Source of the DNA: Alphaproteobacteria bacterium
GTDB taxonomy: Bacteria; Pseudomonadota; Alphaproteobacteria; GCA-2731375
Reading direction: 5' to 3'
Length of the DNA: 64,000 nucleotides
Assembly (NCBI GenBank): GCA_965232515.1
Contig: CBDDPY010000002.1
Coordinates: forward strand, 256,001 to 320,000
Within the stretch, counting starts at the first letter, position 1; every line of letters begins with the position of its first letter. The notes under the pieces are model-generated. The model saw only the letters and a program-made list of their open reading frames with translations. It did not search any database and was not told the origin of the DNA. A program made the translations under genes and the position numbers. Shown piece by piece: positions 1 to 64,000 of the stretch.

Positions 1-184
1 GCATGCTGAGCGCATATTCGCTGATCAGGTACTCGCCGCCGAACGACATCTGCGGCAGCAGCAGCATGAGCGCCACGCCCAGCACCAGGAACCATCGCGA
101 CATGCGCGACGGCATGATCGTCATGTCGGCGCGGTAGCTGGTGTGGAATTCGCCGGAGGGAAGGGGCGTGCCCGCGGTGGCCAT
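1..184 (-). CDS. Branched-chain amino acid-type ABC permease (LivM-like), N-terminal part; truncated by window edge
   Basis: Manual translation from ATG at 184: MATAGTPLPSGEFHTSYRADMTIMPSRMSRWFLVLGVALMLLLPQ...; directly follows the LivH-like gene. Confidence 0.75.
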   Translation of the reverse strand, partial: MATAGTPLPSGEFHTSYRADMTIMPSRMSRWFLVLGVALMLLLPQMSFGGEYLISEYALSM

Positions 185-187
185 GGC

Positions 188-1081
188 TCAGACCCTCTCG
201 ATGTCCTTGGTGCCGAACAGCCCGTAGGGCTTCACCATCAAAATGATGATCAGCACGTAGAACGGCGCCACGGTGTACATGTTGCCCCAGTTCAGGAACT
301 CGCTGTCGACGAACTGCGCCAGGTTCTCCAGCACGCCGATGATCAGGCCGCCGATGATCGAACCGATGACCGAGTCGAGGCCGCCGACGATCACGGCCGG
401 GAACACCTTGATGCCGAACAGCGAGATGATCGACGAGACGCCATTGACGATGCCGACGACGACGCCGGCCAGCGCCGAGACCATGGCCGAGATCGCCCAG
501 GAGATGGCGAAGACCTGCTTGATCGAGACGCCCATGCTCTGCGCCACCTGCTGGTCGAAGGCGGTCGCCCGCATGGCCAGGCCCATGCGCGAGAACTTAA
601 AGAACCAGGCGAAGCCCAGCATGATCATGATCGAGATGATCAGGCTCATGATGTAGACGGGCTCGACGTCGAGGCCGAAGACGTTCACCCGCTCGGTCTC
701 GAAAATCTGCGGATAGGGTTTTACGAACACGCCGAACAGCCAGCGCATCAGCGCCTGGAAGAAGATCGACAGGCCGACCGTGACCATGATGATCGAGATG
801 ATCGGCTCGCCGATCAGCGGCCGCAGCACGACGACCTGGATCAGCACGCCGAAGATCAGCATGAAGATCAGCGTCGCCGGGAAGCCGACCCAGAACGGCA
901 AACCCAGGTCGGTCATCACCCACCAGCAGACCCAGGCGCCGACCAGCAGAAACTCGCCCTGCGCGAAGTTCACGACCTGCGTCGCCTTGTAGATCAGCAC
1001 GAAGCACATGGCGACGACGCCATAGAGCGCGCCGACGATCAGGCCGTTGACCAGAAGCTGTATCAGTAGGGATGTGTTCAT
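188..1081 (-). CDS. Branched-chain amino acid-type ABC permease (LivH-like)
   Basis: NGLIVGALYGVVAMCFVLIYKATQVVNFAQGE and GLAMRATAFDQQVAQSMGV motifs; hydrophobic. Confidence 0.9.
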   Translation of the reverse strand: MNTSLLIQLLVNGLIVGALYGVVAMCFVLIYKATQVVNFAQGEFLLVGAWVCWWVMTDLGLPFWVGFPATLIFMLIFGVLIQVVVLRPLIGEPIISIIMVTVGLSIFFQALMRWLFGVFVKPYPQIFETERVNVFGLDVEPVYIMSLIISIMIMLGFAWFFKFSRMGLAMRATAFDQQVAQSMGVSIKQVFAISWAISAMVSALAGVVVGIVNGVSSIISLFGIKVFPAVIVGGLDSVIGSIIGGLIIGVLENLAQFVDSEFLNWGNMYTVAPFYVLIIILMVKPYGLFGTKDIERV

Positions 1082-1085
1082 GTAC

Positions 1086-3020
1086 TCACTCGGCGGCGGC
1101 CTGCATCACCGGCGCCGGCAGCATCTCGGCGACCGGCAATGTGGTGCGGACGCGCTGTTTGCTGCCGTCCTGGAAGGTGATCACGGTATCGATGTCGACA
1201 TCAGCGGCGTTGCTGTAGATGGCGCCGATGATGTCGTCGTATTTCTCCGACACGACGCCGCGCCGGACCTTGCGGGTCCGCGTCAGCTCGCCGTCGTCCG
1301 CGTCCAGTTCCTTGTACAGCAGGACGAACTTGGCGATGCGCTGGGCCGGCGGCAGGGTCTCGTTCACCTTTGCCACTTCCTCGCGGATGACGTCGTAGAC
1401 CTCGGGCCGCGACGACAGGTCCGAATAGGTCGTAAACGCGAGGCGCCGCTGCTCGGCCCATTTCGACATCACGGGGAAGCGGATGCAGACGATGGCCGCC
1501 AGATAGTCGCGGCCGTCGCCCAGGATCACCGCCTCGGCGATGTAGGGCGAGAACTTCAGCTTGTTCTCGATGAACTGTGGCGAAAAGCGGTCGCCCTGCA
1601 GCGTCGTGGCGATGTCCTTGATCCGGTCGATCACCACCAGGTGCTGGTTATCGTTGAAGTAGCCGGCGTCGCCGGTATGCATCCAGCCGTCGATCACGGT
1701 CTCGGCCGTGGCGTCCTCGTTCTTGAAGTAACCCAGGAACATGTTCGGGTGGCGGCTGAAGATCTCGCCGACGCCGTTCTTGTCGGGGTTCTCGATTTTG
1801 ACCTCGTAGCCGTTCGGCAGCGGCTTGCCCACGGTGTCGAAATCGACGTCGCCGCGGCGATGCACGGTATAGACGCCCAGGAGTTCGGTCTGGCCATAAA
1901 GCTGCAGCAGCGGTACGCCCATGGCCATGAAGAACTTGAAGGTGTCCGGGCCCATGGCGGCGCCGCCGGTGGCGGCGACGCGCAGCCGCGAGAAGCCAAG
2001 CCGGTCTTTCAAGGCCCGCAGGGCTATCATGTTCGCCAGTTTGCTGACGCCGCCCTGTTCGACCGCCTTCACGCCCATGTCCATGGCGCGCTCGTAGATC
2101 CAGCGCTTGAAGGGCGACGCGTCCATGATCCGCGCCCGCACGTCGGCGGCGATCTGCTCCCACACGCGCGGCGCCAGCAGCATGAAGGTCGGGCCGATCT
2201 CACGCATATCGGCCATCATCGTCTCGGGCTCTTCGACAAAGTTCAGCTTGTTGCGGCAGACCGGCGGCTGGAACAGCGCGTAGAACTGCTCGCCGATCCA
2301 GGGCATGGGCAGGACCGAGACGTATTCGTCGTCCGCGCCCATGGGCACGACTTCGTTGTAGTTCGCGACGTGCCGGATCATGCCGATCGACGACAGCATG
2401 GCGAGCTTGGGGTTGGACGTCGTGCCGGACGTGGTGCACAGCACCGCGCAATCCTCGCCGTCCGTCGCGTCGACCATGGCGTCGTAGGCGGTCGGCTCGG
2501 CCACGGCGAGATCGTCCGCCATGGCGAACAGGTCGTCCTGCGACATCAGCCGCGGATCGTCGTATTTCCGCATGCCGCGGGAATCGCAAAAGACGATGTG
2601 CTCGACGCTTGCCAGGCCCTCGCCGAGGTTCAGGATCTTGTCGACCTGTTCCTCGTCCTCGGCCACGATCAGCCGGGCGCCGGCATAGTTGATCAGATAT
2701 TCGACTTCCGGATCCAGCGAGTCCTGGTAGATGCCCAGGCTCATGCCACCGACGGCGTGGGCGGCGATGGCGGCGCTGACCCAGTCTGGGCGGCTGTCGC
2801 CGATGATACCGACGACATCGCCCTTGCCGATGCCCAGTTTGTGGAAGCCCAGCGCGAAGCGCCGGACGCGGTCGTGATACTCGGCCCAGCTATGCTCCTG
2901 CCAGAGGCCGAATTCCTTCTCGCGCATGGCGATATCGCTGCCGTTTTCGGCCGCGCGCAGTCGCAGCAGTTTCGGCAGCGTGTCGTAGCGTGTCAGGTCA
3001 GGCAGCGACGTGGCGGTCAT
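1086..3020 (-). CDS. Long-chain fatty acid-CoA ligase (AMP-binding), embedded in Liv-type operon
   Basis: TTSGTTSNPK, YGQTE, GWMHTGDAG, ELTRTRKVRR motifs; start MTATSLPD at 3020 overlaps upstream stop (ATGA). Confidence 0.9.
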   Translation of the reverse strand: MTATSLPDLTRYDTLPKLLRLRAAENGSDIAMREKEFGLWQEHSWAEYHDRVRRFALGFHKLGIGKGDVVGIIGDSRPDWVSAAIAAHAVGGMSLGIYQDSLDPEVEYLINYAGARLIVAEDEEQVDKILNLGEGLASVEHIVFCDSRGMRKYDDPRLMSQDDLFAMADDLAVAEPTAYDAMVDATDGEDCAVLCTTSGTTSNPKLAMLSSIGMIRHVANYNEVVPMGADDEYVSVLPMPWIGEQFYALFQPPVCRNKLNFVEEPETMMADMREIGPTFMLLAPRVWEQIAADVRARIMDASPFKRWIYERAMDMGVKAVEQGGVSKLANMIALRALKDRLGFSRLRVAATGGAAMGPDTFKFFMAMGVPLLQLYGQTELLGVYTVHRRGDVDFDTVGKPLPNGYEVKIENPDKNGVGEIFSRHPNMFLGYFKNEDATAETVIDGWMHTGDAGYFNDNQHLVVIDRIKDIATTLQGDRFSPQFIENKLKFSPYIAEAVILGDGRDYLAAIVCIRFPVMSKWAEQRRLAFTTYSDLSSRPEVYDVIREEVAKVNETLPPAQRIAKFVLLYKELDADDGELTRTRKVRRGVVSEKYDDIIGAIYSNAADVDIDTVITFQDGSKQRVRTTLPVAEMLPAPVMQAAAE

Positions 3021-3838
3021 GACGCGACCCGTTCCTCTTCCTCGTCGATCAGCAGTTCGTCTTCCTCGCCCAGATAGGCTTTCTTGACGTGTTCGTTGGC
3101 GCGGACCTCGTCGGGCACGCCCTCGGCGATCTTGCGGCCGAAATCGAGCACCATGACACGGTGCGACAGGTCCATGACCACACCCATGTCGTGCTCGATC
3201 ATGATCACGGTCATGCCCCATTCCTCGTTCAGGTCGACGACGTAGCGGGCCATGTCCTCCTTTTCTTCGAGGTTCATGCCCGCCATGGGCTCGTCCAGCA
3301 GGATCAGATCAGGCCTCAGCGCCACGGCGCGGGCCAGCTCGACCCGCTTGCGCAGGCCATAGGGCAGGGTGCCGGCGATCTCCTTACGGATGTGCTGGAT
3401 TTCCAGGAAGTCGATGATTTCCTCGACCTCGCGCCGGTGCGTCATCTCCTCCTTCTGGGCGCCGCCGAACCAGTAGAGCGCGCCGGTCAGGAAGTTGCTT
3501 TTCATCAGGTGGTGGCGGCCGACCATGATGTTGTCCAACACGGTCATATGGCCGAACAGCGCCAGATTCTGGAAGGTCCGGCCGATGCCCAGATCGGCGC
3601 GCGCGTTCGGCTTCAGATGGGTGATTTCCCGGCCTTTCAACACGATGCTGCCGGTCGACGGCTTATACCGCCCCGAAATGCAGTTCAGCATCGAGGTCTT
3701 GCCGGCGCCGTTCGGGCCGATGATCGAGAACAGCTCGCCGGTCCCGACCTGGAACGTCACGTCGTTCAGCGCCCGGACGCCACCGAATTGAAGGCTGACC
3801 CCATCGACATCGAGCAGGGGCGGCTCGGAATCCGCCAT
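3017..3838 (-). CDS. ABC transporter ATP-binding protein (LivG-like)
   Basis: GPNGAGKT Walker A, LPYG signature, LLDEP, IEHDM, AYLG. Confidence 0.92.
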   Translation of the reverse strand: MADSEPPLLDVDGVSLQFGGVRALNDVTFQVGTGELFSIIGPNGAGKTSMLNCISGRYKPSTGSIVLKGREITHLKPNARADLGIGRTFQNLALFGHMTVLDNIMVGRHHLMKSNFLTGALYWFGGAQKEEMTHRREVEEIIDFLEIQHIRKEIAGTLPYGLRKRVELARAVALRPDLILLDEPMAGMNLEEKEDMARYVVDLNEEWGMTVIMIEHDMGVVMDLSHRVMVLDFGRKIAEGVPDEVRANEHVKKAYLGEEDELLIDEEEERVAS

Positions 3839-3897
3839 ACGGCCGGTGTCCTCCCTTGAAATAGGCGGATACGGTGTCGCCCGTAGTCCGCCCTTCG

Positions 3898-4998
3898 TTA
3901 TTCCCAGACGCGGGTCGCCGTTTCGACGACCAGACGTAGTTTTTTCTTTTCGACCTCTATTGTAATCGGATTGCCCGAGACCGCACTAGCGAATCCGCAT
4001 TGCGGGCTGATCCCCAGGCGGTCGACGGCGATGTATCGGCCGGCATCGTCGATCCGTCGGACCAGATCGTCGACCGTCTCCAGCTCGGGCGATTTGCTGC
4101 TGACCAGTCCTAGAACGGCCGATTTCTTGGCTGGCACGAACCGCAGCGGTGCGAAATCGCCGGCCCGGGCGCTGTCGTATTCCAAGAAGAACACATCCGC
4201 GTCGATCTCGTTGAACATCCGCTCGGCCACCGGCTCGTAGCCACCTTCCGAGAGATACTTGCCCTTGAAGTTGCCGCGGCAGAGATGCAGGCCGACGGTG
4301 ACGCCGTCTGGCCGTCCGGCCACGGCGTCGTTAATGGCGTCGATGTAGATACCGACCAGCGCATCAGGATCTTCACCGCGTTGCCGCAGGCTGTCGCAAA
4401 CGTTCGGATCGCAGAGCATGGCCAGCGGCACTTCGTCGAGCTGCACATAGGTCGCGCCCAGCGCGGCCAACGCCGCGATCTCCTCGCGGTAGACCCGCGC
4501 GAAATCTGCGAAGAACGCCGTCGGACCGTCATAGGCGGCCGGGTCGATACCGTCGCGGCCGCGCCAGAAATGGAAAGTCGGCGGCGAGGGCAGGGTGACC
4601 TTCGGCGTCGCGCTCGTGGCCGATTTCAGAAATGCGAACTCGTCGGTCGAGATGCCGCGGTCGCGGCGGACCTTTCCAGCGACATGCGGCGCGATGAATG
4701 CCTGTTCGTGGCCATGATCGTCGCGGAATTTAAATGCTGCCTCTTTGACGGTCAGGCCCTCGACCGGCCCGATGAAATGACCCCAATAGGAACCGCGGCG
4801 AAACTCGCCGTCGGTCACGACCTGCAGCCCCACCTCCTGCTGCAGCGCCACCGCCTCGCGGATGCCGTCGTCCTGGATTTCGCGAAAGGCGGCATCGGTC
4901 AACTCGCCGGCATGATGCGACCGGAACGCCGCCGTCAGCGCGGGTGGCCGCAGAAGGCTGCCGATATGCTCCGCCCGAAAACGCGGCCGTGCCGCCAT
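3898..4998 (-). CDS. Cobalamin-independent methionine synthase II family protein (single-domain, YxjH-like)
   Basis: HIGSLLRP, TDGEFRR, HLCRGN, LEYD, SPQCGFAS zinc-site motifs; no N-terminal MetE half. Confidence 0.88.
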   Translation of the reverse strand: MAARPRFRAEHIGSLLRPPALTAAFRSHHAGELTDAAFREIQDDGIREAVALQQEVGLQVVTDGEFRRGSYWGHFIGPVEGLTVKEAAFKFRDDHGHEQAFIAPHVAGKVRRDRGISTDEFAFLKSATSATPKVTLPSPPTFHFWRGRDGIDPAAYDGPTAFFADFARVYREEIAALAALGATYVQLDEVPLAMLCDPNVCDSLRQRGEDPDALVGIYIDAINDAVAGRPDGVTVGLHLCRGNFKGKYLSEGGYEPVAERMFNEIDADVFFLEYDSARAGDFAPLRFVPAKKSAVLGLVSSKSPELETVDDLVRRIDDAGRYIAVDRLGISPQCGFASAVSGNPITIEVEKKKLRLVVETATRVWE

Positions 4999-5151
4999 GT
5001 CCTTTGACCCCGATTGTGCCTCGCCTGTTGCGCCTCTTGGTAACGCGGGAAACCGGCAACGGCAAGTCAGCGCACGACGGCGGGCCGACTGCTCATATTC
5101 AGAAACCCAAATATTCTATTTTTATGAGGCTTCTAGAGGCGGTATTGAAGG

Positions 5152-6099
5152 TTACTTCTTGCTCCCGGGTGGGCAGAGCACCCAGATCCCATCCGACGCC
5201 AAGGTAATCTCACCCGGCAAACGGGACATCAGATCGCCGTCCGCCTGGATCGGATCGCCCAGTGGCCCGCTGACGCTAATCCGGCGGCCCTGGACGATCT
5301 TGATGTCGGGCAGCTTCGGCAGGAAGCCCAGGCTCAAGGCGGTGGCATAGCGTGCCGCGTTCAGCCGGCCCGGCCGGGTGAACAGGCAGACATCCAGGTG
5401 CGGCAGCGTCAGCCGCGCATCCGGCGCGCAGACGAAGCGTCCGCCGTAATAATGGCCGTTGGCGATGACGGCGGAGTAGGCCGAATAGGCCGTGCCGTCG
5501 ATGGTGACCCGCAGTTCCGGAAACCGGTAGCGCTTGAACTGCACGAAGGTCTGCCAGACATAGGCCAGCTTGCCGAATCGTCGTTTCATGACCGGATCGA
5601 CATTGGCGACAACGTGAGCGTCGAAGCCGGCGCCGGCCATCATCAGGAAACGGCGGCCGTTGACGGTGCCGACATGGACCAGGGTGGGGGGCGCCCCGGC
5701 GATGGTCCGGGCCACGGCGTCCGGATCGATTGGCAGGCCGATTTCAGCCGCCAGCACATTCGCCGTTCCCAACGGTATCACCGCGAGCGGCGGCGCGGCC
5801 GGACCCAGGCCGTTCGCCACTTCATTGATCGTACCGTCGCCGCCGGCCACCGCGATGACGTCGAATTCGTCGCGCAAAACCGCGCCGGCAAAGGCTTGCG
5901 CGTCGCCACGGCAGCGGGTCTCGCGGATTGTGATCCGGCAGCCCAGCTTCTCGAGCGCGGCGATGACGGCCTCATACCGGCTCCTGCGCCGGCGTCCGGC
6001 GATCGGATTGAAGACCACCAGCACCCGGCGCGCCGTATCGGGCAGCTCGGGCGTTTCGAAGTCTTCAATAGTATCTGCGAGCTCCAAGTTTGCGCGCAT
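5152..6099 (-). CDS. Diacylglycerol/lipid kinase family protein (YegS/DAGK_cat)
   Basis: NPIAG, AGGDGTINE, PLGTAN, GAGFDA, QADGD motifs; exact start uncertain. Confidence 0.88.
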   Translation of the reverse strand: MRANLELADTIEDFETPELPDTARRVLVVFNPIAGRRRRSRYEAVIAALEKLGCRITIRETRCRGDAQAFAGAVLRDEFDVIAVAGGDGTINEVANGLGPAAPPLAVIPLGTANVLAAEIGLPIDPDAVARTIAGAPPTLVHVGTVNGRRFLMMAGAGFDAHVVANVDPVMKRRFGKLAYVWQTFVQFKRYRFPELRVTIDGTAYSAYSAVIANGHYYGGRFVCAPDARLTLPHLDVCLFTRPGRLNAARYATALSLGFLPKLPDIKIVQGRRISVSGPLGDPIQADGDLMSRLPGEITLASDGIWVLCPPGSKK

Positions 6100-6112
6100 C
6101 TATTTAACCACT

Positions 6113-6219
6113 GTTACAGTTACGTTACATTTGTAATAAAAAATTCACGAGACAAATAAATAGAACTGATTTAGTTGGCCCGCAAGACTTGATTTGGCGA
6201 TTTGTCATTTAAGTGTCGG
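6113..6219. promoter_or_regulatory. Putative Pho boxes in divergent promoter region
   Basis: 7-4-7 direct repeats resembling CTGTCAT-N4-CTGTCAT: minus strand ATGTAAC-GTAA-CTGTAAC (6113-6130); plus strand TTGTAAT-AAAA-AATTCAC (6131-6148) and TTGTCAT-TTAA-GTGTCGG (6202-6219); AT-rich region. Confidence 0.6.
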
Positions 6220-6226
6220 TCTCGCG

Positions 6227-7009
6227 ATGAACGCCAGGGAACTACCCAGACGCTATAGAGCCATTTGGATCTCGGACGTCCATCTTGGAACGCGCGGCTG
6301 TAAGGCCGAGTTTCTTTTGGACTTCCTACGCCACAACGAATCCGATCATCTCTATCTCGTCGGCGACATCATTGACGGCTGGCGCTTAAAGAAAACTTGG
6401 TACTGGATCCAGAGCCACAACGACGTCATCCAGAAACTGCTGCGCAAGGCGCGCAAGGGCACGCGGGTGATCTATGTGCCCGGCAACCACGACGAGGCGG
6501 CGCGCGAATACTGCGATCTGCAGTTCGGCGGCATCACCGTGCTGCGCGAAGCCGTGCACGTAACGGCCGACGGCAAGCGGCTTCTGGTCATTCACGGCGA
6601 CGAGTTCGATGTCATCGTGAAGTATGCCAAGTGGCTCGCCGTGCTCGGCGACTGGGCCTACACCATCCTGTTGGCGACGAACCACTGGTTCAACATCGTT
6701 CGGCACATGTGCGGCTACAACTACTGGTCGCTGTCGAAGTTCCTGAAATACAAGGTCAAGAACGCGGTCGAGTTCATCAGTCGGTTCGAGCAGGCGGTGG
6801 CCGAGGAGGCGCGACGCCGGCGCGTCGACGGCGTCGTCTGCGGCCACATCCACCACGCCGAAATCCGCGAGATCGACGGCGTGCTCTATTGCAACGACGG
6901 CGACTGGGTCGAGAGCTGCACCGCGCTGGTCGAGCATTTCGACGGGCGGCTGGAGATCATCGACTGGATCGACGTCGGCCAGGTTTCAACACCCGCAACA
7001 GCAATCTGA
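6227..7009 (+). CDS. plcP: Phospholipase C PlcP (LpxH2-type metallophosphoesterase)
   Basis: SDVHLG, GDIIDGW, PGNHDE (His rather than the Arg of LpxH), HGD, CGHIH, NDGDWVESCTA; followed by GT4 gene; Pho-box-like sites upstream. Confidence 0.8.
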   Translation: MNARELPRRYRAIWISDVHLGTRGCKAEFLLDFLRHNESDHLYLVGDIIDGWRLKKTWYWIQSHNDVIQKLLRKARKGTRVIYVPGNHDEAAREYCDLQFGGITVLREAVHVTADGKRLLVIHGDEFDVIVKYAKWLAVLGDWAYTILLATNHWFNIVRHMCGYNYWSLSKFLKYKVKNAVEFISRFEQAVAEEARRRRVDGVVCGHIHHAEIREIDGVLYCNDGDWVESCTALVEHFDGRLEIIDWIDVGQVSTPATAI

Positions 7010-7017
7010 CAGCCGTC

Positions 7018-8028
7018 ATGCGTATACAGATCGTCAGCGACGCCTGGGAGCCCCAGGTCAACGGCGTGGTTCGCACGCTGCAGCACACCTCGGCCGAGCT
7101 GTCCAGGATGGGGCACGAGATCGACTTCATCACCCCGGACCAGTTCCGGACCATCCCGTGTCCGACCTATCCGGAGATCCGTCTGGCCCTGCGCCCCTCG
7201 CCGGGGCTGGCCCAGCGCATCGACGGCTTTCAGCCCGCCGCCATCCACATCGCCACGGAAGGCCCGCTGGGCATGGCGGCGCGGCGCTACTGCCTGAAGC
7301 GCGGCCTGCCGTTCACCACGGCCTTCCACACCCGGTTTCCCGAATACGTGCACGCCCGCACGCGGCTGCCGGTATCCTGGAGCTACGCCTTCATGCGCCG
7401 ATTTCACGCGCCGGCGACCCGGACCATGGTGGCAACCGACAGTCTGCGCCAGGACCTTGCCGACCGCGGCTTCGGCCACTTGGCCATGTGGAGCCGCGGC
7501 GTCGATATCGAGCTCTTTAAGCCGCGCCCGAAAACCGAGAATGGCCTTGCCCGGCCGATCTATTTGTTCGTCGGGCGGGTCGCCGTCGAAAAGAACATCG
7601 GCGCCTTTCTCTCGCTCGACCTCGACGGCACGAAGGTGGTCGTCGGCGACGGTCCGCAGCGGCCCGAACTGCAGCGGCGGCATCCCGACGTGCACTTTGT
7701 GGGCGCGAAATACGGCGAGGAACTGGCGTCCTACTACGCCAACGCCGACGTCTTCGTCTTCCCCAGCCTGACCGACACCTTCGGCCTGGTCGTGTTGGAG
7801 GCGCTAGCCTCGGGCCTGCCGGTCGCCGCCTATCCGGTCACCGGGCCGAAGGACGTGATCAATGGCGCGCCGGTCGGCTGTCTTGATAACGATCTTCAGA
7901 AAGCCGCCCGTAGCGCCTTGAAATTAAACACGGATACCTGCCGGGAATTCGCTGTCGAGCGGTCCTGGACATCCTGCGCCACGCAGTTTCTGAATAATCT
8001 CGCGCCGTTCGAACGCGACGCCGCCTGA
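7018..8028 (+). CDS. GT4 glycosyltransferase, likely diacylglycerol glycosyltransferase (Agt-like)
   Basis: MRIQIVSDAWEPQVNGVVRTL, HIATEGPLG, VGRVAVEKN, FPSLTDTFGLVVLEALASG; 8 bp after plcP. Confidence 0.85.
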   Translation: MRIQIVSDAWEPQVNGVVRTLQHTSAELSRMGHEIDFITPDQFRTIPCPTYPEIRLALRPSPGLAQRIDGFQPAAIHIATEGPLGMAARRYCLKRGLPFTTAFHTRFPEYVHARTRLPVSWSYAFMRRFHAPATRTMVATDSLRQDLADRGFGHLAMWSRGVDIELFKPRPKTENGLARPIYLFVGRVAVEKNIGAFLSLDLDGTKVVVGDGPQRPELQRRHPDVHFVGAKYGEELASYYANADVFVFPSLTDTFGLVVLEALASGLPVAAYPVTGPKDVINGAPVGCLDNDLQKAARSALKLNTDTCREFAVERSWTSCATQFLNNLAPFERDAA

Positions 8029-8055
8029 AACTGGACCAAATCCGTCCGTTTTTGC

Positions 8056-8108
8056 TTGACTTTAACCTTGTTGCGGCCAGATAAAGGGTACCGAAAAGGT
8101 CCTCTTTA
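8056..8108 (+). promoter_or_regulatory. suf promoter (-35 TTGACT) and palindromic operator candidate for the Rrf2 regulator
   Basis: TTGACT at 8056-8061; TAAAGGGTACC-GAAAA-GGTCCTCTTTA imperfect inverted repeat at 8082-8108. Confidence 0.55.
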
Positions 8109-8123
8109 GCCGAGGCAGGATTT

Positions 8124-8594
8124 ATGATTAGGCTCAACCGGTTGACGGACTATGCCGTCGTCGTCCTTACCCAGATGGGGCGGGATCTGGACCGGGTGCA
8201 CACGACGGCGCGGCTGGCCGAGGATTCGGCGGTGCCGCTGCCGACTGTCTCCAAACTCATGAAGCAACTGGCGCGCGCCGGTCTGGTGACCTCGCGTCGC
8301 GGGGCGGCCGGCGGCTACGTCTTGAGCCGGCCGGCGGCGGAGGTCTCCGTTGCCGAGGTGATCACGGCGCTCGAGGGGCCGATCGCGCTCACGGCCTGCG
8401 TCGACGGCGCGGCCGATCACTGCGACGTCGAGTCGCTTTGCGCCATGCGCGGCAACTGGAACAAGGTCAACCGCGCCATCGAGACGGCGCTGGCGAGCGT
8501 GACGCTGGCCGATATGACGGTGGCGCCGGCCGACATGTTCGCGCTGCCGGAGACGGCGCCGCCGATCCGAAAACCGGCGGGGATGCTGTCCTGA
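8124..8594 (+). CDS. SUF system Fe-S cluster assembly regulator (Rrf2 family)
   Basis: [33 protein letters not shown]...C...C (three Cys); first gene of suf operon. Confidence 0.92.
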
Positions 8595-8649
8595 CGGACG
8601 GCGCGTGGGGGCGATAGGTTCAGGCGTTTTTAGCGAAGGAAGATCGGGT

Positions 8650-10107
8650 ATGGCCGCGACAGTCGAGACTGCCCAACAGGTCGAAACACTGGCTCAGCAG
8701 AAGTACAAGTATGGCTTCGTCACGGATATCGAGACCGAGACGGCGCCCAAAGGCCTGAACGAAGACATCATTCGCTTTATTTCGGCCAAGAAGGACGAGC
8801 CGGAATGGCTGCTGGAGTGGCGTCTCAAGGCCTACCGGCACTGGCTGACCATGCCCGAGCCCGAATGGGCCAAGGTCGGCTTCCCGCCGATCGACTATCA
8901 GGACGCCTATTACTACTCGGCGCCGAAGTCGAAGGACGACGGGCCCAAGAGCCTGGATGAGGTCGATCCCGAGCTGCTGGCCACCTACGAGAAGCTCGGC
9001 ATTCCGCTGCACGAACAGGAGATGCTGGCCGGCGTCGCCGTCGACGCCGTATTCGACAGTGTCTCGGTCGCGACCACCTTCAAGAAGAAGCTGGAAGAGG
9101 CCGGCGTGATCTTCTGCCCGATCTCGGAAGCCGTGCAGAACCATCCCGAGCTGGTGCGGAAGTATCTCGGCTCGGTCGTGCCTTACTCGGACAACAAGCA
9201 CGCGACGCTGAACTGCGCCGTGTTCACCGACGGCTCGTTCGTCTATGTGCCCAAGGGCGTGCGCTGCCCGATGGAGCTGTCGACCTATTTCCGCATCAAC
9301 GCGGCCAATACCGGCCAGTTCGAGCGCACGCTGATCATCGCCGACGAGGGCTCCTACGTCAGCTATCTCGAGGGCTGCACGGCGCCGATGCGCGACGAGA
9401 ACCAGCTGCACGCCGCCGTCGTCGAGCTGGTCGCTTTGGACGATGCCGAGATTAAGTACTCGACCGTGCAGAACTGGTATCCCGGCGACGAAGAGGGCCG
9501 GGGCGGCATCTACAACTTCGTCACCAAGCGCGCCGCCTGCCGCGGCCGCAATTCCAAGGTCTCCTGGACACAGGTCGAGACCGGCTCGGCCATCACCTGG
9601 AAGTATCCGAGCTGCATCCTGCAGGGCGACAACTCCGTGGGCGAGTTCTATTCCGTCGCCATCACCAACAACCGCCAGCAGGCTGACACCGGCACCAAGA
9701 TGATCCACATCGGCAAGAACACGCGCTCGACGATCATCTCCAAGGGCATCTCGGCCGGCCGCAGCAACAACACCTATCGCGGCCTCGTGCGCATGCAGCC
9801 CGGCGCCGAGGGCGCGCGCAACTACTCGCAGTGCGACTCGCTGCTGATCGGCGACGGCTGCGGCGCGCATACCGTGCCCTACATCGAGAGCAAGAACCCG
9901 ACGGCCAAGGTCGAGCACGAGGCGACGACCGCGAAGATCAGCGAGGACCAGCTGTTCTACGTGCGTCAGCGCGGCATGTCGGAAGAGGACGCGGTGTCGA
10001 TGATCGTCAACGGCTTCTGCAAGGAAGTGCTGCAGGAGCTGCCCATGGAGTTTGCCGTCGAGGCGCAGAAGCTGGTTGCCATCAGCCTGGAAGGCAGCGT
10101 CGGCTGA
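8650..10107 (+). CDS. sufB: Fe-S cluster assembly protein SufB
   Basis: [52 protein letters not shown]. Confidence 0.97.
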
Positions 10108-10153
10108 CGACCTGCGCCCCCGGACAGATACGTTCAAGGAAAGAGAAGCGGGA

Positions 10154-10906
10154 ATGTTGAAGATCGAGAACCTGCACGTCACCGTCGACGGCAAGGAAAT
10201 CCTCAAGGGCCTGGATCTTGCGATCGCGCCGGGCGAGGTGCACGCGATCATGGGGCCGAACGGCTCGGGCAAGAGCACCTTGTCCTACGTGCTGTCGGGC
10301 CGCGACGGCTACGAGGTCACGTCGGGGTCGGTCACCTATCAGGGCAAGGACCTCTTGGATATGGAGCCCGAGGAGCGGGCCGCCGAGGGCGTGTTTCTCG
10401 CCTTTCAGTATCCGGTCGAGCTGCCCGGCGTCAGCGGCACGACGTTCCTGAAGTCGGCGCTGAACGCCGTCCGCAAGCACAAGGGCGAGCCCGAGCTCGA
10501 CGCCATGCAGTTCCTCAAGCTGGTGCGCGCCAAGACCAAAAGCCTCAACATCACCGACGACATGCTCCGGCGTGGCGTCAATGTCGGCTTCTCCGGCGGT
10601 GAGAAGAAGCGCAACGAAGTGCTGCAGATGGCGGTGCTGGAGCCGGCGCTGGCGATCCTCGACGAGACCGACAGCGGCCTCGACATCGATGCGCTGAAGA
10701 TTGTCGCCGACGGCGTCAACGCGCTGCGCGCGCCGGACCGCTCGATGCTGGTGATCACCCACTATCAGCGGCTCCTGAACTACATCGTGCCCGACCGCGT
10801 GCACGTCCTGGCGCATGGGCGCATCGCGCGCTCCGGCGGCAAGGAACTGGCGCAGGAGCTGGAGCAGAAGGGCTACGCCGAATTCGGCGTCAACGAGGCG
10901 GCGTAA
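10154..10906 (+). CDS. sufC: Fe-S cluster assembly ATPase SufC
   Basis: GPNGSGKST, FLAFQYPVE, GFSGGEKKRNE, LDETDSGLDIDAL, ITHYQRLL. Confidence 0.97.
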   Translation: MLKIENLHVTVDGKEILKGLDLAIAPGEVHAIMGPNGSGKSTLSYVLSGRDGYEVTSGSVTYQGKDLLDMEPEERAAEGVFLAFQYPVELPGVSGTTFLKSALNAVRKHKGEPELDAMQFLKLVRAKTKSLNITDDMLRRGVNVGFSGGEKKRNEVLQMAVLEPALAILDETDSGLDIDALKIVADGVNALRAPDRSMLVITHYQRLLNYIVPDRVHVLAHGRIARSGGKELAQELEQKGYAEFGVNEAA

Positions 10907-10919
10907 GCGGGTACAGGCG

Positions 10920-12233
10920 ATGGCGAGTGACACCTATCAGGTCCAATTCGAGGCCGTGAAGTCGGAGCTGCCGGGCGCCGATCTCGCCTGGCTGAACGGC
11001 CTGCGCGAAGCCGGCCTGCGGCAGGTCGCCAGTCTCGGCCTGCCGACGCCCAAGGTCGAGGCCTGGCGCTACACCAATTTGAACCTGCTGCGGAAGATCG
11101 ATTTCCATCCCGCGCCGGCGTTGGCGAATGGCGTCGACGCTACGGGCCTGCCGACGCTCGTCGTGGCCGAACGCCAGCCATTGCGGCTCGCGTTCGTCAA
11201 CGGCCGCTTCCGCGCCGACCTGTCGTCGCTCGACGACCCCCCGGCCGGCGTGACGCTGGCGCCGCTGGCTGACCGTTTGGATGCCATCGAGGGCCGGCTT
11301 GGCAGTCTGGTGAACGACGATGCGTCGCCGCTGGTCGGCCTGAACACCGCCATGACAGGCGACGGCGTGGTGCTGGAGATCGCCGCCAACACGACGTTGG
11401 CGCGCCCGATCGAGCTGGTGTTCGTGGGCGGCCTGTCCGACGACGCCGTCGCTTGGCATCCGCGCAACCTGATCCTGGCCGGCGAGAATTGCGAAGCGAC
11501 CATCGTGGAGCAGCATGTCGGTCTTGGCGGGGGCCAGTATTTCGCCAACAGTGTCACCGAGCTGGTGGCGGAGGCGGGCGCGCGCCTGCGCCACTACCGG
11601 CTCCAGGACGAGGGCGCCGGTGGTTTCCACGTGAACACGCTGCTGGCGCACATCGCCAGGTCCGCGGTGCTGGACAACTTCGTCCTCTCGCTCGGGGGCC
11701 AGCTCTCGCGCAACGAGATCCATGTCCGGCTTGACGGCCCCGGCGCCGAGGTCCGTCTGAACGGCGCCTACGCCATGACCGGCCGGCAGCATTGCGACAC
11801 CACGACCTTCATCGATCACGCCTCGCCGAACACCTCGAGCTCGGAGGTCTATAAGGGCGTGCTGGACGAGAAGGCGCGGGCGGTGTTCCAGGGCAAGATC
11901 GCCGTGCGGCCACAGGCCCAGAAGACCGACGGGCATCAGCTCAGCCGGGCGCTGCTGCTGTCGCCGACCTGCGAGATCGACACCAAGCCGGAGCTCGAGA
12001 TCTTTGCGGACGATGTGAAGTGCAGCCACGGCGCCACGGCCGGCGAGCTCGAGGACGACGCGCTGTTCTATCTGCGCAGTCGCGGCGTGCCGGAAGCAGA
12101 GGCGCGTAATTTGCTTGTCACGGCCTTTCTCGAGGAGATCATCGACGAGATTGCCGACGTGCAGATTCGCGAGGCCTTCCGCGGCCGCGTCGAGGGGTGG
12201 CTCGCCGACCGCGTAACGGGAGAAGCGGCATGA
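10920..12233 (+). CDS. sufD: Fe-S cluster assembly protein SufD
   Basis: EAWRYT, AVFQGKI, KPELEIFADDVKCSHGAT, FYLRSRG. Confidence 0.95.
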   Translation: MASDTYQVQFEAVKSELPGADLAWLNGLREAGLRQVASLGLPTPKVEAWRYTNLNLLRKIDFHPAPALANGVDATGLPTLVVAERQPLRLAFVNGRFRADLSSLDDPPAGVTLAPLADRLDAIEGRLGSLVNDDASPLVGLNTAMTGDGVVLEIAANTTLARPIELVFVGGLSDDAVAWHPRNLILAGENCEATIVEQHVGLGGGQYFANSVTELVAEAGARLRHYRLQDEGAGGFHVNTLLAHIARSAVLDNFVLSLGGQLSRNEIHVRLDGPGAEVRLNGAYAMTGRQHCDTTTFIDHASPNTSSSEVYKGVLDEKARAVFQGKIAVRPQAQKTDGHQLSRALLLSPTCEIDTKPELEIFADDVKCSHGATAGELEDDALFYLRSRGVPEAEARNLLVTAFLEEIIDEIADVQIREAFRGRVEGWLADRVTGEAA

Positions 12234-13489
12234 ACGAGACGGCGCTGGCCACCGGCCACAACCTGACGGCGCCCTACGACGTTGAGACCGTGCGGCGGGA
12301 TTTCCCAATTCTGTCGCGCGAGGTCTACGGCAAGCCGCTGGTCTATCTCGACAGCGGCGCCAGCGCGCAGAAGCCGCGTGTCGTCATCGACACCATGACC
12401 GAGGTGCTGGAGAACGAATACGCCAACGTGCACCGCGGCGTGCATTACCTCAGCCAATGCGCCACCGACCGCTACGAGGCCGTGCGCGGCAAGGTCGCCG
12501 GCCTGATCAATGCCGCCACCGAGGACGAGATCGTCTTCACCCGCGGCGGCACCGAGTCGATCAATCTCGTGGCCCAGACCTGGGGCCGGAAGAATTTGGT
12601 CGAGGGCGACGAGGTCGTTGTCACCGCCATGGAGCACCACGCCAACATCGTGCCCTGGCAGCTCCTGGGGATGCAGCAGGGCGTGAAGCTGAAGGTCGCG
12701 CCGATCGACGATGACGGCAATTTCCTGATGGACGAGTTCGAGAAGCTGATCGGCCCGCGCACCAAGCTCGTCGCCGTGACGCATGTCTCGAACGTGCTCG
12801 GCACCGTCCTGCCGCTCAAAGAAATTGCCCGCATCGCGCACGCCAATGGCGCGCTGCTGCTGGTCGACGGCTGTCAGGGCGTGACGCACCTGCCGACGGA
12901 TGTGCAGGACCTGGACGTCGATTTCTACGTCTTCTCCGGCCACAAGCTCTATGGCCCGAACGCCATCGGCGTGCTCTACGGCAAGATGGAACATCTGGTC
13001 GACATGCCGCCCTATCAGGGCGGCGGTGACATGATCGCGCATGTCACCTTCGAGAAGACGTCGTTTAAGGAGCCGCCGCTTCGGTTCGAGGCCGGCACGC
13101 CGCCCATCGTCGAGACCATCGGGCTCGGCGCCGCCATCGATTACGTGCAGGCGCTCGGTATCGAGAACATCGCCGCGCACGAGCACGATCTCACGGTCTA
13201 CGCCATGGAGCGGCTGGGCGAGATCGACGGGCTGAACATCCACGGCAAGGCGCCGGGCAAGACCTCGATCGTGTCGTTCAGTATGGATCAAGCGCATGCG
13301 CATGACATCGGCACCATCATCGACCGCGCCGGCGTCGCCACGCGCACCGGCCATCACTGCGCCGAGCCGCTGATGGACCGATTGGGTGTATCTTCGACCG
13401 TGCGTGCTTCGTTCGGCCTTTACAATACGACCGCCGAGGTCGACGCCCTGGTCGATGCGTTGCAGACGGTGAAGGAGATATTCGGCTGA
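12230..13489 (+). CDS. sufS: Cysteine desulfurase SufS (group II)
   Basis: YLDSGASAQKP, NVHRGVH, FSGHKLYGP (PLP Lys), RTGHHCA. Confidence 0.95.
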   Translation: MNETALATGHNLTAPYDVETVRRDFPILSREVYGKPLVYLDSGASAQKPRVVIDTMTEVLENEYANVHRGVHYLSQCATDRYEAVRGKVAGLINAATEDEIVFTRGGTESINLVAQTWGRKNLVEGDEVVVTAMEHHANIVPWQLLGMQQGVKLKVAPIDDDGNFLMDEFEKLIGPRTKLVAVTHVSNVLGTVLPLKEIARIAHANGALLLVDGCQGVTHLPTDVQDLDVDFYVFSGHKLYGPNAIGVLYGKMEHLVDMPPYQGGGDMIAHVTFEKTSFKEPPLRFEAGTPPIVETIGLGAAIDYVQALGIENIAAHEHDLTVYAMERLGEIDGLNIHGKAPGKTSIVSFSMDQAHAHDIGTIIDRAGVATRTGHHCAEPLMDRLGVSSTVRASFGLYNTTAEVDALVDALQTVKEIFG

Positions 13490-13959
13490 TGCTCGACGAG
13501 TTGCGCGAGCTTTACCAGGAGGTGATCCTGGACCACGGCAAGAACCCGCGGAACTTCCGGCATCCGTCGGACGCCAACCGCGAGGCGCGCGGCAGCAACC
13601 CGATCTGCGGCGACCGCATCGCCGTTTATCTGCGCATCGGTGACGACGGCCGCATCGAGGACGTGGCCTTCGACGGCAACGGTTGTGCCATTTCGCAGGC
13701 CTCGGCCTCGATGATGACCGAGATGGTCGCCGGCAAGACCGAAGCGGAGGCGCGCAGCCTGTTCGAGAGCTTTCACGAGCTCTGTACCTCGGACGACTTC
13801 GATGCCTCGAAGCATCCGGAAGCCGATGAGGATGCGCTGGAACGCCTGCAGGTGTTGTCCGGCGTGCGCCAGTTCCCGACCCGGGTGAAGTGCGCGACGC
13901 TCGCCTGGCATACGCTGAACGCGGCCATGGAAGGCCGCCAGGAGACGACGACGGAATGA
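13489..13959 (+). CDS. sufU: SUF system NifU-family sulfur-transfer protein SufU
   Basis: LYQEVILDH, NPICGD, GCAISQASASMM, RVKCATLAWH. Confidence 0.92.
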   Translation: MLDELRELYQEVILDHGKNPRNFRHPSDANREARGSNPICGDRIAVYLRIGDDGRIEDVAFDGNGCAISQASASMMTEMVAGKTEAEARSLFESFHELCTSDDFDASKHPEADEDALERLQVLSGVRQFPTRVKCATLAWHTLNAAMEGRQETTTE

Positions 13960-14372
13960 GCGATACCCACTATGACGGGCTCGGCTTCGGCCATTTCATG
14001 CCCGGCACGTCGGCCGCCGAGGATGGCGTGTTCTATGCCGGTGAGGCGATCGACACCTCGAAAGTCCCGGTCGCCGAGAAAGAGGCCGTGGCCGATGCCT
14101 TGCGCACGGTCTACGACCCCGAGATCCCGGTTAACATTTATGAACTCGGCCTGGTCTACGATATCGACATCGACGCCGCTGGCGGCTGCGTGATCAAGAT
14201 GACCTTGACCGCGCCCGGCTGTCCGGTGGCCGGCATTTTGCCGGGCCAGGTCGCCGAGGCCGCCGCCTCGGTCGACGGCATCGGCGAGGTCGCCGTGCAT
14301 CTGGTCTGGGACCCGCCCTGGACGCCGGACTTGATGTCGGATGTCGCGAAAGTCGAGTTGGACATGTTCTGA
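13956..14372 (+). CDS. sufT: SUF system Fe-S assembly protein SufT (DUF59)
   Basis: VYDPEIPVNIYELGLVY, MTLTAPGCPVA, VWDPPWTPDLMS. Confidence 0.9.
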   Translation: MSDTHYDGLGFGHFMPGTSAAEDGVFYAGEAIDTSKVPVAEKEAVADALRTVYDPEIPVNIYELGLVYDIDIDAAGGCVIKMTLTAPGCPVAGILPGQVAEAAASVDGIGEVAVHLVWDPPWTPDLMSDVAKVELDMF

Positions 14373-14414
14373 TGCCGCACCGGCATGGAATTGACGGAGT
14401 GCAGGAGTAGAGCC

Positions 14415-14756
14415 ATGGCCTTACCGCCGCCGATCACGATTACCGATGCCGCCGCCGACCGCGTCAAGCACCTGGTCGCGCAGGGCGACAACGAGGTCGC
14501 CGGCCTGCGCGTCGGCGTCAAGCAGGGCGGCTGCTCGGGCATGATGTATCAGGTCGAATACGCCAAGGACCGCGAGCCGCACGAAGAGGTGGTCGAGGAC
14601 AAGGGCGTGAAGATCTTCATCGCGCCGACGGCCTTCATGTACCTGCTGGGCTCGGAGATGGACTACCGCGAAAGCAAGTTCGAAGCGGGGTTCGTGTTCA
14701 ACAATCCAAACGAGGCCGACCGCTGCGGCTGCGGCGAGAGCTTCCGCGTCGCCTGA
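14415..14756 (+). CDS. sufA: A-type Fe-S carrier (SufA/IscA/HesB)
   Basis: GGCSG and NPNEADRCGCGESF motifs. Confidence 0.92.
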   Translation: MALPPPITITDAAADRVKHLVAQGDNEVAGLRVGVKQGGCSGMMYQVEYAKDREPHEEVVEDKGVKIFIAPTAFMYLLGSEMDYRESKFEAGFVFNNPNEADRCGCGESFRVA

Positions 14757-14797
14757 GGCCTGGGCAATTACCGTTCCGGCCCATATGCTGGGTCGGC

Positions 14798-15301
14798 ATG
14801 CAACGTATCCTGATTAGCGCCTGCCTTTTGGGCCGCAAGGTCCGCTACGACGGCAATCACAAGGCAAAAACCGATTCCCGACTCGATCGCTGGCAACGGG
14901 AAGGCCGGCTGGTGGCGATCTGCCCGGAGTTGGCCGCCGGATTCGGCACGCCCCGGCCGCCCGCCGAAATCGTCGGCGCCGGCGACGGCGACCGTGTGCT
15001 GCGCGGCCAGGCGACGGTGCAGGAGAAGTCCGGCGACGACGTCACGTCGGCCTATCTCGCCGGTGCGCAGGAGGCCCTGGACCTTGCCCGCCAGCATGAC
15101 GCCGCCTACGCGATCCTTGCCGACGGCAGCCCGTCCTGCGGCAGCCATCGGATCTATGACGGCACCTTCGCGGGTAAGACGAAGCCGGGCATGGGCGTGA
15201 CCGCGGCGCTGCTGCAGCGCCATGGCATCGCCGTCTATTCGGAGTCCGAGATTCCGCTTTTGGCCGCCGCGCTGGAGTCCGAGGTCGCTACTTCACCGTG
15301 A
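14798..15301 (+). CDS. DUF523 family protein (2-thiouracil desulfidase TudS-like)
   Basis: ISACLLG, VRYDG, ICPE, SPSCG, IYDGTF, GVTAALL motifs. Confidence 0.85.
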   Translation: MQRILISACLLGRKVRYDGNHKAKTDSRLDRWQREGRLVAICPELAAGFGTPRPPAEIVGAGDGDRVLRGQATVQEKSGDDVTSAYLAGAQEALDLARQHDAAYAILADGSPSCGSHRIYDGTFAGKTKPGMGVTAALLQRHGIAVYSESEIPLLAAALESEVATSP

Positions 15302-15752
15302 TGCAGGTGCAGTCGGCGAGCTGCGCCACCTTCGACGAGACGCTGCCCATCAACAGACCGCCGATGCGTCCGAGGCCCCGCCGGCCCATTACCACGACAT
15401 CGGCGTTGTTTTCTTTCGCATAGTCGACGATGGTCTCGGCCGGATCGCCGACTGCCAGATCGCGCTCAATCTTCTTCACGCCGAAGTCGACGGCGCGCTG
15501 ATAGGCGTTGTTGATGATTTCGTTCGCGGCCGATTTCAGGACGTCCGCTTCGGTAACCCGGACATGCTCGAGTTCGGCGAATTGCTTCAGCTCTTCCGGT
15601 ACCTGGCTGCTGCCGGCATGAGTCATGACGTTCAGCAGGATCAGTTCCGCGCCGTACTCGTCCGCCAGGCTGCTTGCGAAATCGACGGCGCGCTCTGCGT
15701 GGTTGGAGCCGTCGACCGGCACCAGGATCTTGGAGATCATCTTCGCCACCAT
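15288..15752 (-). CDS. Universal stress protein (UspA family)
   Basis: KILVPVDGS, GDPAETI, VVMGRRGLG, LMGSVSSKV; GGAGG RBS. Confidence 0.93.
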   Translation of the reverse strand: MVAKMISKILVPVDGSNHAERAVDFASSLADEYGAELILLNVMTHAGSSQVPEELKQFAELEHVRVTEADVLKSAANEIINNAYQRAVDFGVKKIERDLAVGDPAETIVDYAKENNADVVVMGRRGLGRIGGLLMGSVSSKVAQLADCTCITVK

Positions 15753-15801
15753 GTCTGCCTCCGTTTCCGGCCGAGCCTATGCGGGTGCCGGACGGGCAAC
15801 G

Positions 15802-15815
15802 TTGATGTCGATCAA
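15802..15815 (-). promoter_or_regulatory. FNR/FixK box upstream of usp
   Basis: Perfect TTGAT-GTCG-ATCAA; -10-like TAGGCT 22 nt downstream on the minus strand. Confidence 0.8.
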
Positions 15816-15831
15816 GCCACGTCGAGGGAGG

Positions 15832-17139
15832 TCAGCCGCGGAGCTGGATGGTATTCGGCAGGAAGGTGACGATGTCGGGGAAGATGGCGATCAGGATCGC
15901 CATGCCGGCCATAATCAGAAAGAACGGGATGGTTGCCTTGGCGATGCGGCCGATATTTTCGCCGGTCAATCCCTGAATGACGAACAGGTTGAAACCGACG
16001 GGCGGCGTGATCTGCGCCATTTCGACCACGATCACCACAAAGATGCCGAACCAGATCTTGTCGAAGCCGGCGGCGATCACCAGCGGCAGCGTGATCGGCA
16101 ACGTCATGACGATGCTCGACAGACCGTCCAGCACGCAGCCCAGCACGGCATAGAACACAAGCAGCAGCAGGATTAGCTCGAAGGGGCCAAGGCCCAATCC
16201 CGCGATCTCGCCGGCGATCAGCCGCGGCACGCCGAGAAAGCCCATCGACACCGACAGGAACACCGCGCCGGTGACGATCAGGCCGATCATCGACGTCGTG
16301 CGCACGGCGCCGAGGCAGGCCTTGCGGATCGTTGTCCAGTTCAGCGTCTTCTGCGCCGCCGAGACGATCACCGCACCCAGCACGCCGACGGCGGCGGCCT
16401 CCGACGGACTGGCGAACCCGGCATACATCGAGCCCAGCACCAGCAGGATCAGGAACACCACCGGGCCCAGATCCACCAGCCCGGCCATGCGGTCCCGCCA
16501 GGTCGGCCGCAGGTCTTCCTGCGGCACCATGCCCGGCGTGATCGACGCCCGCAGCGCCAGGTAGCCCATATAGAAACTGGCCAGCAGCAGGCCCGGAATG
16601 ACGCCGGCGATGAACAGTTTCAGGATCGAGGTCTCGGCCAGCACGCCATAGATGATCAGGATGATCGATGGCGGAATGAGGAAACCCAGCGTGCCGGCGC
16701 CGGCGAGCGAGCCCATCACCAGGTCGCGGTTGTAGCCACGCCGGAACAGCTCAGAGAGCGTGATCCGGCCGACCGTCGCCGCCGTCGCCGCGGATGAGCC
16801 CGAGATCGCCGCGAACAGCGTGCAGCCCAGCACATTCACGTGCAGCATCCGGCCCGGCAGCCGGTTGGTCCAGGGCGCGAGCCCGTTGAACAGCGAGGCG
16901 GAGAGGCGGGTATGGAACAATATCTCCGCCATCAGGATGAACATCGGCAGGGCGATCAGCTCCGGCGTCGTCAGCGTGTTCCAGCTGAGCTGGGCCAGCA
17001 GCTTCTCGACCGGCATGTTGCGGAACAGCGCCAGGCCGGTGATGGCGACGGCATAGAGCGCCAGGCCGACCCAGATGCCGATACCCAGCGTGATGACCAG
17101 CAGCGCCAGGATCGTGATCAGGATAACGCCAGCGTCCAT
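15832..17139 (-). CDS. dctM: TRAP transporter large permease
   Basis: ALPMFILM, ISGSSAATAAT, GTLGFLIPPS, ITPPVGFNLFV. Confidence 0.93.
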   Translation of the reverse strand: MDAGVILITILALLVITLGIGIWVGLALYAVAITGLALFRNMPVEKLLAQLSWNTLTTPELIALPMFILMAEILFHTRLSASLFNGLAPWTNRLPGRMLHVNVLGCTLFAAISGSSAATAATVGRITLSELFRRGYNRDLVMGSLAGAGTLGFLIPPSIILIIYGVLAETSILKLFIAGVIPGLLLASFYMGYLALRASITPGMVPQEDLRPTWRDRMAGLVDLGPVVFLILLVLGSMYAGFASPSEAAAVGVLGAVIVSAAQKTLNWTTIRKACLGAVRTTSMIGLIVTGAVFLSVSMGFLGVPRLIAGEIAGLGLGPFELILLLLVFYAVLGCVLDGLSSIVMTLPITLPLVIAAGFDKIWFGIFVVIVVEMAQITPPVGFNLFVIQGLTGENIGRIAKATIPFFLIMAGMAILIAIFPDIVTFLPNTIQLRG

Positions 17140-17663
17140 CAGTCCACCTGATAGCCGCCGGACATGTCCTCCGGCGCTTCGTCGGTGACCGTCAGCCGCA
17201 GCAGCCGCACCACCAGCTGCAGCGTCAGCAGCACGGCGCCGAGCGCGATGCCGCCCTGCGGAATGACCAGCGGCGTCGCCGAGATCGTCGCCGACACGCT
17301 ACCGGCTTCAAAGGACCGCCAGGCAAGCTGGACCAGCGCGAACGACAGATAGCCGGCAATGACGATGCCGCAAAACGTGCAGATCAGATCGATCACATAG
17401 GCGGCGCGCGGCGGCACGCTCGAGGCGAGCAGCGATACCCTGATGTGGCCGCCGGTGCGCAGTGTGAACGCGGCGCCGAAGAACATGGCCACGGCCATGG
17501 AGTAAGCGCTGTATTCCCAGGCGAAGCTCAAGCTGTAGTTGAAGAGCGCGCGGGCGACGATCTCGGCCAGGATCATGACGGCGATCGACACCGTGAGTAT
17601 GGCCGCAATGCCGCCAAGCAATTTGGCTATCGCGTCTGTGGCGGCAAACACGCGCGTGAGCAT
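17139..17663 (-). CDS. dctQ: TRAP transporter small permease
   Basis: Four TM segments, GGHIRV motif, between dctP and dctM. Confidence 0.9.
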   Translation of the reverse strand: MLTRVFAATDAIAKLLGGIAAILTVSIAVMILAEIVARALFNYSLSFAWEYSAYSMAVAMFFGAAFTLRTGGHIRVSLLASSVPPRAAYVIDLICTFCGIVIAGYLSFALVQLAWRSFEAGSVSATISATPLVIPQGGIALGAVLLTLQLVVRLLRLTVTDEAPEDMSGGYQVD

Positions 17664-17709
17664 TCAAAAATCGCCTGTCGGGAACGGAAGGTGCGAAGGG
17701 ATAACGTCA

Positions 17710-17739
17710 CCGCCCCGGCTTGCTGTCGTGCCGGGGCGG
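17710..17739 (-). terminator. Intercistronic stem-loop after dctP
   Basis: Perfect 10-bp stem CCGCCCCGGC/GCCGGGGCGG; no U-tract, so more likely mRNA-stabilising or attenuating than an intrinsic terminator. Confidence 0.45.
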
Positions 17740-17751
17740 CGGAATCGGCCG

Positions 17752-18747
17752 TTACATGCTGACGTCTTTCTTGTACGCCTCGATGATCGAGCCGGCGGGC
17801 TCGCCGACGGAAGCGGTGAATTCGCCGACCATCGGCGCCGTCAGCTCCTGCATGGCCTGGCGCAGGTCGTCCGTGACTTTGCCCATGACCACGCCGTTGT
17901 CGGTCAGGATCTTCGACTTGGCCTCGTCTTCCCGGCGCGAGACGTCCCAGAACTCGGGCTGCAGCTTCGTCGCCAGGGCCTCGATCGCATCGCGATGCTC
18001 GGGTTTCAGGCCATTCCAGGCATCCAGGTTGACGGTCACGATGTTCGACGACCAGACGTGGCTCGTCGGATACATGTATTTCAGGAATTCCCAGAACTTG
18101 CCGTCGACGCCGGAACTGGCCGACGTCGTTACCGCGTCGATGGTGCCGGCGGCCAGTGACGGCACCACCTCGCCCCAGGGCAGCTGCACCGCCGTCATGC
18201 CGACGCGGTTGAACATTTCCGTCGTCGACTTGTTGTAGGTGCGGATCTTGATTCCCTTCAGGTCGTCGACGCCCGCGACCGGGACCTTGGTATAGACGTA
18301 TTGCCGCGGCCAGGGGACGATGTAGAGGATCTTCTGATTGAAGTCCTTGGCCACCTCGGCCAGCGCCGGCAGATAGTGTTTGTGCAGAACCTCCAGGTCG
18401 TCGAAACCGCCGACCAGATAGGGCTGGGCTTCCAGGCCCATGATCGGCGCTTCACCGACCTGTTGCATCAGCAGCACGTCGCCGATCGGCACCAGGCCGT
18501 CGCGCACGGCCGTCAGCATCTCCGGGCCCTTGAAGCCGAGCGAGCCGCCCGGGTGGATGTTGATCGTCACCTCACCGCCGGTCGCCTTGTTGACCTCGGC
18601 CGCGAAGCGCTTCGCGTTCTCGACGTGGAAGTTGCCGTCCGGCCAGGCCAGCGGCAGGTCCCAGGTGGTGGCCGCCAGCGTCGGCGCGCTCAAGCTCAGC
18701 GCCATCGTCGTGGCGGCGGCGAAACGGATGAGTCGGTGCGTGGACAT
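17752..18747 (-). CDS. dctP: TRAP transporter substrate-binding protein
   Basis: Signal peptide, HPGGSLG, DLKGIKIR, WGEVVPSL. Confidence 0.9.
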   Translation of the reverse strand: MSTHRLIRFAAATTMALSLSAPTLAATTWDLPLAWPDGNFHVENAKRFAAEVNKATGGEVTINIHPGGSLGFKGPEMLTAVRDGLVPIGDVLLMQQVGEAPIMGLEAQPYLVGGFDDLEVLHKHYLPALAEVAKDFNQKILYIVPWPRQYVYTKVPVAGVDDLKGIKIRTYNKSTTEMFNRVGMTAVQLPWGEVVPSLAAGTIDAVTTSASSGVDGKFWEFLKYMYPTSHVWSSNIVTVNLDAWNGLKPEHRDAIEALATKLQPEFWDVSRREDEAKSKILTDNGVVMGKVTDDLRQAMQELTAPMVGEFTASVGEPAGSIIEAYKKDVSM

Positions 18748-18915
18748 GGTTAACGCCTCCTTGTTCGTTGTTGTGCGAACCATAGGGGCTCTAGCTTAGC
18801 TTGGCCACGACTTCGTGATATCCGGGCGCAACCGGGGTCGCGCGCCGCCGGAGACTGGCTTATAGTCGCGGCCTTCCGAGGTTTTCCAAACCCAGCAAGT
18901 GACAAGGGACCTGAT

Positions 18916-21006
18916 ATGGCGCAATCGTCAGGATCGGCGCGTCTGGCCGTCGATATCGGCGGTACCTTTACCGATGTGGCGCTGGAACAGGGCGAACGAC
19001 GTGTCGCCGTCAAGGTGTTGACCACGCCGGACGCGCCTGAGCGCGGCGTGATGCAGGGCGTCGCCGACGTGCTGGCGCAGGCGGGCCTCAGCCCGGCCGA
19101 TGTCAGCATCATCATCCACGGCACGACGCTCGCCACCAACGCCATCATCGAACGCAAGGGCGCGAAGACGGCCCTGATCGGCACCGAGGGTTTCCGTGAT
19201 TCCGTCGAGATGGCCTACGAGAACCGGTTCGAGCAGTACGACATCAACATCGAAAAGCCGGTGCCGCTGGTGCCGCGCTACTTGCGCTGGTCCGTGACCG
19301 AGCGCATGAGCGCCGAGGGCGCACCGCTGACGCCGCTCGACGAGGCCTCGGTCGAGGCGCTGCTGCCGGAGATCGACCGGCACGGCATCGAGAGCGTCGC
19401 CATCGGCCTGCTGCACGCCTACGCCAATCCGGACCACGAGCGCCGCATCGGCGAGATTCTCAAGGCGGCGCGCCCCGACCTCTGGCTCACCCTGTCCTCG
19501 GAAGTCTGTCCCGAGATCCGCGAATACGAACGTCAGTCGACAGCCTGCGCCAACGCCTATGTCCAGCCGCTGATGGCCAGCTATCTCACCAGCCTGCGCG
19601 ATCAGCTGCGCGAAACCGGCCTCGATTGTCCGCTGTTCCTGATGATGTCCGGCGGCGGCCTGACCACCGTCGACACCGCGGTGCGCTTCCCCATCCGCCT
19701 GGTCGAGTCGGGGCCGGCCGGCGGCGCCATCCTGGCTAGCCACATCGCCGCCGAATGCGGCCTCGATCAGGTGCTGTCCTACGACATGGGCGGCACCACC
19801 GCGAAGATCTGCCTGATCGACGACGGCAAGCCGCAGGCCTCGCGCACCTTCGAGGTCGACCGCATCTACCGCTTCACCAAGGGCAGCGGCCTGCCGCTGC
19901 GCATTCCGGTGATCGAGATGGTCGAGATCGGCGCCGGCGGCGGTTCCATCGCCCAGGTCGACGCCCTGCAGCGCATCAATGTCGGCCCCGAGAGCGCCGG
20001 CTCCGAGCCGGGCCCCGCCTGCTACGACCATGGCGGCGAGCGGCCGACGGTGACGGATGCCGACGTGGCGCTCGGCCGCATCGACCCCGACAGCTTCGCC
20101 GGCGGCCGCATGCGACTTGCCGGCGACAAGGCGAAGGCGGCGCTCACGCGCGATGTGGGCGAGGCGCTCAACCTCGAGCCGTCGCTCGCCGCCTTCGGCG
20201 TCAGCGAAGTGGTTGACGAGAACATGGCGAACGCCGCCCGCGTGCACGCCATCGAGCGCGGCAAGGACGTCGGCAGCCGGGCGCTCGTCGCCTTCGGCGG
20301 CGCGGCGCCGCTGCATGCTTCGCGCCTCGCCGAGAAGCTCGGCATCGACGAGATTATCGTGCCGACCGGCGCCGGCGTCGGCTCGGCCATCGGCTTCCTG
20401 CGCGCGCCGGTCGCCTACGAGGTCGTGCACAGCCGCTACATGCGTCTCACCGGCTTCGATCTCGACGCCGCCAACGCCATGCTTGCGGGCATGCAGAAGG
20501 AAGCGACCGACATCGTCCGCATCGGTGCGCCCGATGCCGAGCTGACCGAAACCCGTATCGCCTATATGCGTTACGTGGGGCAGGGGCACGAGATCGAGGT
20601 CTCGCTGCCGATCCGCGCGATGACCGAGGCTGACGTCACGGCCCTGCAGGCGGCCTACGACGAGCGCTATACCGAGCTGTTCGGCCGCGTCGTGCCCGGC
20701 GTCGACGTTGAGATCCTGACCTGGGCGCTCACCGTCTCGACCGCGCCGCCCGAAGCGACGCCGGCGAGCGAACCGCCTGACGCCGGCCCGCCCGCCGCCA
20801 ACGACAGCCGCAAGGTCTTCGATCCGGCCAGGACGGACTTCATCGAGGCGCCGGTCTACGCCCGCGACGACCTGACGCCCGGCATGCGCATCGACGGCCC
20901 GGCGGTGATCGCCGAGGACCAGACCACCACCATCGTCGGCGCCGGCTTCGATGCCCGCATCGACGCGCTCGGCTATATTCGTCTCATGCGCCGGCCCGCG
21001 GCCTGA
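18916..21006 (+). CDS. Hydantoinase A/5-oxoprolinase family subunit
   Basis: DIGGTFTD, HGTTLATNA, SGPAGG, DMGGTT, GPESAGSEPGPACY, TVTDA. Confidence 0.93.
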   Translation: MAQSSGSARLAVDIGGTFTDVALEQGERRVAVKVLTTPDAPERGVMQGVADVLAQAGLSPADVSIIIHGTTLATNAIIERKGAKTALIGTEGFRDSVEMAYENRFEQYDINIEKPVPLVPRYLRWSVTERMSAEGAPLTPLDEASVEALLPEIDRHGIESVAIGLLHAYANPDHERRIGEILKAARPDLWLTLSSEVCPEIREYERQSTACANAYVQPLMASYLTSLRDQLRETGLDCPLFLMMSGGGLTTVDTAVRFPIRLVESGPAGGAILASHIAAECGLDQVLSYDMGGTTAKICLIDDGKPQASRTFEVDRIYRFTKGSGLPLRIPVIEMVEIGAGGGSIAQVDALQRINVGPESAGSEPGPACYDHGGERPTVTDADVALGRIDPDSFAGGRMRLAGDKAKAALTRDVGEALNLEPSLAAFGVSEVVDENMANAARVHAIERGKDVGSRALVAFGGAAPLHASRLAEKLGIDEIIVPTGAGVGSAIGFLRAPVAYEVVHSRYMRLTGFDLDAANAMLAGMQKEATDIVRIGAPDAELTETRIAYMRYVGQGHEIEVSLPIRAMTEADVTALQAAYDERYTELFGRVVPGVDVEILTWALTVSTAPPEATPASEPPDAGPPAANDSRKVFDPARTDFIEAPVYARDDLTPGMRIDGPAVIAEDQTTTIVGAGFDARIDALGYIRLMRRPAA

Positions 21007-21020
21007 CAAGGACCCACGCG

Positions 21021-22742
21021 ATGAACAAGAACTCCGCCCTGTCGCAGATCCACATGCAGATCATGTGGGACCGTCTGATCGCCGTGGTCGAGGAGCAGGC
21101 GCAGACGCTGATCCGCACCGCCTTCTCGAACACCGTGCGCGAGGCCGGCGACCTCTCGGCCGGCGTCTTCGACATGCAGGGCCGCATGCTGGCCCAGGCC
21201 GTCACCGGCACGCCCGGCCACGTCAACGCCATGGCCGCCTCGGTCGGCTTCTTCCTCGAGAAGTTCCCGGCCGAAACCATGCGCGAGGGCGACATCTACA
21301 TCACCAACGACCCCTGGTTCGGCACCGGCCACCTGCACGACTTCACGGTTGTCACGCCGACCTTCCGCCAGGGCCGCATGGTGGCGCTGTTCGCCTGTAC
21401 CAGCCACGTGGTCGACGTCGGCGGCATCGGCTTTGGCCCCGACGGCCGGCAGGTCTACGAGGAGGGGATCTACATTCCTATCATGCCGATGGCGCGCCAG
21501 GGCGTGATGAACGAGTCGCTGTTCGAGATCGTCCGCGCCAACGTGCGCGAGCCGATCGTTGTCGAGGGCGACCTCTATTCGCTCGCCGCCTGCAACGACA
21601 TCGGCGGTCGGCGTCTGGTCGAGATGATGGACGAGTTCGACCTCGACGACCTCGACAATCTCGGCGACTACGTGATCCGCAACTCCGAGCAGGCCATGCT
21701 GGCCGAGATCGCGAAGCTGCCGAAGGGCGTCTACAAGCACTCGATGCGCATCGACGGCTACGACCGCGACGTCGATCTGGTGGCGACGCTCACCGTGCAT
21801 GACGATGGACGCGGCATCGAAATCGATTTCGACGGCACCTCGCCGATCTCCGATTTCGGCATCAACGTGCCGATCACCTACACCCAGGCTTACGCAACGT
21901 TTGGCGTGCGCTGCGTCGTCGGCTCGTCGATCCCCAATAACGCCGGCTCGCTGTCGGCCGTGCACGTGACGTCGCCGGAAGGCTCGATCCTGAACGCGCC
22001 GCATCCCTGCGCCGTCGCCGCCCGTCACGCCATCGGCCAGTTGCTGCCCGACGTCGTGCTCGGCTGCCTGCATCAGGCCGTCGACGGCATGGCCCCGGCG
22101 GAAGGCACGTCCTGCCTTTGGAACCCGATCCTCTACGGCGCGCACGGCATGGTCGAAGGCTTCGGCAACGCGACGCCCTTCACCGTCACCATGTTCCACA
22201 ATGGCGGCACCGGCGCCCGGCCCAACAAGGACGGTCTGTCGGCGACGGCTTTTCCCTCCGGCGTACGCAACACGCCGGTCGAGATCAACGAAGCCATCGC
22301 GCCGGTCATCGTGCTGCGCAAGGAATACCGCGAGGACTCCGGCGGTCCCGGCAACTGGCGCGGCGGCACCGGCCAGGTCATGCAGATCGCCAGCCGCGAA
22401 TCCGCCCCGTTCATCATCTCGTCCATGTTCGACCGCGTGAAGCATCCGCCGCGCGGCCGCAACGGCGGCAGCAACGGGCGCAACGGCCGCATGTACGTCT
22501 CCTCGGGCAAGGAGTTCAAAGCCAAGGGCCGCCAAACCGTGCCGGCGGGCGATGTCCTGACGCTGGAGATGCCAGGCGGCGGCGGCTACGGCGACCCCAA
22601 AAACCGCGATCCCGAACGCGTCGCCCGTGACGTCCGCGACGGCCTCGTCAGCCGCGAGGCCGCGCTCCAGGATTACGGCGTCGCCCTCAACGACGACGGC
22701 AGCGTCGACCCGACCGCCACCGCCAAGGCCCGCGCCGCCTGA
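21021..22742 (+). CDS. Hydantoinase B/5-oxoprolinase family subunit
   Basis: RTAFS, NDPWFGTGHLHD, HVVDVGG, DSGGPGNWRGG, PGGGGYGDP. Confidence 0.93.
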   Translation: MNKNSALSQIHMQIMWDRLIAVVEEQAQTLIRTAFSNTVREAGDLSAGVFDMQGRMLAQAVTGTPGHVNAMAASVGFFLEKFPAETMREGDIYITNDPWFGTGHLHDFTVVTPTFRQGRMVALFACTSHVVDVGGIGFGPDGRQVYEEGIYIPIMPMARQGVMNESLFEIVRANVREPIVVEGDLYSLAACNDIGGRRLVEMMDEFDLDDLDNLGDYVIRNSEQAMLAEIAKLPKGVYKHSMRIDGYDRDVDLVATLTVHDDGRGIEIDFDGTSPISDFGINVPITYTQAYATFGVRCVVGSSIPNNAGSLSAVHVTSPEGSILNAPHPCAVAARHAIGQLLPDVVLGCLHQAVDGMAPAEGTSCLWNPILYGAHGMVEGFGNATPFTVTMFHNGGTGARPNKDGLSATAFPSGVRNTPVEINEAIAPVIVLRKEYREDSGGPGNWRGGTGQVMQIASRESAPFIISSMFDRVKHPPRGRNGGSNGRNGRMYVSSGKEFKAKGRQTVPAGDVLTLEMPGGGGYGDPKNRDPERVARDVRDGLVSREAALQDYGVALNDDGSVDPTATAKARAA

Positions 22743-22748
22743 CCTGCA

Positions 22749-22876
22749 GGCCCTCACCCTCCCACGCGACTGGCGTCGCGCGGGTCCCTCCCTCTCCCGC
22801 AAGCGGGAGAGGGGTTACAAACCGCAGCGATAACGGCTCCCTCTCCCGCTTGCGGGAGAGGGTTGGGGTGAGGGCC
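22749..22876. repeat. REP/RIME-like inverted doublet, family A (CCCTCACCC...CCTCTCCC)
   Basis: Terminal GGCCCTCACC/GGTGAGGGCC; internal hairpins CCTCTCCCGC-AA-GCGGGAGAGG and CCCTCTCCCGC-TT-GCGGGAGAGGG; between convergent genes. Confidence 0.85.
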
Positions 22877-22895
22877 AACGGCGGCGCTTTAGGTT

Positions 22896-23891
22896 TCAGG
22901 CGGAGGCGCGCACCGCCTCGCTCGGTATCAGTGCCAGCGCGTCGCGCAGCACATCGGCATCCGCGCCGGGCTTGTTCGCGTTCTCGCTCAGATGCCGGCG
23001 CCAGGCGCGGGCGCCGGGCAGGCCCTGGAACAGCCCCATCAGGTGCCGGCTGATGGCGTTGAGGCGGGTGCCGCGCGCCAGTTCGGCCTCGACGTAGGGG
23101 ATCAGCGCCTCGATCACCTGCGCCCGCGTGCGTGGCGGTCGCACATCGCCATAGAACAGCGCATCGACCTCGGCCAACGCATAGGGGTTCTGATAGGCCT
23201 CGCGGCCGACCATCACGCCGTCGACGTGATCCATCTGCGCCCGGCAGTCGGCGAGCGACCGCAGGCCGCCGTTGATGACGATCTCCAGCTCAGGCCGCTC
23301 CCGCTTCAGCCGGTGCACCACCTCATAACGCAAAGGCGGGATCTCCCGGTTCTGCTTCGGGCTCAGGCCCGAGAGGATCGCCTTGCGCGCATGCACGATG
23401 AACGTCGTGCAGCCGGCGTCCGCGACCGTGTCGATGAACCGCCGGAGGTCGTCATAGCTGTCCCGGTCGTCGATGCCGATCCGCGACTTCACCGTCACCG
23501 GCAGCGCCGTCGCCCTCCGCATGGCGGCGACGCAGGCGGCTACCGTTTCGGGCTCGGCCATCAGGCAGGCGCCGAACCGGCCCGACTGCACCCGGTCGCT
23601 CGGGCAGCCGACATTGATGTTGATCTCGTCGTAGCCATAGCCCTCGGCGATCTCGGCGCAGACCGCCATCTTGTCCGACTCGGCCCCGCCGATCTGCAGC
23701 CCAACCGGATGCTCGGCCGCATCGAATCCCAGCAGCCGGTCGCGCGGCCCGTGCAGGATCGCGTCCGCCACCACCATCTCGGTATAGAGCAACGCCCGGC
23801 GCGTGATCAGCCGCAGGAAGAACCGCTCATGGCGGTCCGTCCAGTCCATCATCGGCGCGACGGAAAACCTGCGGTCTAGGTGGGAGGACAT
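22896..23891 (-). CDS. dusA: tRNA dihydrouridine(20/20a) synthase
   Basis: FSVAPMMDWTDRH, NINVGCPSDRVQSGRFGACLM, VHARKAIL.GLSPKQNR, GVMVGREAY. Confidence 0.95.
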   Translation of the reverse strand: MSSHLDRRFSVAPMMDWTDRHERFFLRLITRRALLYTEMVVADAILHGPRDRLLGFDAAEHPVGLQIGGAESDKMAVCAEIAEGYGYDEININVGCPSDRVQSGRFGACLMAEPETVAACVAAMRRATALPVTVKSRIGIDDRDSYDDLRRFIDTVADAGCTTFIVHARKAILSGLSPKQNREIPPLRYEVVHRLKRERPELEIVINGGLRSLADCRAQMDHVDGVMVGREAYQNPYALAEVDALFYGDVRPPRTRAQVIEALIPYVEAELARGTRLNAISRHLMGLFQGLPGARAWRRHLSENANKPGADADVLRDALALIPSEAVRASA

Positions 23892-23905
23892 GGGCGTCGG
23901 CCGGG

Positions 23906-24685
23906 CTACCGCAGTGCGTCGGGAATCATGCAGACCGGGATCGGCTCCATCTTGTGCTTGTTCGCGGTATTCAGGCGGCGGTAGATGGCCAGCACCTCGG
24001 TCTGCCGGTTGTCGAGCCCCGACTCGTCGCCGTCGAAGCGCATGGCCCATTCGAGTTCGGGATAGCTGGCGCCGATCTGGTCCTCGTCCGTGCGGTCGTC
24101 GCCCCAAAGCCCGTCGGTGGGCGCCGCCGTCAGGATGGCCTCGTTGACGTCGAGCGCGCGGCCGAGTTCATAAACTTCGGTCTTCACCAGATCGGCGATG
24201 GGGCTGAGATCGACACCGCCGTCACCGTACTTGGTGAAGAAGCCGATACCGAAATCCTCGACCTTGTTGCCGGTGCCGACTACGAGGCGGCCTTGCAAAG
24301 CGGCGAAGTAATAGAGCGTCGTCATGCGCAGGCGGGCGCGGGTGTTGACCAGCGACATCTCGCGCCGGGCGTCGTCGGGGCTGTCCGGCAGCGCCGCGAT
24401 CAGGCGGTCGAAAACGTCGGTCAGCTCGACCTCCACGCTCCCGACATTCTCGTAGCGCTGTTTCAGGGATTCGATGTGTTCCCGGGCGCGGGTCACCTGG
24501 TTCTGGCTCTGGTGGATCGGCATTTCCACCACCAGCAAGGGCAGGCCGGTGCGCGCGGCCAGTGTCGAGGAGACGGCGGAATCGATCCCGCCGGAGACGC
24601 CGATCACGAACCCGCCCGTACCGGCGCCCTGGCCGTAGTCCCTGAGCCAGCCCGTTATGTGCTCGATGACCGCTTCGGTCTGCAT
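23906..24685 (-). CDS. nadE: NH3-dependent NAD+ synthetase (single domain)
   Basis: SGGIDS, NTRARLRM, GTGNKVED, FFTKYGDGGVD, PTDGLW, TDEDQIG. Confidence 0.95.
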   Translation of the reverse strand: MQTEAVIEHITGWLRDYGQGAGTGGFVIGVSGGIDSAVSSTLAARTGLPLLVVEMPIHQSQNQVTRAREHIESLKQRYENVGSVEVELTDVFDRLIAALPDSPDDARREMSLVNTRARLRMTTLYYFAALQGRLVVGTGNKVEDFGIGFFTKYGDGGVDLSPIADLVKTEVYELGRALDVNEAILTAAPTDGLWGDDRTDEDQIGASYPELEWAMRFDGDESGLDNRQTEVLAIYRRLNTANKHKMEPIPVCMIPDALR

Positions 24686-24826
24686 CCTGCGTTCTCCCTT
24701 CTCGGCCCGGCGATGGCGCGCCTCGACATATGGCGCGCGCGATTAAAGCGAACGCATTGATAGCGAGAAAGAATCATCGGAGTCCATCATCCGGGCGGCC
24801 GAATGATGACCGGACACCGACGCAGA

Positions 24827-25833
24827 TCAGTCCTCGGTTGGCTTTCGCCGTCCGGCGGTCACAGAGGGCAGCTCGCCGAACCGGTGCCGGTAGGCGGCCG
24901 AGAAACGGCCCATATGCCCGAACCCCCAGCGCCCGGCGGTCTCGGTCACGCTGCCGTCGCCCGCCAATTTCTCGAGTTCGTCGCGGACACGATCGAGACG
25001 GGCTTGCTTGACATAGCCCATCGGCGTGGTGCCGACGAAACCACGGAAATGATGATAGAGCGTTCGTGCCGGCACGCCGGACACGGCCACCAGGTCCGCT
25101 AGGCCGATCGGCTGATCGAGGCTGGCGTGAATGTAGTCGATGGCGCGCTTGACGTCCCGTGGCCGCACGCGGTTCGCCCCGTTCCGAAGCGCCTCGCTGT
25201 AGTTATTGGGCTGCTCCATCAGCAGCAGCGTCATCAGGAACTGCTCGAACTGCGCCACCACGAGCGGATTAGCGTCGACCGACGCTTTCGGCTCGAATTC
25301 CTGCGCCGCGTAGTGCACCGCATTGGCGAGACGCCGGCCGCTCAGCCGCGCCGGATCGACATTGGGCGCAAAGGCGAGGCGTTCGGCCGGCTGCTCACCC
25401 AGCATGACACCGAGATGCCTGCTCAGTGCGTCGGGCCTGATGGAAACCAGCAGCCGTCGCTGGTGGTCAGACTGTTCCGATTGGACGGCGATACGACGGC
25501 GGCACGGCCCGCTTGGCAATGGACGGCATGATTGCCGGTACGAAGGGCGATCCAGCCGCCCAGCGGCACATGAACGGCGTAGTCGGCGTCAAGCGGCTCC
25601 AGCGCCGACATCTCCATCCCGACACCGTATTCCATATAGCCGATATACATGCGCGGCAGGTAGACGCCATCGATCGCGGCCTTGCAACGCGCGTCGTCGG
25701 CGCTTGCCTGCGCTGGCCGGATGTCGATGTCCTTCACGCCGAGGAAGGCGCGCACCTCGTCGATGGAATCGCTGCGCAGCACGCTGTGCTCGTGCAGCGG
25801 TGTGTCGGCTGACAAATGGGGTCCTGTCGCCAT
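24827..25833 (-). pseudogene. AraC family transcriptional regulator, frameshifted near 25450-25456
   Basis: N-terminal ligand domain (MATGPHL...AAVVSPSNRNSLTTSDGC) and C-terminal HTH (RLLVSIRP...WGFGHMGRFSAAYRHRFGELPS) are in different frames. Confidence 0.8.
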
Positions 25834-26026
25834 GCGCGTGGGCCTTTCCGCACTTCTGACATCGACGGTGCCGAAAGAACAGCATGCATCGCGAACCTTG
25901 CATATGATGAACCTCACAAACCGGGTGCAGGCGACGGTAGGGTCGCCGATGGCCAGGGGATCATTCGCCTCGACGTAGGCCCGTCGCGGCGTTAGGCTCG
26001 GCGGCGCCGAAAACTGGCGTCGCATT

Positions 26027-26063
26027 TGCTCACAAGGCAAGCAAGGTGCCCGGTTTTTGGGCT
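26027..26063 (+). promoter_or_regulatory. Two NtrC-type enhancer site candidates
   Basis: TGCTCACAAGGCAAGCA (26027-26043) and TGCCCGGTTTTTGGGCT (26047-26063), 17-bp TGC-N11-GCA-like palindromes upstream of a sigma54 promoter. Confidence 0.55.
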
Positions 26064-26108
26064 GTCTCCGGAACGCCGGCGCTTTCAGACCGGCGGTTCC
26101 TCGGTCGG

Positions 26109-26124
26109 TGGCACGAGACTTGCT
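26109..26124 (+). promoter_or_regulatory. Sigma54 (-24/-12) promoter
   Basis: TGGCACGAGACTTGCT matches TGGCAC-N5-TTGCW; 52 nt before the SBP start codon. Confidence 0.85.
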
Positions 26125-26176
26125 GCCCAACGGGATCGAGGGTTCGCAGAGACGAGAACAGGGAGAGAGGACAGGA

Positions 26177-27199
26177 ATGACTAGATCGATGGCCTTGCGC
26201 GCCGCCGTGCTCACCGCCGCCGTGTCGCTGACCGCCGTTCCGGCCCATGCCGATGTCGATATCAAGTTCACGCTCGACTGGAAGTTCCAGGGACCGACCG
26301 CGGCGTTCCTTGTGGCCGCCGACAAGGGCTACTACGCCGAGGAGGGCCTCGACGTCTCGATCGACAGCGGCAACGGCTCGGCCGGCGCCGTCACCCGGGT
26401 CGCCGGCGGCGCCTATCAGATGGGTTTCGCCGACATCAATGCGCTGGTCGATTTCAACGCCAAGAATCCCGGCCAGTCGGTCAAGGCCGTGATGATGGCC
26501 TATGACGCGCCGCCGTTCTCGCTGTTCACGCTGCGCAAGAACAAGATCGAGAAGGCCGAAGACCTGGTCGGGCGCAAGCTCGGCGCACCGGTCTTCGACG
26601 CTTCGTACAAGCTGTTTCCGGCCTTCGCCCACCAGACCGGCATCGATGAGGCGGCGGTCGAGCGGGTCAACATGGACCCGGCCCTGCGCGAGACCATGCT
26701 GGTGCGCGGCGAGGTCGACTTCATCTCCGGCCATTTCTTCTCGTCCATGCTGGACCTGAAGTCGAAGGGCGTGGCCGAGGACGACATCAGGTATTTCCTC
26801 TACGCCGATTACGGCATGGATTTCTACGGCAACGCGGTGATCGCCAGCGCCAAGTTCATGGTCGAGCAGCCGGACGCCGTCGCCGGCTTCATCCGCGCCA
26901 CCGTGAAAGGCTGGAAGGACGTCATTGCCGACCCCGAAGGCGCGGTCGACGTCGTCGCCAAGAGCGACCCGCTGATCGACAAGAAACTCGAGCTTGAGCG
27001 TCTGCAGCTGGCGCTCGACGTCAACGTGCTGACGCCGCATGTGCAGAAGAACGGTATCGGCGACGTGGACGAGGACCGGCTGCGCAGCGCCATCGCCCAG
27101 CTCGCCATCGCCTACGGCCTGACGGCGACGCCCGCGCCGGCCGACGTCTGGACCTCCGACTTCCTGCCGCCGGCGAAAGACCGGATGCTGTCGCGCTGA
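26177..27199 (+). CDS. ABC substrate-binding protein, NMT1/THI5-like (NitT/TauT family)
   Basis: Signal peptide, FTLDWKFQGP, KGYYAEEGLDV, GNGS, FYGNAVI. Confidence 0.88.
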   Translation: MTRSMALRAAVLTAAVSLTAVPAHADVDIKFTLDWKFQGPTAAFLVAADKGYYAEEGLDVSIDSGNGSAGAVTRVAGGAYQMGFADINALVDFNAKNPGQSVKAVMMAYDAPPFSLFTLRKNKIEKAEDLVGRKLGAPVFDASYKLFPAFAHQTGIDEAAVERVNMDPALRETMLVRGEVDFISGHFFSSMLDLKSKGVAEDDIRYFLYADYGMDFYGNAVIASAKFMVEQPDAVAGFIRATVKGWKDVIADPEGAVDVVAKSDPLIDKKLELERLQLALDVNVLTPHVQKNGIGDVDEDRLRSAIAQLAIAYGLTATPAPADVWTSDFLPPAKDRMLSR

Positions 27200-27239
27200 A
27201 CCGGCGAGGCTTTTCTGGGGTGGGGGCGCGTCCGTCGCC

Positions 27240-28028
27240 GTGACCGCGTTCATCGAGCTTGAGCGCATCACCATGACCTATGGCGGCGCCGGTACGGATA
27301 CGCCGGCGGTCGAAGACGCGTCGTTGACCATCGGCCGGGGCGAGTTCGTCGCCCTGGTCGGCCCGTCCGGCTGCGGCAAGTCCTCGTTGCTGAAGATCGT
27401 CTCCGGGCTGATGCCGGCGGATTCCGGCATCGCCCGGGTCGACGGCGAGACCGTGTCCCGGCCGCTGACCATAGTCGGCATGGCCTTCCAGAACGCGACC
27501 CTGCTGCCCTGGCGGACGACGCTCGAAAACGTGCTGTTGCCGCTCGAAGTCAGCCGGACCCACCGCGGCTCGTTCCGACGCAAGCGCGCCGAGCACGTCC
27601 AGGCGGCGCGGGCCTTGCTCAAGACGGTGGGCTTGGAAGGCTACGAAGACCATGCGCCCTACGAACTGTCCGGTGGCATGCAACAACGTGCGTCGCTCTG
27701 CCGGTCCCTGATCCATGCGCCGGATTTGCTGCTGCTCGACGAGCCGTTCGCGGCCCTCGACGCCTTCACCCGGGAAGAGCTCTGGGACGTGCTGCAGGCG
27801 CTGTGGCAGGCGCGGAAGTTCACGGTCATCCTGGTCACCCACGATTTGCGCGAGGCGGTCTACCTCGCCGACCGGGTCTATGTCGTCAGCAAGCGGCCGG
27901 GCCGCATCGTCTATGAACGCCCGGTGCCGTTGCCGCGGCCGCGCACGCTGGAGTCGACGTTCGATCAGGATTTCATCGATCTGGTGCATACGCTGCGCGA
28001 CCATATCGGCGAGGTGCGGGCGGCATGA
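27240..28028 (+). CDS. NitT/TauT family ABC ATP-binding protein
   Basis: GPSGCGKS, LLPWRT, LSGGMQQR, LLDEPFAALDAFTRE, VTHD. Confidence 0.92.
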   Translation: MTAFIELERITMTYGGAGTDTPAVEDASLTIGRGEFVALVGPSGCGKSSLLKIVSGLMPADSGIARVDGETVSRPLTIVGMAFQNATLLPWRTTLENVLLPLEVSRTHRGSFRRKRAEHVQAARALLKTVGLEGYEDHAPYELSGGMQQRASLCRSLIHAPDLLLLDEPFAALDAFTREELWDVLQALWQARKFTVILVTHDLREAVYLADRVYVVSKRPGRIVYERPVPLPRPRTLESTFDQDFIDLVHTLRDHIGEVRAA

Positions 28029-28786
28029 TCTCAGGCGTCAAGCTCGCGCCGTGGCTGGCGACCGTCGGTCTGTTCCTGTTCTGGGAGGCCGTCTGCCGCC
28101 TGTTCTCGGTGCCGGAATTCATCCTGCCGGCGCCCAGTCAGGCGATTGGCGCCCTGATCCAGTACTGGCCGGCGATCTGGCAGAACGCGTTTTATACGTT
28201 TTGGGTGACGCTGGTCGGCTTCGGCCTCGCCGTTGTCTTCGGCTTGGCGCTGGGGCTGATCACCGGCGCCTCGGCGCTCGTTTATTCGGCGATCTATCCC
28301 ATGCTGGTCGGCTTCAACAGCATTCCGAAGGTGGCGATCGTGCCGGTGCTTGTGGTCTGGTTCGGCATCGGCACCATTCCGGCCATCCTGACCGCCTTCA
28401 CGATCTCATTCTTTCCCATCGTCGTGAACGTCGCCACCGGCCTCGCGACGCTGGAACCGGAACTGCGCGACGTGCTGCGCTCGCTCGGCGCGCGCAAGAT
28501 CGACATCCTGCTGAAAGTGGGCATCCCCCGCTCGATGCCCTACTTCTTCGCCTCGCTGAAAGTCGCCATCACGCTCGCCTTCGTCGGCACGGTGATCTCC
28601 GAGACAGTCGCCGGCAATGCCGGCATGGGCCATTTGATGCTGACGGCGTCATCCAGCTTCCGCGTGCCGCTGGTCTTCGCCGGGCTGCTGGTCATCGCCG
28701 TCATGGGCGTCGGCATGTACGCCATCTTCGCGCTGGTCGAGCGCCGTTGGGTCGGCTGGGCCTTCCGCGGCGCCGAAACGAGCTAG
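28025..28786 (+). CDS. NitT/TauT family ABC permease
   Basis: ILPAPS, IPKVAIVP, WFGIG, FFPIVVN, EAA-like loop. Confidence 0.92.
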   Translation: MISGVKLAPWLATVGLFLFWEAVCRLFSVPEFILPAPSQAIGALIQYWPAIWQNAFYTFWVTLVGFGLAVVFGLALGLITGASALVYSAIYPMLVGFNSIPKVAIVPVLVVWFGIGTIPAILTAFTISFFPIVVNVATGLATLEPELRDVLRSLGARKIDILLKVGIPRSMPYFFASLKVAITLAFVGTVISETVAGNAGMGHLMLTASSSFRVPLVFAGLLVIAVMGVGMYAIFALVERRWVGWAFRGAETS

Positions 28787-28884
28787 CGGCGGATCCAGGT
28801 TGCTGCCTTAATAGGAATAGTCTCTATTCGGCGTGTCGGGCACCGCCGGTTGGCGCCTTGACATCGGATAGGGCCGATGCAGAA

Positions 28885-28908
28885 TACATACTGACCAGTC
28901 GGTTTGTT
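28885..28908. promoter_or_regulatory. Putative TetR operator (copy 1)
   Basis: TACATACTGACCAGTCGGTTTGTT; 18/24 identical to the palindrome at 35541-35564. Confidence 0.65.
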
Positions 28909-28936
28909 AATTGATGCGAGCGACGGTTTGACCGCC

Positions 28937-29727
28937 ATGGCCGATCAGCACCGCGACGAGACGGGCGCCGCGCTGCTGCGCGTCAGCGGCCTGTCGCGGA
29001 ATTTCTATGGCGTGCAGGCCATTCAGGCCGCCGATCTGGAGGTGCGTCCCGGCACCATCACCGGCCTGATCGGGCCCAATGGCGCCGGCAAAACCACGCT
29101 GTTCAACTGCATTTCGGGCGTCATTCCGCCCGATGCGGGCCGGGTCATCTTCGATAGCGAGGACATCACCGGCTGGCGGCCGGAGCGCATCTCGCGGCGC
29201 GGCATGGTGCGGACCTTTCAGATTGCCCGTGGCTTGCCGCGCCTGACAGTGCTGGAAAACCTGCTGCTCTATGGCATCGACCAGCCGGGCGAGCATCTGG
29301 GTCGTTTGTTCCTGCTGCCCGGCGCTGTGTCGAAGCGCGAAGCCGAACTGACCGACCAGGCGATTGCGATTGCCGACAAGCTACGTTTGACCGAGGTCCT
29401 GAACAACCGGGCCGACGAAGTTTCAGGCGGGCAGAAAAAACTGCTCGAAATCGGCCGGGCGCTGATGACCCGGCCGAAGCTCATTCTGCTCGACGAGCCC
29501 ATTGCCGGCGTCAACCCGAGCCTGGCGTCGGAAATCGCCGACCAGCTCGTGCGCCTTCGGGAAGAGGAGGGCCTGACCTTCCTCATCATCGAGCACGACA
29601 TGGACCTGATCGCGCGGCTTTGCGATCCCGTCACCGTCATGGCCAACGGCCGGCGCCTGGCCGAGGGCAGCTTCGACGAGATCACCCATAACCCGGATGT
29701 CCAGGAAGCCTATCTCGGGAGCCGCAA

Positions 29728-29740
<13 letters not shown>
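28937..29740 (+). CDS. ABC ATP-binding protein (LivG-like)
   Basis: GPNGAGKTT, RTFQ, SGGQKKLLE, LLDEPIAGVNP, IEHDM. Confidence 0.92.
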
Positions 29741-30435
<695 letters not shown>

Positions 30436-30454
30436 CGAAAAGAAGGAGGCGTAT

Positions 30455-31657
30455 ATGTCGCAGAATAAAATTTCCCGCCGGAGCGTCCTGCACGGCGGCG
30501 TCGCCGCGGCGGCAATTCTGGCCAGTCCGGCCGTTCTTCGCGCCCAAAGCGGGCCGATCAAGCTGGGCGCGCTCAATCCGCTGACGGGCGTCGGCGGCAA
30601 CTACGGGCCGTCCATGCGCGCCGCGATCGCCGGCGTCGTCGACCAGGTCAACGCGGCCGGCGGCGTCCTCGGACGTCAGATCGAGCTTGCCTCGGGCGAT
30701 ACCCAGACCAATCCCGAGGCCGCGGTCCGCGCCGCGCGCAAGCTGATCGACGTCGATGGCGTCTCCGCCGTCCTCGGCACCTGGGCCTCGTCCATCACCA
30801 CGGCCGTCGCGCCGCTCTGCTGGGAGAGCAAGACCATGCTGTTCTGCGTCTCCGGCGCCGACAGCATCACCCAGCTGCCGCATCAGGGCTTCATCGCCCG
30901 CACCCAGCCCAACAGTAAGCTGCAGATCCGCGTCGCCGGCGACTTCATGGTCGGCGAGGGCATGTCGCGGGGCGTCTGGATCGGCCCGCAAACGCCGTTC
31001 GCCCAGAGCTCGATCGACATCCTCGACGAGATCATGAAAAAGGCCGGCCACGGCTACGAGAGCCTGATCTACGAGGCCGACAAGACGACCTACCGTTCCG
31101 AGGTCGATCAGATCCTGCGTCAGAAGCCCGACTTCCTGATGCTGGGCGGTTACGCCGCGGACAGCACCATTCTGCTGCGCGACCTGTTCCAGGCCGGCTA
31201 CGAGGGCAAGATCATCGGCCCGGCCTATGCCGTGAACGCGTCGCTGCTGAAGGCGCTGCCCGACGACGTGGTCGAAGGCATCTTCACCTGGGAAGGTTCG
31301 CCGGCGGTCGACTCCAGCGCTTACGCCAAGGTCAAGGCGATCCTCGGCGTCGACGAGGTCGATCCGTACTCGGCCCAGACCTACGATCACGCCAGCCTCG
31401 CCATCATGGCCATGGCTGCGGCCGGGAACAGCGCCGGCGACGCCATTCGCCAGAGCCTGCGCACGATCAGCCAGGGCGAGGGCGAGACCGTCGACAACGC
31501 CGTCGACGGCTTGAAGATCATCGCCGGCGGCGGCGCCGTGAACTATTCCGGCGCCAGCGGTCCGTGCGACTTCGACGAGATCGGCGACATCGTCGGCACC
31601 CAGTTCATCTTCAAGAAAATCTCCGGCGGCAAGCCAGGCGTTTACAAGCGCGCCTAG
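30455..31657 (+). CDS. Liv-type ABC substrate-binding protein with Tat signal
   Basis: ISRRSVL twin-arginine motif, PLTG, VNAAGGVLGR, GASGPCDFD; AAGGAGG RBS. Confidence 0.9.
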   Translation: MSQNKISRRSVLHGGVAAAAILASPAVLRAQSGPIKLGALNPLTGVGGNYGPSMRAAIAGVVDQVNAAGGVLGRQIELASGDTQTNPEAAVRAARKLIDVDGVSAVLGTWASSITTAVAPLCWESKTMLFCVSGADSITQLPHQGFIARTQPNSKLQIRVAGDFMVGEGMSRGVWIGPQTPFAQSSIDILDEIMKKAGHGYESLIYEADKTTYRSEVDQILRQKPDFLMLGGYAADSTILLRDLFQAGYEGKIIGPAYAVNASLLKALPDDVVEGIFTWEGSPAVDSSAYAKVKAILGVDEVDPYSAQTYDHASLAIMAMAAAGNSAGDAIRQSLRTISQGEGETVDNAVDGLKIIAGGGAVNYSGASGPCDFDEIGDIVGTQFIFKKISGGKPGVYKRA

Positions 31658-31672
31658 TCGTCTTTCGCTAAC

Positions 31673-31709
31673 CCGGCCCCGACGCCGCCATTTGGCGCAT
31701 CGGGGCCGG
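31673..31709 (+). terminator. Intercistronic stem-loop after SBP gene
   Basis: Stem CCGGCCCCGA/TCGGGGCCGG with inner GCCA/TGGC pairing. Confidence 0.45.
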
Positions 31710-31743
31710 CGCGGCTTCTGTTCAGGAAATTGGCGCGTCGCCC

Positions 31744-32610
31744 GTGCTGGATCTTCTGCCACAACTGCTGGTGAACGGCATCGTCAGCGGGACGCTGCTC
31801 GCCATCCCGGCGATTGGTTTCACCGCCATCTTCGCCGTGCTGCGGTTTCCCAACTTCGCCGTCGCCTCGCACGCGACCATCGGCGCCTTCGCCGGCTACG
31901 TTGCGAACGTGCATTTCGGCCTGCCGGCGTTCGTCGCCATCGTCTTCGCCTTCGCGGTCGCCGGCCTCGTCGGCATGGTCACCGACGAGATCGCGCTGAA
32001 ACCGTTGCGCGTCCACGGCGCGCTGACCACGGCCATCGCCTCCATCGCGCTGACGCTCGTGCTGGAGAACTGCGTCCGCTTCGCCTTCGGCAACGAATTG
32101 CGTGGCTACGATCTGCCGATCCTGCGCGACTGGCGCTTCGGCGACATCCGCATCGGTCCGCAGCAGGTCGAAAATCTCGGGCTCGCCATCGCCATCATGT
32201 TGGCGGTGTTCGCATTCCTGTCGTTCTCGCGCATGGGCAAGGCCATGCGGGCGGTCGCCGATAACCCATTGCTCGCCGACCTCAAGGGCATCAACGCCGA
32301 GAAGATCGGCCGCCTGACGGCGTTCTTCGGCATGGGCCTGGTCGGCGTCGGCGGCATGCTGCTGGGGCTCGGCACCTCCATCGATCCGCTGACCGGCTTC
32401 CGCTTCATCCTCGCGATCTTCGCGGCCGCCGTGGTCGGCGGTCTCGGCAGCATTCCGGGCGCGGTGATCGGCGCCATGGTCGTCGGCATCGGCGAGGAGC
32501 TTTCGCTGATCGTGTTGAGTCCGACCTACAAGAGCGCGGTCGGATTCATCGCCATCGTGCTGGTGCTGACGCTCAGACCGCGCGGCATCCTCGGCGAACG
32601 GGCGCACTGA
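31744..32610 (+). CDS. ABC permease (LivH-like)
   Basis: NGIVSGTLLAI, PNFA, GKAMRAVADN, VVGGLGSIPGA, RPRGILG. Confidence 0.92.
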   Translation: MLDLLPQLLVNGIVSGTLLAIPAIGFTAIFAVLRFPNFAVASHATIGAFAGYVANVHFGLPAFVAIVFAFAVAGLVGMVTDEIALKPLRVHGALTTAIASIALTLVLENCVRFAFGNELRGYDLPILRDWRFGDIRIGPQQVENLGLAIAIMLAVFAFLSFSRMGKAMRAVADNPLLADLKGINAEKIGRLTAFFGMGLVGVGGMLLGLGTSIDPLTGFRFILAIFAAAVVGGLGSIPGAVIGAMVVGIGEELSLIVLSPTYKSAVGFIAIVLVLTLRPRGILGERAH

Positions 32611-32613
32611 GCC

Positions 32614-33531
32614 ATGGAAAGCTATCTCATTTCCATCGTCACCTTCGCCGGCATCTATGCGCTGCTGACGCTGGGGCTCAATGTCATCTGGGGCATGACC
32701 GGGCTGATCAATCTCGGTCTCGCCGGCTTCTTTGCCTTCGGCGCCTACGCCTCGGCGCTCGTCACGACAACGGGCAACATGCCGATCCTGGTCGGCGTGG
32801 TCGTCGCCATTCTCGCCACCGCCGCCGCGGGCGTGCTGATGACGTTGGTGACCATGCGGCTGCGCGGCGATTACCTCGCCATCGTCACGCTCGGCTTTTC
32901 CGAACTGATCCGTCTCATTGCCTCGAACGAGATCTGGCTGACGAACGGCACCGACGGCATCTCCGGCATCCCCGGCCCCCTACGCGGCGAGCTCAGTCCG
33001 GCCGGCTTCAACATGCTGTTCTGCGTCCTGACGCTGCTCACCGTGGCCTTGGTCTACGTCTTCGTGCAGCGGTTGCGGCACAGCCCCTACGGCCGCATGC
33101 TGCGCGCCATCCGCGACGACGAGCTCGCTACCGCCGTCGCCGGAAAATCAACCCGAGTCATCAAGATCCAGGCCTTCGCCATCGGCGCCGGCGTGCTCGG
33201 ATTGGCCGGCGCGTTTTACGGTCACTACACCAGCTACATCGCGCCCGACATCTTCCGCCCGCTGATCACCATCTACATCTTCCTCGCCCTGACGGCGGGC
33301 GGCACCGGCAACAATCTCGGCGCCGTGGTCGGCGCGTTCCTGGTCATGGCCGTGCTCGAAGGCACGCGGTTTCTGGAAGACCTGGTGCCCGGACTCGCCG
33401 GCGTGCAGTACGCGGCTTTGCGCGAGATCGCCGTCGGCGTGATCCTCATCGTCGTCATGCATGTCCGGCCCACGGGACTCTTCCCCGAACGGCCGCCGGC
33501 CATCGACATCAATCGCAAATCCATCGGTTAG
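32614..33531 (+). CDS. ABC permease (LivM-like)
   Basis: GLNVIWGMTG, LRGDYLAIVTLGF, SPYGRMLRAIRDDE, RPTGLF. Confidence 0.92.
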   Translation: MESYLISIVTFAGIYALLTLGLNVIWGMTGLINLGLAGFFAFGAYASALVTTTGNMPILVGVVVAILATAAAGVLMTLVTMRLRGDYLAIVTLGFSELIRLIASNEIWLTNGTDGISGIPGPLRGELSPAGFNMLFCVLTLLTVALVYVFVQRLRHSPYGRMLRAIRDDELATAVAGKSTRVIKIQAFAIGAGVLGLAGAFYGHYTSYIAPDIFRPLITIYIFLALTAGGTGNNLGAVVGAFLVMAVLEGTRFLEDLVPGLAGVQYAALREIAVGVILIVVMHVRPTGLFPERPPAIDINRKSIG

Positions 33532-33544
33532 GAGTGGCGCAGCC

Positions 33545-34066
33545 ATGAAAAAGGATCGCGATCCCACCACCGTCCTGGCGGCGCTCGGCCGTTGCGCCGC
33601 GGCCATGGCGGCGCCCGGCCAACCCGATCCGCTGTTCCGCAGCCTGGAGACGGAGCTGGGACAGCTCATCGGCCACAAGCTCTTCACCATCATGGTGCTG
33701 GATTACGAGCGCGGCGTGGCCCAGCGCCTCTACACCAGCGCGCCCGAGGCCTATCCGGTGCAGGGCCGCAAGCCGCTTCGCGACCTCACCGACTGGGGCA
33801 AGCACGTCATCGAAGAGAAGCAAGCCTTCATGGGCCTCACCCGCGAGGTCATTCGCCAGACCTTCAGCGATCACGAAACCATCGAGGCGCTGGGCTGCGG
33901 TTCCATCATCAACCTGCCGGTCCGCTACGACGACCGCGTTCTCGGCGCGGTCAACATCCTGCACGAGGAAAACTATTTCACCGACGCCGATATCGAGGTT
34001 GGCGCGCCCTTCGCCCAGCTCGCCGCCACCGCCTGCCGCGACTGGGCCGCCGCGCTTTCGGACTGA
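33545..34066 (+). CDS. Stand-alone GAF domain protein
   Basis: IGHKLFT, RLYTSAPEAYPVQGRK, TFSDHETIEALGCGSIINLPV...VLGAVNILH; last gene of the ABC operon. Confidence 0.75.
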   Translation: MKKDRDPTTVLAALGRCAAAMAAPGQPDPLFRSLETELGQLIGHKLFTIMVLDYERGVAQRLYTSAPEAYPVQGRKPLRDLTDWGKHVIEEKQAFMGLTREVIRQTFSDHETIEALGCGSIINLPVRYDDRVLGAVNILHEENYFTDADIEVGAPFAQLAATACRDWAAALSD

Positions 34067-34140
34067 AGCGGGAGGCATTCGAGTGGCATCGGAGATATGT
34101 GAGGACCACTGCCTCCGTTGCCGCCGAGATCCGATATCGC

Positions 34141-34245
34141 ATGCTTCGAGACGCGGCTTCGCCGCTCCTCAGCATAAGGCAGGGCACCGATATCAAATGC
34201 GACCCTCATCCTGAGGAGCGCCCGTCAGGGCGCGTCTCGAAGGAT
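34141..34245. repeat. REP-like inverted doublet, family B (intact copy)
   Basis: ATGCTTCGAGACGC-hairpin-GCTCCTCAGCATAAGG ... CCTCATCCTGAGGAGC-hairpin-GCGTCTCGAAGGAT; between convergent genes. Confidence 0.85.
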
Positions 34246-34311
34246 CGGCCATCGGTTGCTGAAGCCGACAGGGCCTTACGGCAACGCTGATAAGCCTGAT
34301 CGTATTCCGGA

Positions 34312-35475
34312 CTAGGGAAGGGGCAGTGTGAGGCCGTCGAGGTCGTCGGGCGCTTTGGTCAGGATGCGGTTGCCGTCCTCGGTCGTCATGATCGTGTCCG
34401 AATGCCGGAACCCGCCGACGCCGTCCAGATAGACCCCAGGCTCGATGGTATAGAACATGCCCGGCTCGATCTCCCGGTCGTAGCCCTCGGCCAGGAACGG
34501 CGCCTCATGGCCGGTCACGCCGATGCTGTGGCTCGTGCGATGCAGCAGATTGTCGCCGTAGCCGGCCTTCTCGAACACCGCGTTCACCCGCGCATCGACC
34601 TCGCCCATGTTGGCGCCGGGCCGGGTCAGCTCCAGGGCGAGATACCGCGCTTCCATCATGGTCTCGAACGGCCGCTTCGCAGCCTCCGGCACCGAGCCGA
34701 GGAAAAACGTCCGCTCGATCTCGGCGCCATAGCCGTTGAGCCGGCAATTGATCAGCGACACGTGCGGGCCGCCTTCCTCCATCTCCATGAAGATGTTGGT
34801 GAAGTTGTGCGGATCGTGCGAGACGCTGGGCGGCTGGAACAGAACGAAGATCGAGGTCGCCAGCAGGTTCGCCGTCGGCACGTCCTGCAGCAGCCGGCCG
34901 GACATGCCGCGCGACAACGCACCCGAGGCGTCGGCCGCCATCAGCCCCGGCTTGGCCATGGCCATCAGCTCGGCATGCGTCTCGCTGACCCGCTCGCAGG
35001 CATAGACGATGCGCCCGATCTCGTACGGGGTCTTGACCATGCGTGCATCGTCGACCACGTCGGTCTGCCGTCTGTCGCCGGGCGTCGCCTCGTAGACCTG
35101 CAGCGGGCAGATCGACTCGACCCCCACCGCGCCGCCGCCGCCGAACAGCGGCGAAAAGCTGTCGATCCAGGTTTCACCGGCGGGAGCCGGGAATTCCCGA
35201 TAGGGCACGATGTCCAGCTCGCCGACGCGCCGGCTCAGCACGTGCGGCACCTCCAGCTTCGGTACCACGAAACGCGGCGTGCCCGTGCGCGGCAGCACCA
35301 GAATGAACGGGCGCTCGTGCACATAGTTGGCGAAGTTGGTGAGATAAAAGACGTTGTCGGGGCAGGTCGCCACATAGTAGTCGAGGCCCTGCTGCTTCAT
35401 CATCGCCCGCACCCGGTCGCGGCGGGTCTCGATTTCGTCGGCAGTCGGCGGCGTGAAGATAGGCTCCAGTGACAT
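34312..35475 (-). CDS. M24 (pita-bread fold) Xaa-Pro peptidase/creatinase-like hydrolase
   Basis: NVFYLT N-domain, RMVKTPYEI, GYGAEIERT, HSIG..GHEAP, TIEPGVY, FRHSDT; start 35475 chosen by RBS spacing. Confidence 0.85.
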   Translation of the reverse strand: MSLEPIFTPPTADEIETRRDRVRAMMKQQGLDYYVATCPDNVFYLTNFANYVHERPFILVLPRTGTPRFVVPKLEVPHVLSRRVGELDIVPYREFPAPAGETWIDSFSPLFGGGGAVGVESICPLQVYEATPGDRRQTDVVDDARMVKTPYEIGRIVYACERVSETHAELMAMAKPGLMAADASGALSRGMSGRLLQDVPTANLLATSIFVLFQPPSVSHDPHNFTNIFMEMEEGGPHVSLINCRLNGYGAEIERTFFLGSVPEAAKRPFETMMEARYLALELTRPGANMGEVDARVNAVFEKAGYGDNLLHRTSHSIGVTGHEAPFLAEGYDREIEPGMFYTIEPGVYLDGVGGFRHSDTIMTTEDGNRILTKAPDDLDGLTLPLP

Positions 35476-35540
35476 GTCCATTCCCTCGTGCGGTCCCGGG
35501 AGAAACGCGTGTCGGTTTCCCGATCAAATCCATTTCATGC

Positions 35541-35564
35541 TACAAACCAACCGGCCGGTTTGTA
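35541..35564. promoter_or_regulatory. Putative TetR operator (copy 2) between divergent M24 and tetR genes
   Basis: TACAAACC-AACCGGCC-GGTTTGTA with perfect 8-bp arms. Confidence 0.75.
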
Positions 35565-35596
35565 AATAGAGCCTGCGAAGTATACGGGACGGATCG

Positions 35597-36214
35597 ATGC
35601 AGCAAGCCAAGAAACGACGGACGCAGGAGGAGCGGACGGCGGAGACCAAGGCCAAGATCCTCAACGCGACGCTCGACGTGATGGAGGAGGACGGCATCGC
35701 CGACGCCTCGACGGCGGCCATCGCCCGGCGCGCCGGCGTATCGCGGGGCGCGCTCAGCCACCACTACGCGTCCAAGTTCGACCTCATCGTGGCCGCCGTC
35801 GAGTTCCTGCTGAACCGCGCCATCGGCAACATCGAAAAGCTATCCGAGCAGGTGAATGCGGGCGAGGCGACGATCGAGGACGTCCTCGACCGGCTCTGGG
35901 AATACGACAACCGCCGCCTGTTCATCATCTCGCTCGACTACCTGTCGGCGGCGCGCACCGACGAGAAGCTCTACCGGGCGCTGCTGCCGCTCGGGCGCGC
36001 CTATCAGCAGCACCTGGACAAGATCTGGTCAGAGCTGTCCCGGAACGCCGGCATCGCGCCGGACAAGGCTGCCGTCGTGCTGGACATGATGCTGTGCCTG
36101 CTGCGCGGCATGTGCCTGCACACCGTGCTGCGGGACGACGACGACTATTTCAACAACATCCTGGCCATGTGGCGGGAATCCCTGCCGCACGTCCTCGGCC
36201 GCAAGCCCGTTTAA
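35597..36214 (+). CDS. TetR/AcrR family transcriptional regulator
   Basis: RTQEER, IARRAGVSRGALSHHYASK HTH. Confidence 0.93.
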   Translation: MQQAKKRRTQEERTAETKAKILNATLDVMEEDGIADASTAAIARRAGVSRGALSHHYASKFDLIVAAVEFLLNRAIGNIEKLSEQVNAGEATIEDVLDRLWEYDNRRLFIISLDYLSAARTDEKLYRALLPLGRAYQQHLDKIWSELSRNAGIAPDKAAVVLDMMLCLLRGMCLHTVLRDDDDYFNNILAMWRESLPHVLGRKPV

Positions 36215-36223
36215 CCCGACGCG

Positions 36224-37273
36224 TTATCGGGCGGTAACGTCGCTCCAGAGCGCATCCGCGCCCCGGCCGGCGACAGCGCGGCCCAGCCGTTCGGCCCAGT
36301 GCTTCTCCGAACCGAACTCGCTGCGCCACGACCACAGACGACGGGTCAGGTAATGCAGATGGTGCTCGTAGGTGAAGCCGATGGCGCCGTGCACCTGATG
36401 CGCGATGCGGGCGCCGATGCCGGCGGCCTCGCCGGTGCGGATCTTCGCGGCCGCGATCTCGAATTCGGCCGTGCCGCGGTCGGCGGCATGGAACGCGGCC
36501 TCGGCGGCGGCGGCCGCGGCCGCGCTTTCGCCGGCCAGCTCCGCGAGCTGCTGCTGGATCGCCTGGAACTTGCCGATCGGCCGGCCGAACTGCACCCGGT
36601 CGTTGGCATAGGCCACGGAGTCCGCCAGCAGCCGGGCGAGCGCGCCCGCCATCTGCGCCGACCGCACCATGGCGCCCAGATGCCAGATCGTCTCGGCCGT
36701 GATGCTGTCGCCGGCTGGCGCCGCCTCCGCGACGGGCGTCGCGTCGAAATTGAGATCGCTGCGCGTCTCCCGCGCCATGTTCTCGCCGTCTTCGACGGCG
36801 GCGCTGCCGCCTTCGATCCGCACGACCCGCAAGCCGTCGTCGGCGTGCGCCAGCGCCACGATATGCCGGGCCTGGCTGCCCCAGGGCACCCGCCGCGCTG
36901 CGCCATCCAAGGTGCCATCCTTCGTCAGCGACAGGCGTTCGTCCGGCCGCACCGGCGCCAACGTCATGGCGCCCTGCGGCACCTCCATGGCGGACCGGGA
37001 CAGCAGCCAGCCGGCGACGATGGTCTCGGCCAGCGGCACCGGCGCGGCGTGCCGGCCGGCAGCGTGCAGCACCTCGAAGGCGTCGCCCCAAACGGCGCCG
37101 ACGCCGCCCTGGTCTTCCGGCACCAGCGGCTGGGTCAGGCCGGCGTCCGTCAGGCCGTGCCACAGATCCTGCGGCCAGTCGCCACCCTCGGCGGTCTCGA
37201 GCGTCGGCCGCTCGACCAGATCTGTCAGCAGCCGGTCGACCGTGTCGGCCAGAATGTTGCGCAGCTCGCTCAT
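36224..37273 (-). CDS. Acyl-CoA dehydrogenase, short (beta-type) subunit
   Basis: RVQFGRPIGKFQAIQ, HQVHGAIGFTYEH; overlaps upstream ACAD by 4 bp. Confidence 0.88.
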   Translation of the reverse strand: MSELRNILADTVDRLLTDLVERPTLETAEGGDWPQDLWHGLTDAGLTQPLVPEDQGGVGAVWGDAFEVLHAAGRHAAPVPLAETIVAGWLLSRSAMEVPQGAMTLAPVRPDERLSLTKDGTLDGAARRVPWGSQARHIVALAHADDGLRVVRIEGGSAAVEDGENMARETRSDLNFDATPVAEAAPAGDSITAETIWHLGAMVRSAQMAGALARLLADSVAYANDRVQFGRPIGKFQAIQQQLAELAGESAAAAAAAEAAFHAADRGTAEFEIAAAKIRTGEAAGIGARIAHQVHGAIGFTYEHHLHYLTRRLWSWRSEFGSEKHWAERLGRAVAGRGADALWSDVTAR

Positions 37274-38421
37274 CTCAGGCCCAGCCCCCGCGCGATGATG
37301 CCCCGCAAGATCTCCCGCGTGCCGCCGCGCAGCGAAAACGACGGCGTCACCTGGGTCAGATAGGCCTGTACCTGGCTGAAATCGCCGTCATCGTCCATCG
37401 ATGGCTCGACGTCCGACAGCTCGTGCACGATCTGCGGGATCGACTGCTCGAACGTGTTGCCCAAGTCCTTGACCACCGAGGCTTCGAGCGCGGGATCGTC
37501 CCCGGCTTGCAGCTTGCCCGCGACCGACAGCGACATCTGCCGCAACGTCGAGAGGCGCGCGACCAGCCGGCCGATGGCGATGGCGTTGTTCTCGCCGGGG
37601 TCCTGGCTCGCCTCCCGGATCAGCTCGACGATGAGCTGATAGCTGCTGAGATACCGCTCCGGGCCCGAGCGCTCGAAGGCGAGCTCCGAGACTACCTGCT
37701 TCCAGCCGTCGCCGGCATTGCCGACCAGCATGTCGTCCGGCACGAACGCGTCTTCGAACACCACCTCGTTGAAGTGCTCCTCGCCGGCGAGGTTGCGGAT
37801 CGGCCGCACCGTCAGGCCTTCCGTATTCTTCAGGTCGACCAGGAACTGCGACATGCCGGCATGCCGCTCCTCGGCCTTGGGATCTGACCGGAAGAGCGCG
37901 ATCAGGTAGTGCGCCTGATGCGCATTGCTGGTCCAGACCTTGGTGCCGTTCACCACCCAGCCGCCGTCGACCTTGTCGGCGCGCGTGCGGATCGAGGCCA
38001 GGTCCGAGCCCGAGTCCGGCTCGCTCATGCCGATGCCGAAATAGCTCTCGCCGCGAATGATCGGCGGCAGCAGCCGTTGGCGCTGCTCCTCGGTGCCGTA
38101 GCGCAGCAGCAGCGGCCCGCTCTGCCGGTCCGCCACCCAGTGCGCGCCCACCGGCGCGCCCGCCGCCAGCAGCTCTTCCAGCACCACGTAGCGTTCGAAG
38201 AAGCTGCGCCCGCCGCCGCCGTATTCGGTCGGCCAGGTCAGGCCGATCCAGCCGCGCGCGCCCAGCTTGCGGCTGAAATCCGGATCGAAGCCGCTCCAGC
38301 TCTCGGCCCGCTTCACGGCCGGATAGTCCGGCAGCGTCTCGGCCAGAAAATCGCGGACCTCCTGCCGCAAGGCCTCCGCCTCCGGCGGCAGTTCGCAGGG
38401 TTCGAACCGAAACGACTGCAT
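37270..38421 (-). CDS. Acyl-CoA dehydrogenase (alpha-type subunit)
   Basis: GMSEPDSGSDLAS, NGTKVWTS, FNEVVF, LAFERSG, GGTREILRGIIAR. Confidence 0.92.
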   Translation of the reverse strand: MQSFRFEPCELPPEAEALRQEVRDFLAETLPDYPAVKRAESWSGFDPDFSRKLGARGWIGLTWPTEYGGGGRSFFERYVVLEELLAAGAPVGAHWVADRQSGPLLLRYGTEEQRQRLLPPIIRGESYFGIGMSEPDSGSDLASIRTRADKVDGGWVVNGTKVWTSNAHQAHYLIALFRSDPKAEERHAGMSQFLVDLKNTEGLTVRPIRNLAGEEHFNEVVFEDAFVPDDMLVGNAGDGWKQVVSELAFERSGPERYLSSYQLIVELIREASQDPGENNAIAIGRLVARLSTLRQMSLSVAGKLQAGDDPALEASVVKDLGNTFEQSIPQIVHELSDVEPSMDDDGDFSQVQAYLTQVTPSFSLRGGTREILRGIIARGLGLR

Positions 38422-38539
38422 CTAAAACGCTCCTGATCGTACGGGTGGGCAAGGAACAACCTAGCAGCCGTGGACCCCGCGTCAAATGTCGGTATGGTCG
38501 AGATTGTCGCAGGTGAGTGATGTTGAGGGATTTGTGCAA

Positions 38540-39472
38540 ATGCGTATCGCGATCATGGGGGCCGGCGCCATCGGCGGGTATTTCGGGGCGCTGCTGGCGG
38601 CGGTCGGGCAGGAGGTCGTCTTCATCGCCCGCGGGCCGCATCTGGCGGCGATGCGGGCGAATGGCCTGACGGTGCTGAGCGAACGCGGCGACGTCACGGT
38701 CGATCCCGTCTGGGCGATCGACGATCCATCTGAGGTCGGCCCGGTCGACTGGGTCGTGGTCACGGTGAAGAACTTCGACCTGATCGACGCCGCCGAACGC
38801 ATGGCGCCCATGGTCGGCCCGGACACCGCCATCGTCAGTTTCCAGAACGGCGTCGAGAGCGCCGAGATCCTGGCCGGCCGCTTCGGTCGGGACCGTGTGC
38901 TCGACGGCATCACCTACCTGCCGGCCGTCGTCGCCGAGCCCGGCGTCATCCGCCACACCGGCCCGGTCAACCGCTTCGTCTTCGGCGAGCTCGACGGCGC
39001 CGAGACCGCACGGGCCATCGCTTTGCGCGACGCTGGCGAGGCGGCCGGCATCGACATGGCGCTGCGTGCCGACATTGAGGTCGAGGTCTGGCGCAAGTTC
39101 CTGGTGCAGTCGACCTTCGCCGCGCTTTGCTGCCTCGGCCGCTACGCGCTCGGCACCATGTTGTCGCGGCCGGCGGTGCGGGCGGTCTACCGCCAGGGCA
39201 TGGACGAGGTCTTCGCCGTCGCCCGGGCCAAAGGCGTGGCGTTGCCGGACGACGAGGTCGAGAAGGCGCTGCATTTCGCCGAGACCGTCGCCGATCCGGC
39301 GACCTCGTCCTCCATGCTGACGGACCTCGAGCGCGGCAACCGCATCGAGATCGAGTCGCTCTCCGGCGCCGTCGTTCGGCTCGGCCGGGAGTTCGGGGTG
39401 CCGACGCCCTTCCACGACATGGCGCTGGCGGTGCTCAGCCCATATGCCGACAGCGATGGACGGCCCGGCTAG
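38540..39472 (+). CDS. Ketopantoate reductase (PanE/ApbA) family oxidoreductase
   Basis: GAGAIGG Rossmann motif, VK, QNG, WRKF, SSMLTDLERG..IE. Confidence 0.88.
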   Translation: MRIAIMGAGAIGGYFGALLAAVGQEVVFIARGPHLAAMRANGLTVLSERGDVTVDPVWAIDDPSEVGPVDWVVVTVKNFDLIDAAERMAPMVGPDTAIVSFQNGVESAEILAGRFGRDRVLDGITYLPAVVAEPGVIRHTGPVNRFVFGELDGAETARAIALRDAGEAAGIDMALRADIEVEVWRKFLVQSTFAALCCLGRYALGTMLSRPAVRAVYRQGMDEVFAVARAKGVALPDDEVEKALHFAETVADPATSSSMLTDLERGNRIEIESLSGAVVRLGREFGVPTPFHDMALAVLSPYADSDGRPG

Positions 39473-39521
39473 ACCTGCCGCATAATTCAGCAACAACGAA
39501 TAAGCCTCGGAGGCGCAAAAG

Positions 39522-40388
39522 ATGCTGTCTGTGCAACCCTTACCCGGTCCGTTCGGCGCGGAGATCTCCGGCATCGATCTGTCGCAGCCGCTGGAAGACG
39601 AGACGATGCGCGAAATCCTGGAGGTCTTCCATCGGCATCAGATCATCGTCATGCGCGATCAGAAGCTGGCCTTCGAGGACTTCGATGCGTTTACCAAGAA
39701 TTTCGGCGACCAGCGGCCGCATTTCCTCGATCACTTGCGCATGCGGGGCCACCCCGCGATCCTGATGCTCTCGAACGTGTTCGAGGGCGAGCGTCCGACC
39801 GGCGTCTACGAGGGTGCGGCCTTCTGGCACACCGATGTCGCCTACGAGGATCCGCCGAACAGCTCGACCATCGTCTATGCGCTGGAGACGCCCGACGGCG
39901 GCTGCCCGACCGAATTCGCCGACTGCTTCACCGCCTACGACGACCTGTCGCAGAAGACCAAGGACGTCATTGACGGCATGACGGCCGTGCACCATTACGG
40001 CAACCGCTGGGACATGGATGAGGACTCGCCGACGTCGGCCGAGCGCCTGACGCCGGAGCAGAAGGCGCGTGTGGCGAACGTCCATATGCCGGTGGTGCGC
40101 CGGCACCACGTCACCGGCCGCAAGGCGCTCTACGGCGTCGCCGGCAGCTCTTTCGGCATCGTCGGCATGCCCGACGACGAGGCCATCGATCTATTGGACG
40201 AGCTGGCCCGGCACGCCACGCAGGAGAAGTACCGCAACCAGTGGGACTATGCCGTCGGCGACATCGCCGCCTGGGACACGTTCTCGACGCTGCACAAGGC
40301 CCAGGTCCAGGCGCCGGCCAGGGGCGACACCGACCGCCGCATCCTCTGGCGCGTCAGCGTCACCGGCAAGCCCCCGCTCTGCCGGTAG
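39522..40388 (+). CDS. TauD/TfdA family Fe(II)/2-oxoglutarate dioxygenase
   Basis: GAEISGIDL, WHTD (HxD), H..TGRKALY, WD...TLH, R.LWR. Confidence 0.9.
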   Translation: MLSVQPLPGPFGAEISGIDLSQPLEDETMREILEVFHRHQIIVMRDQKLAFEDFDAFTKNFGDQRPHFLDHLRMRGHPAILMLSNVFEGERPTGVYEGAAFWHTDVAYEDPPNSSTIVYALETPDGGCPTEFADCFTAYDDLSQKTKDVIDGMTAVHHYGNRWDMDEDSPTSAERLTPEQKARVANVHMPVVRRHHVTGRKALYGVAGSSFGIVGMPDDEAIDLLDELARHATQEKYRNQWDYAVGDIAAWDTFSTLHKAQVQAPARGDTDRRILWRVSVTGKPPLCR

Positions 40389-40405
40389 CAGTAAGAACTC
40401 TGTTG

Positions 40406-40472
40406 GTCATCCTGGCGCAGGCCAGGATCCACTTTGGCCTTCGTCTTGGATGCCGGCCTTCGCCAGCATGAC
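40406..40472. repeat. REP-like inverted doublet, family C
   Basis: GTCATCCTGGCGCAGGCCAGGATCCA ... TGGATGCCGGCCTTCGCCAGCATGAC; between convergent genes. Confidence 0.8.
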
Positions 40473-40484
40473 AAACCAGCGAAG

Positions 40485-41272
40485 CTACATCCTGTAACTC
40501 GTATCCTCGCGATCCATGCGGCGGACGAGGGCGGCGAACTCGCGGGCGCCCGGGCTGCTGTTGAACTCGCCGCCGAACCTGATCAGTTCGGCCGTATGCT
40601 CCGGCACGCCCTCGGGCGGCATGTGCAGTTTCGCCGCGCCGCCGGCCATGGCGGCAACCTGCATGCGGCAGGCCTGCTCCATGTAGTACATGGCGATGAA
40701 GGCTTCCGGCACCGTGCGCCCGGCCGTCAGCAGGCCGTGGTTGCGCAGGATCATTACCGGTTTGTCGCCGATATCCGCGATCAGCCGCTGCTGCTCGTCG
40801 AAGTCCAGCGCCGGCCCCTCGTATTCGTGATAGGCCACCTGACCATGGAAGATCATAGCGGTCTGCGTCAGCGGCAGCAGCCCGTCCTCCTGGGCCGAGA
40901 CGGCGCAGCCCGCGACCGTATGCGTGTGCAGCACGCAGCCGATATGCGGCAGGTCGCGGTGGACGCAGCTATGGATCACGAACCCCGCCGGATTGATGCC
41001 GTAGTCGCTGTCGCCGATGATCTTGCCGTCGAGATCGACCTTCACCAGGTTCGACGCCGTCACCTCGTCATAGAGCAGCCCGAAGGGATTGATCAAAAAT
41101 GATGCTCCGGCCCCGGCACGCGGGCCGAGATATGGGTATAGATCAGATCGTCCATGCCCAGGCGCTGGATCAGCCGATAGCAGGCCGCGAGTTCGACCCG
41201 TGCGTCCCATTCCTCGTCGCTGACATCCGACCGCCGGCCGCGGCTTTCGGTGTCGATCGCCGATACGCTCAT
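40485..41272 (-). pseudogene. Class II aldolase/adducin family protein, frameshifted at A5 run 41095-41099
   Basis: From ATG 41272: ...EWDARVELAACYRL...DLIYTHISARVPGPEHHF then TGA; other frame continues FLINPFGLLYDEVTASNL...HTHT...LRNHG. Confidence 0.85.
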
Positions 41273-41343
41273 GCTGCGTCTCTCCCCGTCGATGCTATGC
41301 TCTAGCCTCGTCGTCAGTGAACCACGCTTTGGAGAGAAACACC

Positions 41344-42216
41344 ATGTCAGCCGATGCGAAAGCCGTGCTCGCCGCCAGCCTGAAGAACCGTGACTTCGTC
41401 TGCGCGCCGGGCGTGTTCGACCTGATTTCGGCCCGCATGGCCGACCGCTTCAAATTCAAGGCGATTTATCTCACCGGCTACGGTGTCGCGGCCTCGCATC
41501 TCGGCATGCCGGACGCCGGCTACGCCACCTATGCCGACATGCTGGGCCGGGTGCGGCAGATCTGCGAACGCACCACGACGCCGCTGATCGCCGATGCCGA
41601 CACCGGCTTCGGCGGCGCGCTCAACGTGCAGCAGGCCGTGCGCGGCTATGAGTCGGTCGGCGCCGCCGGTATCCAGATCGAGGACCAGGAGTTCCCCAAG
41701 AAATGCGGCCACACGCTCGGCCGCCGGGTGATCCCGGTCGAGGACATGGTGACCAAGATCCGCGTCGCCGCCGACGCCAAGCAGAGCGCCGACTTCCAGA
41801 TCGTCGCCCGCACGGATGCCCGCACCAGCCTCGGCCTCGACGAGGCCCTGCGCCGGGCCGAAGCCTTCGCCAAGGCCGGCGCCGACGTGCTGTTCGTCGA
41901 GTCGCCCGAGAGCGAGGAGGAGATGGAGCGGATCTGCCGCAGTTTCGATCTTCCCTGCCTTGCCAACATGGTCGAGGGCGGCCGCACGCCGGTGCTGTCG
42001 GCCGCGCGCCTGGCCGAGATCGGCTACGCCATCGCCATTTTCCCCGCCGCCGGCTTCCTCGCCGTGGCGCAGGCGCTGCACGAGACCTACACCTACCTCG
42101 ACGCTCACGGCTCGAGCGCCGGCAGCGATCAGCCCCGCTATCCCTTCGCCGAGATGAACGAGCTCATGGGCTTCCCCGAGGTCTGGGCCTTCGACGAGAA
42201 GTACGGCGACAAGTAG
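41344..42216 (+). CDS. Isocitrate lyase/PEP mutase family enzyme (methylisocitrate/dimethylmalate lyase-like)
   Basis: DADTGFG, IEDQEFPKKCGH, ARTDA, NMVEGGRTP. Confidence 0.9.
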   Translation: MSADAKAVLAASLKNRDFVCAPGVFDLISARMADRFKFKAIYLTGYGVAASHLGMPDAGYATYADMLGRVRQICERTTTPLIADADTGFGGALNVQQAVRGYESVGAAGIQIEDQEFPKKCGHTLGRRVIPVEDMVTKIRVAADAKQSADFQIVARTDARTSLGLDEALRRAEAFAKAGADVLFVESPESEEEMERICRSFDLPCLANMVEGGRTPVLSAARLAEIGYAIAIFPAAGFLAVAQALHETYTYLDAHGSSAGSDQPRYPFAEMNELMGFPEVWAFDEKYGDK

Positions 42217-42243
42217 GGGTCCCACGACCCGGACCGACGCGGG

Positions 42244-43761
42244 ATGTCCAGCGTCAGCACTGACCTGGACCTCGACGCGCCGTCGGCGTCGCAGCGCTGG
42301 GCCATCCTGATTTCGGTGGTGCTGGCGGTCACGCTCTACGGCATGACCATCCTGATCGTGACCGTGCTGCTGCCGCAGATGCAGGGCTCGCTGTCGGCGA
42401 CGCGCGACCAGATCGCCTGGGTCATGACCTTCAACATCCTGGCGACCGCCGTGGTCACGCCGATGACCGGCTGGCTCGCCGCCCGCTTCGGCCGGCGCAA
42501 CGTCATGCTGGGCGGCGTCGGCGGTTTCGCCGTCGCGACCATCGCCTGTGGTCTCGCCGACAATCTGGTGCCGCTGGTGCTCTACCGCATCGTCCAGGGG
42601 GCCTGCGGCGCGCCGCTGGTGCCGCTGGGCCAGGCCATCATCCTCGACAGCTTTCCGAAGCGCCAGCACGGCATGGCGACCTCGATCTTCGGCATGGGCG
42701 TGGTCATCGGTCCCGCCATCGGCCCGACGCTCGGCGGCTATCTGGCCGAGGAATACAACTGGCGCTGGGCCTTCTTCATGATCGTGCCGTTCGCCACGGC
42801 GGCGCTGCTGGGCCTGTTCGTGTTCCTGAGCGAGAAGGGGCGGCAGGCCGACGTCCGCCTCGACTGGACCGGTTTCCTGGCGCTCTCGACCGCCATCGTC
42901 TGCCTGCAGCTCATGCTCGACCGCGGCCAGCGGCAGGACTGGTTCGAAAGCCCGGAGATCATCATCGAGGCGAGCGTCGCCGTCGTCGCCTTCTACATCT
43001 TCGTCGTGCACAGCCTGACGGCGAAGAAACCGTTCCTGAATCCAAAGCTGCTGCTCGACCGCAACTACACGATCGGCCTGATCATCGTCACGGTCTACGG
43101 CATGCTCAACTTCACGCCGATGGTGCTGCTGCCGCCCATGCTGCAGAATCTGATGGGCTTCCCGGATTCGATCATCGGCACCGTCGTCGCCGCGCGCGGC
43201 GCCGGCGCCGTGATCGGCTTCTTCATGGCCATGTATATCGGCAAGCTCGACCCGCGCATCGGCATGGCCGGCGGCTTCGCCTTCCAGGGCGTCTCGGGCC
43301 TGATGATGGCCGGCTTCGACTTCAACACCACGTTCGCCGATGTGGCGCTCGTCAGCGGCATGCAGGGAATCGCCGTCGGCGTCGTCTGGGTGCCGCTCAC
43401 GGTGGCGACCTTCGCGACCCTGTCACCGCAGTACTTGGCCGAGGGGTCGTCCGTCTATCACCTGCTGCGCAATCTCGGCAGCTCGATCTTCATTTCCGGC
43501 TCGGTGACGCTCGCCATCGTCACCACGCGCATGAACTATGCCGGCCTCACCGAGTACATCTCGCCCTACAACGAAAACCTGGCCTACGCCACGATCACCG
43601 GCGGCTGGAACATCGACAGCGTCGCTGGCCTCGCCGGTCTCAGCGGCGAGATCGGCCGCCAGGCGGCGATGATCGGCTACCTGAACGCTCACTGGGCCTA
43701 CACCCTCACCTGTTTCCTGGTCGTGCCGCTGGTGCTGCTGGTGCGCGTGAAGCGCCGTTAA
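42244..43761 (+). CDS. DHA2 family MFS efflux permease (EmrB/QacA-like)
   Basis: WVMTFN, GWLAARFGRR, RIVQG, GPAIGPTLGG, WRWAF, LDRGQ.QDWF. Confidence 0.9.
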   Translation: MSSVSTDLDLDAPSASQRWAILISVVLAVTLYGMTILIVTVLLPQMQGSLSATRDQIAWVMTFNILATAVVTPMTGWLAARFGRRNVMLGGVGGFAVATIACGLADNLVPLVLYRIVQGACGAPLVPLGQAIILDSFPKRQHGMATSIFGMGVVIGPAIGPTLGGYLAEEYNWRWAFFMIVPFATAALLGLFVFLSEKGRQADVRLDWTGFLALSTAIVCLQLMLDRGQRQDWFESPEIIIEASVAVVAFYIFVVHSLTAKKPFLNPKLLLDRNYTIGLIIVTVYGMLNFTPMVLLPPMLQNLMGFPDSIIGTVVAARGAGAVIGFFMAMYIGKLDPRIGMAGGFAFQGVSGLMMAGFDFNTTFADVALVSGMQGIAVGVVWVPLTVATFATLSPQYLAEGSSVYHLLRNLGSSIFISGSVTLAIVTTRMNYAGLTEYISPYNENLAYATITGGWNIDSVAGLAGLSGEIGRQAAMIGYLNAHWAYTLTCFLVVPLVLLVRVKRR

Positions 43762-43816
43762 GTCGGTCCAACCACCCGGCAAACGCGACGTCCGAAGACC
43801 GCGTCGGTCGCCCTGA

Positions 43817-43832
43817 GTTAACAGATTATTAA
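43817..43832. promoter_or_regulatory. CtrA full binding site
   Basis: GTTAA-CAGATTA-TTAA is the reverse complement of consensus TTAA-N7-TTAAC; about 200 bp upstream of the hybrid kinase. Confidence 0.7.
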
Positions 43833-44034
43833 ATCCGCATTGTTTATGACCGGGGCCAGTCTTGGCACCGGGGTCGCGCCAGTTCGACATCCATTCAGGA
43901 TGAAGGCCCCGAAGCGTGCGAGAGTCCGGGATAACAGCGTTCTTCTTCCGATCTGAGCCTGTCGCTGCGCTCGGTTTCGGTCTGCCGGTTTCGCATCATC
44001 GGCGCATTCACGGGTCCGTTGGAAAGGTGCGCCC

Positions 44035-46296
44035 GTGAGCGATAGCAGATCGGTAGTCGGCACCGCGCGTCGCGATGCCGTGATCAGCGGCGTCCTCGTC
44101 CTGGCAGCCTTCGCCCTGGCATCTGGCTTTGACTTCCACGAGCGTTGGGACGCCTTCACGGCCGCCCATGAGGCGTGGGAGATTGACGAAATTCCGCTGG
44201 CCTTTGCGCTCACGACGTTTGCTTTCGCCGTCTTTGCATTCCGGCGTTGGCGCGAGGCGCGGCATCAGGGGGCGCGAAGTGTTGCCCTGAATGCCCGTCT
44301 GCGTGTTGAAATTGCTGCGCGTGAGGAAAGCGAGCACCGCTTTCAGGATTTTGCCGAGGCGGGGTCCGATTGGTTCTGGGAGATGGATGCCGAACTTCGG
44401 TTTTCATGGTTTTCGGCGAATATCGAGCAGGCACTGGGAGTCGAGGCGGCGAAGCTCGTTGGCCGCTCGCGCCATGAGCTGAAGGACGCTGGAAATCCGC
44501 CCGAGCAGTGGCGCGCGCATCTGGACACCTTGGCCCGCCGCCAGCCGTTTCGCGATTTCACCTATCAGGTGGCGAACGCCGAATTCGGTCAGGTTTGGGT
44601 GCAGATTAGCGGCGTGCCGGTCTTCGATACGGATGGCGTATTCACCGGATACCGCGGCGTCGGCCGTAATTTGACCGATCTCAAGCAGGCCGAGGCGGCG
44701 CTGCGGCAGCGTGAGGCCGAAGCGACAACCTCCCGTCGGCTGCTGGTCGATGCGATAAACGCCATGACGGATGGTTTCGCCATGTACGACGCCAATGACC
44801 GCTTGGTGCTGTGCAACCAGAAATACAAGGAAATGTACGCCGAGAGCGCCGCCGCGATGATCCCGGGGGCGCGGTTCGAGAGCATCCTGCGCTACGGACT
44901 CGAGCGCGGACAATACGCCGACGCCATCGGCCGCGAAGAGGCATGGCTGGCCGAACGCATGCGCGTGCACCGGACCGGCCGGCAGTCGATCGAGCAGCAG
45001 TTGGCGAACGGCCGCTGGCTGCTGATCAACGAGCGCCGGACCGAGGACGGTGGCTACGTCGGTGTGCGGACCGATCTGACCGAGCTGAAGAAGCGGGACG
45101 AACAGCTCGGCCGCATGCAGCGGCTCGATGCCATCGGCAAGATGACCGGTGGTATCGCGCACGATTTCAACAATCTGTTGGCAATCGTTATCGGCAACTT
45201 CCAGCTCTTACAGCGCGAGCCGGGACAGAGCGACGCGGCCAAGCGTTTCCTGCAAGACGGCTTGGATGCGGCGCTGCGCGGTGCCGAATTGACCCAGCGC
45301 ATGCTGGCGTTCGGCCGGCGTCAGCTCCTGCAGCCAAAGGCCGTCGATATCAACGTCCTGGTCTCCGGCATTGACGCGCTGATGCGGCGAACGATCGGTC
45401 CGATGATCGCGGTCGAAACGCGTCTGGCGGCCGACTTGCCGACCGTGCTGATCGATCCAGGCCAGTTCGAGAACGCCTTGCTCAACCTCGCCCTCAATGC
45501 CCGCGATGCCATGCCGCGGGGCGGCAGGCTGATGATCGAAACTGCGGATGTCGAGCTCACCAAGTCGGATCTCGTCGGGGCCGACGATGTCGATCCCGGC
45601 GCCTACGTCATGCTCGCTGTCACGGATACCGGCAGCGGCATGCCGTCAGCGGTAATCGAGCACGTGTTCGAGCCGTTCTTTACGACCAAGGAAACGGGCA
45701 AGGGGACCGGTCTCGGACTGAGCATGGTCTATGGCTTCGTGAGGCAGTCCCAAGGCCATATCAGCATCGACAGCGAGGTTGGGCGAGGCACGACGGTGCG
45801 GCTCTACTGCCCGCACAACCACACACTGAACGCATCCATTTCCGACCGGCTTGATACCGCGTCCGGCCCGAATGTCGAAGGCGGCAGTGAAACCGTTCTC
45901 GTTGTCGATGACGAGGAGGCGGTTCGCCGCACGGCGCTTAACATGCTGAAGCAACTGGGCTATGCGACCGTAGAGGCCAGCAACGGACAGGAAGCGCTGA
46001 CGCTTCTGCAGGCCCGTCCCGATATCGATCTGCTGCTGACCGACGTGATCATGCCCGGCGGTATGAGCGGCATCGACTTGGCGCAGGCCGCCAAGCGGCG
46101 TGACTTGGCCGTTCTTCTGACGTCGGGTTACAGCGATGAAAGTTTCTCGTATGGCGACGTGGCGATTTCTGACGTGGCTTGGCTGCCCAAACCGTTCCTG
46201 ACACCGCAGCTCGCTCAAAAAGTTCGGCAGGCGCTCGACCGGCGGCCGGATCGTGCCGGGCCGTTTAGTGAGAATGGAGTTGGCGATGCCGGGTAA
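44035..46296 (+). CDS. Membrane-anchored hybrid histidine kinase (2TM-PAS-PAS-HisKA-HATPase-REC)
   Basis: SDWFWEMD PAS, LVLCN..Y PAS_7-like, GGIAHDFNNLL, NARDAM, EPFFTTK..GKGTGLGL, VVDDE/TDVIMPGG/KP. Confidence 0.93.
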   Translation: MSDSRSVVGTARRDAVISGVLVLAAFALASGFDFHERWDAFTAAHEAWEIDEIPLAFALTTFAFAVFAFRRWREARHQGARSVALNARLRVEIAAREESEHRFQDFAEAGSDWFWEMDAELRFSWFSANIEQALGVEAAKLVGRSRHELKDAGNPPEQWRAHLDTLARRQPFRDFTYQVANAEFGQVWVQISGVPVFDTDGVFTGYRGVGRNLTDLKQAEAALRQREAEATTSRRLLVDAINAMTDGFAMYDANDRLVLCNQKYKEMYAESAAAMIPGARFESILRYGLERGQYADAIGREEAWLAERMRVHRTGRQSIEQQLANGRWLLINERRTEDGGYVGVRTDLTELKKRDEQLGRMQRLDAIGKMTGGIAHDFNNLLAIVIGNFQLLQREPGQSDAAKRFLQDGLDAALRGAELTQRMLAFGRRQLLQPKAVDINVLVSGIDALMRRTIGPMIAVETRLAADLPTVLIDPGQFENALLNLALNARDAMPRGGRLMIETADVELTKSDLVGADDVDPGAYVMLAVTDTGSGMPSAVIEHVFEPFFTTKETGKGTGLGLSMVYGFVRQSQGHISIDSEVGRGTTVRLYCPHNHTLNASISDRLDTASGPNVEGGSETVLVVDDEEAVRRTALNMLKQLGYATVEASNGQEALTLLQARPDIDLLLTDVIMPGGMSGIDLAQAAKRRDLAVLLTSGYSDESFSYGDVAISDVAWLPKPFLTPQLAQKVRQALDRRPDRAGPFSENGVGDAG

Positions 46297-46657
46297 GTTG
46301 CTGTTGGTCGACGACGAGGCCGGCATACGCAATTTCTTCACCAACGTGGCCGGACGCCTGGGATTCGAGGTGACGGCCGTGGAATCCGTGGACCAGTTCC
46401 TCGCCAGCTATCGTGCGCAGAAGCCGTCGCTCATGGTCATGGATTTGATGATGCCCTCCAAAGACGGCGTCGAGCTGATGGGCGTGCTGGCCGACGACGG
46501 CTGCGACGTGCCGATCTATCTGATCAGCGGCAGCGACGCCAAGCTACTCGACCGCGCGCGACGGCTCGGCAAGGCGCGCGGGCTCGATATTCGCGACGTC
46601 CTGACCAAGCCAATCATGTTGGAAGATCTCGAGGCCGCGTTCGACAATCTGATCTAG
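46286..46657 (+). CDS. Single-domain response regulator
   Basis: LLVDDE, MDLMMP..DG, ISG, TKP; overlaps kinase stop. Confidence 0.9.
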   Translation: MPGKLLLVDDEAGIRNFFTNVAGRLGFEVTAVESVDQFLASYRAQKPSLMVMDLMMPSKDGVELMGVLADDGCDVPIYLISGSDAKLLDRARRLGKARGLDIRDVLTKPIMLEDLEAAFDNLI

Positions 46658-46664
46658 CAGGCCG

Positions 46665-47378
46665 CTACTCGCAGCGGCGCAGTTCCTGCGTGTTGCTTAC
46701 GGTCTGCCAGGCCAGTCGGTCCGGACCGCGTCGGATCAGCTTGTCGCCGGTGGTCGGGTAGATCAACTCGTTCTCGCTTGAACCCGGGCTGAAGACTTCC
46801 TTCAGCTTGGCACAGGACGCGTCCGAGCTGCCGGAGCAAGCCGACATGCCGAGCTCGCGCATCGACACGGCCTCGAACTTGTAGGTCGTGCTGTCGCCAC
46901 AGCTTTCCCGCCAGTTGCCTTGGAAGAACGTCAAATCGACCGTGCCCTCGGCGTTGTCGTCCTGATACTCCGTCAGGATCGTGCAGGCGCTATCCGCCGG
47001 CACGGCCTCGTCGCAGTCGGCCAGCGCGCGCTGTCGCGCCATCTCCTGCGTCTCCGCACCGCAGACGCCGGCAAAGGTGCCGGCCTGATTGGTGGCGATG
47101 GCGCCGAATCCGCCCTCCGCGCAGGAGACGATCGGGACGCAGTTCTCGCCACCGAATTCTCGGCACAGCGCTTCGACGCCGGCATCGGCTTCCGGCACCG
47201 TGCCCTCGACCTTGTAGGCATAGACGCCTTTGTCGGGGTCGAGCGCGATCGCGGATGCGCCCTCTACCCGGCTGGTCTGGGCAAAGCAGATGGCGAAGGT
47301 GGCCAGCGCCGCGCCGGCGAGCCAAAGCGTGCGCGCCGGCAACGGCCGTGCGATTGCGGAATTTCTGATCATTGCCAT
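46665..47378 (-). CDS. Secreted Cys-rich protein, DUF4189-like N-domain plus extra C-terminal domain
   Basis: Signal peptide; two internal repeats SAIA...ALC..C / GAIA...ALADC..C. Confidence 0.6.
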   Translation of the reverse strand: MAMIRNSAIARPLPARTLWLAGAALATFAICFAQTSRVEGASAIALDPDKGVYAYKVEGTVPEADAGVEALCREFGGENCVPIVSCAEGGFGAIATNQAGTFAGVCGAETQEMARQRALADCDEAVPADSACTILTEYQDDNAEGTVDLTFFQGNWRESCGDSTTYKFEAVSMRELGMSACSGSSDASCAKLKEVFSPGSSENELIYPTTGDKLIRRGPDRLAWQTVSNTQELRRCE

Positions 47379-47448
47379 GTTCCCAACGTCATCCCGCCCC
47401 GCGGTTCGGGGGCTGCTGAATCGGTGTCTTGGCCGGACGTGTCCCGGA

Positions 47449-47652
47449 CTATTCCTTGTTCCAGGGACAATTGGCTCGGCTGGCTTCGGCAGTGTCGTAT
47501 TTCTGCTCGGAATTCGAATAAGTCACGAAGACCACCGACCCGTCCGGCGCGCAGACCGGATCGAGCACGCCGCCCGCCGTCTGCGTGCCACGCTCGCCGG
47601 CGCACGCGGCCAGCATCAGCGCCGTGATGCCAGCAAGAAGCCATTTCACCAT
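47449..47652 (-). CDS. Small hypothetical lipoprotein (67 aa)
   Basis: MVKWLLAGITALMLAAC lipobox (LAAC), two further Cys, GAGG RBS. Confidence 0.7.
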   Translation of the reverse strand: MVKWLLAGITALMLAACAGERGTQTAGGVLDPVCAPDGSVVFVTYSNSEQKYDTAEASRANCPWNKE

Positions 47653-47774
47653 CTGCATCCTCGCGCGGCTACGGTTACGACTGCTTGATTGTCCGACCAG
47701 AATATAGGCCCGTGCGCGGTGAGCGCCAACGCCCGGTCGTCCGATGCCCAACAAAAATCACAGCCGGAAACAGC

Positions 47775-48962
47775 TTAGTGGCCAATGATTTGCGCCTCGC
47801 GCAAAGCGGCGATTTCGGGCGCCGACATGCCGGCCTCGGCCAGCACGTCATCGGTGTGCGCGCCAAGTTGCGGCGCGCCGTGACGGATCGACGTCGGTGT
47901 CTCGCTGAACCGCGCGGCCGCTCTCGCCTGGCGCAGCCGGCCGGCCTCGGGATGGTCGGTTTCGACCACGACGTCGCTGGCCAGGATCTGCGGGTGTTCG
48001 AGCAGCTCGTTCCGCGTCATCACGGGCGCGCAGGGCACGCCGGCCGCTTCAAGCCGCGTCAGCCATTCCGCCGTTGTCCGCGTCTGCAAAACTTCCTGCG
48101 TCAGCGACAGGCGGTCGTCGATGTTGCGGTCGCGCAGTTCAGGCGTTTTGAAGCGTTCGTCGTCCAGCCATTCAGGCCGCGCAAGCGCCTGGCACAGGCC
48201 GGCCCATTCGCGATCCGACATCACCGCGACGCTCATATGGCCGTCGCTGGTCTCGTAGATCAGGTCGATGAAGCTCGCGGCGCGCTGCTGGCTGACGGTC
48301 TTGCCGACGAAGGTCTGGCCGCCCATGTCCGACGACCACAGGAATGCCAGCACGGCATCCAGCATCGACAGCCGCACGTGCTGGCCCTGGCCGGTCCGTT
48401 CGCGCGCCAGCAACGCCGCCGTGATCGCCTGCGCCGCCGTCACCGCCGTCAGCTTGTCCGGCAGGATCGTACGGATCAGCCGCGGCCGCTGCTGGTCCGA
48501 GCCGCCTTGCACCGACGCCAGACCCGACACGGCCTGGATAATCGGATCGTAGGTCGGCTTGCCGGCATAGGGACCGGCTTCGCCGAAACCGCTGATCGAG
48601 ACATAGACGATATCGGGCGCCACGGCCCGGATCGCGTCCTCGCCGATGCCCATGCGGTCGACCACGCCCGGCCGGAAGTTCTGGATGAAGACATCGGCGC
48701 TGGCCGCCAGGCGCTTTAATACCTCACGGCCGCGTTCGTCTTTCAAATCAATCGTAACCGAGCGTTTGTTACGGTTATTGTTGAGGAAACTCGCCGGCAG
48801 GCCGCCGCTGCGGTTGCCGCCGGCGCGGACATGGTCGCCACGGCCGGGAATCTCGACCTTGATCACGTCGGCGCCCTGGTCGCCCAGCATCATGGTGGCG
48901 AACGGACCTGAGATCATGCTGGTCAGATCGATAATGCGATAACCGTCTAGCGGACCCGGCAT
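47775..48962 (-). CDS. CaiB/BaiF family III CoA-transferase
   Basis: GPLDG.RIIDL, GADVIKVE, NRNKRS, NFRPGV.DRMG, YD..IQA.SG, APQLGAHT. Confidence 0.93.
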   Translation of the reverse strand: MPGPLDGYRIIDLTSMISGPFATMMLGDQGADVIKVEIPGRGDHVRAGGNRSGGLPASFLNNNRNKRSVTIDLKDERGREVLKRLAASADVFIQNFRPGVVDRMGIGEDAIRAVAPDIVYVSISGFGEAGPYAGKPTYDPIIQAVSGLASVQGGSDQQRPRLIRTILPDKLTAVTAAQAITAALLARERTGQGQHVRLSMLDAVLAFLWSSDMGGQTFVGKTVSQQRAASFIDLIYETSDGHMSVAVMSDREWAGLCQALARPEWLDDERFKTPELRDRNIDDRLSLTQEVLQTRTTAEWLTRLEAAGVPCAPVMTRNELLEHPQILASDVVVETDHPEAGRLRQARAAARFSETPTSIRHGAPQLGAHTDDVLAEAGMSAPEIAALREAQIIGH

Positions 48963-49183
48963 CGGCTCCCTCCCTGGCAAACGACAAAGCCGCCGGTCTC
49001 CGGCGGCATTTCCTAATACTTGGTCGAACCCGCCGCGGGACGCAAGACCGTTCGATTTCGTTCGCAACGGCGGCGGGCGCAACGGGTTCGCAAATGCGCG
49101 TTGCTCCGCTTCGCGGCCGAGACTAGGCTCGATCCAACGACCGAGCCCAAAGCCTCGGCGAACCGGATTAGGGAGAGCTGAGA

Positions 49184-50788
49184 ATGACCTCAATGCACTC
49201 GTCGCGCCGCAGGGCGCTTACCGCCGCGGTCGCGCTGGCCGCCGCTATTTCCGCCGGTTTTCCGGCCATGGCCGAGATGGTCTATCACCGCGGCAACACG
49301 GCCGATCCGGAAACTTTGGATCAGCACAAGACCTCGACGATCTACGAATCGAACATCCTGCGCGATCTCTACGAGGGTCTGGTGATCTACGACGCCAAGG
49401 CCAATGTCGTCCCCGGCGTCGCCGAAAGCTGGGACGTCAGCGACGACGGCACCGTCTATACCTTCCGTCTTCGGGGCGATGCCAAATGGTCGAACGGGGA
49501 TCCGGTGACCGCGGGCGATTTCGTCTACTCCTTCCGCCGCATCCTGACGCCCGAGACCGGCGCGAAGTACGCCAACGTCCTCTATCCCATCGCCAACGCC
49601 GAGAAGGTGAACGGCGGCAAGCTGCCGCCAGAGGAGATCGGCGTCACGGCGCGCGACGACCGCACGCTGGAGATCCGGCTGGAATCGGCGACGCCCTATT
49701 TCCTGCATCTGATGACCCACCAGACCGGCTATCCGGTGCATCCGCCCAGTGTCGAGCAGCATGGGCCCGAATTCGTGCGTCCGGAAAACATCGTCAGCAA
49801 CGGCGCCTATATGCTGGTCGAGACCTTGCCGAACGCGCATGTGAAGGTGGTCAAGAACCCGAACTTCCACGCCGCCGACAGCGTCAAGATCGACACCGTC
49901 TACTTCTATCCGACCGAAGACCGGTCGGCCGCGCTGCGCCGGTTCCAGGCCGGCGAGCTGCATTCCAACAACGACGCGCCGGTCGAGCAGGCGGCCTGGA
50001 TGCGGGAGAATCTGGGCGGTCAGTTCCGCGTCGCGCCCTATCTCGGCAACTACTACTACGCCGTGAAGACCGACAAGGCGCCGTTCGACGACGTTCGCGT
50101 ACGCCAGGCGCTGTCCATGGCCATCGACCGCGAGTTCATCGCCGAGGAGATCTGGGGCGGCACCATGGTCGCTGGCTACAGCTTCGTGCCGCCCGGCATC
50201 GGCAATTACGACGAGCCGGCCTTCGCCGACTACAAGACGACATCGATGATCGACCGCGAGGACGCGGCTATCGCGCTTCTGAAGGAGGCGGGCTTCGGGC
50301 CGGACAAGCCGCTGAAAGTGGAGATCCGCTACAACACGTCGGAAAACCACAAGAACACGGCGCTCGCCATCGCCGACATGTGGCAGCCGCTCGGCGTCGA
50401 GGTCTCGCTGCTGAACTCGGACACCGCGACCCACTACGCGGTGCTGCGCGACAAGGGCGATTTCGATGTCGCGCGGGCCGGCTGGATCGGCGACTACAGC
50501 GATCCGCAGAACTTCCTGTTCATGGTCGAGAGCGACAATTCCGGCTTCAACTACGCGAACTACGACAATCCGGAATACGACGCGCTGATGGACCGGGCCG
50601 CGGCCGAGATCGATCTGAAGAAACGCGCCGCGATCCTGAAGCAGGCGGAAGCGATCTTCATGCGCGACCTGCCGTTTATCCCGCTCATGTATTACGGCTC
50701 GATCAGCCTGGTCTCCGACAAGCTCGTCGGCTGGGAAGACAACATTCAGAACGTGCACGCCAGCCGCTGGATGTCGATCAAGGAATAG
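49184..50788 (+). CDS. oppA: Oligopeptide ABC substrate-binding protein
   Basis: DPETLD, LYEGL, AKWSNGDPVTAGDF, NGAY, RAGWIGDY. Confidence 0.92.
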   Translation: MTSMHSSRRRALTAAVALAAAISAGFPAMAEMVYHRGNTADPETLDQHKTSTIYESNILRDLYEGLVIYDAKANVVPGVAESWDVSDDGTVYTFRLRGDAKWSNGDPVTAGDFVYSFRRILTPETGAKYANVLYPIANAEKVNGGKLPPEEIGVTARDDRTLEIRLESATPYFLHLMTHQTGYPVHPPSVEQHGPEFVRPENIVSNGAYMLVETLPNAHVKVVKNPNFHAADSVKIDTVYFYPTEDRSAALRRFQAGELHSNNDAPVEQAAWMRENLGGQFRVAPYLGNYYYAVKTDKAPFDDVRVRQALSMAIDREFIAEEIWGGTMVAGYSFVPPGIGNYDEPAFADYKTTSMIDREDAAIALLKEAGFGPDKPLKVEIRYNTSENHKNTALAIADMWQPLGVEVSLLNSDTATHYAVLRDKGDFDVARAGWIGDYSDPQNFLFMVESDNSGFNYANYDNPEYDALMDRAAAEIDLKKRAAILKQAEAIFMRDLPFIPLMYYGSISLVSDKLVGWEDNIQNVHASRWMSIKE

Positions 50789-50827
50789 TCGCGGCGGGCG
50801 AGGGGTGACGGCCCGGGCCGCCGCGTC

Positions 50828-51754
50828 GTGCTGAGCTATGCCGTGCGCCGGCTGCTCGGCGCGATCCCGACCCTGTTCCTGATCGTCACGGTCGCGTTCT
50901 TTCTCATCCGCGTCGCGCCCGGCGGTCCGTTCGATCTGGAACGGCCGCTCGAGGCGCAGGTGATGGCGAACCTGCTCAAGGTCTATCACCTGGACAAGCC
51001 GCTCTGGCAGCAATACCTGCTCTACGTCCAGAACCTGTTGCAGGGCAATCTCGGTCCCAGCTTCATCTACCGCGACTTCTCCGTCGCCGAGCTGTTTGCG
51101 CGGGGCCTGCCGGTGTCAATCCAGCTCGGCGGGGCCGCTTTGCTGCTGGCGTTGTGCCTCGGCACGGCGCTCGGCACCGTCGCCGCCCTGCGCCAGAACC
51201 GGCCGACGGACTATTCGGTCATGGCCGTCGCCATGATCGGCATTACCATCCCGAACTTCGTCATGGCGCCGGTGCTGACGCTGGTCTTCGCGCTCTATCT
51301 CGATTTGCTACCGGCCGGCGGCTGGGGCGGCGGCGCCATGCTGAACAAACTGTTGCCGGTATTCACCCTCGCGCTGCCGCAGATCGCGGTCATCGCGCGG
51401 CTCACCCGCGGCAGCATGATCGAGGCATTGCGGTCGAACCATGTCCGCACGGCCCGCGCCAACGGCCTGCCGGCGCATGTCGTGGTGGTCGGGCATGCCT
51501 TGCGCGGCGCGCTCCTGCCGGTCGTCTCCTATCTCGGACCGGCCGCCGCCGCGCTGCTCACCGGCTCCGTCGTCATCGAGACGATCTTCGGCATCCCCGG
51601 CATCGGCCGCTACTTCGTGCAGGGCGCCTTGAACCGCGACTACACGCTGGTCATGGGCACGGTGGTGGTCATCGCCTGCTTCGTCGTGCTGTTCAATCTG
51701 CTGGTCGATCTGGCCTATGCCGTGCTCGACCCGCGCGTGCGCTTCCGGGACTGA
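50828..51754 (+). CDS. oppB: Oligopeptide ABC permease
   Basis: APGGPF, LGPSF, RTARANGL, ETIFGIPGIG, NRDY, LDPR. Confidence 0.93.
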   Translation: MLSYAVRRLLGAIPTLFLIVTVAFFLIRVAPGGPFDLERPLEAQVMANLLKVYHLDKPLWQQYLLYVQNLLQGNLGPSFIYRDFSVAELFARGLPVSIQLGGAALLLALCLGTALGTVAALRQNRPTDYSVMAVAMIGITIPNFVMAPVLTLVFALYLDLLPAGGWGGGAMLNKLLPVFTLALPQIAVIARLTRGSMIEALRSNHVRTARANGLPAHVVVVGHALRGALLPVVSYLGPAAAALLTGSVVIETIFGIPGIGRYFVQGALNRDYTLVMGTVVVIACFVVLFNLLVDLAYAVLDPRVRFRD

Positions 51755-51759
51755 CGGAC

Positions 51760-52875
51760 ATGGCCGTCACCCTCGACATGCCGTCCGCCGGCCGCTCGCT
51801 CTGGGGCGATGCCTGGCTGCGATTGCGGGCGAACCGGGCGGCGATGACCAGTATCGTCCTGCTGGCGCTGATGACGGTTGTCTGCATCGTCGGTCCCTGG
51901 CTGTCGCCGCACGGCCACGACCAGGTTTACCGCGACTACGTCAAGGTGCCGGCGAGCCTCGAAGCTTATCCGCGCGCCGATGCGGTCCGGCCGGCCGTCG
52001 AACGCGCCCTGCGCCGGGCGCGGGCTGACATCGAGGCTATCGGGATCGGCGACGACAACGTCACCGTCACGCTGACTGCCCGCCGCGCCATCGACGAGCG
52101 AATTACCCGCTATCTCGACCGCGCCAACCTGTTCGATAACGCCCAGGTCGTCGAGCGCGGCGACGACGGCCTGCGCATGGTGCTGAGCGCCGACATCGAT
52201 CGCAAGCGCTTCCTCTTCGGTACCGACGCCAACGGCCGCGATCTGTTTACGCGGACGCTGATCGCCGGCCGCATCTCTCTGATGATCGGCCTGCTCGCGA
52301 CCGGTGTCGCGCTCGTCATCGGCGTCAGCTACGGCGCGGTCTCCGGCTATCTCGGCGGCCGGGTCGACGCGGCCATGATGCGTCTGGTCGATGTGCTTTA
52401 CGCGCTGCCGTTCATGTTCTTCGTGATCCTGCTGGTGGTGTTCTTCGGCCGCAGCATTGTCTTGATGTTCATTGCCGTCGGCGCCATCGAATGGCTCGAC
52501 ATGGCCCGCATCGTCCGCGGCCAGACCCTGTCGATCAAGCGTCAGGAATATGTCCAGGCCGCGCAGGCGCTCGGCGTCGACACGTTCGGCATGCTGAAGC
52601 GCCATGTCGTGCCAAACACGCTCGGACCCGTCGTTGTCTTCATGACGCTCATGGTGCCGAAGGTGATCCTGCTCGAGAGCTTCCTCAGCTTCCTCGGCCT
52701 CGGCGTCCAGGAACCGATGACCAGTTGGGGCGTGCTGATTGCCGAGGGCGCGCGCAACATCCAGGGCGCCGCCTGGCTGTTGATCTTCCCCTCGGCTTTC
52801 CTTGCCGTCACGCTGTTCTGCCTCAACTTCATCGGCGACGGCCTGCGCGACGCGCTCGACCCGAAGGATCGCTGA
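51760..52875 (+). CDS. oppC: Oligopeptide ABC permease
   Basis: SLWGDAW, FGTDANGRD, ARIVRGQ, ESFLSFLGLG, GDGLRDALDP. Confidence 0.93.
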   Translation: MAVTLDMPSAGRSLWGDAWLRLRANRAAMTSIVLLALMTVVCIVGPWLSPHGHDQVYRDYVKVPASLEAYPRADAVRPAVERALRRARADIEAIGIGDDNVTVTLTARRAIDERITRYLDRANLFDNAQVVERGDDGLRMVLSADIDRKRFLFGTDANGRDLFTRTLIAGRISLMIGLLATGVALVIGVSYGAVSGYLGGRVDAAMMRLVDVLYALPFMFFVILLVVFFGRSIVLMFIAVGAIEWLDMARIVRGQTLSIKRQEYVQAAQALGVDTFGMLKRHVVPNTLGPVVVFMTLMVPKVILLESFLSFLGLGVQEPMTSWGVLIAEGARNIQGAAWLLIFPSAFLAVTLFCLNFIGDGLRDALDPKDR

Positions 52876-52882
52876 GCGCGGC

Positions 52883-54511
52883 ATGCCCGACGAATCCCCG
52901 GTCCTTGAGATTTCTGATCTGCATGTCCGCTTCGACACGCCGGACGGCGAGGTGCATGCCGTGCGCGGCGTTGACATCCGTGTCGAGCCGGGCGAGACCG
53001 TGGCCGTGGTCGGCGAGTCCGGCTCCGGCAAGAGCCAGATCATGATGGCGGTGATGGGCCTGCTGGCGGCGAACGGCCGCGCCGAGGGCAGGGTGCGCTA
53101 CCGCGACACCGAACTGCTCGGCCTGCCGCCGCGCGCGCTCAACCGTTATCGCGGCGACAAGATCTCGATGATCTTCCAGGAGCCGATGACCTCGCTCGAC
53201 CCGCTCTACCGCATCGAGCGCCAGATCGCCGAGCCGTTGATGCACCACCGGGGCCTGTCGCGCACCGAGGCGCGGCCGCGCGTGCTGGAGCTGCTTGAGC
53301 TTGTCGGCATCCCCGACGCGGAACATCGCCTGCGCGCCTATCCGCACGAGCTTTCCGGCGGCCAGCGTCAGCGGGTGATGATCGCCATGGCGCTCGCCAA
53401 CGAACCCGACATCCTGATCGCCGACGAGCCGACGACGGCGCTCGACGTCACCATCCAGGCGCAAATCCTGGAATTGCTGGCCGACCTGCAGCGCCGCTTC
53501 GGCATGGCCATCGTCTTCATCACCCACGACCTCGGCATCGTCCGCCGCTTCGCTGCGCGCGTCTACGTGATGCACCAGGGCAGGGTGGTCGAGGAGGGCC
53601 GCACCAGGCAAATCTTCGACCGGCCGCGCGAGGCCTATACGCGGATGCTGCTCGCCGCCGAGCCCGAGGGCACCAAGCCGCCGGTGCCGGTGAGCGCGCC
53701 GGCGTTGCTCGAAGGCGAGGACTTGCGCGTCACCTTTCGCATCGGCCACGGCCTGTTCGGCCGCCGCCAACGGCAGCTCAAGGCCGTCGACGGTGTCAGC
53801 TTGCGCCTGCGGCGCGGCCAGACCATCGGCGTGGTCGGCGAGTCCGGCTCCGGCAAATCGACGCTGGGCCGGGCCCTGCTGCGGTTGGTCGACAGCCAGG
53901 GCGCGATCAGTTTCGATGCCCAGGACATCCAGGGCCGGGATCGCCGGCATATGCGTCCGCTCCGGCGCGAATTGCAACTGGTGTTCCAGGACCCCTACGG
54001 CTCGCTCAGCCCGCGCCTGACGGTCGGCCAGATCGTCACCGAGGGTCTGCTGGTGCACGCCCCCGAACTCGACGCCGCCGAACGCGACCGCCGCGCCTGT
54101 GCGGCGCTGGAGGAAGTCCAGCTCGATCCCGCCATGCGCAACCGCTACCCCCACGAATTCTCCGGCGGCCAGCGTCAGCGTATCGCCATCGCCCGCGCGC
54201 TCATCCTGAAACCCAAGGTGATCGTGCTGGACGAGCCGACCTCGGCCCTCGACCGCTCGGTGCAGAAACAGATCGTCAACCTGCTGCGCGACCTGCAGGC
54301 GGCGCACGGCCTGTCCTACATCTTCATCAGCCACGACCTCGCCGTGGTCCGGGCCATGGCCGACGAGGTCATCGTCATGAAGGACGGCCGTGTCGTCGAG
54401 CACGGCACCGCCGACGCCGTCTTCGCCGCCCCCCGCGCCGCCTACACGCAAGCCTTGCTCGCCGCCGCCTTCGACCTCACCACCACCGACCGCAGCGCCG
54501 CCGCGACGTGA
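52883..54511 (+). CDS. Fused double-domain oligopeptide ABC ATPase (OppD/F)
   Basis: Two GESGSGKS Walker A motifs, [12 protein letters not shown] and [12 protein letters not shown]. Confidence 0.93.
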
Positions 54512-54570
54512 GGCGGTCCCTCACGCGTCGTCATGCTTCGAGACGGGTCCTTCGGACCCTCCTCAGGATG

Positions 54571-55745
54571 GAGACCTTTGCACGGTTTTGGGAAGCGTGA
54601 TTCACTGACGGTATAGGGGCTGTCGGTGAGGGTTTGAGATGTCTCGCAAGCGTGTTGGTCAGCTGGGGTTTGAGGACGCGGTTGTCGAGGCGCGGCTTGG
54701 CGCTCGGTTCGATCGGCTGTCGAAGATCAATGATCTTGTGGACTGGCGGCCGTTTGAGGCGCTGCTGGAGGGGCTTTATCCGTCGCGTCGGGGCGAGCCG
54801 TCTTATCCGGCGCTGATCATGTTCAAGGTGCTGCTGTTGCAGCGCTGGTACAATCTGTCGGATCCGATGATGGAGGAGGCGTTGGCGGACCGGATCTCGT
54901 TCCGTCGGTTTGTCGGTCTGAGCCTGAGCGATCCGGTTCCCGATCACTCGACGATCCACCGTTTCCGGGACCGTCTACGCGGGGCGGCGCGTCTTGAGGC
55001 GCTGATGGGGGAGTTGTCGCGTCAGCTCGAAGCGCACCAGGTCGTGCTCAAACAAGGCACGTTGATTGATGCCAGCCTGGTGAGCAGCGCGGCGCGGCGG
55101 CCTCGGATCAAGGAAGGCCGGACCAGCCGGACCGATCCGGATGCGCGCTTTGGCACCAACAACGAGCGCCGGCGCTATAGCTTTGGCTACAAGCTGCATG
55201 TGGCCGTGGATCAGGGCTCGGCGCTGATCCGCGGCCTGTTTCTGACGCCGGTCAATCGCCAGGAGATCGACTTTGCCGCCGATTTGGTTCAGGGCGACGA
55301 GCAGGCCGTCTATGCCGACCGTGGTTATGACGCCCGGCGCCTGCGCGATCATCTGGCGGCGCTCGGCATCGCCGACGGGGTCATGCGCCATGCCCGTAAA
55401 GGCAGGCCGCTCAACGCCGAAGAGACCGCCCGGAACCACCGGCTGGTGGCCCGGCGCCGACCGGTCGAGAAGATCTTCGGCACCCTCAAACGAAGCTACC
55501 GCCTCAGCCGCCTGCCGCATTTCAGCCAAGCACGCAACGAAGTCACCGTCACGCTCGCCTGTTTCGCCTACAACCTGCGACGCCTCGCCGTCCTCTGCGC
55601 AACTTGAGGCCGCTCGATATCGACCTCATCGACAGCAAACAGGCCTCAAGCCGGTCAGCGGCTCGAAAACAGGCGCGATCGCCGCTAACAACCCAGCGCC
55701 AAGCTCGAACATAGCGACAAACAACACCTACCGTGCAAAGGTCTC
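54571..55745 (+). mobile_element. IS5-family insertion sequence (about 1.18 kb)
   Basis: Perfect 16-bp TIRs GAGACCTTTGCACGGT / ACCGTGCAAAGGTCTC (extendable by TG/CA to 18 bp) flanking one transposase ORF. Confidence 0.93.
54639..55607 (+). CDS. IS5 family DDE transposase (DUF772 + DDE_Tnp_1)
   Basis: LLLQRWYNLSD, SFRRFVGL, PDHSTI.RFR, IDAS, FGYKLHV, YADRGY, R..VEKIFG.LKR, AYNL. Confidence 0.95.
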   Translation: MSRKRVGQLGFEDAVVEARLGARFDRLSKINDLVDWRPFEALLEGLYPSRRGEPSYPALIMFKVLLLQRWYNLSDPMMEEALADRISFRRFVGLSLSDPVPDHSTIHRFRDRLRGAARLEALMGELSRQLEAHQVVLKQGTLIDASLVSSAARRPRIKEGRTSRTDPDARFGTNNERRRYSFGYKLHVAVDQGSALIRGLFLTPVNRQEIDFAADLVQGDEQAVYADRGYDARRLRDHLAALGIADGVMRHARKGRPLNAEETARNHRLVARRRPVEKIFGTLKRSYRLSRLPHFSQARNEVTVTLACFAYNLRRLAVLCAT

Positions 55746-55826
55746 CAGCATGAGGCTAGAGAGCACATTGTACGGCCTCACCCTGAGGAGAAGCCGAAGG
55801 CTTCGTCTCGAAGGGTGGAAACGGTG

Positions 55827-57449
55827 TCAGGTCCGCCGGTCCTCCCGGATCATGTCGGCGGCTTTTTCGGCGATCATGATCACCGGCGCGTTGGTGTTGC
55901 CCGAGGTAATGGTCGGCATCACCGAGGCGTCGACCACGCGCAGGCCGTCGAGGCCGTGCACCTTGAGCCGCGCGTCGACCACGGCCATGTCGTCGTCGCC
56001 CATCCTGGCCGTGCCGACGGGATGGAAGATCGTTGTCCCGACGTCGCCGGCGGCTTTCGCAAGTTCCTCGTCGCTGCTGTATTCGATGCCGGGCTTGAAC
56101 TCCTCGGGCCGGAAGCGCGCCATCGCCGGCGCGGCGCAGATCGACCGCGTCAGCTTGATGGCATCCGCAGCCACCTGCCGGTCCGCCGGTGCCGAAAGAT
56201 AATTCGGCCGGATCGCCGGCGGCGCCAACGAGTCCGGGCTCTTGATCCGGATCGAGCCGCGGCTCTCGGGGCGTAGATTGCAGACCGAGGCCGTGAAAGC
56301 GGGGAAGGGGTGCAGTGGCTCGCCGAACTTCTCCAGGCTCAGCGGCTGCACGTGATATTCCAGGTTCGGCGTCTCGCGCGACGCGTCCGATTTGGCGAAG
56401 GCGCCGAGCTGGCTCGGCGCCATGGTCAGCGGCCCGCGCTTGAACAGGAAGTATTCCAGCCCCATGCCGACCTTGCCGATCAGGCTGTTCGCGCGCTCGT
56501 TCAGCGTTTGCGTGTTCTGGACCTTGTAGGCGAGACGGATCTGCAGATGGTCCTGCAGGTTCTCGCCGACGCCTTTCAGGGCGTGCACCACCGGGATGCC
56601 GAATTCCTGCAGCAGCTCGCCCGGCCCGACGCCCGAGAGCTGCAGTAGTTGCGGCGAGCCGACCGCGCCGCTCGCCAGGATCACCTCGCGCCGGGCGGTC
56701 ACATGCTTGTCGGCGCCCTTCTGCGCAATTTCGACGCCGCTCGCGCGCCGGCCGTCGAACGTGATCCGCTTCGCCTGCGCATGCGTCATCACGGTGAGAT
56801 TGCCGCGGTCGCGCACCGGCTTCAGGAACGCCGTCGCCGTGCTCCAGCGCACACCGCTCTTCTGGTTCACCTGGAAATAGCCGCAGCCCTCGTTGTTGCC
56901 GCGGTTGAAATCGTCCGTGTTGGGGATGCCGACCTCGGCCGCCGCGGCGCGAAAGGCGTCCAGGATCTCCCAGCTCAGCCGCATCTCCTCGACCCGCCAC
57001 TCGCCGCCCGCGCCGTGCAGGTCGTCGGCGCCGTGGCTGTAGTCTTCCGAGCGCCTGAAGTAGGGCAGCACGTCGTCCCAGCCCCAGCCGGCATTGCCGA
57101 GCTGCCGCCACTGGTCGTAGTCGCGGGCCTGGCCGCGCATGTAGATCATGCCGTTGATCGACGAGCAGCCGCCCAGCACCCGGCCGCGCGGATAAGCGAG
57201 CGCCCGGCCGTTCAGACCGTCCTCTGCCTCGGTCTGGAAGCACCAGTCCGTCCGCGGGTTGTTCATGGTGTAGAGGTAGCCGATCGGCACGTGGATCCAG
57301 AAATAGTTGTCCTTGCCGCCGGCCTCCAGCAGCAGGACGCTGACATCCGGATCGGCCGACAGCCGGTTCGCCAGCACGCAACCGGCCGACCCGGCGCCCA
57401 CGATTATGTAATCGAAGGCGCCGAGCGTGTTGTCCGCTTCGGCCGCCAC
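55827..57449 (-). CDS. GMC oxidoreductase (choline dehydrogenase-like)
   Basis: GAGSAGCVLANRL, RGRVLGGCSSINGMIYMRGQ, GENLQDHL, FHPVGT, SGNTNAP. Confidence 0.93.
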   Translation of the reverse strand: MAAEADNTLGAFDYIIVGAGSAGCVLANRLSADPDVSVLLLEAGGKDNYFWIHVPIGYLYTMNNPRTDWCFQTEAEDGLNGRALAYPRGRVLGGCSSINGMIYMRGQARDYDQWRQLGNAGWGWDDVLPYFRRSEDYSHGADDLHGAGGEWRVEEMRLSWEILDAFRAAAAEVGIPNTDDFNRGNNEGCGYFQVNQKSGVRWSTATAFLKPVRDRGNLTVMTHAQAKRITFDGRRASGVEIAQKGADKHVTARREVILASGAVGSPQLLQLSGVGPGELLQEFGIPVVHALKGVGENLQDHLQIRLAYKVQNTQTLNERANSLIGKVGMGLEYFLFKRGPLTMAPSQLGAFAKSDASRETPNLEYHVQPLSLEKFGEPLHPFPAFTASVCNLRPESRGSIRIKSPDSLAPPAIRPNYLSAPADRQVAADAIKLTRSICAAPAMARFRPEEFKPGIEYSSDEELAKAAGDVGTTIFHPVGTARMGDDDMAVVDARLKVHGLDGLRVVDASVMPTITSGNTNAPVIMIAEKAADMIREDRRT

Positions 57450-57455
57450 GTGCGT

Positions 57456-58277
57456 CTAGAAGCTCGCCAGCGTGGCGTTGCGCAGGTCGGTCACCAGCAT
57501 GCAGGCCGGCGTGTGCGAGATGGCGATCGGCGGCTTGGCCTGCTCGACCGCCACTTGCGGCGTGATGCCGCAGGCCCAGAACAGCGGCAGCTCGTCGTCG
57601 CGGACGTCGACCTTGCCGCACTGCCAGGGGTCGTTCACGTCGATACCGATCTGTTCGGGCTTGCCGATATGCACCGGCGCGCCGTGCACGTTCGGAAAGC
57701 GGCTGGTGATCTGGATCGCGCGGATCGCGTCGGCGGGTTTGAACGGCCGCATCGACACCACCATCTTGCCGCTGAAACGGCCGGCCGGCTTGCAATCGAT
57801 GCCGCTCCGATAGACGGGCACGGTCTCGCCGCTGTCGATATGCCTGAGCGGCAGGCCGGCATCCAGCAATGCGCCCTCGAACGACAGCGAGCAACCCATG
57901 GCGAAGGCGACCATGTCGTCCTGCCAGAGGTGACGGATGTCGGGCACGTCTTCGACGTACTCGCCGTCGCGGAACACGCGATAGCTCGGCACGTCGGTGC
58001 GGATGTCGAGATCGGCGGCGAGATCCGGCAGGCGCGGATCGCCGGGCTCGCTCATGGCCAGCAGCGGGCAGGGCTTGGGGTTGCGCTGACAGAAGCGGGC
58101 GAACTCGTCGGCATAGTCCTTCGGCAGGATCGCCACGTTGGCATGCACATAGCCCAGCGCAACGCCGCCGGTATGCTCGGTAAAGTCGCCGGCGCGGATC
58201 ACCTGCCGCATGGCGACGGGATCGTCCAGGTCCCAACTGGCGTCGTCCCGGCGCGCCTCCATCAAGGCCATGGCCAT
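57456..58277 (-). CDS. DUF1445 putative hydro-lyase (D-glutamate cyclase/YcsI-like)
   Basis: [51 protein letters not shown]. Confidence 0.9.
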
Positions 58278-58280
58278 CGT

Positions 58281-59822
58281 TCAACCCTCCTTGTCGTTAT
58301 GTCGCTCAAGTCTACTGCCGCCGTCGGTCGGCAACAACGTTTCGCGGTAGTGCCGCTCGATGTGCTGGCGCAGCGCCTGCATGCGCGCGACGTCGCCGCG
58401 GTCGCGCGGGCCGCGGGCGGCGCGTGCCGCATCCGCCGCCTCGGCGGCGATCGCCGGCTTGTCGAGAGCCGTCAGCGCGCCGTCGCAATAGAGAATCCGG
58501 CCGTCGACCATGGTCAGCTTGACGTCGTCGCCGCGGGCGCGTGCCAGCAGCGCGTCGATCAGCGGCATGTCCGGATCGAGATAGGGCTGCCGCGTGCGAT
58601 CCAGGGACAGCGCCACCAGATCGGCCCGTGCGCCGGGTTCAATGCGGCCGACATCGGGCGCGGTCTGCGCCGCCTTCGCGCCGTTCACGGTCAGCATCCG
58701 CAACTTGTCGGCCGGGGTCGGCGCCGCCGGTCCATGCCAGTCCGGCACACGGGCCAATTCGGCCGCCAGTCGCAGCTCGCCCAGCAGATCCTCGTCGTCG
58801 GCGAGCCCGCCATTGTCCGTACCGATGGCGACGGGCACGCCGGCTTGCAGCAGCTTCGCCAGCGGCGCGGCGCCATTGTGCAGACGCAGGTTGCTGCCCG
58901 GGTTGCGCACCACGACCGCGCCGTGGTGGGCGATGGTCTCGATATCGCGGTCGTCCAGATACACGCCGTGCGCCAGGGCCGTCCGCGGCGTCAAGGCGCC
59001 GAGCCCGGCCATGTGCGCGAAGGCGCCGTCGGGATAGAGCGCCGCCAGTGTTGCTTGCTGCGCCGGCGACTCGGCCGCGTGAATGTGCAGGCCCAGTCCC
59101 TTGGCGTCGGCGTCGCGGGCGAGCGTCGCCAGCATTTCGTCCGACACCCATTGCAGGCCGGCCGGCCCGTAGCAGAGCCGGATGCGCGGATGATCGCCGA
59201 AGTCCGCCAGCAGCCGGTCCATCAGCGCTGTCGTCGCCGTGCCGTCGCCGGCATATGGCTGTCCCGTCGGCACCGCGACCCAGCCGCGCAGGTCGGCCGG
59301 TAGGCTCGCCAGGAATGCGTCCTCGTGCGGCGGATAGACAACGAAACCCCGGTCCATGGCGCCGACGCAGAAGGTGACGCGCAGGCCCGACTCGTCGTAG
59401 GCCCGCAGCGCCGCCCGCGCTTCCGCCTCGTAATCGCCGCTGCCGTAGCTGTAGTTGGCGTGCACCGTGCTGGTGACGCCGTTCTCGATCATGCAGGCCG
59501 CGGCCAGCTTGGTGACGGGGTAGGGGGCGAGGCTGCCGCGCGCCCGCCGGCTGTTGATCCAGAGCTCCAGAAAATCGTCGGCATAGCCGAGCTGGATCTG
59601 GCTGATGCCGCGCCCGTGCTGATGCGCGTTCACCAGGCCCGGCATCACCAGGCAGCCGTCCAGCTCTTCGGTCCGGGCGTCGGGCCAGCGCTGCCGCAAA
59701 ACGTCCGCACGATCGATGGCGGCGATGCGACTGCCGACAACGGCGATCGATGCGCCGTTTTGCAAGCTATCCGGATCGGCGGTGGGCAGCAGATATTCCG
59801 GCTGCAGAATGATCGTGGTCAT
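58281..59822 (-). CDS. Amidohydrolase family protein (AtzA/SsnA-like deaminase)
   Basis: PGLVNAHQH (HxH), HIHAAES, LAHGV, NPGSNLRL, GTD, G.IEPGARADL. Confidence 0.88.
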   Translation of the reverse strand: MTTIILQPEYLLPTADPDSLQNGASIAVVGSRIAAIDRADVLRQRWPDARTEELDGCLVMPGLVNAHQHGRGISQIQLGYADDFLELWINSRRARGSLAPYPVTKLAAACMIENGVTSTVHANYSYGSGDYEAEARAALRAYDESGLRVTFCVGAMDRGFVVYPPHEDAFLASLPADLRGWVAVPTGQPYAGDGTATTALMDRLLADFGDHPRIRLCYGPAGLQWVSDEMLATLARDADAKGLGLHIHAAESPAQQATLAALYPDGAFAHMAGLGALTPRTALAHGVYLDDRDIETIAHHGAVVVRNPGSNLRLHNGAAPLAKLLQAGVPVAIGTDNGGLADDEDLLGELRLAAELARVPDWHGPAAPTPADKLRMLTVNGAKAAQTAPDVGRIEPGARADLVALSLDRTRQPYLDPDMPLIDALLARARGDDVKLTMVDGRILYCDGALTALDKPAIAAEAADAARAARGPRDRGDVARMQALRQHIERHYRETLLPTDGGSRLERHNDKEG

Positions 59823-59898
59823 GTCGTCCCTTTTTCGACCGGAGGTCGATTATGGCATCCTAGACGACCATGATTGCAGCGCGGAGGCCGAAGGCGAA

Positions 59899-60690
59899 AT
59901 GTATGAGACCTACGAGACCCTGTTGACCGAACGCCGGGGCAAGATCCTGACCGTCACCATGAACCGGCCGGAGGTGAAGAACGCGGCGAACGACGTGATG
60001 CACGCCGAGCTCGCGCGCATCTTCTACGAGATCGCCGCCGATCCCGACTGCGACGTGGTCGTGCTGACCGGCGCGGGCGACGCTTTCTGCGCCGGCGGCG
60101 ACATCAACGGCATGGCCCGCAAGATCGAGGACCACACGCTCTGGGTCCAGACCGTGGTCGAGGCGCGCGACATCTTCTACGGCATGCTCGACCTCGACAA
60201 GCCGGTGATCGCCCGGCTGAACGGCGCGGCCTCGGGGCTCGGCGCCACGCTCGCCGTCTATTGCGACATCATCATCGCCGCCGAAAGCGCCAAGATCGGG
60301 GACCCGCACGTCAAGGTCGGTCTGGTCGCCGGCGACGGCGGCGCGCTGATGTGGCCGATGCTGGTCGGCTACGCGAAGGCGAAGGAGCTGTTGTTCCTGG
60401 GCGATCATGTCGACGCGCGGGAGGCCGAGCGCATCGGTCTGATCAACTACGCGGTGCCGGACGACCAACTCGACGAAAAGGTCTACGCCATGGCCGACCG
60501 TCTCGCCGCCGGCGCTACCCAGGCGATCGGCTGGACCAAGCGCGCCATCAACCACAGTCTGCGGCAGTTGGCCCAGGGCACCATGGAAGTCGGCCTCGGC
60601 CTGGAAACGCTCTCCCACCTCAGCCACGACCACGCCGAAGCGGTCAACGCCTTTCGGGAAAAGCGCCGCCCGGCTTTCACCGGGCGGTAG
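59899..60690 (+). CDS. Enoyl-CoA hydratase/isomerase family protein
   Basis: NRPEVKNA, AFCAGGDI, KPVIARLNG.A.GLGAT, DPHVKVGLVAGDGG, AFREKRRP.F.GR. Confidence 0.9.
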   Translation: MYETYETLLTERRGKILTVTMNRPEVKNAANDVMHAELARIFYEIAADPDCDVVVLTGAGDAFCAGGDINGMARKIEDHTLWVQTVVEARDIFYGMLDLDKPVIARLNGAASGLGATLAVYCDIIIAAESAKIGDPHVKVGLVAGDGGALMWPMLVGYAKAKELLFLGDHVDAREAERIGLINYAVPDDQLDEKVYAMADRLAAGATQAIGWTKRAINHSLRQLAQGTMEVGLGLETLSHLSHDHAEAVNAFREKRRPAFTGR

Positions 60691-60729
60691 GGGGCTAATG
60701 CGACGACGCTCCCGAAAAGGTCTCTCATG

Positions 60730-60815
60730 TCGTCATGCCCGGACTTGATCCGGGCATCCAGGGGCGTGTGATCGGACGCTGACCTGGATCACCGGGCCAA
60801 GCCCGGTGATGACGA
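60730..60815. repeat. REP-like inverted doublet, family C (CGTC-tagged)
   Basis: TCGTCATGCCCGGACTTGATCCGGGCATCCAGG ... CCTGGATCACCGGGCCAAGCCCGGTGATGACGA; between convergent genes. Confidence 0.85.
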
Positions 60816-60839
60816 ATTGGCTGCAAACGTTGGCCTGCC

Positions 60840-61271
60840 CTAGCTCTGCGTCACCTTGATGCGCCGGGCCTTGCCGTCGTCGCTGGCCGTCTTCGGCACG
60901 CGGACCGACAGCACGCCGTTCTTATACTGCGCGTCGATCCGGTGCGCGTCGCCGTCCGGCGGCACCCGGAACGAGCGCTGGAAGGCGCCATAGGCGCGCT
61001 CGGAGAAGAAATACGTCCGACCGCTTTCTTCCCGCTCGAAGCGCTTTTCGCCCTTCACCGTGATCGTGTTGCCGTTCACCGAGACGTCGATGTCATCCGG
61101 CTCGACGCCCGGTACCTCGACGTTGATTTCGTAGAAGTCGTTCGTGGTCGCGGCTTCCGACTGCGGCGCGAAGTAGCCGGCGATGCGGTTGCCGACCTGG
61201 CGCAGCGGGTCGTACAGGTTATGCAGCCAGTTGGTCTCGTGACCGCCAACGGTGTGCGTTTTCTCTACCAT
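60840..61271 (-). CDS. Hsp20/alpha-crystallin family protein
   Basis: EVPGV, KGEK, ERAYGAFQRSF, A.YKNGVL.V.VPK; GGAGG RBS. Confidence 0.93.
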   Translation of the reverse strand: MVEKTHTVGGHETNWLHNLYDPLRQVGNRIAGYFAPQSEAATTNDFYEINVEVPGVEPDDIDVSVNGNTITVKGEKRFEREESGRTYFFSERAYGAFQRSFRVPPDGDAHRIDAQYKNGVLSVRVPKTASDDGKARRIKVTQS

Positions 61272-61327
61272 GCCAGCGCCTCCAACTAGTGACACCGGCA
61301 CTAAAGCGCGTTCGGCCTGGCGATTTC

Positions 61328-61341
61328 CTGATCTGGATCAA
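61328..61341 (-). promoter_or_regulatory. FNR/FixK box upstream of hsp20
   Basis: TTGAT-CCAG-ATCAG on the minus strand (1 mismatch); TTTAGT 22 nt downstream, same spacing as at usp. Confidence 0.7.
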
Positions 61342-61371
61342 ATTCGGTGTTTGACCCGCAAGCGGCACGGT

Positions 61372-61992
61372 TCAGGTGATCGGCAACATGACATTCTGCT
61401 GGAACGCCTCGCGCTGGGTCAAGCGTTCGTACCAGGCCCGGACGCTTGGCAAGTCGGGCCGGTCGATATCGAGTCCGTACCAGCGGTAGACCATGGCGCC
61501 GACCGGGAAATCGCCCATGGTCAGGGCCGAGCCGGCGATGTAGTCGGGGCCGGCAAGGTGCCGATCCAGGCGCTCGAACAGATGCCCGACCTCCTCTGCC
61601 GCGGCGGTGATCGCGTCCATGTCCCGCTCTTCCTCCGGCGTCCGCACCAGGCCCCAGAACACGGTCGTCATCGGCGCCAGCAGAATGGTCTGCTGCCAGT
61701 CCATCCATTGATCGGCAAGGCCGCGGGCGCGCACATCTTCCGGGTACAGCGCGCCGGGACTGTGTTTGGCGCAGAGATAGCGAACGATGGCGTTCGACTC
61801 GTACATCATGAAGCCCTGGTCGTCGATCACCGGCACCCGGCCCTGCGGGTTCATCGCCAGATACCACTCTTCGTTGACCTTGCCGAAGGCGCCGCCGGCA
61901 TCGATGCGCTCGTGCTCCAGCTCCAACTCACCGATACACCACATGACTTTCTGCACGTTCGCGGAATTAGCGCGACCCCAGATGCGCAGCAT
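61372..61992 (-). CDS. Glutathione S-transferase family protein (GstB/YliJ-like)
   Basis: IWGRANSANVQKVMW, MNPQGRVP, ESNAIVRYL, WMDWQ. Confidence 0.92.
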   Translation of the reverse strand: MLRIWGRANSANVQKVMWCIGELELEHERIDAGGAFGKVNEEWYLAMNPQGRVPVIDDQGFMMYESNAIVRYLCAKHSPGALYPEDVRARGLADQWMDWQQTILLAPMTTVFWGLVRTPEEERDMDAITAAAEEVGHLFERLDRHLAGPDYIAGSALTMGDFPVGAMVYRWYGLDIDRPDLPSVRAWYERLTQREAFQQNVMLPIT

Positions 61993-62139
61993 GACGTTCC
62001 CTCCTGATGCCGGTTTCAGCCGAAGATTGTGCCCGGTCCGTGAATACCCGGCGCGGGGCTGAATAGCAACGACGGCGATTGCCCGCAAGACGTAGTTCGT
62101 TCACACTCGCCAAGCTCTCGCCAATGCACTTGTAGAACC

Positions 62140-62613
62140 ATGACATATACGAAGAATTTTCCGGTTTCCTGGGACCAGTTACACCGTGACGCGCGTGCGC
62201 TCGCCTGGCGTCTGATCGAGCGCGGGCCATGGGAAGGCGTCGTCGCGGTGACGCGCGGCGGCCTGGTGCCGGCGGCGATCGTCGCGCGCGAGTTGAATAT
62301 CCGTCTGATCGAGACGGTCTGCATCGTCACCCGTCGCGGCCAGGACGTGGGCGAGCCGGTGATCCTAAAGTCGCTCTCGGGCGACGGCGAGGGCTGGCTG
62401 ATCGTCGACGATCTCGTCGACACCGGCACGACGGCACGAATCGTCCGCGAGATGCACCCGAAAGCGCATTTCGCCACGGTCTATGCCAAGCCGGAAGGGC
62501 GTCCGTCGGTCGACACCTTCATCACCGAGGTCAGCCAGGACACCTGGATCCTGTTCCCCTGGGACGCCGAGCTGCAATTCACCGAGCCGGTGGTCGACCG
62601 CAAGCAGGGCTGA
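62140..62613 (+). CDS. gpt: Xanthine phosphoribosyltransferase
   Basis: [46 protein letters not shown]. Confidence 0.93.
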
Positions 62614-62618
62614 CCGAC

Positions 62619-63812
62619 CTGACCACATCGCAGGGATCGAATCGCCAAGCCGCCGCCGGCGATCTCGGCGTCGCCACGCGGCTCGCTTTCTACTACGGCG
62701 GCATGTTCGCCTTCGTTGGCATTTACATGCCGTTCTGGCCGGTCTGGCTCACCGCGCACGGCCTGAGCGCGCCCGAGATCGGCGCCGTGCTGTCGGCGGC
62801 GCTCTGGATCAAGGTGGTGGCCAATCCGACGATCGCGCGCCTCGCCGACCGCAGCGGCGAGCGCAAGCGGCCGATGCTGCTGCTGGCCGTGCTGGCGCTT
62901 GCCGGCTTCGCGCTGTTTCCCCTCGTCGACGGCTTCTGGCCGATCCTGCTGCTCTCGGTCTTCGCCAGCATCAGCTATTCCGCCATTATGCCGCTCGGCG
63001 AGACCGTGGCCCTGTCGGCGAGCTACGAGCGGCGTCTCGACTACGGCCGCGTCCGGCTCTGGGGCTCGCTCGCGTTTATCGCCGCATCCATCCTGGGCGG
63101 CCGGCTGCTGGGCATCGGCGGTCCCGATATCGTGCTCTGGCTGATCATCGGCTGTCTCGGCTGGCTGCTGTTGTCCTGCGCACTGTTGCCCGACACCCGA
63201 CAGGCGCGCGGGCGTGGGCGCGGGGGCGATGTGTTGCGGCTCGCCCGCAATCCCGTCTTCCTGGCCTTTCTCGCGGCCGGCAGCCTGATTCAGGCCAGCC
63301 ACGCCGTGATCTACGGCTTCGGCACCCTGCACTGGCAGGCGGCCGGCATCTCCGACGATGTCATCGGCTGGCTCTGGGCCGAGGGTGTGGTGGCCGAGAT
63401 CGCGTTGTTCGCGATCAGCGGCGCCGTCGTCGCGCGGCTTGGCGTCGCCCGCCTGTTGTTGCTTGCGGGTCTCGCCGGATTGCTGCGTTGGACCCTGACC
63501 GCAGTCAGCACCGATCTCGGCGTCCTGATCGCCGTGCAGGCGCTGCACGGCTTCACCTTCGGCGCGGCGCACCTCGCCGCCATGCATTTCATCACCCGCG
63601 CGGCGCCGCCGGAGATGGCCGCCACGGCGCAGACGCTCTATTCGGCGGTGGCCGCCGGCATCGCCATGGGCGCGGCGGCCGGCGCGTCCGGCCTGCTTTA
63701 CCAGGCCTTCGGCGGCGGCGCCTTCCTTGTCATGGCGGCGCTTGCCGGCATCGGCAGCCTGTTCGCGCTCGTCGTCATGCGCGGCTGGGATGGCGGCCGC
63801 CTGACCGCGTGA
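62619..63812 (+). CDS. MFS transporter (HcaT/MFS_1_like); start uncertain
   Basis: GIYMPFWPVWL, DYGRVRLWGS, LIQASHA..YGF, GVVAEI, QALHGFTFG; no ATG/GTG/TTG before conserved TM1. Confidence 0.85.
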   Translation: MTTSQGSNRQAAAGDLGVATRLAFYYGGMFAFVGIYMPFWPVWLTAHGLSAPEIGAVLSAALWIKVVANPTIARLADRSGERKRPMLLLAVLALAGFALFPLVDGFWPILLLSVFASISYSAIMPLGETVALSASYERRLDYGRVRLWGSLAFIAASILGGRLLGIGGPDIVLWLIIGCLGWLLLSCALLPDTRQARGRGRGGDVLRLARNPVFLAFLAAGSLIQASHAVIYGFGTLHWQAAGISDDVIGWLWAEGVVAEIALFAISGAVVARLGVARLLLLAGLAGLLRWTLTAVSTDLGVLIAVQALHGFTFGAAHLAAMHFITRAAPPEMAATAQTLYSAVAAGIAMGAAAGASGLLYQAFGGGAFLVMAALAGIGSLFALVVMRGWDGGRLTA

Positions 63813-63853
63813 TAGGCTTGGGCAACGTTTGAACAGATTGTGGGAGTAGCGCC

Positions 63854-64000
63854 ATGGCCATCGTCGAAACCGAAGCGCTTGCCGAAGGCGTCGCCGGGTT
63901 GGCCCTGAACCGGCCCGAGAAGCGTAATGCCCTCGACCTGGAGATCCGCACGGAGTTGATGAGCGGCCTTGAGGGGCTTCTGGCCGACGACGCCGTGCGC
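63854..64000 (+). CDS. Enoyl-CoA hydratase/isomerase family protein, N-terminal part; truncated by window edge
   Basis: MAIVETEALAEGVAGLALNRPEKRNALD...; GGGAG RBS. Confidence 0.8.
   Translation, partial: MAIVETEALAEGVAGLALNRPEKRNALDLEIRTELMSGLEGLLADDAVR

Follow-up and report, generated by a model that had tools for sequence, protein, structure and literature searches.

The element and the repeat that it interrupts

The stretch of DNA that was analysed, 64,000 nucleotides long and hereafter referred to as the window, contains an insertion sequence (IS) lying within one arm of a palindromic repeat, designated family B. The features of the locus, together with an empty repeat used for comparison, are given below in window coordinates.

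34141..34245, plus strand: empty family-B repeat used as comparison, with a degenerate left core (CCTCAGCATAAGG)
54533..54570, plus strand: left piece of the interrupted family-B arm, comprising CTTCGAGAC, a variable hairpin and CTCCTCA-GGA-TG; one of the 109 arms in the regex census
54564..54570, plus strand: left duplicated heptamer CAGGATG, with the core triplet GGA at 54566-54568
54571..55745, plus strand: IS5-family insertion sequence, 1175 bp; one of eight full-length matches in the genome at 99.9-100%
54571..54586, plus strand: left terminal inverted repeat, GAGACCTTTGCACGGT; exact matches to the end number 16 genome-wide, two for each of the eight copies, with no solo ends
54639..55607, plus strand: transposase gene, 322 amino acids, with DUF772 and DDE_Tnp_1 domains (open reading frame and profile matches)
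55730..55745, minus strand: right terminal inverted repeat, from comparison of the copies
55746..55752, plus strand: right duplicated heptamer CAGCATG, with the core triplet GCA at 55748-55750
55746..55816, plus strand: right piece of the repeat, comprising the rest of the core (TGAGG), a spacer of about 24 bp and the intact inverted partner arm

Across the window copy, the order at the junctions is ...CTTCGAGAC-GGGTCCTTCGGACCC-TCCTCAGGATG / GAGACCTTTGCACGGT ... ACCGTGCAAAGGTCTC / CAGCATGAGG..., where slashes denote the ends of the IS. The left flank consists of CTTCGAGAC-hairpin-CTCCTCAGGATG, and the right flank of CAGCATGAGG followed by the spacer and the inverted arm. This partner arm matched the exact arm pattern at 55776-55812 (G000:C2:311776-311812, minus strand). 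According to the first-pass annotation, removal of the IS restores a family-B repeat of about 102 bp; deletion of the IS and one heptamer indeed left 102 bp, which aligned collinearly with the empty repeat (34141-34245), with 79 identical columns out of 110 and an alignment score of 111, whereas shuffled sequences (n = 500) scored 34.1 ± 6.6 with a maximum of 57. The heptamers, described there as unlike at the centre base, could be read directly in the sequence. The ambiguous length of the duplication was likewise confirmed: it is readable as 3, 5 or 7 bp because CA/TG may be assigned either to the stem of the palindrome or to the tips of the IS.

An assembly or polishing error behind the mismatched triplets of the window copy was ruled out, because Logan contigs and unitigs from two runs (X18 and X19) matched both junctions without differences. 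In X18, the unitig depth was 542 in the IS versus 62-83 in the flanks, and the left-junction unitig had a depth of 160, twice the flank depth of 83, which fits two copies having this left arm. Run X20 came from a further sample of this organism; one of its contigs agreed with the left flank as far as 54565 (just after CCTCA) before diverging, and no joint across the IS was listed for this run.

The terminal inverted repeats of the IS are perfect over 16 bp, or 18 bp when the adjoining TG/CA is included. The transposase matched PF05598 (DUF772; 89.2 bits) and PF01609 (DDE_Tnp_1; 83.9 bits, cut-off 23), the latter over profile positions 6-200 of 200. It also scored 245.4 bits against NCBIfam NF033581 (transpos_IS5_4, 'IS5 family transposase'; cut-off 140), and all scores against models of other IS families were under the respective cut-offs. 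This match above the cut-off of a curated model assigns the element to the IS5 family (IS5 group). Its length within about 1-1.5 kb, single transposase gene and short terminal inverted repeats are those of the IS5 group, and IS5 of Escherichia coli resembles it in size (~1.2 kb), in its single ORF of ~320 amino acids with DUF772 and DDE_Tnp_1 domains, and in its inverted repeats of ~16 bp. The 4-bp target duplication of the IS5 group was not found: IS5 itself duplicates 4 bp at YTAR-like sites, whereas the target here is a 13-bp palindrome and the duplication 3, 5 or 7 bp. Elsewhere in the IS5 family, duplications of 2 to 9 bp are produced, and those of the IS1031 group are 3 bp long (TNA).

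Genomic copies and the family-B repeat

The genome (7.39 Mb in four contigs) contained eight full-length copies of the IS, 0-1 base apart; seven were mutually identical, and the window copy differed by one base. Neither solo IS ends nor miniature derivatives were found in the genome, where matches to the ends with 2-3 mismatches were unrelated sequences. Insertion on the symmetry axis of a mini-palindrome, as proposed from the window copy, held throughout when the flanks of all genomic copies were tabulated: in 8/8 copies the insertion point was the axis of CCTCA-GNR-TGAGG in one family-B arm, with the flank pattern ..CCTCAG-xx-TG / IS / CAG-yy-TGAGG.... Orientation was also uniform, with the hairpin of the arm on the transposase-upstream side and the spacer and partner arm downstream (two-sided P = 0.0078). 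With 109 axes available, a single random insertion would fall at one of them in a given orientation with a probability of 7.4e-6, and the placement of the copies is far beyond chance expectation. The location of all eight copies in a broken repeat, one that can be reconstructed, corresponds to the 'type 1 association' of REP-targeting IS (Tobes and Pareja, 2006).

The centre triplets to the left and right of the eight copies were GGA/GGA (three copies), GCG/GCG, GCA/GCA and GGA/GCA (three copies). The flanking triplet thus forms a perfect direct repeat in 5/8 copies, and since these matched pairs are of three kinds, at least the triplet was duplicated from the target. The two bases 5' of the core were conserved as CT while those 3' of it varied, and the site is therefore asymmetric despite its palindromic core. 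Occupied arms showed no bias in replication direction as deduced from GC skew: the leading/lagging counts were 5/3 for occupied and 50/51 for empty arms, by which single-stranded or lagging-strand targeting was rejected.

Family-B arms were counted with a regex consisting of TTCGAGAC, a variable hairpin and CCTCA-NNN-TGAGG, with one substitution tolerated per conserved block. The census gave 109 arms, 101 empty and 8 occupied. There were 43 intact convergent arm pairs (occupied arms left out of pairs), of which 26 had the modal gap of 24 bp, and the exact arm pattern occurred 77 times versus 0 for a reversed control. The triplet loops of the empty arms were GCA (28), GGA (28), GGG (22), GCG (8), ACA (6), GGC (5), GCC (2) and others (2). 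The hairpins comprised 82 distinct sequences, of which 16 occurred more than once. Perfect cores numbered 86 in the genome and lay mostly inside arms, so that recognition beyond the 13-bp core is not discernible from these data.

As single-stranded DNA, the whole repeat unit was predicted to form a single long hairpin (-30.1 kcal/mol, z = -5.06), in which the left CTCCTCAG would pair with the partner arm instead of forming the mini-hairpin. The mini-hairpin alone had a marginal predicted energy of -1.1 kcal/mol in the degenerate empty copy, giving little support to its being a stable structure. Because the mini-hairpin is weak and the left CTCCTCAG would pair with the partner arm, these folding predictions leave recognition of structure rather than sequence by the transposase unsupported.

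The designation 'REP-like' in the first-pass annotation proved apt in shape only. The family-B arms are short, GC-rich, imperfect palindromes that are intergenic, present in high copy number and arranged in inverted pairs, as in REP and REPIN sequences, and the whole unit is predicted to fold as a long hairpin. No link to a RAYT was found: the genome had two matches to the Y1-transposase profile (PF01797), and no family-B arm or core was located within 3 kb of either. The repeat was also rejected as a MITE of this IS, their ends sharing GAGAC only and transposase-less IS ends being absent.

In other genomes, 64 family-B arms were found in a member of the same genus (G001), 83 in another genus (G002) and 10 in each of G032 and G040, which represent other families, all without the IS, and none in 36 further relatives. 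A DNA search of these 40 relatives yielded no copy of the IS, the best of the weak partial matches being 69% over 146 bp, and a protein search of 32 other genomes of the order at E <= 1e-60 yielded none. The repeat, present in relatives without the IS, is therefore older and more widespread than the element. Further, the arms around the eight copies were unlike one another while the IS copies were nearly identical, indicating that the insertions are recent and the repeats older. The IS looks like a recent arrival that multiplied in this genome.

We considered that the arm pieces might themselves move with the IS, either as extensions of its ends or within a composite element, in which case the insertion into a repeat would be merely apparent. 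The outer end of the arm (TTCGAGAC) and the IS tip (GGAGACC) do have GAGAC in common, and copies 1 and 8 carry the same 41-bp left arm, absent elsewhere in the genome. The shared arm is no proof of co-mobilisation, as identical hairpins are frequent among arms; given the 16 repeated hairpin sequences, one shared pair among eight arms has a probability of about 0.2 by hand calculation. Moreover, the arms of the other copies differ strongly around an identical IS, 101 arms here and 10-83 arms in each of the other arm-bearing genomes have no IS, and the GCG/GCG and GCA/GCA triplets are site-specific duplications. The composite element is largely refuted by these observations, and we consider it most improbable.

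Target choice among relatives and known elements

The closest transposase in species-representative genomes had 51% protein identity (14 loci), and the closest on plasmids 43.6%, plasmid-borne IS5-family elements being 34-44% identical. Closer relatives were found in metagenomes, where the clusters listed by a protein search numbered 120, with identities of 60-100%; almost all came from contigs of about 1.2 kb and bore at most the name 'IS5 family transposase'. A scan of metagenome contigs gave 39 loci, seven of them at 62-82% identity, and six of these seven had a usable flank, defined as at least 10 nt on one or both sides. The flanks of close homologues had been put forward as a check on targeting, and in 6/6 of these contigs the arrangement was CTCA-N3-TG / IS / CA-N3-TGAG. 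The seventh (L068) had flanks of just 2 and 5 nt, consistent with the core. Metagenome contigs running through a repeated IS may be chimeric.

The surroundings of the core varied among these contigs. L066 (82% identity) occupied an arm resembling family B and was oriented as in this genome, and L072 had the CTCA-N3-TGAG core in that orientation as well. L069 and L071 (62-65%) occupied another long palindrome, CTTCGACAAGCTCA-N3-TGAGCTTGTCGAAG, and L070 sat in CTCTCA-ACA-TGAGGG. In L067, the core was present and the IS was reversed relative to the arm; uniform orientation is not general in the clade.

Relatives at 46-48% identity (L086, L089, L090 and the copies in G041) were found in other small palindromes. 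G041, a metagenome-assembled genome (MAG) of Dehalococcoidia, contained seven full copies of a 48%-identical relative targeted to an 18-bp hairpin, TTCCCGC-CTNC-GCGGGAA, of which 28 empty copies were also present. No palindrome was found at the insertion sites of a sub-group at about 50% identity with GAGAGC ends, nor at those of L026 and L027 (43-45%), which had a 4-bp repeat AAAT and a 5-bp repeat AGGAG. Target choice therefore follows the protein lineage, which favours transposase specificity over spread through the repeat by recombination.

Such spread would consist of homologous recombination or gene conversion moving the IS between repeats via their homology ('homing'), the transposase choosing no target. 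It accords with the flanking homology common to all targets and with an excess of GGA in the left triplet (6/8 copies versus 28/101 empty arms, P = 0.0074), as if copied from elsewhere. However, arms match without interruption over short tracts of about 8-15 bp around the variable hairpins, three different triplets were duplicated on both sides, and in other organisms the same core serves relatives at 62-66% identity within unrelated repeats, which points to the protein. We regard homing as very unlikely.

Targeting of an abundant intergenic repeat by an IS5-type DDE transposase, as first suggested for the window copy, is instead supported by the eight genomic copies and the six homologue contigs. 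With a probability of roughly 0.88, judged from sequence comparison, the element is an active, recently expanded IS5-family IS whose integration is specific for both site and orientation, on the symmetry axis of the 13-bp palindrome CCTCA-GNR-TGAGG in the arms of intergenic inverted-pair repeats. The evidence for targeting consists of the end states of insertions, from which we infer transposition itself. In this targeted integration, a transposase dimer holding both IS ends would read the two TGAG half-sites of the duplex palindrome, and would link each 3' end of the IS to one strand, with a stagger of 3 bp spanning the axis (or of 5 or 7 bp should CA/TG lie outside the IS tips). Orientation may be set by the asymmetry of the site, namely the purine-rich GNR loop and the conserved CT upstream. 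Insertions would seldom hit genes because the palindrome lies in intergenic repeats, and the position of the insertions suggests that the repeat may act as the 'safe harbour' envisaged in the first-pass annotation.

Several known elements resemble the IS in part. The IS3-family elements ISPsy8, IS1397 and ISKpn1 transpose by a copy-out-paste-in route and, unlike the IS, have two frameshifted ORFs and an rve-type transposase. They also target REP sequences, and ISPsy8 inserts at one fixed REP break point, on the axis of a predicted hairpin, with duplication of 3 bases, as described in passages of PMC1525189. The same passages report REP targeting in five IS families, with strict 'type 1' cases in ISPsy8 (IS3), ISPa11, ISPpu9, ISPpu10 and ISRm19 (IS110), and ISRm22 (IS4). 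Among the IS110-family elements, IS621, ISPpu9, ISPpu10 and ISPa11 share with the IS a single REP position for all copies (PMC1525189). They differ in being mobilised through an unrelated mechanism, a DEDD recombinase guided by bridge/seek RNA, and in having no terminal inverted repeats of this kind. The sole IS5-family entry in the passages of PMC1525189 is ISNm1106, with a loose 'type 2' association (4/7 and 7/14 copies); ISNm1106/IS1106 of Neisseria is thus an IS5-family element associated with REP-type repeats, and in contrast to the IS it lies near the repeats with no broken repeat flanking it. In addition, an excerpt of PMC11708052 places IS481 at one REP position in Pseudomonas fluorescens SBW25.

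ISRm22 of Sinorhizobium meliloti, placed in the IS4 subgroup IS4Sa in the relevant part of PMC2266710, is comparable in several respects. By its description in PMC1525189, it has a Transposase_11 domain (= PF01609), the Pfam type of the transposase here, all of its copies (10/10) are in REP sequences with insertion at the axis of palindromy, and about one third of its direct repeats are imperfect (3/9). By the same description, it is unlike the IS in belonging to the IS4 family, in its 6-bp repeat and in targeting another repeat family.

Mismatched centre triplets and the possible transposition cycle

The mismatch between the centre triplets recurred in 3/8 copies (the window copy, copy 6 and copy 8), each time with GGA as the left and GCA as the right triplet. 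Across the eight copies, GGA is over-represented in the left triplet, whereas on the right it was found in 3/8 (P = 0.39); the left triplet thus behaves as though linked to the IS. Imperfect duplications in three of eight copies run against the prediction of a plain staggered-cut model. The outer flanks of these three copies are neighbours in G001, the genome of the same genus, by which crossover between IS copies was excluded as the origin of the mismatched triplets at all three loci. The family-B repeat was absent from G001 at the three corresponding sites.

Non-crossover gene conversion between IS copies, running a few bases into the homologous arm and carrying no donor strand, is a serious candidate for the origin of the mosaic triplets, at somewhat less than even odds. 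The seven identical copies would fit ongoing homogenisation, copies 1 and 8 have the whole left arm in common, and recombination was proposed by Tobes and Pareja for the three imperfect repeats of ISRm22, in the part of PMC1525189 that treats them. Gene conversion gives no reason for mismatches on the same side in 3/3 cases, though a 3:0 split has P = 0.25; crossover is excluded at all three loci, and the tract in copy 6 would have to stop within 7 bases of the triplet.

It is also possible, if rather unlikely, that the mosaic flanks record a seamless cut-and-paste cycle, like that of piggyBac or PIF/Harbinger, by which a bacterial IS5-family element carries over a donor strand. PIF/Harbinger transposons are akin to IS5. 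PIF/Pong/Harbinger elements (mPing) and piggyBac are unlike the IS in being eukaryotic and in having short AT-rich targets rather than a 13-bp palindrome. piggyBac is described as excising seamlessly at TTAA. For mPing, the relevant section of PMC4561436 reports a 3-bp duplication with a free middle base and staggered cleavage that leaves 3-base 5' overhangs and permits precise repair. Carry-over of the donor strand into the new site is an extrapolation from this mPing model. By this analogy, the 5' ends of the excised IS would each retain a single strand of the adjoining triplet, and the carried strands would fill the 3-nt gaps at the next palindrome, giving donor/target heteroduplex triplets. 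After replication, the donor triplet would be on one side and the target triplet on the other, a footprint that would be visible only because the middle base of the target is polymorphic. The model predicts precise excision restoring the repeat.

The excess of GGA in the left triplet, the exclusion of crossover at the mosaic loci and the flanks of the G041 copies fit donor-strand carry-over. In G041, with the frame of the hairpin defined by the AGA..TGAC context (11/15 empty hairpins), L039 and L041 had an improper left and a proper right flank and L043 the reverse; in these three informative copies, the ill-fitting flank was the one common to most copies. No direct repeat of any length was recoverable from the G041 flanks, misassembly is possible in this MAG, and the outer contexts of L040 conflict. 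For the IS studied here, the left triplet most likely travels with the element, which may occur either with a donor strand retained at the 5' end of the IS on excision or through short gene conversion.

Targeting of a repeat axis is already known for IS3, IS4, IS110, IS256 and IS481 elements; the novelty lies in the IS family and the repeat family involved, the principle of targeting being established. Also new are the compact core CTCA-N3-TGAG, which recurs across a metagenome clade, the strictness of orientation among the copies of this genome and mosaic flanks confined to one side. A search of the full-text literature, with ISfinder outside its scope, found neither a strict repeat-targeting IS5-family element nor an account of the family-B repeat. 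The IS5 family joins the IS that strictly home to intergenic palindromic repeats, with a compact 13-bp target defined, and a DDE transposase of such specificity is well suited to studies of target-DNA reading. To our knowledge, the chemistry of IS5-family transposition has been little studied; carry-over of the donor strand, if true, would offer a route to testing both it and its link to eukaryotic PIF/Harbinger elements. For the host, the eight copies indicate that a newly arrived IS can increase eightfold while sparing the genes of the genome.

Copy number of the insertion sequence

The window copy of the IS5-family element differed from the other seven copies in the genome (G000) by one base only, position 55252 of the window, which is T in the window copy and C in the others. 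C was also found at this position in the IS unitig of all three sequencing runs (X18, X19, and X20). In X18 and X19, the IS was covered about 7-8 times as deeply as its flanks. The corresponding ratio was only about 2.6 in X20, a different sample of the same organism, and this difference hints that the IS copy number varies between isolates.

Palindromes at relatives of the element

In the Dehalococcoidia MAG G041, a 48% identical relative of the IS interrupted an 18-bp hairpin, TTCCCGC-CTNC-GCGGGAA, within its loop. The copies were located as follows:

L039 to L045 (G041), 1501-2697 of each locus: IS copy

The flanks of this IS could be read as inverted rather than direct copies of the loop (GNAGG / IS / CCTNC). 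One left flank was common to L039 and L041, and another to L042 and L045. The hairpin was additionally present in 28 copies without the IS in G041, with L051-L065 among the loci concerned.

The palindromic motif CCTTCGACAAGCTCAGGGTGAG was found repeatedly across distant organisms, including G041 (L040, L053, L055, and L059) and the metagenome loci L069 and L071, which encode a 62-65% identical transposase. This motif was similar to the G000 arm (CCTTCGAGAC..CTCCTCAGGATGAGG) of family-B, the intergenic repeat, and both contained the CTCA-N3-TGAG core used by the IS clade of the window element.

Genome features and intergenic repeats

The GC content of the G000 chromosome was 65.5%, compared with lower values in two contigs, which may represent contamination or small replicons of foreign origin:

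C3, 5,516 bp: GC 45.8%
C4, 10,862 bp: GC 42.3%

Cumulative GC skew over the whole contig C2 had its minimum at ~5.79 Mb and its maximum at ~1.37 Mb, which divides it into replichores of different length, about 2.9 and 4.4 Mb. Two homologues of Y1_Tnp (PF01797) were identified in G000, and family-B arms were not found flanking either of them:

G000:C2:3708196-3708483, minus strand: Y1_Tnp homologue, 45.5 bits
G000:C2:5932606-5932827, plus strand: Y1_Tnp homologue, 28.9 bits

In the same-genus relative G001, orthologues of both genes flanking the window IS were separated by a 156-bp spacer (L106, G001:C183) that lacked family-B. A different small palindrome, GGATCCTGGC-CTGC-GCCAGGATGACC, was present in its place. 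At the locus corresponding to copy 8, another of the G000 IS copies, both flanking genes were directly adjacent in G001. The absence of family-B, the other palindrome, and the abutting genes indicate a fast turnover of intergenic repeats in this genus.
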